NCBI GenBank assembly: GCA_964014485.1
Contig: CAXHAT010000067.1
Span: 1-37,165 of the forward strand
Length of the DNA stretch: 37,165 bases
Direction: 5' to 3'
Origin: an uncultured Deferribacteres bacterium
GTDB taxonomy: Bacteria > Zhuqueibacterota > Zhuqueibacteria > Zhuqueibacterales > Geothermadaptataceae
Shown here: positions 1 through 37,165 of the stretch, in pieces
Position numbering within the stretch: the first letter of the stretch is position 1
Layout: each line of letters starts with the position of its first letter
Translations under genes and position numbers: made by a program
Notes under the pieces: generated by a model
Told to the model about the DNA's origin: nothing
Databases searched by the model: none
What the model saw: the letters and a program-made list of their open reading frames with translations, nothing else

Positions 1-128
1 CTGATTTGAGTTATCCACATTCTTTTTATCGCGCGTGCGCGCAGGCGGGAATGACCTGAAAATTGTTTTTTTGGACAGCCCGCTCCAAATTTTCATGTTT
101 CATCGTTTACCATGCATAACATCAGAAT

Positions 129-548
129 TTAAGCGCCCAGCATGGGTAGATGCTTGATTTTATGATAGACCAAAGCTAGAGAAACACAGTGCTTTACCGC
201 ATCGACCGGGATGTCGTCATTAACGCCTAAAACAACCGCGCGATTGCCTTCGAACCGGAACCGCTCCGGGTAAAGCTCGCGGAAAGTCTCGACCAATGCG
301 CTTTGGCAGTTAAAATAAAATGCGACTTGATCAGGCGACCGCTCTTTCCAATCCATGCGCACCGTGCTCCCGCCCTTCACAAGATAGCTCGGCTCGCCCC
401 ATTTCAGCGTTTCTTCCACTTCGCCGACGCCGTCCGTTTCCTGCGCCGTTTCAAGCACAAGCCGTCGCAGAAATAGCATTTTTTCGCGGACGCCGTCAGG
501 ATAGGCCTGGAATTTTTGTCGTACTTTAGGATCGGGTATGTTTTCCAT
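129..548 (-). CDS. DUF1801 (YdhG-like) domain protein
   Basis: 139-aa ORF with family-typical LRRLVLETA...ETLKWGEPSY...FNCQSALVETFRELY...FEGNRA. Confidence 0.85.
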   Translation of the reverse strand: MENIPDPKVRQKFQAYPDGVREKMLFLRRLVLETAQETDGVGEVEETLKWGEPSYLVKGGSTVRMDWKERSPDQVAFYFNCQSALVETFRELYPERFRFEGNRAVVLGVNDDIPVDAVKHCVSLALVYHKIKHLPMLGA

Positions 549-588
549 TCAAACAAAGCAGAAGTGTCAATGTTCGGTAATTTATCAC

Positions 589-646
589 GGAGTACAAAAC
601 TTCAGTTTTGCTTCCGTCCGCTTGCAAAACTGAAGTTTTGTACTCC
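589..646. repeat. Perfect 23-bp inverted repeat, REP/REPIN-like doublet
   Basis: GGAGTACAAAACTTCAGTTTTGC (589-611), a 12-nt spacer, then GCAAAACTGAAGTTTTGTACTCC (624-646). Each arm holds its own CAAAAC-TTCA-GTTTTG hairpin after a GGAG tetranucleotide. Confidence 0.85.
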
Positions 647-732
647 AAGTCGGCAAACATAATGAACCCCGCTTCGCATGTCAAACGCTTTGGAATGGTT
701 CACGCCGTGAAGCGCGCTCTGTCCGCTTTGGT

Positions 733-761
733 TTGAAATCGCGTTCGAGATTGTTCATACT
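733..761 (+). promoter_or_regulatory. Putative sigma70-type promoter for yfcC
   Basis: TTGAAA (733-738), 17-nt spacer, CATACT (756-761), about 40 nt upstream of the ATG at 804. Confidence 0.4.
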
Positions 762-803
762 TGGCAGCAAATCGGATTGACGCATTCAAACAAAGGAAGC
801 CGG

Positions 804-2219
804 ATGAACTTTCTGAAACGATTTCAAGCGCCAAATACATACATCATTATTTCAACCATTCTTCTTATCGTCGGCCTGCTCACCTGGATTGTCCCCGGCG
901 GCGAGTTCCAGCGGCAAGAAGTGACGTTCGAAGACAGCGGCATGACCAAGGAAATCGTCGTGCCCGAATCCTTTCAAAAGATTGAAAATAAGCCGCAAGG
1001 CCTGCTTATTTTAACCGCCCCGTTTCGCGGCTTTGTGGACGCGGCGGACATCGTTGCGTTCATCCTGATCGTCGGCGGCGCCTTCTCCATTTTCCAACGC
1101 ACCAAAGCTGTAGACGCTGTGATTCACAACATTGCGCGCGCGCAAGAAAACAACCCGGCGCTGCGGCGACTGACCATTCCGATTTTCATGATCATATTTT
1201 CGCTTGGCGGCGCCACGTTCGGGATGAGCGAAGAGACGATTCCGTTCGTGCTCATTTTCATTCCGTTGGCCTATTCCCTCGGCTATGACGGCATCACCGG
1301 CGTCGCCATCCCGTACATCGGCGCGCACGTGGGATTTGCGGCGGCATTTTTAAATCCGTTCACTTTGGGCATCGCCCAGGGCATCGCGGAATTGCCATAT
1401 TCTTCCGGCTTGGGGTTTCGCGTTTTTTGCTGGGCGGTCTTGACCGGAGCCGCGATTGTTGTCGTCTCGCGCCACGCGGAACGCGTGAAAAAAGACCCAA
1501 AATTGAGCCCAACTTATGAACTTGACGTCGAACGTCGGAAAACGATGGGGCTTGATTTATCCGACGACAACAACAAGCTCACGGGGCAGCACAAACTCAT
1601 CCTGACGGCGTTCGGCCTCGGCATGGCGGTCATGGTTTTTGGCGTGGTAAAATTCGGCTGGTACATTGCGGAAATCGCCGCAGTCTTTTTGGTAACCGGA
1701 ATTGTCGTCGGCTTGATCGCCAGAATGCGCGGCGACGACATCATCGGCGCGTTTATCGACGGTTCCAAAATGCTCATCGGCACGGCCATGGTCATTGGTC
1801 TTTCCAGGGGCATTGTGCTCGTCGCGCAGGACGGCAAAATTCTCGATACGATTTTGTTCTGGCTCGCTTCCGGCGTGCAAGACGTGCATCCGACCATTTC
1901 AGCGCAAGTCATGTTTTACGTTCAGTCGGGGCTCAACTTTTTCGTGCCTTCCGGCAGCGGTCAAGCGGCGCTGACCATGCCGATCCTCGCGCCGCTTGGC
2001 GATCTTATCGGCGTTTCGCGCCAAACGACCGTGCTCGCCTACCAATTCGGCGACGGCTTCAGCAACATGATCTGGCCGACCGCCCCTGTACTTCTGGGCG
2101 CACTTTCCCTCGCCAACATCCCCTGGGATCGCTGGATACGCTGGGCCTGGAAAGCACAATTGGTTTTTCTAATCCTGGGAATGCTCTTGCTCATTCCAGC
2201 AGTCTTGATGGATTGGTGA
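804..2219 (+). CDS. yfcC: YfcC/DcuC-family transporter (putative basic amino acid antiporter)
   Basis: Multi-TM ORF with LTWIVPGGEF, GMSEETIPF, LNPFTLGIAQGIA, NFFVPSGSGQAALTMPI and AYQFGDG. Start moved to ATG 804, which follows an AAAGGA RBS. Confidence 0.9.
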   Translation: MNFLKRFQAPNTYIIISTILLIVGLLTWIVPGGEFQRQEVTFEDSGMTKEIVVPESFQKIENKPQGLLILTAPFRGFVDAADIVAFILIVGGAFSIFQRTKAVDAVIHNIARAQENNPALRRLTIPIFMIIFSLGGATFGMSEETIPFVLIFIPLAYSLGYDGITGVAIPYIGAHVGFAAAFLNPFTLGIAQGIAELPYSSGLGFRVFCWAVLTGAAIVVVSRHAERVKKDPKLSPTYELDVERRKTMGLDLSDDNNKLTGQHKLILTAFGLGMAVMVFGVVKFGWYIAEIAAVFLVTGIVVGLIARMRGDDIIGAFIDGSKMLIGTAMVIGLSRGIVLVAQDGKILDTILFWLASGVQDVHPTISAQVMFYVQSGLNFFVPSGSGQAALTMPILAPLGDLIGVSRQTTVLAYQFGDGFSNMIWPTAPVLLGALSLANIPWDRWIRWAWKAQLVFLILGMLLLIPAVLMDW

Positions 2220-2222
2220 TTC

Positions 2223-2351
2223 GTGAGAGGGAGACTTTGTGAGAGGGGAATCGGGTGAATGGGAGAAAAAAACGCAACATTCTTTACCCGCCCGTCTGCT
2301 TATACACTCTCCCTTTCACCCAATCTCCCGCTCACCACTTCTCCCGCTCAC
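2223..2351. repeat. Periodic palindromic element upstream of the four-helix-bundle gene
   Basis: Three purine-rich units at 16-bp period (GTGAGAGGGAGA 2223, GTGAGAGGGGAA 2239, GTGAATGGGAGA 2255). Three complementary units follow at 16-bp period (TCTCCCTTTCAC 2308, TCTCCCGCTCAC 2324 and 2340). Confidence 0.85.
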
Positions 2352-2367
2352 AAAATAGGGGTTAAAA

Positions 2368-2754
2368 ATGTCTCAGCGAATCAAGAGTTTCTATGAATTG
2401 GAAGTCTATGCGTTGGCTTACAAATCTGCGATGGCGATTTTTCGAATAACCAAGAGTTTCCCAAAAATTGAACGCTATTCCCTCGTCGATCAGATTAGAA
2501 GGTCTTCAAGATCAGTGACGGCAAATATTGCTGAAGCCTGGCACAAACGACGTTACCCGGCGGCTTTTATTAGTAAACTCAACGACGCTGAGGCGGAAGC
2601 GGCGGAAACACAAAACTGGATTTTTTACGCCTGCTCCTGCGATTATTTGGATAATGACGAAAAAGAAAAACTCATTCGAGATTATGATTTTATCATCGGC
2701 AAGCTTGTGATTATGATGAATTCACCTGAGAACTGGACTATATCAAAGAAATGA
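2368..2754 (+). CDS. Four helix bundle protein (23S rRNA intervening-sequence protein / Avd-like family)
   Basis: 128 aa with SFYELEVY, FPKIERYSLVDQIRRSSRSVTANIAEAW and LNDAEAEAAETQNW. Confidence 0.92.
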   Translation: MSQRIKSFYELEVYALAYKSAMAIFRITKSFPKIERYSLVDQIRRSSRSVTANIAEAWHKRRYPAAFISKLNDAEAEAAETQNWIFYACSCDYLDNDEKEKLIRDYDFIIGKLVIMMNSPENWTISKK

Positions 2755-2863
2755 GAGGGTGAGCGGAAGTTTCGGCAAATGGGAGAAAATGTAGAATCTC
2801 GCAACGTTGTTTTACCCACTCGTCCGCTCACCCCGCCTCCCTATCTCAAAATCATCCTCTCAT
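2751..2863. repeat. Palindromic element downstream of the four-helix-bundle gene; diverged direct copy of 2223-2351
   Basis: ATGAGAGG (2751-2758) pairs with CCTCTCAT (2856-2863), and GGGTGAGCGGA (2757-2767) pairs with TCCGCTCACCC (2823-2833). It shares AATGGGAGAAAA, CGCAAC and TTTACCC in the same order with the upstream element. Confidence 0.8.
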
Positions 2864-2871
2864 AGAAAAAT

Positions 2872-3510
2872 ATGGCTTATCAAAACAGAGTGGCGCCGGA
2901 CGGCGAGATTATTTCAACAAAAGCTCGCGGCGCATTCATGGGCAATCGCGGGCGGCTACATAATTCGGAAAAGCGAATCGTTCGACCGTGGGCCGGAAAG
3001 GCCTGGATTACCTGCTTGCTCGAATTCAAAGGTCGTCATCGCGAGATTATGGCGGCGAACAGCTACACCGAGCTGTTTTTTCTCGATGAAGCGACAGCAT
3101 TTTCGGCGGGACACAGGCCGTGCGGCGAGTGTCGTCGGCAAGATTTTCTGCGTTTTAAGAACATGTGGCGAGCAGCAAACCCCAGGAAGGCGATCGGCGA
3201 ATCGATCAAAACTATTGATGCGGTTTTGCACCAGGAAAGAATCGGAGCGAATCGTCAAAAAAGGACTTTTCAACAGCATTTGGGAGAATTGCCGGACGGC
3301 GCGATGTTTTCATTTTCTGACAGACGCGCCTATTTTTACATGGTCTGGCAAAATCAAATTTTCGAATGGTCGTCCTTTGGATACAAAACCCCAAGAAGCG
3401 CTGACTCAAACGCCGTCGTGAATGTCTTGACCCCCAAATCTATCATCCGAATGTTGAGCCAGGGTTATGCTCGCAATCTCAATTTCCCAGCTTTAGCCAA
3501 ATCTGAATGA
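2872..3510 (+). CDS. Conserved hypothetical protein with an Ada-like AGHRPCxxC metal-binding motif
   Basis: 212-aa ATG-started ORF with QNRV...MGNRG...WITCLLEFKG...YTELFFLDEATAFSAGHRPCGECR. Confidence 0.75.
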   Translation: MAYQNRVAPDGEIISTKARGAFMGNRGRLHNSEKRIVRPWAGKAWITCLLEFKGRHREIMAANSYTELFFLDEATAFSAGHRPCGECRRQDFLRFKNMWRAANPRKAIGESIKTIDAVLHQERIGANRQKRTFQQHLGELPDGAMFSFSDRRAYFYMVWQNQIFEWSSFGYKTPRSADSNAVVNVLTPKSIIRMLSQGYARNLNFPALAKSE

Positions 3511-3610
3511 TCTTCAAAAGCGCCTTGCCGTTGCTCATGATTTTCTCATGAAAAGGGTGCGCCGCCTCCTGCCGCGTTCACACCATTCATCCCCGCCTAC
3601 TGCTCAAACC

Positions 3611-4174
3611 TCAATAAATGAATGGAATCAATCTCTTGGTATTTTCTTTATACTTCCGGTACGCATCCTGGAATTCTTCCGCCAACAAACTTTCCTCCAA
3701 CCTGATTCTGTACAGAAAAATCGGGATTTGAACCAACATGATCAAGAAGCCATACAAGCTTGCCGCATAAACCGGCATACCGATAAAAACGATCAAGACT
3801 CCCAGGTAAATTGGATTGCGGGTGAAGCGATAGACGCCGTGCGTGATAAGTTGGTGACCTTTCTTAATAACGACAAAGCTCGAATAATTCCGCCAGAGCG
3901 TAGCCTGACCGCTGACCATAATCGTCAACCCCGTCAAAATAAGCGCTATGCCTGCAACCTGCCGCCAGGGAAGCACAGATGCGCTTTGCGGATGTTTGAC
4001 TATTCCCCAAACGGTTCTCCAAAAATCCGACACGCCGACGCCATAAATTTCGCAAAAGATCAACTCCAACAAAAAGACCGCAATAAAGGGCACAGCGAAA
4101 AAGAGCATGTCTTTTCTTATCGCGTTTCGAATGATTCCGAATCTCTCAAGCAATTTTTTTCGCCGACGATTCAT
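3611..4174 (-). CDS. Isoprenylcysteine carboxylmethyltransferase (ICMT/Ste14) family membrane protein
   Basis: HQLITHGVYRFTRNPIYLG, RIRLEESLL and YRKYKENTKRLIPFIY. Start codon uncertain. Confidence 0.88.
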   Translation of the reverse strand: MNRRRKKLLERFGIIRNAIRKDMLFFAVPFIAVFLLELIFCEIYGVGVSDFWRTVWGIVKHPQSASVLPWRQVAGIALILTGLTIMVSGQATLWRNYSSFVVIKKGHQLITHGVYRFTRNPIYLGVLIVFIGMPVYAASLYGFLIMLVQIPIFLYRIRLEESLLAEEFQDAYRKYKENTKRLIPFIY

Positions 4175-4356
4175 ACCCCAACTCCAAGCTCTTCCAAATT
4201 TCGTTTGCTTTGGTTTAGTGCAAAATCAGAAAAATTCACCATGCATCGAAACAGAATTCCAGACTTAGGTCGTTGCCCTTAGCAGACTGAGAATACAATG
4301 AAAATAATTATTAAACCGACATTCCGCACATTAGATGGAGATACAGGCCATTTCCT

Positions 4357-4491
4357 TTTCTCATTCGCACCGTCCTTCAGGGCGGTGACAAGAGCGTCAT
4401 TCCCGCCTTCTCCCCGCCCACCTGTGCGGCGGGGAGAAGATGAGAGTGATTTTACCAAAACCCCGGCTTGAAAGCCAGGGCTAATGAGAAA
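4357..4491. repeat. Composite REPIN-like element: two inverted REP-like palindromes around a central hairpin
   Basis: Termini TTTCTCATT/AATGAGAAA. Palindromes CACCGTCC-TTCA-GGGCGGTG (4368-4387) and CCCCGGCT-TGAA-AGCCAGGG (4461-4480). Perfect 12-bp central stem CTTCTCCCCGCC/GGCGGGGAGAAG (4407-4439). Confidence 0.75.
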
Positions 4492-4847
4492 CAAAATCAG
4501 GCGCGCAAATATATTGCAAATATGCCAAAATCGTCGAAAAAGCATCCCGGCAATAAATGATTTTAAATCCGCCGATTGACGTGCGGAATGTCGGACAAGA
4601 TGCGCTTATGAAAGCATATTCCCTGAAATCATCATTGTTTGATTTTAGTCTTTTCTTGCTGTCAGCCAAGCAGTTCTGGTCTGAACCGCAAGTTCGTTTC
4701 ATCCAACGCCGCCGACTTCAGTGAAAAAGGGAACTCTTCGAGCAAAAAAGTAAATTTCGGCTCCATAGGTTTGCTTCGACGCGGAAAACTTCTTACTCGT
4801 TGTTATAAAGAAGCCCAAAATTCTAACAGAATCGTTTGGCGGATGAG

Positions 4848-5999
4848 ATGATTTCCAATCCATTGACCGTTTTCTTTGTTCTTGCCGGGATCGTTTTTGT
4901 CGCGCTGCAGCTTGAGGCGCGATACAAGCTATTCCGGTCTCTTGGTGCGGCCCTGGTCGGCATTCTCCTGGGTATGCTGCTTTCCAATTTGAACGTGCTC
5001 CCCGGCGCTTCCGAAGCTTATGCGTTTTTGGTCGGGCCCGGAGTCAGCGCGGGGATTGTGCTGATCTTGCTCAGCGTCGATTTGACCTCGATTCGAAAAG
5101 CCGGTCCGGTCATGTTGAAGGCGTTCGCTCTGGGCGCGGTTGGAACAGCCCTAGGCGCTATGATCATGGGATTTTTGCTCTCATCTTCAATCGGGCCGGA
5201 AACGTGGAAATTGGCGGGACAATATGCCGGCACTTACACCGGGGGCGGGCTCAATTTCGCCGCCGTCGGGCAGGCGGTCGGCACCAGCAGCGATCTTTTT
5301 ACGGCCGGGATTGCCGCCGATGTGATCGTCACGGCGCTTTGGTTGTCCGTCTGCCTGGCGGCGCCTTTATTTTTAGGCGGCGGAAAAAACGAGCAGCCGC
5401 AAGCCCCGGAAACGGAGAATTCAGAACTGGGCGAGCAACCGTTTACGCTCGAACGATTGCTCTACATCAGCAAAAATCAAATTCCGATTGTTCATGTCGC
5501 CGCCTTTGCAGCGCTTGTTCTCGGCTGTCTTTGGCTCGCCGACGTGTTAGCAACAAACTTCTCTTTCCTCCCCAAAATCCTTTGGCTGACGACTGTCACT
5601 TTGCTCGTCGCCCAACTGCCGGCGATTAAAAGGCTTTCGGGCGGCGCCATGCTCGGCAACTACTTGATCTTGCTGTTTTTGGCGAGCAACGGCGCGCAAT
5701 CCGTGGTCGCCAATATCGTCAAAATGGGGCCTTCCGTGTTCTATTTTGCGTTTGGCGTCGTCACGATTCACGGGATATTCTTGTTCGGCGTTGGGCGGCT
5801 TTTGCGCATTGATGCGAGCGTTCTCGTAGTCGCGTCTCAGGCCAATGTCGGCGGCCCGGCCTCAGCAATGGCGATTGCCAGCGCGCGGCGCTACAGCGAT
5901 AGCCTGCTTCCCGGAGTTGCGGTCGGGCTGTTGGGTTATGCTGCGGGGAACTATCTCGGCCTTGCGGTCGCGTCGCTGATGCAAAATGCGCTCGGATGA
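4848..5999 (+). CDS. DUF819 family membrane protein
   Basis: Multi-TM ORF with GTYTGGGLNFAAV, ASQANVGGPASAMA and GLLGYAAGNYLG. ATG 4848 is preferred over TTG 4836. Confidence 0.88.
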   Translation: MISNPLTVFFVLAGIVFVALQLEARYKLFRSLGAALVGILLGMLLSNLNVLPGASEAYAFLVGPGVSAGIVLILLSVDLTSIRKAGPVMLKAFALGAVGTALGAMIMGFLLSSSIGPETWKLAGQYAGTYTGGGLNFAAVGQAVGTSSDLFTAGIAADVIVTALWLSVCLAAPLFLGGGKNEQPQAPETENSELGEQPFTLERLLYISKNQIPIVHVAAFAALVLGCLWLADVLATNFSFLPKILWLTTVTLLVAQLPAIKRLSGGAMLGNYLILLFLASNGAQSVVANIVKMGPSVFYFAFGVVTIHGIFLFGVGRLLRIDASVLVVASQANVGGPASAMAIASARRYSDSLLPGVAVGLLGYAAGNYLGLAVASLMQNALG

Positions 6000-6004
6000 A
6001 ACTA

Positions 6005-6097
6005 CTCCTTCCCAAACTCCGGTTTCAAGCCAAGGAATGCACTCGAAACAGGAGTTTCGAGTGCAAGTGCGCTCCCAATCCCAAGATTGGGAGCGAG
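6005..6097. repeat. Multi-hairpin REP-like element
   Basis: Stems TGCACTCGAAAC/GTTTCGAGTGCA (6038-6065) and CGCTCCCAATC/GATTGGGAGCG (6070-6095). The left end CTCCTTCCCAA is a 2-mismatch inverted copy of the right end. Confidence 0.75.
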
Positions 6098-6167
6098 AAA
6101 CATTGCTGTACAATCAGGCCTAAAGAATAAAAAGATGTCTCCAGAACAACAAACAGTCAGGCAATCA

Positions 6168-6460
6168 ATGAAAACAGCTTCCAAAGAACGTGTGGTTATC
6201 GTGGCTGAACAAAATCGCGGATTGGCGAAGCGCTGAGGTCGCGCATGCGCAAGGAAAACCTGATTCATCGCGCGACTTATATTCTAGTTTTTAACAGCAA
6301 GGGCGAGCTTTTTCTGCAAAAACGCACAAAGACCAAGGATGTTTATCCGGGCTACTATGATCCAGTTGCTGGAGGCGTGGTGACGATTGGAGAAGATTGT
6401 GAAACTTTCGCCAAAAAGGCATTTAGCGGAAGCCTGCGGTCGAGAAAGTCTTTCAAATAA
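6168..6460 (+). pseudogene. NUDIX hydrolase (YfcD/IPP-isomerase-like) pseudogene, frameshifted and truncated
   Basis: ERVVIVAEQNR, frameshift near 6219-6221, IGEALRSRMRKENLIHRATYILVFNSKGELFLQKRTKTKDVYPGYYDPVAGGVV, second frameshift in the A-run at 6413-6417, then AKRHLAEACG (decayed Nudix box). The C-terminal half is absent. Confidence 0.8.
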
Positions 6461-6462
6461 CA

Positions 6463-7218
6463 TTACACAGAATCCTTCGCACGAGTTCGGCAATTCAGGT
6501 AGAATTTGTCTTTGAATGTGCGGCCGTTGACATCTTTGCGTGAAATCCACTTTGGATCCTTGTCCGGTCGTAAGAGCAGCACATCAATAGCGCCGCCAAT
6601 TGTTGGATGGAGCCTGTTCTGTTTGAATGAAATAGCGTTGACTGCTTTGAAAACTTCAAGGAGGTAGTCAATTGTTCGCTGGTTTGAACTCTTTGGGACA
6701 TAATTTGGAATATTGCGCTTTGCAGCTTCGCATGCTTCATCGATATACTCATCGTCACCTATTGAACCGATGGCATCTCTTAAATAGAGCCTGTCCATCT
6801 CGAATTCGGGCGAACGGCTTTTCCATATGCTGGGAACCATATCACCGCGTTGGAACAAGTATGCCGAAACAACTACTTCAAATTCAGGGATTTTGCTAGA
6901 ATTAAATGCGGCCTCCGCACATAGTCGGAGCTCCTTCTTGAACTCTAATCCAGCCTGAAGATGGGAGTTGATTGGGAGTCTCTTTGGATTCCGTGTTAAG
7001 CGTTCCATCAACTTTAAACGCTTCGAGAAGTTACCGTCTTCGGTCGCAATTTGCCCCGTAATTCCAATCGCGGCGAATTGATATAAGTTAAACAGCTTAA
7101 AGCCGTTGTCCTCGATTTTTTTTCTTGGTTCGAAATGTTCCGGATAGTTCAAAATGAATCTACTGTCACTGGCCAACACTATCCCGGACGGTGTTTGCTG
7201 TACTAAAACTAAAGACAT
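6463..7218 (-). CDS. Proteasome beta-subunit-like (Ntn-hydrolase fold) protein with N-terminal Ser
   Basis: Strong AAGGAGG RBS. M-SLVLVQQTPSGIVLASDSR gives Ser1/Asp17 spacing; also DNGFKLF, AAIGITG, AIGSIG and C-terminal TIGGAIDVLLL. Confidence 0.65.
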   Translation of the reverse strand: MSLVLVQQTPSGIVLASDSRFILNYPEHFEPRKKIEDNGFKLFNLYQFAAIGITGQIATEDGNFSKRLKLMERLTRNPKRLPINSHLQAGLEFKKELRLCAEAAFNSSKIPEFEVVVSAYLFQRGDMVPSIWKSRSPEFEMDRLYLRDAIGSIGDDEYIDEACEAAKRNIPNYVPKSSNQRTIDYLLEVFKAVNAISFKQNRLHPTIGGAIDVLLLRPDKDPKWISRKDVNGRTFKDKFYLNCRTRAKDSV

Positions 7219-7565
7219 TGGCGCCTCCTTAGCTTCATTTTCGAGCTACATAAACACAACTCACAATATTACACTATAACTAATATTTCAACATATTACA
7301 ACACACGAGGGTTCATGGTTGATGAAATAGGCAGTTCATCCTTGAGCGTTTTTTTAGCTATGTCTTGGCGTTTAGTCTGCCCTCGAAATCATGCTTGATT
7401 CTAACAGAGTAAACGTTTCAAACCTGAATTACAACAGCAAGTTTTGAGAACCTAATCATCATGTTCTTCCAGTCTCAAATCGCTTGTCTCATCGGCGCGT
7501 TAGCATATTTTGAAAAGTTCTTGAGAAATCTGATTTCGCAATTTTCGGAAGGGAGGGATTTTTTG

Positions 7566-9134
7566 ATGCATCGAGCGGCTTGGCGCACGACTACCTTTTT
7601 ATTATTCTCTTGCCTCTGGCTTTTTTCCTGCCAGTCGTCCGAGGAAGAACCGGCGTTTCCTGAGAAGCCTAACATTCTTTTTATTTTCAGCGATGATCAC
7701 GCCTTTCAGGCGGTTAGCGCGTACGGCGGGCGATTGGCGGAGTTGGCCCCGACCCCCAACATCGACCGCATTGCTAACGCGGGCATACGCTTTGACAAAT
7801 GTTACGTCACCAATTCCATTTGTGCGCCGTCGCGGGCGACTGTTTTGACCGGCAAGCACAGCCATCTCAACGGCGTACCGGATAACGGCGCACGCTTTGA
7901 CGGCGCGCAGCAAACTTTCCCCAAACTGCTGCGTCAAGCGGGCTACGAAACGGCCATCGTTGGAAAATGGCACCTCAAAACTGAACCGACCGGCTTCGAT
8001 TTTTGGGAAGTTCTGCCGGGGCAAGGGCATTACTACAATCCCGACTTCCGAACCACGGCGGGCATGATCACGGAAACAGGCTACGTCACTGATCTCATCA
8101 CAGACAAAGCGCTCGACTGGCTGAAAAACAAGCGCGACGGGCAAAAGCCGTTCATGCTCATGCTACAACACAAGGCGCCGCACCGCGAGTGGGAGCCGGG
8201 TCCCGATCATCTGGAGCTTTTCAATGACGTTGAATTCCCCGAGCCGGGCAATTTGTTCGACACGTACGAAGGACGCGGCACGGCGGCAAAAAAGCAGGAC
8301 ATGTCCATCGCGACAACGATGCGTATTCCGGAAGACTTGAAAATGTGGGGAGATGAAGACAATCGCCCAAGGCAGCGCACCTACGGCAGAATGAATGCGG
8401 CGCAGAAAAAGGCGTGGGACGACGCTTACGCGCCGGTCATCGAAGATTATCGCACGGCCAACCGCACCGGCGACGATCTGGTGAGCTGGAAATATCAGCG
8501 CTATTTGCAGGACTACCTGCGCTCGATTCGTTCCATCGACGACAACATTGGCCGCGTGCTCGATTATCTCGAACAATCCGGGCTGGCGAAAAATACGCTG
8601 GTGATTTACAACTCGGATCAGGGCTTTTATCTCGGCGAGCACGGCTGGTTTGACAAGCGGTTCATGTACGAAGAATCCTTCCGCACGCCGCTGGTGATGC
8701 AATGGCCGGGCGTGATCAAGCCCGGAACGGTCAATTCTGACCTCGTTTCAAATCTCGACTTCGCACAAACCTTTCTCGATCTCGCCGGAGCGACAGCGCC
8801 CGCCGATATGCAGGGGCTCAGCCTGAAGCCGCTTTTGGCCGGGAAAACGCCGGAAAATTGGCGCAGCAGCTTGTACTATCATTATTATGAATATCCCGCC
8901 GTTCACAGCGTTCGCCGCCACGAAGGCGTTGCCACCGAACGCTACAAGCTGATCAATTTCTACGATTTGGACGAATGGGAATTATTTGATTTGGAGAAAG
9001 ACCCCAGTGAGATGCAGAGCCGATATGATGATCCTGAGTATGCAAGTATTGTGGCTGGGCTGAAGGAAGAATTGGCGCAATTGCGTCAGCAGTATGATCT
9101 GCCGCCGCTGGAGCCTGATGAAAGTCGTAAGTAA
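7566..9134 (+). CDS. Cys-type formylglycine-dependent sulfatase (S1; N-acetylglucosamine-6-sulfatase-like), probable lipoprotein
   Basis: [49 protein letters not shown]. Lipobox-like LFSC. ATG 7566 follows a GGAGG RBS. Confidence 0.93.
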
Positions 9135-9195
9135 GTAGTGTTTTTTTGACGGGATTACAGGATGGACTGGGTACCAGTTTATCGTGCAGAACCTC

Positions 9196-9223
9196 TGGAT
9201 TCCCGCCTGCGCGGGAATGACCT
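9196..9223. repeat. ATTCCC-N8-GGGAAT palindromic repeat (dRS3/RPE-like)
   Basis: GGATTCCCGCCTGCGCGGGAATGAC. The 13-mer GCGGGAATGACCT recurs at 45-57, and an inverted partial copy GTCATTCCCGCC lies at 4396-4407. Confidence 0.7.
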
Positions 9224-9304
9224 AAAAGCGATGCTTTTTTTGTTTTTGGGCAGCTGATACTTGTGACGGCGGAGGCCGTTGTCATGAGACAAAAAACAGG
9301 TTTT

Positions 9305-9697
9305 TCATTCCAATTCGTGATTATGCTGATGCTGTAATTTTCTGATTTTAATCGTATTGAACCCGTAATGGACAAGCAGCCCCGTTGCTGTCAACAACAA
9401 GAAAACGCCAAAAATGAGCACAAATTTTGGCAAATCCGCAAGCGGCGTCGCTTCTGTAAACGCCCCTAAAATTCCTGATAAAACAAAGCAGGCGGCGGAA
9501 ATATACAGCAACGCCGCCGACCGGGTCAGTCTGCCAAGCTGCTTTATTTTCAAATCGGAAATTTTGTGTTGAAAGGGCGAGCATTTTTCGGAAAGCAGGC
9601 CGCCAATTTCCGTACTGAGCGTCATCATTTGGCTCGTGGTGGAAAGAATAAGCATCCCGACGCCGGGTAAAATCGTTATTGGAACATACCAGTCCAT
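9305..9697 (-). CDS. DUF2721-like small membrane protein
   Basis: 130 aa with three hydrophobic segments and PGVGMLILST...ALLYISAACFVLS. Confidence 0.7.
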   Translation of the reverse strand: MDWYVPITILPGVGMLILSTTSQMMTLSTEIGGLLSEKCSPFQHKISDLKIKQLGRLTRSAALLYISAACFVLSGILGAFTEATPLADLPKFVLIFGVFLLLTATGLLVHYGFNTIKIRKLQHQHNHELE

Positions 9698-9737
9698 GAT
9701 TTATTCGTTGAAGTATTGCTGAAAATTCTTCTACGTC

Positions 9738-10214
9738 CTACCCTATTCTCTCGATTAACGCGACCGCCTGCGCCGCCACGCCTTCCCCTTTGCCAATAAA
9801 CCCCATCTTTTCAGAAGTCGTCGCTTTTACGGAAACGTCGTTGACGTGGACGCCGACGCAATCTGCGATATTTTTTCGCATTTGGTCGATTTCCGGCGCG
9901 ATTTTGGGTTTTTCCAGCACCACCACTGAATCGATGTTGACGATACGAAAGTGGTGTTTGGCGAGCAGTTGCGCAATTTCCTTCAGCAAAATCAGGCTGG
10001 AGATGTTGGCGTAGTTTGCGTTATTGTCCGGGAAATATTTGCCCAAATCTCCGAGCGCCGCTGCGCCTAAAAGTGCGTCGCCGACGGCATGCAGCAACAC
10101 GTCCGCGTCTGAATGGCCGCCGAGTCCGTACTCAAAATCCAATTGCACTCCGCCGATAATCATGGGGCGATTTTTGACCAGCGGGTGAACGTCGTATCCG
10201 ATTCCAACTCTCAT
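9738..10214 (-). CDS. ispF: 2-C-methyl-D-erythritol 2,4-cyclodiphosphate synthase
   Basis: MRVGIGYDVH, GHSDADVLLHA, VSVKATTSEKMGFIGKGEG. Confidence 0.97.
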   Translation of the reverse strand: MRVGIGYDVHPLVKNRPMIIGGVQLDFEYGLGGHSDADVLLHAVGDALLGAAALGDLGKYFPDNNANYANISSLILLKEIAQLLAKHHFRIVNIDSVVVLEKPKIAPEIDQMRKNIADCVGVHVNDVSVKATTSEKMGFIGKGEGVAAQAVALIERIG

Positions 10215-10903
10215 GATTCGTGCTGCTCCACTATCAGTTTCGCTATTTTCAGATCGAATTGTGTGGTGATTTTTATGTTTTCAAAGTCCCCGGCAATCCA
10301 GCGCGTCTTGCCGCCCATTTTTTCGATGATGTAAGCTTCGTCGGTGGCTTCGATGTTGTTTTCGTGTGCAAATTTAAACGCTTTTTGCAAAGCGTCTTTT
10401 TTGAAAGCTTGCGGCGTTTGCACTCTTTTCAGGATGGATCGATCCAAAGTTTTTGTAATGAACTCCCCTTCGACTTCTTTAATCGTATCGCTCAAAGAAA
10501 GGGCGGGAATGCATGCTTCAACGTCCCGGCAGCCGACGAGAACATCGTCAATAAGTTTGTAACTGGCGAACGGGCGTGCGCCGTCGTGCACAAGAACATA
10601 TTCAGCATCGCCGTCCAATTTTGCCAGACCCAACTCGACGGAATCCTGCCGGCGCCGTCCTCCTTCAACTACATGCGCGACTTTCGCAAAGTCATACTTT
10701 TCGACAATGTTGCGCTGAATATGAAAAAGCCAATCGACGGAACCCACAATCACAATGTTTTGGACATTTGTGTGGCGCTCGAAAGCTTCGAGCGCACGGG
10801 CGAGAATTGGCTTTTCATTTAGTGCGACAAATTGTTTGGGCTTGTCGCTGCCAAACCGCAGTCCTTTTCCGGCAGCGACAATGATCAGGTCCGCAGTCTG
10901 CAT
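10211..10903 (-). CDS. ispD: 2-C-methyl-D-erythritol 4-phosphate cytidylyltransferase
   Basis: AAGKGLRFG...PKQF, GGRRRQDSV, VLVHDGARPF, VQTPQAF, NIKITT. Start set at ATG 10903, just after the queA stop. Confidence 0.96.
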   Translation of the reverse strand: MQTADLIIVAAGKGLRFGSDKPKQFVALNEKPILARALEAFERHTNVQNIVIVGSVDWLFHIQRNIVEKYDFAKVAHVVEGGRRRQDSVELGLAKLDGDAEYVLVHDGARPFASYKLIDDVLVGCRDVEACIPALSLSDTIKEVEGEFITKTLDRSILKRVQTPQAFKKDALQKAFKFAHENNIEATDEAYIIEKMGGKTRWIAGDFENIKITTQFDLKIAKLIVEQHES

Positions 10904-10907
10904 CTCT

Positions 10908-11936
10908 CTACAAAACAAACATGCTGTCGCCGTAGCTATAGAAGCGATACTTGTTTTTGACTGCCCTTTCATAGCATTCAAAAACGAAATCGCGGTCAGC
11001 AAAGGCTGAAACGAGCATGAGCAGCGTTGAAGCCGGGAGATGAAAGTTGGTGATCAGGCGATCCACGATTTTAAATTCGTACGGCGGGAAGATGAACTTA
11101 TCCGTCCAGCCGCGATCGGCCTTCACCCAGCCTTCGGAAGTCACTTGCGTTTCCAGCGCGCGTACCGTACTCGTTCCGACGGCAATGACTTTACCCCCGC
11201 TCTTCATCGTATCGTTGATCGTGTCCGCGCTTTCTTGCGAAATTTCGTAGAATTCGCTGTCCATTTTGTGGCGGCTCAAGTCTTCCACAACAACCGGGCG
11301 GAAACTGCCGAGACCGAGGTGAAGCACAACGGGGACAACGCGCACGCCTTTCTTTTTGAGCTTGTTGATGATTTCTTCGGTAAAATGCAAACCTGCCGTC
11401 GGCGCAGCAACGGCGCCGCGCTCTTTGGCGTAAACCGTCTGATAACGCTCTTTGTCGGACGGCTCCGGCTCGCGCTTGACGTACGGGGGCAGCGGCGATT
11501 GGCCGATACGATCGACAATTTCAAAAAAGTCGCCTTCAAAATTGAATCGTACGACGCGGCCGCCGGAAACTGTGTTGTCGATCACGTCACAAGCCAATTC
11601 GTCGCCGATTGTCAGGCGGTTGCCGACGCGAACTTTTCTGGCCGGCTTGACGAGGACTTCCCACAGCCCGCCTTCCAATTGCCGTAAAAGAAAAATTTCA
11701 ACTTCAGCGTCCGTCTTGTCTTTGGTGCCCATCAAACGCGCCGGAAATACGCGCGTTTCATTCACCACAAGACAGTCTTCCGGCTGTATATAATCAACGA
11801 CGTCCTTAAACTTTTTTTCTTCGACGGACTTCGTCTCTCTATTCAAAACCATCAATCGCGATTCGTCGCGGTTTTCCGCGGGGTACTGCGCGATCAGGTC
11901 TTCTGGCAGAGCATACTTGAAACTTGATAATTTCAT
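10908..11936 (-). CDS. queA: S-adenosylmethionine:tRNA ribosyltransferase-isomerase
   Basis: LPEDLIAQYP, RYQTVYA, GAVAAPTAGLHFT, VGTSTVRALE, TNFHLP, YRFYSYGD. Start at ATG 11936 (MKLSSF). Confidence 0.97.
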   Translation of the reverse strand: MKLSSFKYALPEDLIAQYPAENRDESRLMVLNRETKSVEEKKFKDVVDYIQPEDCLVVNETRVFPARLMGTKDKTDAEVEIFLLRQLEGGLWEVLVKPARKVRVGNRLTIGDELACDVIDNTVSGGRVVRFNFEGDFFEIVDRIGQSPLPPYVKREPEPSDKERYQTVYAKERGAVAAPTAGLHFTEEIINKLKKKGVRVVPVVLHLGLGSFRPVVVEDLSRHKMDSEFYEISQESADTINDTMKSGGKVIAVGTSTVRALETQVTSEGWVKADRGWTDKFIFPPYEFKIVDRLITNFHLPASTLLMLVSAFADRDFVFECYERAVKNKYRFYSYGDSMFVL

Positions 11937-12011
11937 TTTTTTGCCTCGATGTTTCATATGCAAATCGTGGAACTCGTTAACGATCTCGGTAGATCGCAAT
12001 CAACAGAGCAA

Positions 12012-13046
12012 TTAATTAAAAAGGTCGCGTTGCGTACGCGAATGAGCAACCGCGGAAATTCCGAGGTGCTGATAAGTAAAACTTGTGGCCATACGGCCTC
12101 TTGGCGTGCGTTTCAATAATCCTTCTTGAATCAAGTAGGGTTCATAAATCTCTTCCAACGTTTCTCCTTGCTCTCCAACGGCAACAGCCAACGTGCTCAA
12201 ACCGACCGGCCCGCCATTGAATTTTTCGATGAGCGTCTTGAGTATCCGCTTGTCCATATCGTCCAAACCCAGTGAATCAACGTCCAGTCGCTCAAGGCTT
12301 TTGACGGCAAGCTCGCCGGAAATCTCTTCTTCGCCGGCGATTTGCGCAAAATCACGAACCCGTCGCAGCAAGCGGTTTGCAATTCTCGGAGTGCCGCGAG
12401 AGCGTCTGGCAATTTCCCGTGAAGAATCGTGCGTCATTTTGACTCCGAGCAAGTCAGCCGAGCGCTCGATGATAAGCTGCAGCTCGTCGATTTTGTAGTA
12501 ATCGAGCCGAGAGACAACGCCGAATCTTGCTCTCAGCGGCGGCGTCAACAATCCGGCGCGCGTCGTTGCGCCGACCAAAGTAAAATGAGGCAGACTCAGT
12601 TGAATCGTCCGTGCGTTGGCGCCTTTGTCTATGATAATATCCAGCATGAAGTCTTCCATCGCCGGATAAAGATATTCCTCAATGACTTTGCTAAGGCGAT
12701 GGATTTCGTCGATAAAAAGAACGTCTTTGTCGCCCAGGTTCGTTAGCAATCCAGCCAGATCGCCGGGCTTTTCCAAAGCCGGGCCTGAAGTTACGCGAAT
12801 TGTTGATCCCATTTCCTGGGAAATGATGTGCGCCAATGTTGTTTTGCCCAAGCCCGGCGGGCCGTAGAACAAAACGTGATCAAGACCTTCTCCGCGCGCC
12901 TGAGCGGCCTGGATAAAAACGCTCAAATTGCTTTTCAGCTTGTCCTGACCGATAAAATCGTCAAACGCGGACGGACGGAGCGCACGATCAAACTCTCGCT
13001 CATCCAAAGCTGCGCTGGGATCTGTGACTGGGTTGTGCTCGGTCAT
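12012..13046 (-). CDS. ruvB: Holliday junction branch migration helicase RuvB
   Basis: [50 protein letters not shown]. Confidence 0.98.
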
Positions 13047-13047
13047 T

Positions 13048-13638
13048 TTAAAGTCGTTGCAAAGCTTCGCGAATCAGAGTTTCTACATTTGCATCCGGTT
13101 GCGCACCGGTCAATCGTCCCATGATCTTCTCAACAGCAACACGGTTATAACCCAGCGAAAGCAACGCCAGCTTCGCTTCTTCCGATGCTGAAGTCTGGAC
13201 CGTCAAACTCGGCATTGCGGCGTTATCGCCGCTTGGCCCGCCTAACTTATCTTTCAATTCAAGGATCAAGCGCTCCGCCGTCTTTTTCCCAATTCCCGGA
13301 AGCGCTTTTAGACGCGCTATGTCGTTGCTCACGATACTGTTGCGAAACTCACTCGGCGTCGCACTGCTGAGTATGCCAATCGCGACTTTCGGCCCAACGC
13401 CGGATACCGCGATAAGCTTAAGAAATAACTCCTTTTCTTCGGCTGTGCGAAAACCGTAGAGCTGCAGGAGGTCTTCCCGGACATAAAGATAAGTCAACAA
13501 AGTGACTTGCTCTTTAGCGCCTGATAAGGCCTGATATGTCGAAACCGGTATCGCTACGTCGTAACCAACGCCTTGTACGTCTAAAATAACGCGCGTCGGC
13601 TGTTTTTCAAGCAAGCGTCCGGTGAGTCGCCCAATCAT
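13048..13638 (-). CDS. ruvA: Holliday junction branch migration protein RuvA
   Basis: [49 protein letters not shown]. Confidence 0.97.
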
Positions 13639-13641
13639 AAT

Positions 13642-14145
13642 TTACAACAAAAACTTGTTTCGGTTTTGGTGGCAAAGCCCGACGGCGATGGCGTCGGCAA
13701 CATCGTTCGGCGTCGGCAGTTTGCCCAATCCAAGAATCGCCTGAACCATGCGCTGCACCTGCTCCTTGGAAGCGTTGCCGTTCCCTGTGACCGCACTTTT
13801 GATTTCCTTGGGCGTATATTCCTGAATGTCGATTTCTTTTAGAGCCGCAGCCAAGAGAAACATGCCGCGCGCATGCCCAAGTTTCAGCGCGATTTGTGCG
13901 TTCTTAGCATAAATCGCTTTCTCGATTGCGACTGTATCGGGAGTGAACTCTTGCAAGATTTGACAAAAGGATGTGTAGATTTTAGCCAAGCGCGCCGGGA
14001 ACGCTTGTTTTGTATCCGTCGTAATAACGCCTTTCTCCATGAGCCGCACTTGTTGCGAACGGCAATCGATCACCGCCCAACCCGTCCGATGTAAGCCGGG
14101 ATCGACGCCGAGTATTATTGCAGCGCTTTGATTATGCGTCGTCAA
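13642..14145 (-). CDS. ruvC: Crossover junction endodeoxyribonuclease RuvC
   Basis: ILGVDPG, VAIEK, LGHARG, GNGNASKEQV, DVADAIAVG. Exact start uncertain (TTG overlapping the yebC end). Confidence 0.95.
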   Translation of the reverse strand: MTTHNQSAAIILGVDPGLHRTGWAVIDCRSQQVRLMEKGVITTDTKQAFPARLAKIYTSFCQILQEFTPDTVAIEKAIYAKNAQIALKLGHARGMFLLAAALKEIDIQEYTPKEIKSAVTGNGNASKEQVQRMVQAILGLGKLPTPNDVADAIAVGLCHQNRNKFLL

Positions 14146-14875
14146 AAACCGATTCGTCTATGTCAAAATTTGAAAATACGTTCTGCACGTCGTCGTGCTC
14201 TTCCAACACTTCCATGAGCTTCAGCACGGACTCAACGTTTGCGCCGTCAACTTCGACGGTGTTTTTGGGAGTCATCGCGAGCTCAGCAGATTCAACGGCG
14301 ACGCCTAAACTTTCCAGATTGTTTTTTACCGTGTACAAATCCTCAGGAGCGCACGTAATCGTCGCTGCGTCGCCGTCGACTTCAATATCTTCCGCTCCAG
14401 ACTCCAGAACGATTTCCATCAAATCGTCTTCAGACCTGCCGCCGGTTTCAAGCGTGATTTCACCCTTACGTTCGAACATCCAGGCGACGGAACCGGATTC
14501 GCCTAAATTGCCTTTGTTTTTCGAAAGCAGGTGCCGAATTTCCGCAACGGTTCTGTTTTTATTGTCGGTCAAACATTCTATTAAAAGCGCCGAACCGCCG
14601 GGGCCATAGGCTTCATAAGTCATTTCTTCGTAAGCGACTCCGGGCAATTCGCCGGTGCCCTTTTTTATTGCGCGCTCAATATTGTTGAGCGGCATGTTCG
14701 CCCCTTTTGCCGTCGCTATCGCCGTTCTTAGTCGCGGATTTGCCGCTTCATCTCCGCCCCCGGCACGGGCGGCTACAGTAATTTCTTTTATTAATCGCGT
14801 AAAAACCTTGCCGCGTTGAGCATCGGTCTTCGCTTTTTTGTGCTTTATCTGCTTCCACTTGGAATGTCCTGCCAT
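14132..14875 (-). CDS. yebC: YebC/PmpR family protein
   Basis: MAGHSKWKQIKHKK, NPRLR, YEAYGPGG, TDNKNRT, DDVQNVFSN. A GGAGG RBS precedes ATG 14875. Confidence 0.97.
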   Translation of the reverse strand: MAGHSKWKQIKHKKAKTDAQRGKVFTRLIKEITVAARAGGGDEAANPRLRTAIATAKGANMPLNNIERAIKKGTGELPGVAYEEMTYEAYGPGGSALLIECLTDNKNRTVAEIRHLLSKNKGNLGESGSVAWMFERKGEITLETGGRSEDDLMEIVLESGAEDIEVDGDAATITCAPEDLYTVKNNLESLGVAVESAELAMTPKNTVEVDGANVESVLKLMEVLEEHDDVQNVFSNFDIDESVFDDA

Positions 14876-14901
14876 GCTTGCGCCTCCATAAAAAAAGATT
14901 G

Positions 14902-14932
14902 CAAATTTAATACAAAAACGTTCATTTTCCAA
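14902..14932 (-). promoter_or_regulatory. Putative promoter of the yebC-ruvCAB-queA-ispDF operon
   Basis: Minus strand reads TTGGAA, 17 nt, TAAATT(TG), about 27 nt upstream of the yebC ATG. Confidence 0.45.
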
Positions 14933-15127
14933 GCGAAATTTCGAAAATCACATTATGGAAGCTCTTATTTTTATAAGACTAATGCGCGATAACACGTAAC
15001 CAAACCGCATCAAACGTCAAAATTCTGAAGCAACCGACTGCAAATCAAATTTCGGCGCAATAGTATTGGGCTGGCCAAATTACACGCTTATTTTCAGAAA
15101 ACATCCATTCTCAATTCAGGCCGAAAC

Positions 15128-16066
15128 GTGAAGATTACGGGAACTTTCATCGATGAAATCAGCCACGACATTCCTCATCAAAATTGGGGTGAAAAAGAGT
15201 GGGACGCTGATTTTTCCGCCATGCAATCCGTCGGTATTGATACGGTCATACTCATTCGTTGCGGCTATCAGCGCTGGATGACGTTCCCTTCCGAAATTCT
15301 CAGCATTCAAGAAAATTGCTTTCTTCCGCAGCTCGACCTGGTCGATCTCTTCCTCAACCTGGCGGAGAAGTATGGCATGGCTTTTTTCTTTGGGACTTAC
15401 GATTCGGGGAAATACTGGAAGGGAAGTGAATTCCAAAAGGAGATCGATCTCAACCTGGCCGTAACAGAAGAAGTTTGGCGCCGCTATGGCCATCATCCAG
15501 CGTTTAAAGGATGGTATTTGTCGCAAGAAGTCAGTCGGCGCACTCAAGGCATTGCGGAAACCTACGCACGGCTTGGCATGCACTGCAAGGCGCTCTCGAA
15601 CGATCTGCCAGTGCTCATTTCGCCCTGGATCGACGGCGTGAAATCCGTCGAAGCCTACAGTCCGCATTTGCAAAAAAGATTCGGGATTTCTCTTGAGCAA
15701 CACAGACGCGAGTGGGGAGAAATTATGGAGAGCATGAAAGATGGCGTAGACATTGTCGCCTTTCAAGACGGACACGTCGACTGGGCGGAATTGCCCGATT
15801 TTCTCGCGGGAAACAAAGCGCTGGCTGATGAGCACGGCTTGATTTCCTGGACAAACTCGGAATCTTTCGACCGCGACATGCCAATCAAATTCCTCCCAAT
15901 CAAGTGGGAAAAATTACTTCATAAATTGAAAGCGGCCGAGCAAGTTGGCATGAAAAAAGCGATCACTTTTGAATTCTCACATTTCATGAGCCCCAATTCC
16001 AGTTATCCGCAAGCGCGGCATCTATTTAATCGCTATTGCGAATATTTTGGTCAAGGCTTCGATTGA
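15128..16066 (+). CDS. DUF4434/DUF5109 domain protein (putative glycoside-hydrolase-like TIM barrel)
   Basis: ITGTFIDEISHDIPHQNWG, GWYLSQE, AFQDG, WTNSESFDRDMPIKFLPI, FEFSHFMSP. GTG start. Confidence 0.85.
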   Translation: MKITGTFIDEISHDIPHQNWGEKEWDADFSAMQSVGIDTVILIRCGYQRWMTFPSEILSIQENCFLPQLDLVDLFLNLAEKYGMAFFFGTYDSGKYWKGSEFQKEIDLNLAVTEEVWRRYGHHPAFKGWYLSQEVSRRTQGIAETYARLGMHCKALSNDLPVLISPWIDGVKSVEAYSPHLQKRFGISLEQHRREWGEIMESMKDGVDIVAFQDGHVDWAELPDFLAGNKALADEHGLISWTNSESFDRDMPIKFLPIKWEKLLHKLKAAEQVGMKKAITFEFSHFMSPNSSYPQARHLFNRYCEYFGQGFD

Positions 16067-16189
16067 CCGCTCGGCAGCCTTCAACAAACATCGCCCTCAT
16101 TGCGGTCGCCTAAATTACAACGCAAAATTGTCGAACGCGGTCTATCATTTCTGTAAACTTTTAACGCCTTGCGATTTTTGGGAGAAAAC

Positions 16190-17212
16190 ATGGCCGCTCA
16201 AACAACAACATTCCAGCTAATTTCAAAAGCTTTCCTTTATTTGTTCCTGTCTGTCGCAGCAATTTTTACTGCTTGTAACCCTCAAGACAACCAACCAAAG
16301 ATTCCCGCTTTTGACAAGGATGAATTTGCCGTCGGAACGCCGCCGCCGCTGGCCTCGCATGTGATGGCTTACCACACTGAACTGAAAATGGTCGTCATGT
16401 TCGGCGGCTCTGATCCAGACCGCGCCCTGCAAAACACGCTCTGGGGATGGGACGGCGAAAACTGGCGTATCTTGTCCCAAAACGGCCCGGAGCCAAGACT
16501 GCACACCGGCTTGGCTTTTGACGAACAAAGAAACCGACTCATTGTCTACGGCGGTATAAAAAGCCGGGAAGAAAGTTTTAGCGATACATGGGAATGGGAC
16601 GGCGAATCGTGGACGCAAAAGGCTATCGATGCTGTCAATCCCGGAATTCGAGACCATCACGCGACGGCTTATGACGCTGCTTCAAAAAAAGTGGTGCTTT
16701 TCGGGGGACAAAACGAGAATGATGAATTCGTCCCGGAAACCTGGACGTGGGACGGCGACACGTGGATGGAGGTCGCCAAAAGCGGCCCGGAACCGCGCAG
16801 CACGCATCGACTCGTTTATGATCACTCCCGGAGAAAAGTCGTGCTCTACGGCGGCTGGGGCAAAGAAAATTTGCTCGGCGATTTTTGGGAGTGGGACGGG
16901 CGTCAATGGCACGAAATTGAAGGCGAACATCCGACGGCGCGAGGCGCTTTAAGAATTGCTTATTTTCAAGAAAAAAAACAACTCATCGTTTTCGGCGGCA
17001 TGATTGACCGCCAATCAAGCGACGAAACGTGGGTTCGCGCAGATAATGTCTGGCGCAAACTTTCCGCTGAAAGCCCGTCCGCAAGAAACGTGCACGGCAT
17101 GGCTTATGACGCCGCAAGAAAACGTGTCGTGTTGTACGGCGGAATTGGCGCTGACGGTCGAATGGGCGATACTTGGGAATGGGACGGCGAGAAATGGCAT
17201 TTCATCAAATAA
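16190..17212 (+). CDS. Kelch-repeat beta-propeller lipoprotein
   Basis: Six repeats of (AY)D-x4-VVL(F/Y)GG...(D/E)TWxWDGxxW. Lipobox-like FTAC. ATG 16190 follows GGAG. Confidence 0.85.
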   Translation: MAAQTTTFQLISKAFLYLFLSVAAIFTACNPQDNQPKIPAFDKDEFAVGTPPPLASHVMAYHTELKMVVMFGGSDPDRALQNTLWGWDGENWRILSQNGPEPRLHTGLAFDEQRNRLIVYGGIKSREESFSDTWEWDGESWTQKAIDAVNPGIRDHHATAYDAASKKVVLFGGQNENDEFVPETWTWDGDTWMEVAKSGPEPRSTHRLVYDHSRRKVVLYGGWGKENLLGDFWEWDGRQWHEIEGEHPTARGALRIAYFQEKKQLIVFGGMIDRQSSDETWVRADNVWRKLSAESPSARNVHGMAYDAARKRVVLYGGIGADGRMGDTWEWDGEKWHFIK

Positions 17213-17386
17213 TAAACGGAGTGCAAGGCTTGCCTTGCGATACCGTCGCGGATTTTTTCAAAACTTATTTTCAAACTTTCCACTTCAGCTATGTTTTCTT
17301 GCAAAATAGAATTCAAGGCAAAGCAAGCTTTGCACTCCTTTTCCCGGCCGTGCTTTGATGCGGTTTAATCTCATGAAATAGATCGT

Positions 17387-18154
17387 ATGAAATTTGATTT
17401 CACCGAAAAAAACGTCATTGTGACCGGAGCAGCTCATGGGTTTGGTCGAGCCATCGCCTGCGCCTTTGCCGAGCGCGGCGCTCACGTTTGGGCTTGTGAT
17501 ATTTTGAGCGATGAGCTGACCGAAACCCAAAAGCTTTGCGAGCAGAACGACGGCGCCTACCATGCGCGCATTGTAGACGTTCGAGACCGAGACGCCATTT
17601 TTTCCTTTGTTCAAGAAGCTGCAGGCGAACGCGGCGCCGCGGATATTCTGGTGAATAATGCGGGAGGCGTTTTGGGGCAAGTTGGGCGGCCGTTGGAAGA
17701 AATTTCCGAGTCGGACTGGCTGGATATTTTCGCCGTCAACAATTCAGCGGCATTCTATTTTGCACAAGCCGTTGCGCCGGGCATGAAAAGAGCGCGCCAT
17801 GGGCGGATCGTCAATATTTCTAGCGGCGCGGGATTGGGCGTCAGTCTCACGGGCATTCAAGCATATGCTTCAGCGAAAGCAGCACAAATCGGATTAACGC
17901 GACAGCTTGCCCATGAACTCGGGCCATGGCGAATTACGGTCAACAATATCGCGCCGGGCTTTGTGCGCTCCAATCCTTCGACGGAAAAGCAATGGCAATC
18001 TTACGGCGAAGCGGGTCAAAAAGCGCTGTTAGAGAAAATCGCCTTGAAGCGGCTTGGAACGCCGCAAGATATTGCCAACGGCGTTCTGTTTTTCGCTTCA
18101 GATTTTGCGGGTTGGATCACCGGTCAAACTCTTTCGATCGACGGCGGCAAGTAG
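17387..18154 (+). CDS. SDR family NAD(P)-dependent oxidoreductase
   Basis: TGAAHGFG, NNAG, catalytic YASAK, APG, GQTLSIDGG. Confidence 0.93.
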   Translation: MKFDFTEKNVIVTGAAHGFGRAIACAFAERGAHVWACDILSDELTETQKLCEQNDGAYHARIVDVRDRDAIFSFVQEAAGERGAADILVNNAGGVLGQVGRPLEEISESDWLDIFAVNNSAAFYFAQAVAPGMKRARHGRIVNISSGAGLGVSLTGIQAYASAKAAQIGLTRQLAHELGPWRITVNNIAPGFVRSNPSTEKQWQSYGEAGQKALLEKIALKRLGTPQDIANGVLFFASDFAGWITGQTLSIDGGK

Positions 18155-18157
18155 AAA

Positions 18158-20545
18158 TCAATTGACCAGAAAGTTCGTCCTTCGACTGCTCGTATTTCCA
18201 GCCCGATCCGTTGCCGAAAACTCGACTGAATGCGTCCCGCGCGAAAGCGGTGACTTTGGAACATAAGTCACCGTGCCGTGCTCGGGATCATATGTCGCGA
18301 TCACTTTTTTCCCGTCGATTTTCAAGACGAGCGATTCTTCTGAAGCAAAACGCGACTCTCTATCTCGGGCATACGCGACAATGCGAGGCCGCGGCGAAAC
18401 ATAGGCGTTTCGTCGGGGAGAGCGGATTTCGGTAATCGGGGGAACGTCGTCAATGCGAATGGCGAACGTTTCAAGACTCAACGCTCTGCCAGTCACCTCT
18501 TTTCGCGACCAGTCGATTTTATTATTCATAAACGCCCACCCACCGCGCCCAACACGGAAATAGACGCCCAATTTGCGGACGTCGACCGAATCTTCCGGAA
18601 ATTTCATTCGAATGGTGACCCCGGATTTCATGGGAAAATCCCCAGGCTCAGCCTTATAAATATGGCTGTAAAGCTTGTCGTCGACCGTATCTTCCCTATT
18701 CTGGATTTGCTTGATACGAACAAATGCGTCCTGAAAAAGAGCGCTTGATGAGAAGGAAATACTGAATCGTCCGTCTTCGGAGACCACGCCGCGCGTCTGC
18801 CCCTTTTTGATGTGAATATTATCAAAAACCGTCTCAGCGACTCCGATCTGACCATAAACGCTCTCGCCCTGCGCTACGATGCGAATATTTTTCCCAGTGA
18901 TTTTCTCAAGCTCAAGCGGCAAAAGAAATTCGGTCTCGCTCTTTTGGATGAGCTGAGGGTAAATTGTGGATCCGTCGCCTGTATTAACTTCGACGAGCGG
19001 CGTTTTCTGAACCGGTAGAGTCGCATTAAGTCGAACCAGAACATAATCAGCGAAGAAGTCCGTTTCGATGCTTAAGTCGAATTTTTGAGCGGCTAGATTG
19101 GCTTCTCGAGGCGCGAAAAAATAGGCCGGCCATGAGGTCATCTCGTTTCCTGTTCGCAACAAGAATTTCAAGTCCGCAGAACCCGCATTCTCAGCTTCTG
19201 AAATAACGAGCGGCGCACCTTGCGAAAATGCTTGTTCAAAATCTGCTTTGGCAAGACTTTGCCGTAACGTCCAGCCGCTGCGATTTCGTGAGTCTTTTTG
19301 GTACACTTCGAAGGCCGCGCCTTCCGGCATTTGATTTCTCAAATTCAGGCCGGTTAGCAAAAGGCGGTCGGAGTCCTTTCTAAGTTGCGGCGCCAGTTTG
19401 AGTTTATTTTCGGCGATAAATTCACCCGAAAGTTGCGAAGTATTGCCGAAATAATCCTTTAAGGTCACCAAAAAAGTATGTCGTCCCGGCGTGAGTGATG
19501 CGGCTTCAATTCCAGGAGTCGCGGCTGCGCCGTTTGCCCCATTGCCGACGACCACCTGGGAGCGCGCTTCTTTATTGCCATCATGCAAAAACACCAAGCG
19601 GCCGTTGGCGCTGTTGGACGATTTATAAAACCCCAAACCGTTGTTTTTATCCTTGAACAGCCGATGAAATCTTCTGCCGTGCCGCCGCCTGACCATATAC
19701 TCGCGTTCCAGCACCGCATGGCGGTTCATACCGTAACTAAAGCGGTCATACCGAATTCGCAGATGGGGCTTGCCGTCAATTTCAAGCAGCGCTTCGTAGA
19801 CATGAAATTTGTTTGTCACCGTCCCGCTGCCGTCGTAGGCTTGAATGATGAAACCGATCTCACCGTCAAAAGAAAACGGCTTGTCCAATTTCCAAACTTT
19901 TCTCCCCATGTTCACTATTTTCAAAAATTTGTAGCTGAAATCTTCGTCGATGCGCGAGCCTGGCGACAGCGGGACGACGCCAAATCGTGAAATCGTCGGC
20001 GCTTCAACATCGTCGATAACGTAACCCTTGGAAAGCGGGTTGATCGGGCGATTTTGCGCGTCCCGAACTTCAAAATGCAAGTGCGGAACGCCGATTCCCG
20101 TTTCGCCGGTATAAGCGATAACTTCGCCTTTTTTTACCGGAAACACCGAGGCGCTTGGATATTTATCGACGCGATACTTACCGGCGGCAAGTTGTTGTCT
20201 TTCGGCATATTGCTCGATTTCAGGCTTGAACCTTTCGAGGTGGGCGTAGACGACTGTTTCGCCGGTGTCGAGCTTATGGTAGAGAGCCTTCCCGTATCCA
20301 AACGGTGAAACGCGAACACGCGATATGTATCCGTCGCGAATCGCAAAAACTTTGTAGCCCGTCTTGTTCCAGGTCTTGATGTCAATTGCCGCGTGAAATC
20401 TGTCCGGGCGCGCTTCGCAAAATGACGAGGTCATCCAATTGCTGGCGTTTGTCGGCCAAAGATATTCCGGTTCTTGTGCAAAACTGCTCTTTACAAGAAA
20501 AAGAACAACGCTGAAATAAATGGTTGAAAAAGCGCCCGGCTTCAC
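18158..20545 (-). CDS. M23 family metallopeptidase, secreted, with C-terminal Ig-like domain
   Basis: Signal peptide, HAAID (HxxxD), YAHL, PHLHFEVR, and a C-terminal ATDRAGN Ig-like end. Confidence 0.88.
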   Translation of the reverse strand: MKPGAFSTIYFSVVLFLVKSSFAQEPEYLWPTNASNWMTSSFCEARPDRFHAAIDIKTWNKTGYKVFAIRDGYISRVRVSPFGYGKALYHKLDTGETVVYAHLERFKPEIEQYAERQQLAAGKYRVDKYPSASVFPVKKGEVIAYTGETGIGVPHLHFEVRDAQNRPINPLSKGYVIDDVEAPTISRFGVVPLSPGSRIDEDFSYKFLKIVNMGRKVWKLDKPFSFDGEIGFIIQAYDGSGTVTNKFHVYEALLEIDGKPHLRIRYDRFSYGMNRHAVLEREYMVRRRHGRRFHRLFKDKNNGLGFYKSSNSANGRLVFLHDGNKEARSQVVVGNGANGAAATPGIEAASLTPGRHTFLVTLKDYFGNTSQLSGEFIAENKLKLAPQLRKDSDRLLLTGLNLRNQMPEGAAFEVYQKDSRNRSGWTLRQSLAKADFEQAFSQGAPLVISEAENAGSADLKFLLRTGNEMTSWPAYFFAPREANLAAQKFDLSIETDFFADYVLVRLNATLPVQKTPLVEVNTGDGSTIYPQLIQKSETEFLLPLELEKITGKNIRIVAQGESVYGQIGVAETVFDNIHIKKGQTRGVVSEDGRFSISFSSSALFQDAFVRIKQIQNREDTVDDKLYSHIYKAEPGDFPMKSGVTIRMKFPEDSVDVRKLGVYFRVGRGGWAFMNNKIDWSRKEVTGRALSLETFAIRIDDVPPITEIRSPRRNAYVSPRPRIVAYARDRESRFASEESLVLKIDGKKVIATYDPEHGTVTYVPKSPLSRGTHSVEFSATDRAGNTSSRRTNFLVN

Positions 20546-21840
20546 ATTCCGCCCTTCTTTTGAAAGTTCATATTTTCTATCGTTTGTTCAAAAACAACAG
20601 TCAGTTTTTCAGTCAGTTTTTTTCGGCTATATTGTTCCAAGTGCGTTGTTGAAAAATCAGGCGTCAGACCAGCCTTGTGGTTGGCGATCAGCAAATCCAA
20701 ATGCGAAAAAATTGTACGTGCTTCGTTTGGCAAAGCGTGAAAAACGCCGCCGTTTTTTTTGAGAATTTCCAACCCTTCCACTTCTTTTGCTATAGCGAGC
20801 ACTGGCTTCTTCGCAGCCATATATTCAAAGGTTTTCCCCGGCACAAAGCTTCGATCCGGGTTGCCGTCCACAATGTAGAGCAGAGCGGCGGCGGATTGGC
20901 AACTCTCAACCGCTTTTGCATGCGGCAAATATCCGGTCATGCTAACGTAATCCGAAATTCGCAACTCAGCAATTCGCACGTCCAGCTTTCCTTCAATATC
21001 AGCGCCGATAAAATGCAGTTGCATTTCGGACGGCTGGATTTTTCGCGTTTCGACGTAGTCTCGAAATAACTCTAAAAACGGCTCTACAACGACAAAATTC
21101 CCGATAGTCCCGACATGCACAAGATCGAATCGCTTACTCTGCGGCGCCGGCGCCTGGAAATTTTTTGGCTCAAAACCGTTGGTAATTACGGCGACCTGAT
21201 TTTTCGGCCCTTCATTTTGTAATTCCTCCGCCAAGCCGTTGGAAACCGCGACTATTCGATCCGCGGCTTTTATCGTTTTTCTCTCAAAAATTCGGTCCAC
21301 TCTTTGATGAATGCGAGTAAAATTGCCTTGAAAATTTCCCAGCGCCCAGCCGTCGCGAAAATCTGCAACCCAAGGCGTTCGCGTCAACTTTGACAAAGAC
21401 TTTGCCAACAAGTGCGTCGAGTGCGGCGGCCCGGAACTCATGATGAGCGCAAATTCTTCCTCTTTTAAAAGCTTCTTGGCGCGCATCCAGGCAAAGGGCG
21501 TCCAAAGAATTTTGTTGTCCGGGACAAGAAAAAAATTGAGTACGTTGAGCAAGCGCCGGAATTTCGCCGAACGACCGGGAAGGCGGTTTTCGCTTTCTTT
21601 TTTTCCAAAGAATCGCAACGCCAAGCGCAACGGGTCCAACGATTCGGTACGCTCGATATGCAAATCTTTCAAATCTTCCAACAGCCCTGCGTCCGAAGCA
21701 AAATAATGTACATTTTTCACCGTCAAGACCGTCGGTCGCCAACCAAATTCCGGCAGATACCTCGCAAACCCGGCAATTCTCTGCGCCCCCCCCATGCCCA
21801 TGGGCGGGAAATAGTAGTTGATGATCAGAACGCGTTTCAA
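20542..21840 (-). CDS. Glycosyltransferase family 4 protein
   Basis: YYFPPMGMGGAQR, SSGPPHSTH, VADFRDGW, ITNGF, PGKTFEYMAAKKPVL. Confidence 0.9.
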   Translation of the reverse strand: MKRVLIINYYFPPMGMGGAQRIAGFARYLPEFGWRPTVLTVKNVHYFASDAGLLEDLKDLHIERTESLDPLRLALRFFGKKESENRLPGRSAKFRRLLNVLNFFLVPDNKILWTPFAWMRAKKLLKEEEFALIMSSGPPHSTHLLAKSLSKLTRTPWVADFRDGWALGNFQGNFTRIHQRVDRIFERKTIKAADRIVAVSNGLAEELQNEGPKNQVAVITNGFEPKNFQAPAPQSKRFDLVHVGTIGNFVVVEPFLELFRDYVETRKIQPSEMQLHFIGADIEGKLDVRIAELRISDYVSMTGYLPHAKAVESCQSAAALLYIVDGNPDRSFVPGKTFEYMAAKKPVLAIAKEVEGLEILKKNGGVFHALPNEARTIFSHLDLLIANHKAGLTPDFSTTHLEQYSRKKLTEKLTVVFEQTIENMNFQKKGGM

Positions 21841-22826
21841 CGCGGCGCATCCTTAAGCAAATCGCGGTTAACGCCGTATTTCTCGGGCAAAAGCTTCAGG
21901 CGCGTTTGTTCTTTTAAATTCAGGAACCAAAACTTTCGGTCAACGCTTTCATCATCAACGTAAACGAGCCATTTTTTCGCCCAACCGGCAATCGCTTCAT
22001 CATCAACCAGTCGCGCCAGTACGTTCAACATTTTGCAAACGCCGCGAACGGTTTCCATCCCGGCGATTCGCCGGCTTTTGCGCAAGTCAAAAAGCAGCCA
22101 TTTTCCCGTATCGTAGCGATGCAAGTTGGCCTTTAAACCGTCGAGCGCACTCAAAAACATGGTCTTCATCATTTTGTTATCGAAGTATTCGATGTAGTCG
22201 AATAAGCCTATCAGGCCAAACACTTGTCCGGCCAGCGTTTGTACCGGTTCTTGCGCAGGATATTCTTCCAACCCCATACTTCCGTCAGGAAATCGTCGCA
22301 TAAATCCGCCTTCGCTGACGCTGAGCATGAATATGCTAACGGCCTTCTGCGCCGTTTCTTCATACTTGGCGTCGTCATCCATCGACGCGACGCGCAACAA
22401 AAGCGACATGGCCAGCCCGTGCGTTTTAGCCGAGACCCACTCGTCTTTGAGGTTATAAAAGGGTACGTTAAAATTCGTCGGCCACCCGAAAAAGCCGTCG
22501 CGCCACTGAGTGAGATTTTCGCGCAGCCAATCAGCGATGTATACTGCGTCGTAACGCCCGCGCACGTCGCCGTTTTCCAGAAAATTGGTCAGAGCATGAA
22601 GACCGTAGGCGATGGTAAAAGCTGGATTTAACCGCGTTTGTTCTTCTTCGCCAAACGGCTCTAACGGCACGCCGTGTTTATCAAAAGTGATATGATTAAA
22701 ATCCGCCAGCAAGGGCCAGTGACACGGAAAATGCAGATTAAATCCCCCTTTCGCCAAGGCGGGCTTTTTGTCGCTCCTCGACTCATCTCCCCAACGATTG
22801 ATATTCGGCTGTGACGCGGCAAACAA
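21837..22826 (-). CDS. D-glucuronyl C5-epimerase family protein (degenerate active site)
   Basis: NPAFTIAYGL, WVSAKTHGLAMSLLLR, EEYP, GLFD, YDTGKWLLFDL. TTG start uncertain. Confidence 0.75.
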   Translation of the reverse strand: MFAASQPNINRWGDESRSDKKPALAKGGFNLHFPCHWPLLADFNHITFDKHGVPLEPFGEEEQTRLNPAFTIAYGLHALTNFLENGDVRGRYDAVYIADWLRENLTQWRDGFFGWPTNFNVPFYNLKDEWVSAKTHGLAMSLLLRVASMDDDAKYEETAQKAVSIFMLSVSEGGFMRRFPDGSMGLEEYPAQEPVQTLAGQVFGLIGLFDYIEYFDNKMMKTMFLSALDGLKANLHRYDTGKWLLFDLRKSRRIAGMETVRGVCKMLNVLARLVDDEAIAGWAKKWLVYVDDESVDRKFWFLNLKEQTRLKLLPEKYGVNRDLLKDAPR

Positions 22827-23142
22827 TGTTTAATCTGTGTTAAAGCTGAATGGGGTACGGCGGTTTCGGCTTTGACCAGGAGCTCGCAAATACTGTGGAT
22901 TCGAAGGCAGTGTCAACCGTTTTTGCAAATGTCAATTCACTGTAAATTATAGCGCGTCTCATGATATTTTGCGCGCAAATGAATACAAAAAATAGTTCGG
23001 TCTTCGGCGAGAAGCAAGGACAATCCGAACAAGCCGTCGAGGGCGAGCAAGAAAACGGCGAGTCGAAGCGGCGGCTGTTAATTTTTTAAAAATATTCTTC
23101 TGAAATATATGTTAAAACGATGTAGTTCTTTCTAAAAAAGAG

Positions 23143-23170
23143 TTGACCTTTCGATTCGAATTCCTATGTT
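23143..23170 (+). promoter_or_regulatory. Putative sigma70-type promoter for the 23339-24777 pair
   Basis: TTGACC, 16 nt, TATGTT, preceded by an AT-rich tract. Confidence 0.35.
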
Positions 23171-23338
23171 TTTAATACGCGCTTCATTGCGAGCCAATAA
23201 CCAAAACCGTCCGGAATTTTTCACTTAAGAGAATTTCTTAGAACAACAACCGTCAACGTCAACTCAAACTTTTCCGTCCCGCGTCGTAAACAAGCTGAAC
23301 TGAGCACTCCTTGAACCTTCTATCAAAGGAGCCGGATC

Positions 23339-24082
23339 ATGATTAAACCGACCGCACGTCTCAAGCTTACGCCGAACGATGTTGATTACATTGCCTCTGT
23401 TTTTGAACCTTCTCGATCCAACCAGGAAGCCGTTCTAAAACTTCTCGCAACGCCCAGTGAACGGGACGCGATTCTTGACCATCCAAAACTCTTTTCCCAC
23501 ATCACAACATATCCCAACATGACGCGGATTTCGCTGTCATTGTATTTTTATTTGCTGGTGCGTCACACATTGTTGGAGCACGGGATTGACGACCGCGAAG
23601 TCGCTGATTATTTGGCGAGCATGCTTTCAGAATTCGCCGCGGACGGGCGTTCGGAAAAAATTTCAAAGTATCATGAGAAACGATACGGCTACATCGTTGA
23701 CATGCTGGAAGATTTGCCCAACGCGAATTCTGAACAATTCTTTCTCTTGCAAAGCCATCTCGGAAATTATTGCATGTTTATGCTCGGGCTATATCCGGAC
23801 CGCATTTTTCACCGGGCGAACTTTGGCCGGGCGGCGCCTTCGCAATCCTGGTACGAAGAGATAGGTCGCAGCGGTTATCACTACGCCTCCCGTTCACAAA
23901 TCGCTGAGAAATGGCGGCTCGCTCAAACGCTGGAAATACTTGGCAGCGAATTCCGCACGATCCGATTCGCCCTGAACGACATGAGTGAACGCCGTCTTAA
24001 CCTGGACGATAACGCTCAGAAACCGGAAAAAGTCATACGTCGCGTCAATGCCTTTATCGAACGTAAACGATACTTGTCATAA
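23339..24082 (+). CDS. Conserved hypothetical alpha-helical protein
   Basis: AAAGGAG RBS and a 247-aa ORF with YFYLLVRH...VADYLASML...HLGNYCMFMLGLYPD...WYEEIGRSGY. Confidence 0.8.
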   Translation: MIKPTARLKLTPNDVDYIASVFEPSRSNQEAVLKLLATPSERDAILDHPKLFSHITTYPNMTRISLSLYFYLLVRHTLLEHGIDDREVADYLASMLSEFAADGRSEKISKYHEKRYGYIVDMLEDLPNANSEQFFLLQSHLGNYCMFMLGLYPDRIFHRANFGRAAPSQSWYEEIGRSGYHYASRSQIAEKWRLAQTLEILGSEFRTIRFALNDMSERRLNLDDNAQKPEKVIRRVNAFIERKRYLS

Positions 24083-24099
24083 TCTTAAGAGGCGGCCAA

Positions 24100-24777
24100 T
24101 TGTCATTATTCAGCGACATTCAATTTTTGACCGAAAAGATGCATCGTCTCTCAACAGGGTTGAATTTTGAGGAATTTATCATCGGTCATTCGCGGCGACA
24201 ATTTCTCTCCAAACATGCCGCACATTCTCGCGACCTTTCCGGCGCGGCCTGCGTTTTTTTCAGGAAAGTCGACGACGCCTTGCGAATTGCGATCTACTTT
24301 GACCGGGCGATCATCAGCGCTCTTGAACGCAACGATCCGCGCAACGGCTTGTCGGAAAACAACATCTCCGCGTTTTTGATGTTTATCGAGGAGATAAATC
24401 ACGCCGTTCATGGTGCGGTGCAATTTACTGAGGGCGAACGCGATATCCGCAGGGAGGCGTTTGCACGAAACCTTGAGTTGCTGGCAAAAATCGACGCTTA
24501 CCTGTTCTTAAAATATTTTGTCGCGCGGTTTAACAGAAGCAGGCAACTGGAAATGATGGATCGCCTCTGGCTCCGCACGCACGTCTTTGAATCCGCAGTG
24601 TTTGATTACGAACAGAAGATCATGGAAAACCGCTATCGCGAAACCATTGTTCTTGGGGAAAAGTTTACTCGTTTTCTGGATGGAATACCGGTTGCTGAGA
24701 GAAACGGCGAGTTGTTGAGATTGAGAAAAATGAGGTATGCACAGAAGAAGAATTATATCCGGCTTTTACCGAATTAA
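24100..24777 (+). CDS. Hypothetical protein with a zincin-like EExxH motif
   Basis: 225-aa ORF starting 17 nt after the previous gene, GAGG RBS, motifs FIEEINHAVH and LELLAKIDAY. Confidence 0.7.
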   Translation: MSLFSDIQFLTEKMHRLSTGLNFEEFIIGHSRRQFLSKHAAHSRDLSGAACVFFRKVDDALRIAIYFDRAIISALERNDPRNGLSENNISAFLMFIEEINHAVHGAVQFTEGERDIRREAFARNLELLAKIDAYLFLKYFVARFNRSRQLEMMDRLWLRTHVFESAVFDYEQKIMENRYRETIVLGEKFTRFLDGIPVAERNGELLRLRKMRYAQKKNYIRLLPN

Positions 24778-24790
24778 CCCCCATATTTCG

Positions 24791-25174
24791 TCAGGCGTTC
24801 TGAAAAAGCAGCGTGTTGACACGACGACGCAGATTTTCAATGACAAAAGGCTTGGGCATGAAATCCGTGTCCCTGTGCCGCCTGATCTGATCCAATTTAT
24901 CATCATCCTTAACCCCGGTCAGCATCAAAACAGGCGTTTTTGAGAATCCCGGATCCGACCGCAATTGCGAAAGCGTTGCGAGGCCGTCCTGGATTGGCAT
25001 CATAACGTCCAGAATGACAAGGTCGGGCTGGTGCTTCTTGGCTGCAACCATGCCGCTTGCCCCGTCGCTCGCTTCGATCACCCTGATCGCTCGATTTCCT
25101 GCAAGCGCAGCTTTGATGAGTACCCTGACTGACGAATCGTCATCAACGGTTAAGACTGTTTTATTTTCGTCCAT
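24791..25174 (-). CDS. Single-domain response regulator (CheY-like receiver)
   Basis: VDDD, LDVMMP (phosphoacceptor Asp), LTG, KPF. Confidence 0.93.
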   Translation of the reverse strand: MDENKTVLTVDDDSSVRVLIKAALAGNRAIRVIEASDGASGMVAAKKHQPDLVILDVMMPIQDGLATLSQLRSDPGFSKTPVLMLTGVKDDDKLDQIRRHRDTDFMPKPFVIENLRRRVNTLLFQNA

Positions 25175-25303
25175 TCAATCCCTGAATATCTGAAACTACA
25201 ACTGACAATTTAGCCCCATGGTTATGACAATACAACAACTTTTTAAGCTCTGCGGAAATCATGGCGGCGCAATTCGCAAGATTTCATGTAATCTTTTTCG
25301 CAT

Positions 25304-25813
25304 TTAACGATTTAAGAGCAAATCAAGATAAGAATCTTCAACCAGACTGTCTTCCGAAATCTTGAATTCCTGCATGTAGCGCCCGAGCTTTTCTCGTTCA
25401 TCGGCGGCGTTTTGATTTTCATCGAGAACCGCTTCGAATTCCAGAAAGCGCCCCAACGTTTCAACTTCATCCAAGTGCACCCGCACATTATCAATCAAAT
25501 AAACATCGCGCTTCTTTTTCACAACGGCGCGCACGCCCAAAGCCGGTTCCAGCAATTTTTGCAATTCATCCGGAGGCTCGGCGTGAAATATCTCGTAATA
25601 GCTTGATTTTGGCCCTGATTCATTTGCACGTTCGTAATGGACCAGGTAGCCTTCATTCTCATTTAAGAAACGTAATTTCATCCTGCCGTTTCGAACGTTG
25701 AAATAAACGTCTTTTTGCTCAAGCGAAGAATAAAAATCGCCTCCCAATTTTGCGATCACGCTTTTCGCAAAATCAAAATCCTGATAAACGGCTTTAATCT
25801 CTATGTTCTGCAT
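25304..25813 (-). CDS. CYTH-domain protein (class IV adenylate cyclase family)
   Basis: NIEIKA (ExK), QKDVYF, KLR, VKKKR, HLDEVETLGRFLEFE, SYLDLL. Confidence 0.9.
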   Translation of the reverse strand: MQNIEIKAVYQDFDFAKSVIAKLGGDFYSSLEQKDVYFNVRNGRMKLRFLNENEGYLVHYERANESGPKSSYYEIFHAEPPDELQKLLEPALGVRAVVKKKRDVYLIDNVRVHLDEVETLGRFLEFEAVLDENQNAADEREKLGRYMQEFKISEDSLVEDSYLDLLLNR

Positions 25814-26913
25814 TAGCGCAAACGTTGCCTGCGGTTTCGAATGTAGTCGACGAAGATGTATTCCCCGAGGTGATCCAACGATGAAAAATACGCCCTGCCG
25901 CGATTGACCTTTGTCAGCGTATTGACAAAATCTACCAGCCAGCGGTCGTGGGCGATCATAAAGGTTGTAATTTCGATTTTATCGCGACGGCATTTCACGG
26001 CTTCATCAAGCGTTTTGTTGACGATCTTTCGATCCAGGCCAAACGGGTTTTTATAGAGCCGACCATATTCGTGAATCGCCGAGGGCTTGCCGTCGGTAAT
26101 CATAAAAATTTGTTTGTTGCTGTAACGATGACGCTTCAGAATCGACCTGCTTACTTCCAGCGCCGCCTTGGTGTTGGTGTGAAATGGGCCGACTTGAACA
26201 AACGGCAAGTCTTCCACCTCAACTTCAGCAGCGTCATCGCCAAACGTAATGATGTGCAAATGGTCTTTGGGGTAGCGCGTCAAAATAAGCTGCGCCAACG
26301 CAAGCGCAACGTTTTTCGCGGGCGTAATCCGGTCTTCCCCGTACAAAATCATGCTGTGGCTAATATCAATCGCCAGCACCGTGGCGCAATTGGCCAAATG
26401 TTCGGTCTCGTAGACTTCCAAATCGTCTTCGCTCAGGTTTAGATCGTCGAGCCCGGACTGCCGGATCGCGTTTGAAATTGAAGATGAAAAATCGATATTC
26501 GACGGCGGATCGCCAAATCGGAATGGACGCGTCTCGCTTTGGCGCTCAATGCCCTGTCCCGTGTCCGGCGTTGGGTGATTTCCCCCGGGCGCTTTGCGCA
26601 AATTCGAAAAAACGCGATCCAGACTGTCCTGACGAATGCGTCGGTTGCCCTTGTTGGTCAATTCATATCCGCCGCTTTCATCTTCGCGGATATACCCTTG
26701 TTCTTTGAGCCACTCGATGAAGTCCCCAAGCCCCTGGCCAAGCTCGTCCTTGAAAATTTGATAGCGCTCGTCCAACGACGTCAACCACATCAACGCTTGC
26801 CCGGCGTCGCCGTTGGCTTGCACCATCAGTTGGTTAAAAAGCCTGAGCAGGTCGTCGAAATTGTCCGCCGCCGACTGAGCTTGTTCGCGCCATTCCGAAT
26901 AGCGAAATTGCAT
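25813..26913 (-). CDS. VWA domain-containing protein
   Basis: MIDAS DISHS, GEDRITPAK, HTNT, MITDGKPS. Start at ATG 26913. Confidence 0.9.
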   Translation of the reverse strand: MQFRYSEWREQAQSAADNFDDLLRLFNQLMVQANGDAGQALMWLTSLDERYQIFKDELGQGLGDFIEWLKEQGYIREDESGGYELTNKGNRRIRQDSLDRVFSNLRKAPGGNHPTPDTGQGIERQSETRPFRFGDPPSNIDFSSSISNAIRQSGLDDLNLSEDDLEVYETEHLANCATVLAIDISHSMILYGEDRITPAKNVALALAQLILTRYPKDHLHIITFGDDAAEVEVEDLPFVQVGPFHTNTKAALEVSRSILKRHRYSNKQIFMITDGKPSAIHEYGRLYKNPFGLDRKIVNKTLDEAVKCRRDKIEITTFMIAHDRWLVDFVNTLTKVNRGRAYFSSLDHLGEYIFVDYIRNRRQRLR

Positions 26914-26915
26914 TT

Positions 26916-28772
26916 TTAGCCTCTGGCCAATCTTTTTCGTGCGCCAATCGCGCGAATAGGTCGCGCATAATCGATCAGTTGAACGCACATTTCATAACGG
27001 AAAAAGGGCGTGATGAGATAGATTCCGTTAAAATACTGCATCACTTCTTCCTGCAATTCGAGCGCGATACGAACCCCCTCCTGTCGTGCGCGCTCGCCTT
27101 CATATTTTGCCATCCGCGCTCGCACCTCGTCTGAAATGGTGATGCCCGGCACCTCGTGGTGGAGAAACTCAGCGTTACGTGCGCTGGCGAGAGGCATAAT
27201 ACCAACAAAAAACGGTTGGTCAAAGTTCTTTGCGATTTCGGCGAGTTGTTTCGCCTGTTCAACGTCGTAGATTGGCTGCGTCATGACGTAATCCGCGCCA
27301 AGCTTCACCTTCTTCTCCAAACGACGCACCTGAGTTTCGATGCGTTTAACGTTTGGATTAAACGCGACGCCGATCACAAACTGCGTTCCGTCGCCCATGG
27401 CGCGCCCGGAAAATGCAACGCCGTTATTCAACTGCTTCGTCATACGAACCAGGTTAAAGCTGTTGAGATCGTACACGGAAGTTGCGCCCGGCTGGTCGCC
27501 TACTTTTGCGGGATCGCCGGTGATTGCCAACAGATGGTGCATTCCCAAAGCATTAAGGCCCATCAATTCCGCTTGAATTCCAATGAGATTCCGATCCCTG
27601 CAGGAAAGATGGATGATTGGCAACAGCCCCGTTTCCTGATAGACGATGTGCCCCAGCGCCATATTGCTCATTCGGGTGACGCCGAGCGATGAATCGGCCA
27701 TGGTAATCGCATCCGCGCCAGCCGCCTTCAGTGCAGCGGCGCCTTCGATGACTTTTCGAAAATTCAAGTCTCGTGGCGGGTCAAGTTCAACAATAAACGC
27801 CGGGCGCTCTTTCACGATTTGCAGCAACCCCGGGCGGCGGTCGCGCGGCGTTCCGGTCGGAGCGATTTCAAGCTTATGACGCACCGTGTGTTTTTGCCGA
27901 ATCGGCTCCAGGCCTTCCAGAACGTTACGCATTGCCGAAACGTGTGCAGGCGTCGTTCCGCAGCATCCTCCAATAAGACGCACGCCCTGTTCGCGCAAAC
28001 GAAGCGCGCTGTCGGCGAAGTATTCGGGCGTTGAGAGATAAATGTACCGCCCGTCCACATAGCTCGGCATCCCGGCGTTCGGATACGCGGAAAGGATGAG
28101 ATCATCGGTAAGCGGCACTTGCTCCAGAGCGTGAAGAATCCCCGCCGGACCTTTGGCGCAATTCACGCCGACAGCGTGAGCACCTTGCTTTCGCAATCGC
28201 GAAAGAATAGAAACGATGTGTTGACCGTCGCGCGTGTAACCGTCTTCATCAACAGAGATTTGCGCGAATATTGGCAGCTCCGTCACTTCGAGCGCAGCGC
28301 CGAGCGCAATCTCAATCTCCGCCGCCTTTGAAAAAGTTTCAAGCATGATCCCGTCAGGGCCCGCCGAATCTAACGCGGCGATTTGCTGGGCAAAAACATC
28401 GGCCAGTTCGTCATCGGAAATTTCATCGATTTCCCCTGAAGTCGCCGGCCCGACTGAAGCGAGCACATACGCTTCATCATTCGCCGCAGCGCGCGCATGC
28501 TGCACGCCAAGCACGTTTATTTCCTCACATTTGGCCTCTAATTCAAACCTTCCCAGCTTCCTGCGGTTCGCCGTAAAAGTATTGGTTTCAATGGCTTGCG
28601 CCCCGGCGTCGACGTATTCGCGCAAAATCTGCTGAATCATCGCCGGGCGGCTCAAATTCAATTCTTCAAAACAATGTGACGTCGGGATGCCGCGCGAGTA
28701 AATCATCGTGCCCATGGCGCCGTCGCCGACGAGAATGTTGTCTTTCAAATACTCCAAAATTGGCGTTTTCAT
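26916..28772 (-). CDS. yitJ: Bifunctional homocysteine S-methyltransferase / 5,10-methylenetetrahydrofolate reductase
   Basis: DGAMGT, ETNTF, GVNC, PNAG, GGCCGTTP, then VELDPP, CRDRN, TGDP, TQP, HHEVPG. Start at ATG 28772. Confidence 0.93.
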   Translation of the reverse strand: MKTPILEYLKDNILVGDGAMGTMIYSRGIPTSHCFEELNLSRPAMIQQILREYVDAGAQAIETNTFTANRRKLGRFELEAKCEEINVLGVQHARAAANDEAYVLASVGPATSGEIDEISDDELADVFAQQIAALDSAGPDGIMLETFSKAAEIEIALGAALEVTELPIFAQISVDEDGYTRDGQHIVSILSRLRKQGAHAVGVNCAKGPAGILHALEQVPLTDDLILSAYPNAGMPSYVDGRYIYLSTPEYFADSALRLREQGVRLIGGCCGTTPAHVSAMRNVLEGLEPIRQKHTVRHKLEIAPTGTPRDRRPGLLQIVKERPAFIVELDPPRDLNFRKVIEGAAALKAAGADAITMADSSLGVTRMSNMALGHIVYQETGLLPIIHLSCRDRNLIGIQAELMGLNALGMHHLLAITGDPAKVGDQPGATSVYDLNSFNLVRMTKQLNNGVAFSGRAMGDGTQFVIGVAFNPNVKRIETQVRRLEKKVKLGADYVMTQPIYDVEQAKQLAEIAKNFDQPFFVGIMPLASARNAEFLHHEVPGITISDEVRARMAKYEGERARQEGVRIALELQEEVMQYFNGIYLITPFFRYEMCVQLIDYARPIRAIGARKRLARG

Positions 28773-28773
28773 C

Positions 28774-29679
28774 TCATTCCTCGAGTTGAAGTTCCGCTTC
28801 AAAAACGTGGCGGCAATATCCTGCAACTTCCGCGTTTCCTGATGCATTTACAGTCACATAAATCCTGCTGGGTCTGCCCGAAAAATCGCCTTGATCGATG
28901 ACGAACCGGGAATCACCTTCCTCTTCTCCGAAACCGTGGCTGGCGAGAAATGCGCCCAAACTCCCGGCCGCGCTGGCAGTCGCCGAATCTTCAAACAACA
29001 AGTGTCCGCTAAAAAATCGCGCTTGCGCAATGCTTCCTTCACGCAGCGTTTCCCGAATCGTGAACGCGTAAGCCATGGTGCAGCCGTAATCTTCGCAAAC
29101 TTGGCGCAACGGGCTGACGTCCAGACCGAGATCGCCCAACACTTGCAAGCTCTTGACGGGCACCATCATCGACGCTACGCCACAAGAAACGACTTGGGGA
29201 CGTCCAAAATCCAGGTCAAGATCGTCAACTTCGCAACACAGGCCTTTAGCCAGACTCTCAAGATCATCAATTTCGTCAAGAAACTTTGGCGGTTCGTGGG
29301 CTATGGAAATTTTGCCGATCCGGCCACCTTCGCTAAAAATATCAACCGGAAAAATCTTCGACGAAATTTCGTGTGCGACGCGCGTCACGTCTCCGCTCAA
29401 CCGGGTCACGCCTTGCCGCGCCAAGACATAATGCGCGCCGATGGCCGGCTGTCCGGCCACGGATAATTCCGAAACCGGGTTAAAAACTCTCAATTTAAAT
29501 TGTGCGTCATCCGATTCAGCCGGAAAAACGAACGCCGTTTTGGGCAAATTCAGCTCAAAAGCAATCGCTTCCATTTCTTCAGCCGTCAAGCCTTGCGCCT
29601 GGGGAAAAACCGCCAAAGGCTTGCCGCCGAACCTGCTTTCCGCGAACACGTCAACCTGAAAAAACTTATACGTTCGCAT
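28774..29679 (-). CDS. PhzF-family isomerase-like protein (degenerate active site)
   Basis: QVDVFA, GKPLAV, NLPKTAF, RVFNPVSELSVAGQP, EDSATASAAG, QG...GRPS. Start at ATG 29679. Confidence 0.85.
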   Translation of the reverse strand: MRTYKFFQVDVFAESRFGGKPLAVFPQAQGLTAEEMEAIAFELNLPKTAFVFPAESDDAQFKLRVFNPVSELSVAGQPAIGAHYVLARQGVTRLSGDVTRVAHEISSKIFPVDIFSEGGRIGKISIAHEPPKFLDEIDDLESLAKGLCCEVDDLDLDFGRPQVVSCGVASMMVPVKSLQVLGDLGLDVSPLRQVCEDYGCTMAYAFTIRETLREGSIAQARFFSGHLLFEDSATASAAGSLGAFLASHGFGEEEGDSRFVIDQGDFSGRPSRIYVTVNASGNAEVAGYCRHVFEAELQLEE

Positions 29680-30382
29680 GTTGCTCTCCCATCCAATCTC
29701 CAACCTTATTTACTACGCTGCGAGGGATCTCATGCCCGCCGGGAAACAAGTGTTTCTCAACAAAAAAACCGTTTTCTTTGAGTATGTCTTCAGCTTCTTC
29801 AGCCTTGTGCAAAGGAACCAACGCGTCTTCCAAACCATGCGTCAGCAAAACAGGAAATTTTTTCACTGTTCTCAATTTCGGCCTGACGTCGGGGGGCAAA
29901 TCAGCGCCGCAAGCTATCAACCCCTTCGGCGTGATTTTGCCGGAAACCGCCAGCCGATACGCCATTGAAACGCCCTGACTAAAACCCAGAAGAAAAATAT
30001 TCTCGAAAGAAGCGCCGCACTCATTTTCAACGGCAGAAATTGTTTTGGTCATATAATTGACGAAATCTTCGACGGAACGGTCTCGCTCATACTTCGTCAG
30101 CCAGGTAAATCCAACGATTTTAGGCGCAGTTTTCACATAAAATTGGTGCGGCGCCTGCGGAGCGGCCACAACAATGTTCCTACCCGTCATCGGCTGGAAA
30201 ACGCGAATAAATTTCTCGCAGCTTTGGCCAAAACCATGCAAGGCCAACAGCAGCGACGGCGCTTGCTCCGATTCATTCGTTCTTTGAATCGCCAAGTCCA
30301 CCGTCAAGTCGATTTTAAACGACTTTTTGATAAAACGCCGTGGTTGTTGCAAGACTTCGTTTCCGTTCATATGACTGCTCAT
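29666..30382 (-). CDS. Alpha/beta hydrolase (phospholipase/carboxylesterase family)
   Basis: LHGFG, GFSQG nucleophile elbow, HGLED, GGH. Start is 30382 or 30370. Confidence 0.9.
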   Translation of the reverse strand: MSSHMNGNEVLQQPRRFIKKSFKIDLTVDLAIQRTNESEQAPSLLLALHGFGQSCEKFIRVFQPMTGRNIVVAAPQAPHQFYVKTAPKIVGFTWLTKYERDRSVEDFVNYMTKTISAVENECGASFENIFLLGFSQGVSMAYRLAVSGKITPKGLIACGADLPPDVRPKLRTVKKFPVLLTHGLEDALVPLHKAEEAEDILKENGFFVEKHLFPGGHEIPRSVVNKVGDWMGEQHANV

Positions 30383-30485
30383 CCCTCGATTCTGCGGAAT
30401 TGCAAAAATCAACTTATTCGGAGGCTTGCCAAATACGCCCGAATGCTAAACGGCCGCAGGAATTGTGATCTAATAACAGGCGGAG

Positions 30486-30514
30486 AGCTTACTAAAAGTT
30501 CGATGGGAATTCAA
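30486..30514 (-). promoter_or_regulatory. Putative internal promoter for esterase-phzF-yitJ-VWA-CYTH
   Basis: Minus strand reads TTGAAT, 17 nt, TAAGCT, immediately after the sbcC stop. Confidence 0.4.
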
Positions 30515-30515
30515 G

Positions 30516-32915
30516 TTAAATCATTGTCGCGCGACTCTCGAACATTGATGTCATGGAAACGTCGATCAGGATGGGCAGCGACTCCTTGATCGACTCGATG
30601 TGCGAAATGATAAAGATTTGTCGAAACTGGGATTGCAGCGTTTGCAAAGCCTGCATAATTAACGCTTGGCGCTGCCGATCTTGCGAGCCGAAAATTTCAT
30701 CCAGCACAATAAAACGAATCGGTGGTTTCCCGCTGCGTTCGCCTACGACGCGGCTTATCGCGATTCTGAGACACAGATTCGCTAAATCCTGCTCACCTCC
30801 GGAAAAGCGGCGCAAAGGAAACGCTTCGCCGTGCTCGGACAACAGAATATTGTACGCTTCATCGAGTTCTAAGGCCTGGTAACGATTGCGCGTCGTCAGG
30901 CGCAGAAGTCGGCTCGCTTCCGCTTCAATTAACGGTCGCAGCCTGCCTGCGAGCTCAATCCGAAATCTGCCAAAATGCTGCGCCAACTCTTCGTAGAATT
31001 TCCTTGTTGCTTCCAGCTCTTTCGCTTTCTTGCGGTGCGCTTCAATCCGCAGCAATTCTTGGTGTGCATTTTCCAATTGCGTCCGCGAGGCGACCAACGC
31101 CTTTTCCGCCTCCAGCAGCGTCTCCCGCACCTGATTCACACGTTTCTGGCTGCGTTCATAACTCTCCCTTGCCTGCGTGAATTCATCAGAATCGTAGCCC
31201 AATTCGGCCAATTCGTTTGTGCGCTCATTCAAAGTCTTTTGCAAAACGTCAAGGCGGTCTGTAAGAACGGCTTCGCGCCTTTGCATCTCTGCTTTGCGCT
31301 CAACTTGAGCTGCGATCTGCGCTGCGTGATCCTGAATTCTTTTATGTTCGTCAAACTCGCGCAAAGTTTGCCGATAAGCTTCCGGATCGAAAGTCACCTC
31401 CCCAATCAAAGTGATTTCTTCCTGGATTTCGCTGCGCTTTTTGACGTGCTGTTCGCGACGCTTCTGACATTGCTCTAACTCCAGCCGTTTCTGGCGCACC
31501 ACAGCGACCGCTTCCGCCGTGTCTTCGCGCTCTTTTTCAAGCTCATCGCGCGCATGTCGATTATTCTCCAACTTGATCAAGACGTCTTGCTCTTTTGCCT
31601 GCAATTCTCGGTATTCAGCGAGGAGCGAGTCGATGCGATTTTCGTAATGGCCGACGACTTCATCAAAATGGTCAATCAGTGTTCTGCGGCAAACCGGACA
31701 CTCTCCCTCGGCGCCAGTCTCTTCAATGCTCGTTTTTAATTGCCGCGCTTCTTGCCCCCGGCTTTTGACGGCGCCAAGTTTTTTCAGAATTTCGCGTTGT
31801 TCTTCCTGCAAACGATTTTCTTCCTGCCGCAACGTTTTCTTGCGCGCCAAAATGTTATCGAACGCAAATTCCGGATTGGGGCCGCGCGTAATTTCACGCT
31901 GTAATCTCAGCAATATTTCCTGTTCCGCCGCAATCTGCCCGTTTTGGTAGGTCAGCTCTTCCTTGCTCTTGCTGAGCCGCTCCGCCTGCAAACGCGAGCG
32001 CTCTATTTTTTCCTTTTCTTCAACAATTTCGAAGTACCGTGTGCGGTGCGCCTCAAGGGAATCTAACTGTTGCTCGCTCTTTTTGATTTTCGTCAGCTCG
32101 GCCAGGGTTTGCTTGAGCTCTTGCGAAACATTTTCACTTTCGGCTTCATCTTTCCTTTGCTCCGCCTGAAGCTGAAGAAAACGATCCCGCGTCCGGCTGA
32201 TCGTTTCAAAAAGGCCATTGTTTTTCTCGAGCTCGGCAAAGGCCGCATCGAAGCTTTTCTTCGCGACGGCAACGGCCTTCTCCTCTTGCTCGGTACTCTC
32301 CGAAAACTTTTTGATGTTATTCTCGATACGCGAAACGTCGCCGGTAATGTTTGGCAAGCTGTTCAAATCGTTTTTCGCCGCCGTCCGAAGCTCCAGCGCC
32401 TTGCGTCGCGCCAGGTCAATCGCATCAATATTAATCAGCCTGTTGATCGCCGCTTTTCGCTCCTCCGGGCGCATGTCGGCAATCGCGGACAAATCTTTTT
32501 GGCGAGCGAAAACGCTGGCGAAGAATGATCGATAGTCCAGGCCAACCAGCCGCTCGGTCGCTTCGTTGACTTTGTTTTCTCCATCGGCCAACTTCGTTTC
32601 GCTAAAATCAAAAAGCGCCGCTTCCGATGCAGCGTTTTTTCCTTTCAAAGCTCTGTGAATGCGATACTCTTTGCCGGAAACTTCAAAAACGACGCGCGCC
32701 TCGCAAATCTCGCTGTTGAGGGCGTGATGCGAACGCACTTCGGTTTTGGCGCCGCGAACGGCCCGCGTGCCGTAAAAAGCCCACGCCAACGCTTCTATGA
32801 CGGTCGATTTACCGGCGCCGTTCGGCCCGACAAGGCCGTGAAGGTTTTCGGAGAATTCCAGAGACAATTCACGGAAACGCCGGAAATTTTTCAGTTCAAG
32901 CTGTTTGAGAATCAT
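30516..32915 (-). CDS. sbcC: SbcC/Rad50-like SMC-family ATPase
   Basis: Walker A GPNGAGKST, Q-loop FARQ, coiled coils with a CPVC zinc hook, signature FSGGE, Walker B IVLDE, H-loop IISH. Confidence 0.92.
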   Translation of the reverse strand: MILKQLELKNFRRFRELSLEFSENLHGLVGPNGAGKSTVIEALAWAFYGTRAVRGAKTEVRSHHALNSEICEARVVFEVSGKEYRIHRALKGKNAASEAALFDFSETKLADGENKVNEATERLVGLDYRSFFASVFARQKDLSAIADMRPEERKAAINRLINIDAIDLARRKALELRTAAKNDLNSLPNITGDVSRIENNIKKFSESTEQEEKAVAVAKKSFDAAFAELEKNNGLFETISRTRDRFLQLQAEQRKDEAESENVSQELKQTLAELTKIKKSEQQLDSLEAHRTRYFEIVEEKEKIERSRLQAERLSKSKEELTYQNGQIAAEQEILLRLQREITRGPNPEFAFDNILARKKTLRQEENRLQEEQREILKKLGAVKSRGQEARQLKTSIEETGAEGECPVCRRTLIDHFDEVVGHYENRIDSLLAEYRELQAKEQDVLIKLENNRHARDELEKEREDTAEAVAVVRQKRLELEQCQKRREQHVKKRSEIQEEITLIGEVTFDPEAYRQTLREFDEHKRIQDHAAQIAAQVERKAEMQRREAVLTDRLDVLQKTLNERTNELAELGYDSDEFTQARESYERSQKRVNQVRETLLEAEKALVASRTQLENAHQELLRIEAHRKKAKELEATRKFYEELAQHFGRFRIELAGRLRPLIEAEASRLLRLTTRNRYQALELDEAYNILLSEHGEAFPLRRFSGGEQDLANLCLRIAISRVVGERSGKPPIRFIVLDEIFGSQDRQRQALIMQALQTLQSQFRQIFIISHIESIKESLPILIDVSMTSMFESRATMI

Positions 32916-34047
32916 AGCCGATTTGCGCTTCCGCTTGCCTCAAAAGTTCGTGTCCCGCTTCCAAAAACCGCTCGCCGCGATCGGGGTCTTCCTCGGCGTT
33001 TTCTATGTAACGATCAAATTCGACTGCGAGCGCGTCAATGTTTGCTTGCTGCTTCAGAGCGCTTGTCGCACCGGCCGCTTCGAACGCCTTTTCGACATAA
33101 ACGGCGTCCTTGAAAATTTCATCGATTGTCGAAGCGTCCAGTTCAAGCAGCGTTTTCCGAGAAACGCCGTTCAATTCCACCCTGACCAACATTTCCTCTA
33201 CATTGACGGGCGTTTCATTTTCGAGCTTCTCGTAGATTTCGTTCGCTGAAAAACCGGCGCAATCGAACGGGCCAAGCCGCATCATTCTTCTGCACGGCGT
33301 CGCGACAAATTCTGTTGATTTTTCGCCGAGATCGACTAGAACAAACCCGGTTGGAAAGTCAGCTTCTTCAAAATTTGTTCTTTCCAAAGCGCCGCTATAG
33401 AAAACGCTTTCCGAGATTCGCTCGTGTTTCGGTGAGTGGCCGAGAGCGACATAGTCAAACGCAGCATTTTTCGAAATTGCCGCTTCGTCGATAACTCGCT
33501 CGTTAAACTCTCCAACGCGCCCAATGGTTTTTCCCTCAGCGCTCCGCCAGACGCCGTGCGCCAATAAAACGTGGAATCTGAGTCCGGCGTCTTGAGAAAT
33601 TGCAGTGCTTGCTTTCTCAAAAGCGCTCTGGGTTGCACAATGCGGCAAGCAATAAACGGCGCAATCGCCAAAGTCAAAACGTTCATATTTTTCATCGCAA
33701 GCGGCGGAAACATGCTTCAGCGCTTTGGTCGATTCCAAAATATGCGCAGCATTTCCTATTCGCGGCGTTGATCGATTCCCGGCAATAAGCGCGACGGGAA
33801 TTCCGGCTTCGCCAAGCTTCTGAATTCCGCTCAGCGCTTCTGAAATGGCGCGATTGTTTGGTCGCGGCGAATGAAAAAGATTGCCTGCGTGGACAACAAA
33901 GTCCGGCTTTAGCTTAACAATGCCTTCAATCGTATTCCGCCAGGCACGATAAAAATCCTGTTCGCGCAAGTTGACGCCGCTTTCCGGGTCAATCATCTCC
34001 AGATCGCTAAAGCCAAGGCGCGTATCGCTCAAATGTACAAATCGCAT
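32896..34047 (-). CDS. sbcD: SbcD/Mre11-like metallophosphoesterase-fold protein, predicted nuclease-deficient
   Basis: HLSDTRLG, HAGNLFH, IAGNRS, LAHG, YVALGHSP, YSGALER. Overlaps the sbcC start by 20 nt. Confidence 0.88.
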   Translation of the reverse strand: MRFVHLSDTRLGFSDLEMIDPESGVNLREQDFYRAWRNTIEGIVKLKPDFVVHAGNLFHSPRPNNRAISEALSGIQKLGEAGIPVALIAGNRSTPRIGNAAHILESTKALKHVSAACDEKYERFDFGDCAVYCLPHCATQSAFEKASTAISQDAGLRFHVLLAHGVWRSAEGKTIGRVGEFNERVIDEAAISKNAAFDYVALGHSPKHERISESVFYSGALERTNFEEADFPTGFVLVDLGEKSTEFVATPCRRMMRLGPFDCAGFSANEIYEKLENETPVNVEEMLVRVELNGVSRKTLLELDASTIDEIFKDAVYVEKAFEAAGATSALKQQANIDALAVEFDRYIENAEEDPDRGERFLEAGHELLRQAEAQIGYDSQTA

Positions 34048-34065
34048 TCTTCTCGATTCTTTCCT

Positions 34066-35508
34066 TTACTTCCGCCCTTTTCCTTGAATCGCTCGCCCCG
34101 GCTTGACGCCTTCGACCAACGCACCGTTTTCAACAACGAGCACGCCGTTGACAAGCACAAAAGGAAGGCCTTTGGAAGCCAGCGTGGGCTCAGCGTAAGT
34201 TGCCTGATCGATGATTTCGTCAGCATCAAAAACGGCAATGTCCGCGTCTGCTCCGGCCCGAATGCGGCCCTTGTTGCGCATCATCGGAACGTAATTTTCG
34301 AGACGCTTCGCCGGTTGAATCGTCATTTTCGCCAAGGCGTCCGTCAGTTTCAGCGCGCCAAGTTCACGGACGTATTTGCCGAGCACTTTTGAATATGTCC
34401 CGGAGGTTCGCGGGTGCCCCTTGCCGTCGACGATAAAGCCGTCGCTGGCAATCATCACCAGCGGGTTTTCAATCGCCGTGCGCGTCATTTCTTCGGTGCG
34501 GCTGTGAATGATCACGTTGCCGCCGGATTCGCGATATCGGGCAAAACTTTCGCGCGTCAACCACTCGCCGGTGAGCGGCCATTGGTGTTTTTCGATGCGT
34601 TCGTCGTCCCAACTTTGCCAATCATCGAAAAGGGCTGATTGGATCGAGGTCATTCCGGCCTCGTAAGGATAGGCTTCCGTCGTCACGTCCTGCCCGCCGT
34701 CTCGCGCTTCCTGAATAATAGCCAAGAAGCGTCCGGTCTCCGCGCCGCCGCTGGAATTGGCGTGCACGACATGCAACGCCGCACCGGCTTTTTTCGCCGT
34801 TGCAATCGCTTCCCGTAATCCGCTCAGGCCTGATTTTACGTGAATAAAAGCCGGAGCGCCGTGATCCGCCGCAACGCGCATCATGGTTTCAAATTCGTCC
34901 GGCGAGGCCGACGGCGTGTAGGCCATGCCGAAACCAACGCCTACTGAACCGTCTTCCAGGCCTTTCTCTAGCAAAGCTTTCATTTCAGCAACTTGCGAAT
35001 CTGACGCAACTTCGGAACCCGCCGGGCCGCTGGGCAAAAACAATCCTTCGTCGCCCATGACCTTCATTCTCACCGGAATATGGCCAACGCTCGCGCCGTA
35101 ATTCAGCAGTTTCCCGTCTTCTCTTTCAGCGTACCACGCCGCAATGTCACCCGCGCCGACCTCCAATTCCAGCGCCGAAGTGACGCCATCCCGCACCATA
35201 AGCTCAAACGCCTGGTCGGTCTGTCCATGAGCGTGTAAATCGATGAATCCCGGCGCGACGACCAAACCGGCGACGTCAATTATGCGCTCGCCTTCGAGCG
35301 TTTCTTCGCTGACGGCGATGATTTTGCCGTCTCGTATCCCGACATTCCGCACAGCGTCCAGACCAGAATCCGGATCGATCACTCTGCCGCCGCTGAGAAC
35401 AATGTCGAATCCTGAAGTTTCGCCGCCGGGCGATGTGCAGCCTGCCATCAAAAATGCAATGAACAACAAGCCGCCAAACCGAGTCAGACTATTTTTCAAA
35501 ATTCTCAC
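34066..35508 (-). CDS. Amidohydrolase family protein (N-acyl-D-amino-acid deacylase-like), probable lipoprotein
   Basis: APGFIDLHAH, IASDG, HPRTSGTY, KMT..PA, GADADIAVFD. Lipobox-like MAGC. GTG start after a GGAG RBS. Confidence 0.88.
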   Translation of the reverse strand: MRILKNSLTRFGGLLFIAFLMAGCTSPGGETSGFDIVLSGGRVIDPDSGLDAVRNVGIRDGKIIAVSEETLEGERIIDVAGLVVAPGFIDLHAHGQTDQAFELMVRDGVTSALELEVGAGDIAAWYAEREDGKLLNYGASVGHIPVRMKVMGDEGLFLPSGPAGSEVASDSQVAEMKALLEKGLEDGSVGVGFGMAYTPSASPDEFETMMRVAADHGAPAFIHVKSGLSGLREAIATAKKAGAALHVVHANSSGGAETGRFLAIIQEARDGGQDVTTEAYPYEAGMTSIQSALFDDWQSWDDERIEKHQWPLTGEWLTRESFARYRESGGNVIIHSRTEEMTRTAIENPLVMIASDGFIVDGKGHPRTSGTYSKVLGKYVRELGALKLTDALAKMTIQPAKRLENYVPMMRNKGRIRAGADADIAVFDADEIIDQATYAEPTLASKGLPFVLVNGVLVVENGALVEGVKPGRAIQGKGRK

Positions 35509-35704
35509 TCTTCTCCACCTCTGATTTTTAGGGAATGCTCGTCAAGCTCGAGCCGTTTTTTAACAAAATCGCCGTACGGCAAAAGGAGTGCAAAGCTTGC
35601 TTTGCCTTGAGTTCAGCGCCAGGTCATAAATCGCAAGGCAAGCCATCCACTCCTTTGCTATATTTGCACAAGCTCGTGCGCAAAAACCATTGTTTTTAAA
35701 CTGA

Positions 35705-37165
35705 ATGAAAACATTTGAAAAAAAATTGCCTTTCCAGCTTTTATTGGGTGCGGTATTGTCATTCATCGGCTGGCTCACCATCGCCGCTCTTGGTGACGTC
35801 CGCGCGCAAACGAGCTTGTTTTTCGTTATTTACGGCGGCGTTTTTGTCGTCTACTTTTTCCTCGCTCTACAAATCGTTTCTACGAATAACAGCGCACCTG
35901 AGAAATCCAGGCCGGGTCATAAAACTCAAGTCTTTCTTCTCATTTTCATCCCCGCAATCCTTTGCCGATTCGTTTTGCTTTGGGATTACCCTTATCTCTC
36001 TGACGATATTTTTCGCTACATGTGGGACGGGCGGGTTTGGGCCAACGGCGTCAATCCGTACATGTTCGCGCCCAACGACGCCGCGCTTGCCGCCATTCGT
36101 GACGCGGTGATTTTCCCCAACGTCAACCACGCGGAAATTCCGACAATCTATGCGCCGGTTTTGCAGGTTATATTTCGCATCACGTATGAAATTAGCCCGA
36201 CGATGACAGCGTTCAAAATCGTCATGACCGTTTTTGATCTGGCGATCATTATCGCGCTGATTCAATTGCTCAAGGCTCTGAATCTGCCGCCGCTCCTTGC
36301 GTTCATCTATGCCTGGAACCCGCTGGTGATCATCGAAACGGCGGGCGGAGGCCACATTGACAGTGTCGGAGTCTTTTTTCTGGTTTTATTTTTTATTGCT
36401 TTGACCAAGCAGCGTTTTTGGCAAAGCCTGATTTTTCTCGCGCTGGCAACACTGACAAAATTTGTCGCGTTGATCATGCTGCCGTTTATTTGGCTGCGCC
36501 TGGGCTGGAAAAAGGCGACGATTTACACGCTCATCCTCGGCGCGCTGCTTTTTCTCGCGTACCTGCCGTTTCTGGACGCTGGAGAGACGCTCTACAAAGC
36601 GCTGACCGAATACACCACGCGCTGGAAATTCAACGCTTCGCTTTTCGAGCTCCCCTTCCATTTTTTCTCCTGGCTCTACCCCCACGCCTACGAAGATCAG
36701 GTTTTGTACAAGACAAAAGTCTTCCTTGGCTGCGGCTTTGGCGCACTGTTTTTATGGCTTTTATTCGACGCGGACAAGAGTAAAGAAAGTTGGTCGAAGT
36801 ATTGGTTTGTGTTGTTTGCAACAATCTGTGCGGTCAGCCCAACGCTGCATCCGTGGTATCTGATTTGGCTCACGCCATTTCTCGCAATTTTCCCAAATCG
36901 CGCCTGGATTCTGCTGACAGGGCTGGTCATTCTGAGCTATCGCGTGATCGAAGATTATTTTCTGGAAGGCGTCTGGCAGGAAAGCTTGCTTGTTCGTTTG
37001 CTGATCTTCGCACCGTTTTACGGCTTGCTGTTTTATGATTTTTGGAAAACAAAAGGGCGGGATTTGAAGGTCGAAACGATGAGAGAAGCGACCGTCGATT
37101 TTCCTAAACGGGCCTGGGGAGAGGTCGAGAAATTTTTCTCTTCGTACAAGAGAACTTCCAGCGAC
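35705..37165 (+). CDS. GT-C fold / glycosyltransferase family 87-like (DUF2029) membrane protein, partial (runs off the window end)
   Basis: Not in the ORF track; translated by hand from ATG 35705. Contains LSDDIFRYMWDGRV...GVNPY...TIYAP, YAWNPLVIIE...GHID, WKFN and HPWY. No stop was seen before 37165. Confidence 0.85.
   Translation, partial: MKTFEKKLPFQLLLGAVLSFIGWLTIAALGDVRAQTSLFFVIYGGVFVVYFFLALQIVSTNNSAPEKSRPGHKTQVFLLIFIPAILCRFVLLWDYPYLSDDIFRYMWDGRVWANGVNPYMFAPNDAALAAIRDAVIFPNVNHAEIPTIYAPVLQVIFRITYEISPTMTAFKIVMTVFDLAIIIALIQLLKALNLPPLLAFIYAWNPLVIIETAGGGHIDSVGVFFLVLFFIALTKQRFWQSLIFLALATLTKFVALIMLPFIWLRLGWKKATIYTLILGALLFLAYLPFLDAGETLYKALTEYTTRWKFNASLFELPFHFFSWLYPHAYEDQVLYKTKVFLGCGFGALFLWLLFDADKSKESWSKYWFVLFATICAVSPTLHPWYLIWLTPFLAIFPNRAWILLTGLVILSYRVIEDYFLEGVWQESLLVRLLIFAPFYGLLFYDFWKTKGRDLKVETMREATVDFPKRAWGEVEKFFSSYKRTSSD

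Follow-up and report, generated by a model that had tools for sequence, protein, structure and literature searches.

The described systems closest to the locus analyzed here are the archaeal-type Mre11-Rad50 complexes of M. jannaschii (3AV0/5DNY/4TUG) and P. furiosus (1II7), which give the best sequence and fold matches to the SbcD-like protein of the window (the whole stretch of 37,165 nucleotides that was analyzed), and which share with it the nuclease and capping domains, the C-terminal Rad50-binding helices and an adjacent zinc-hook Rad50-like ATPase with all of the ABC motifs. The window SbcD differs from them in being without four of the eight catalytic residues (H10R, D56N, H92R, H206P), and in a nuclease domain that has evolved about five times faster than that of the sister genus. 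Classical bacterial SbcCD (E. coli 6S6V/6S85; TIGR00619/TIGR00618) has the same two-gene architecture and belongs to the same superfamily, but is unlike the window subtype in its SbcC, of 1053 aa as against 799 aa in the window.

What Mre11-Rad50 does apart from cutting, for example in end tethering, sensing and pathway choice, has been learned from engineered alleles in eukaryotes, and to our knowledge such roles are essentially unexplored in bacteria. Vps29 and the B subunits of eukaryotic DNA polymerases are inactivated metallophosphoesterase scaffolds in which the calcineurin-like fold has been kept and the metal ligands lost; these, however, are ancient clade-wide pseudoenzymes in other complexes, whereas the window SbcD would be a recent single-lineage event inside Mre11-Rad50. 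The yeast alleles mre11-D56N and H125N lack endonuclease activity in vitro but still bind Rad50/Xrs2 and are resistant to IR (PMC2625443); a nuclease-deficient T. maritima Mre11, H94Q, was used in a crystallized Mre11:Rad50 complex (PMC3258140); and Dbr1 loses its activity when alanine replaces the equivalent His, Asp and Asn residues (PMC5113202). The yeast and T. maritima alleles resemble the window SbcD in the change of the motif II Asp to Asn and in the replacement of the motif III His, the mutants being nuclease-dead with the Rad50 complex kept; they are nevertheless engineered single changes, whereas the window protein combines four natural changes with a relaxed nuclease domain.

Altered nuclease motifs in an open reading frame

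The SbcD-like gene and its four altered codons are located as follows.

32896..34047, minus strand: Mre11/SbcD-like gene, 383 aa (open reading frame; Pfam, NCBIfam and PDB homology; AF2 model)
34018..34020, minus strand: SbcD codon 10, CGC (Arg), replacing the motif I His, DxH to DTR (PDB and homologue alignments; contigs of runs X1 and X3)
33880..33882, minus strand: SbcD codon 56, AAT (Asn), replacing the motif II Asp, GD to GN (PDB and homologue alignments; contigs of runs X1 and X3)
33772..33774, minus strand: SbcD codon 92, CGA (Arg), replacing the motif III His, GNH to GNR (PDB and homologue alignments; X1 only)
33430..33432, minus strand: SbcD codon 206, CCG (Pro), replacing the second motif V His, GHxH to GHSP (PDB and homologue alignments; X1 only)

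The protein comprises a nuclease domain (residues ~1-240), a capping domain (~241-324) and a C-terminal two-helix Rad50-binding element (329-382). It scores above the cut-off of Pfam Metallophos (27.6 bits, cut-off 21.5) and matches NCBIfam Mre11_Halo (3.9e-19) and TIGR00619 (1.2e-11), both under their own cut-offs, with 44.9 bits for TIGR00619 (cut-off 77.65) and 55-69 bits for the Mre11 equivalogs (cut-offs 500-600). The TIGR00619 cut-off is mostly missed by the canonical orthologues of the relatives too, and the low NCBIfam scores reflect the subtype as well as decay.

Mre11 proteins were matched in the PDB at 1.5e-14, and the HMMER alignment to M. jannaschii Mre11 (3auz, 4tug, 3av0) places DTR of the window protein opposite DNH, GN opposite GD, GNR opposite GNH and GHSP opposite GHIH. 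Among 79 homologues, the Asp at position 56 and the His at positions 92 and 206 are present in all 79, and the His at position 10 in 77, the remaining two being N-terminally truncated. Both the homologues and the solved Mre11 alignment therefore confirm what a sequence-only reading of this DNA had proposed, namely four altered motifs in an open sbcD frame that overlaps sbcC, and the homologue alignment bears out its list of what is kept: D8, N91, H164 and H204, as well as YSGxxER, here in the form YSGALER, in which S220A and T221L depart from an otherwise invariant YSGSTER. These two are among the second-shell changes near the active site, together with Y205S, R98G and G101A. The catalytic columns are changed in four of eight cases as against three of 46 other conserved columns (Fisher p = 0.006), and the same contrast in a 10-genome set gives 4/8 against 13/85 (p = 0.035).

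As far as its residues tell, the canonical two-metal nuclease site of this protein is destroyed. With the bridging Asp counted, one metal site would have lost three of its four ligands, and the motif III His is replaced as well; because of these losses the canonical two-metal phosphodiesterase chemistry should not be able to work, judging by homology and by the mutants of other members. The division of lost and kept ligands between two metal sites is taken from what we assume to be the P. furiosus Mre11 numbering, the metal-ligand assignment being reportedly that of Hopfner et al. 2001.

Each of the four replacements lies within reach of single-base steps, three of which are transitions; a single transition, mutationally the easiest kind of change, turns His into Arg (CAY to CGY) or Asp into Asn (GAY to AAY). 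Arginine by design was rejected on these grounds, the changes to Arg being ordinary transitions, and for the same reason the suggestion that two replacements by Arg are a sign of repurposing fails. The codons CGA (92) and CCG (206) required a further silent step after the replacement, so that the changes at these two positions are not brand new.

A motif-complete ATPase partner

The partner gene, its junction with sbcD and its motifs are the following.

30516..32915, minus strand: SbcC/Rad50-like ATPase gene, 799 aa (open reading frame and homology)
32896..32915, minus strand: overlap of the sbcD stop region and the sbcC start, 20 nt (open reading frames; the relatives' pairs adjoin)
32802..32828, minus strand: SbcC Walker A GPNGAGKST, residues 30-38 (orthologue alignment)
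31689..31700, minus strand: SbcC zinc hook CPVC, residues 406-409 (orthologue alignment)
30783..30806, minus strand: SbcC signature FSGGEQDL, residues 704-711 (orthologue and solved Rad50 alignment)
30678..30713, minus strand: SbcC Walker B and D-loop FIVLDEIFGSQD, residues 735-746 (orthologue and solved Rad50 alignment)
30600..30602, minus strand: SbcC H-loop histidine, residue 772 (orthologue alignment)

Translational coupling of the two genes through the 20-nt overlap is probable. The orthologous pairs of the relatives are adjacent, with overlaps of 4-7 nt or short gaps; of 20 loci examined, sbcC adjoins sbcD in 16 (15 as a single open reading frame, one split in two), and in four no SbcC-like reading frame was picked up next to sbcD.

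The SbcC, which was aligned to P. furiosus and M. jannaschii Rad50, also has the Q-loop FARQKD, the Walker B/D-loop core LDEIFGSQD and the H-loop ISH; all of the ATPase motifs and the hook match 13-14 orthologues, with CPVC aligned to CP[VI]C in 14 of 14, and none of the ~50 motif residues inspected falls outside the orthologue range. The partner had been described from the sequence as complete in Walker A/B, Q-loop, signature, H-loop and CPVC hook, and this description holds. Long coiled coils presumably flank the hook, given its position and the length of the protein. The partner is not wholly unaffected, since it departs from otherwise invariant positions at 15 of 119 sites as against 0-5 in its peers, the outgroup G030 (23/127) excluded, and the count for the head domains is 14 of 132 as against 6 of 132. 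Among its changes, R666E and E669R form a charge swap at i, i+3 that looks compensatory.

The AF2 model of the SbcD (mean pLDDT 92.7) has the Mre11 fold with a C-terminal helix-loop-helix and matches 5dny, 3av0 and 1ii7 (M. jannaschii and P. furiosus Mre11) at E values of 1e-17 to 1e-20; both this model and the complex score draw on alignments that contain canonical homologues, and depend on them. The SbcD-SbcC complex was predicted with a score of 0.51, the best of three controls reaching 0.15, although like complexes have been solved, so that the score possibly reflects memory. In the benchmark, 116 of 157 solved complexes attained the mark, as did two of 215 mismatches, the range up to 0.60 holding only 18 of the 157 and both of the passing mismatches. 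The runs agree in at least 74% of contacts, with a partner pLDDT of at least 80, and the prediction weakly suggests that the C-terminal helices of SbcD bind the coiled-coil base of SbcC.

A defense-island context was considered and rejected, the neighbors being ruvAB, queA, ispD, yebC, a methionine-synthase-like fusion, hydrolases and glycosyltransferases.

Relatives, further copies and rates of change

The nearest match in the protein search was 48% identical, and the nearest relatives, family members at 46-48% identity, have canonical motifs; the protein groups with five family orthologues (SH-aLRT 97), this genome being the sole member of its genus among those compared. The four changes are unique with respect to 79 database homologues, 20 genome orthologues and five metagenome loci, and no second carrier was found in 5.8 billion protein clusters, the genomes of 40 relatives or the JGI metagenomes, the scan of which gave the five loci mentioned (best 43% over the full length), with canonical motifs in the fragments L088 and L090. 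Thus the expectation that H10R/D56N/H92R/H206P would define a conserved clade found no counterpart in the databases, the 40 relatives or the metagenomes. A full-text search for a natural dead SbcD/Mre11 in a limited literature collection turned up nothing relevant.

The sequence-only reading had proposed looking for a second, canonical sbcD in the genome, and two further canonical pairs were found, one of them a classical SbcD on contig C151 (TIGR00619 122.9 bits) with an SbcC beside it and the other an SbcD-like pair on contig C23. Together they offer a simple explanation for the loss in the window SbcD, which is redundancy. Among the 40 relatives, 33 carry the window type, five the classical type, two neither and none both, so that the two types co-occur only in this genome, and its classical SbcCD looks acquired. 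The window-type pair was not found in seven of the 40 (completeness 67-99%) and is therefore dispensable in the group.

In pairwise identity, the SbcD of this genome is 47% identical to those of the other family genera, which are 61-69% identical to one another, as against 42-47% and 45-49% for SbcC and 76-78% and 73-77% for RuvB. Maximum-likelihood end-branch ratios of this genome to the sister genus (LG+G4) are 5.23 for the SbcD nuclease domain, 1.92 for SbcD residues 241-383 and 1.48 for SbcC, the housekeeping proteins giving 0.87 (RuvB), 1.94 (QueA) and 1.48 (RuvA), and only the nuclease domain lies beyond the control range (0.87-1.94). Ratios alone were used, as the SbcD end branch itself depends on the model (2.29 with LG+C20 PMSF, 1.28 with LG+G4), and branch lengths were preferred to an analysis of domains by identity ratios (1.99, 1.17, 1.24), whose spread is reduced because the variable C-terminal half is saturated. 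Of the 114 positions of the nuclease domain that are otherwise invariant, this genome departs at 31 and the sister genus at six. Constraint on this domain is strongly relaxed.

When whole-gene neutral drift was simulated up to the observed excess at invariant sites, with substitutions only, sbcD remained stop-free in 1.25% of 400 runs, in which 23% of its codons were changed; for sbcC the figures were 7% of 200 runs and 6.4% of codons. Neutral decay of the whole genes was rejected, given that both frames are open and that the acceleration is limited to the nuclease domain, and the sbcD copy can be called neither a plain case of decay nor an evident redesign. The open frames and the near-normal rates outside the nuclease domain are the sole, indirect hints that the dead state may be kept by purifying selection. 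The proposal of repurposing rather than random decay stands in so far as the pair is not decaying uniformly; it is weakened by the canonical motifs of the near relatives and by the relaxation of the nuclease domain, both of which that proposal had itself named as counting against it.

Reliability of the sequence and of the bin

The case is a single metagenome-assembled genome, with no close relative or sister carrying the same changes, and assembly or sequencing errors might have made the four changes, or a mixed bin might have brought in the second SbcCD as a foreign element. The bin, of 465 contigs and 8.4 Mb, is larger than the family relatives (4-5.9 Mb), and read support is shallow, at a depth of 2-6. 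Against errors, independent Logan contigs of three runs of one study have no differences over the stretch; codons 10 and 56 are covered in both X1 and X3, and are thus confirmed by a second sample, and codons 92 and 206 are covered in X1 only, perhaps the source sample; four non-synonymous changes accompanied by 13 more at invariant sites form no error pattern either. A mixed bin was rejected, as contamination is 0.83%, RuvB, QueA and Dxr are single copy, and contig C151 is typical in GC (0.492 against 0.503 +/- 0.016) and in tetranucleotide distance (rank 186 of 278), its Dxr being 65-68% identical to those of the family relatives with the DUF6588-dxr synteny preserved. Artefact is accordingly very improbable as an explanation.

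Discussion

It is modestly probable, in our judgment, that the resident nuclease became redundant and died, and that the pair lives on as an ATP-driven complex which binds DNA without cutting it. The pair would be the resident archaeal-type Mre11-Rad50 (SbcD-SbcC) of the lineage, its nuclease subunit having been inactivated in this lineage only; going by the distribution of the two types, the gain of a classical SbcCD on another contig would most likely have rendered the resident nuclease redundant, and its loss would have followed. Both genes were retained. The SbcD still offers its capping domain and the C-terminal helices by which the SbcC would be held, and, since this partner keeps a complete ATPase and the zinc hook, the complex would most likely close on DNA in an ATP-dependent manner, binding or tethering ends without cutting them.

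A harsher version of the same history is that the arrival of the classical SbcCD made the whole resident pair useless, the nuclease site going first and both genes now drifting toward a deletion like that in the relatives without the pair, with the frames still open owing to the short time elapsed. The mutual exclusion of the two types in the 40 relatives, seven of which are missing the window type, would fit this, as would the strong relaxation of the nuclease domain, the excess of changes at invariant positions in SbcC (15/119), the conservation of the SbcD changes in no clade and their mutational ease. However, the acceleration is domain-specific (5.23, as against 1.92 in SbcD 241-383, 1.48 in SbcC and the controls), the ~50 SbcC motif residues all remain within the orthologue range, the charge swap in SbcC looks compensatory, open frames are unlikely under whole-gene neutrality (1.25% for sbcD, 7% for sbcC), and the silent steps behind CGA and CCG place the changes further back; we thus regard loss in progress as rather unlikely, though to be taken seriously. 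Considerably less probable is a protein that still cuts by altered chemistry, in which D8, N91, H164 and H204 would hold one metal while Arg10 and Arg92 took over from the second metal and the catalytic His in binding the scissile phosphate. If the sites are divided as we presume, the second metal site retains each of the three ligands that belong to it alone and the first site is lost, and two positive residues stand at former His positions; in Dbr1, moreover, the mutant with Ala in place of the motif III His retained a fifth of the activity on an activated substrate (PMC5113202). Nevertheless, each equivalent single change abolishes nuclease activity in yeast Mre11, TmMre11 or Dbr1, Pro206 is unable to bind metal, and the second-shell changes fit an abandoned site; with four of eight sites changed, three given sites would be spared by chance in five of 70 arrangements, a weak pattern, and His to Arg is the commonest mutational outcome.

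The preferred account, of a dead nuclease in a persisting complex, can be carried one step further, to a natural separation of function in which the horizontally acquired classical SbcCD would cut and the resident pair would serve as a non-cutting, ATP-driven end clamp or tether, Arg10 and Arg92 perhaps gripping the DNA phosphate in the place of the lost metal and His. We hold this to be possible while doubting it; if true, it would mean a division of labor between a cutting and a holding Mre11-Rad50 in one bacterium.

Although the weight of the case is limited by its dependence on one metagenome bin, for which no sister shares the changes, a natural bacterial complex with D56N-type and motif III changes and a fully equipped motor would serve as a ready-made reagent for the non-cutting function of SbcCD. 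Two subtypes that are never together in the 40 relatives, and are together only here with one of them dead, make a small, clean example of one repair machine being functionally replaced by another, seen halfway through. Ku, too, is encoded in the genome, and for this reason the support of end joining is one conceivable role of a holding complex.

The gene pair and its catalytic motifs

The pair is encoded by two open reading frames that overlap by 20 nt:

32896–34047, minus strand: Mre11/SbcD-like ORF, 383 aa
30516–32915, minus strand: SbcC/Rad50-like ORF, 799 aa

The SbcD-like protein has hits to Pfam Metallophos and to NCBIfam models for archaeal Mre11 and sbcD, the NCBIfam scores lying under the equivalog cut-offs, and its closest solved relatives are the Mre11 proteins of M. 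jannaschii and P. furiosus. The AF2 model (mean pLDDT 92.7, to be read as fold compatibility and not as stability, since its alignment is made of canonical homologues) comprises a nuclease domain (residues ~1–240), a capping domain (~241–324) and a C-terminal helix-loop-helix (329–382), with the Mre11 chains 5dny, 3av0, 4tug and 1ii7 as top structural matches. Homology and orthology, then, place the protein in the Mre11/SbcD family; since it lacks the complete catalytic motifs by which this family is defined, it is best annotated as a catalytically inactive homologue rather than a nuclease.

In the HMMER alignment with M. jannaschii Mre11, DNH reads DTR, GD reads GN, GNH reads GNR and GHIH reads GHSP. 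Each of D56, H92 and H206 is present in 79 of 79 database homologues, and H10 in 77, the remaining two being truncated sequences. When set against 86 other sequences, of which 66 were homologues from databases and 20 orthologues from genomes, the protein deviates at 7 of the 54 columns conserved at ≥90% (H10R, D56N, H92R, F104L, H132Y, H206P and S220A), the median deviation among the other sequences being 0. SbcC comes through every motif test, its Walker A, Q-loop, signature, Walker B, D-loop, H-loop and CPVC hook being identical to the state in 13–14 orthologues. Half of the catalytic site of SbcD has therefore been lost, while the ATPase and those parts of SbcD that define its fold and bind the partner are retained. 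The sequence-only reading had described altered SbcD motifs beside a motif-complete SbcC, and the homologue alignments, together with matching independent contigs, establish that this is real. An artefact is very improbable: the contigs, assembled from three public runs of a single marine metagenome study, show 0 differences over the 3.5 kb, with codons 10 and 56 supported by two samples and codons 92 and 206 by one, possibly the source sample, at a depth of 2–6.

Between motifs III and IV lies a Cys/His stretch, H-C-x-P-H-C in the orthologues, which here reads YCLPHC (residues 132–137, window ~33637–33654); H132 is conserved in 94% of SbcD orthologues.

A defence-island setting was rejected, because the neighbours of the pair (ruvA, ruvB, queA, ispD, yebC, hydrolases and glycosyltransferases) are ordinary chromosomal genes. 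Elsewhere in the window, a 643-aa ORF (26916–28847) joins homocysteine S-methyltransferase and methylenetetrahydrofolate reductase domains in one protein, and Pfam gives no match at E 1e-5 for five ORFs of 212–251 aa (within 2872–4282, 6463–7218 and 23339–24777).

Nature of the substitutions and search for other carriers

The same reading argued for repurposing from the position and the kind of the losses. As regards position, the losses presumably map to one metal site and the catalytic His of the P. furiosus Mre11 structure (that of Hopfner et al. 2001), which agrees with the argument; with four losses among eight sites, the chance that the three ligands belonging only to the other metal site all escape is 5 in 70, so that the pattern is suggestive at most. 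As regards kind, the two changes to Arg do not hold as a sign of repurposing: a single transition accounts for each of the two His to Arg changes, for H132Y (His to Tyr) and for Asp to Asn, and the Arg residues thus need no adaptive explanation. The codons CGA and CCG each carry one more silent change beyond the replacement, which argues that the replacements are not very recent.

Nor do H10R, D56N, H92R and H206P define a conserved clade, as had been envisaged, no carrier being found in protein clusters, relatives' genomes or JGI metagenomes. The closest protein in 5.8 billion clusters has 48% identity, the five loci of the JGI scan reach at best 43% over full length (two of them N-terminal fragments, which are canonical), and the syntenic orthologues of family relatives (genera g2, g3 and g5) are canonical at 46–48% identity. 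The genome is the sole member of its genus among those compared. A limited full-text literature search found no description of a natural nuclease-dead SbcD/Mre11.

Additional SbcD-like pairs

The further canonical sbcD that had been proposed as a check does exist, in two more pairs of the same genome:

contig C151 (locus L080), 2178–6417: classical sbcD, 387 aa, canonical motifs, with sbcC, 1053 aa
contig C23 (locus L002), 1501–3335: third SbcD-like phosphoesterase, 375 aa, canonical motifs, followed by an ATPase (Walker A GPNEAGKST)

In 8 of 9 family genomes (all but G008) TIGR00619 also has weaker matches, which fall outside both the classical and the window type. The C151 SbcD (TIGR00619, 122.9 bits) is of the classical type. 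Across 40 relatives this type and the archaeal-type Mre11-Rad50 are mutually exclusive: 33 have the window type only, 5 the classical type only (four of them in genus g4, one in g14), 2 neither and none both, or 31, 5, 2 and 0 of 38 without the unpublished G016 and G023, both window type only. The replacements trace to just these two lineages, and the counts are therefore not independent. The present genome alone holds both types, and the dead one is the window type.

The classical pair, flanked by a secreted GHL10 glycosidase-like gene and dxr, was probably acquired horizontally, to judge from its sequence and surroundings. Its SbcD is 26–32% identical to the classical g4 proteins and no similar one was found in the other 36 relatives, outside g4; the adjoining dxr is 65–68% identical to family relatives, and no sbcCD was found in the 1.5 kb beside dxr in the five relatives that keep the DUF6588-dxr synteny. 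A mixed bin as its source is unlikely, given that C151 has a composition typical of the bin and that there is one copy each of RuvB, QueA and Dxr.

Rates of change

Decay was assessed against the sister genus genome G001 and three housekeeping proteins (RuvB, RuvA and QueA) from the same genomes.

Divergence of the pair and of housekeeping proteins (identity of this genome to other family genera, then of those genera mutually; changes at positions invariant in nine other genomes; maximum-likelihood end-branch ratio to G001, LG+G4)
SbcD: 47%, 61–69%; 17/93; nuclease domain 5.23, residues 241–383 1.92
SbcC: 42–47%, 45–49%; 15/119; 1.48
RuvB: 76–78%, 73–77%; 5/180; 0.87
RuvA: 1/48; 1.48
QueA: 8/191; 1.94

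Family and order peers have 0–5 invariant-position changes per protein, and the outgroup G030 has 7–23. The SbcD nuclease domain is strongly relaxed, with 31 of 114 invariant positions changed in its own count versus 6 of 114 in G001; by branch length, SbcC and the remainder of SbcD evolve at a housekeeping-like pace, although SbcC still has excess changes at invariant sites. Many of the additional SbcD changes adjoin motifs (R98G, G101A, Y205S, S220A, T221L), which would be the pattern expected of an abandoned active site. In SbcC, charges are exchanged between two positions three residues apart, E666 and R669 (orthologues R666 and E669 in ≥90% of rows); the swap, which lies in the helix ahead of the signature motif, looks compensatory.

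Uniform neutral decay of the operon was rejected as unlikely, since under simulated whole-gene drift, run until the excess seen at invariant sites (substitutions only, indels ignored), 1.25% of 400 sbcD runs and 7% of 200 sbcC runs ended without a stop codon; a relaxation confined to the nuclease domain does fit. The pair of the outgroup (L044; other family, same class) has very long tree branches (SbcD 2.13, SbcC 1.94) and canonical nuclease motifs, and is fast-evolving yet apparently active.

Possible role of the pair

From experiments on homologues we infer that the nuclease would be dead and that complex formation with SbcC would still be possible. Yeast D56N and H125N are described as lacking endonuclease activity, yet keeping Rad50/Xrs2 binding and repair of IR damage (PMC2625443); TmMre11 H94Q is reported as nuclease-deficient, crystallises with Rad50 and was employed in DNA-binding assays (PMC3258140); and equivalent Dbr1 mutants are given as inactive (PMC5113202). 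A nuclease with altered chemistry is, beside such mutants, improbable. The SbcD-SbcC complex prediction lends the complex weak support, with a score of 0.51 versus 0.15 for the best control (contact agreement ≥74%, partner pLDDT ≥80), a pass that may reflect memory of solved Mre11-Rad50 structures; solved complexes reach the mark in 116 of 157 cases and mismatched pairs in 2 of 215, and just 18 of the 157, along with both passing mismatches, did so with a score ≤0.60.

The reading that we lean towards, by a narrow preference and for one genome, is that the pair would persist as an ATP-driven complex that binds or tethers DNA without cutting it, and that the cutting would have passed to the acquired SbcCD. 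Its main rival, distinctly less probable although to be taken seriously, is an early stage of loss, as completed by the g4 and g14 lineages; the relaxed nuclease domain and the excess changes in SbcC would suit it, and the housekeeping-like pace of SbcC and the apparent compensation within it would suit retention as a non-cutting complex.

Contig C7 of the same genome (24927–25409) encodes a Ku homologue (PF02735, 84 bits), which makes an end-joining system probable in this organism; to connect Ku with the dead Mre11 pair would be pure speculation.
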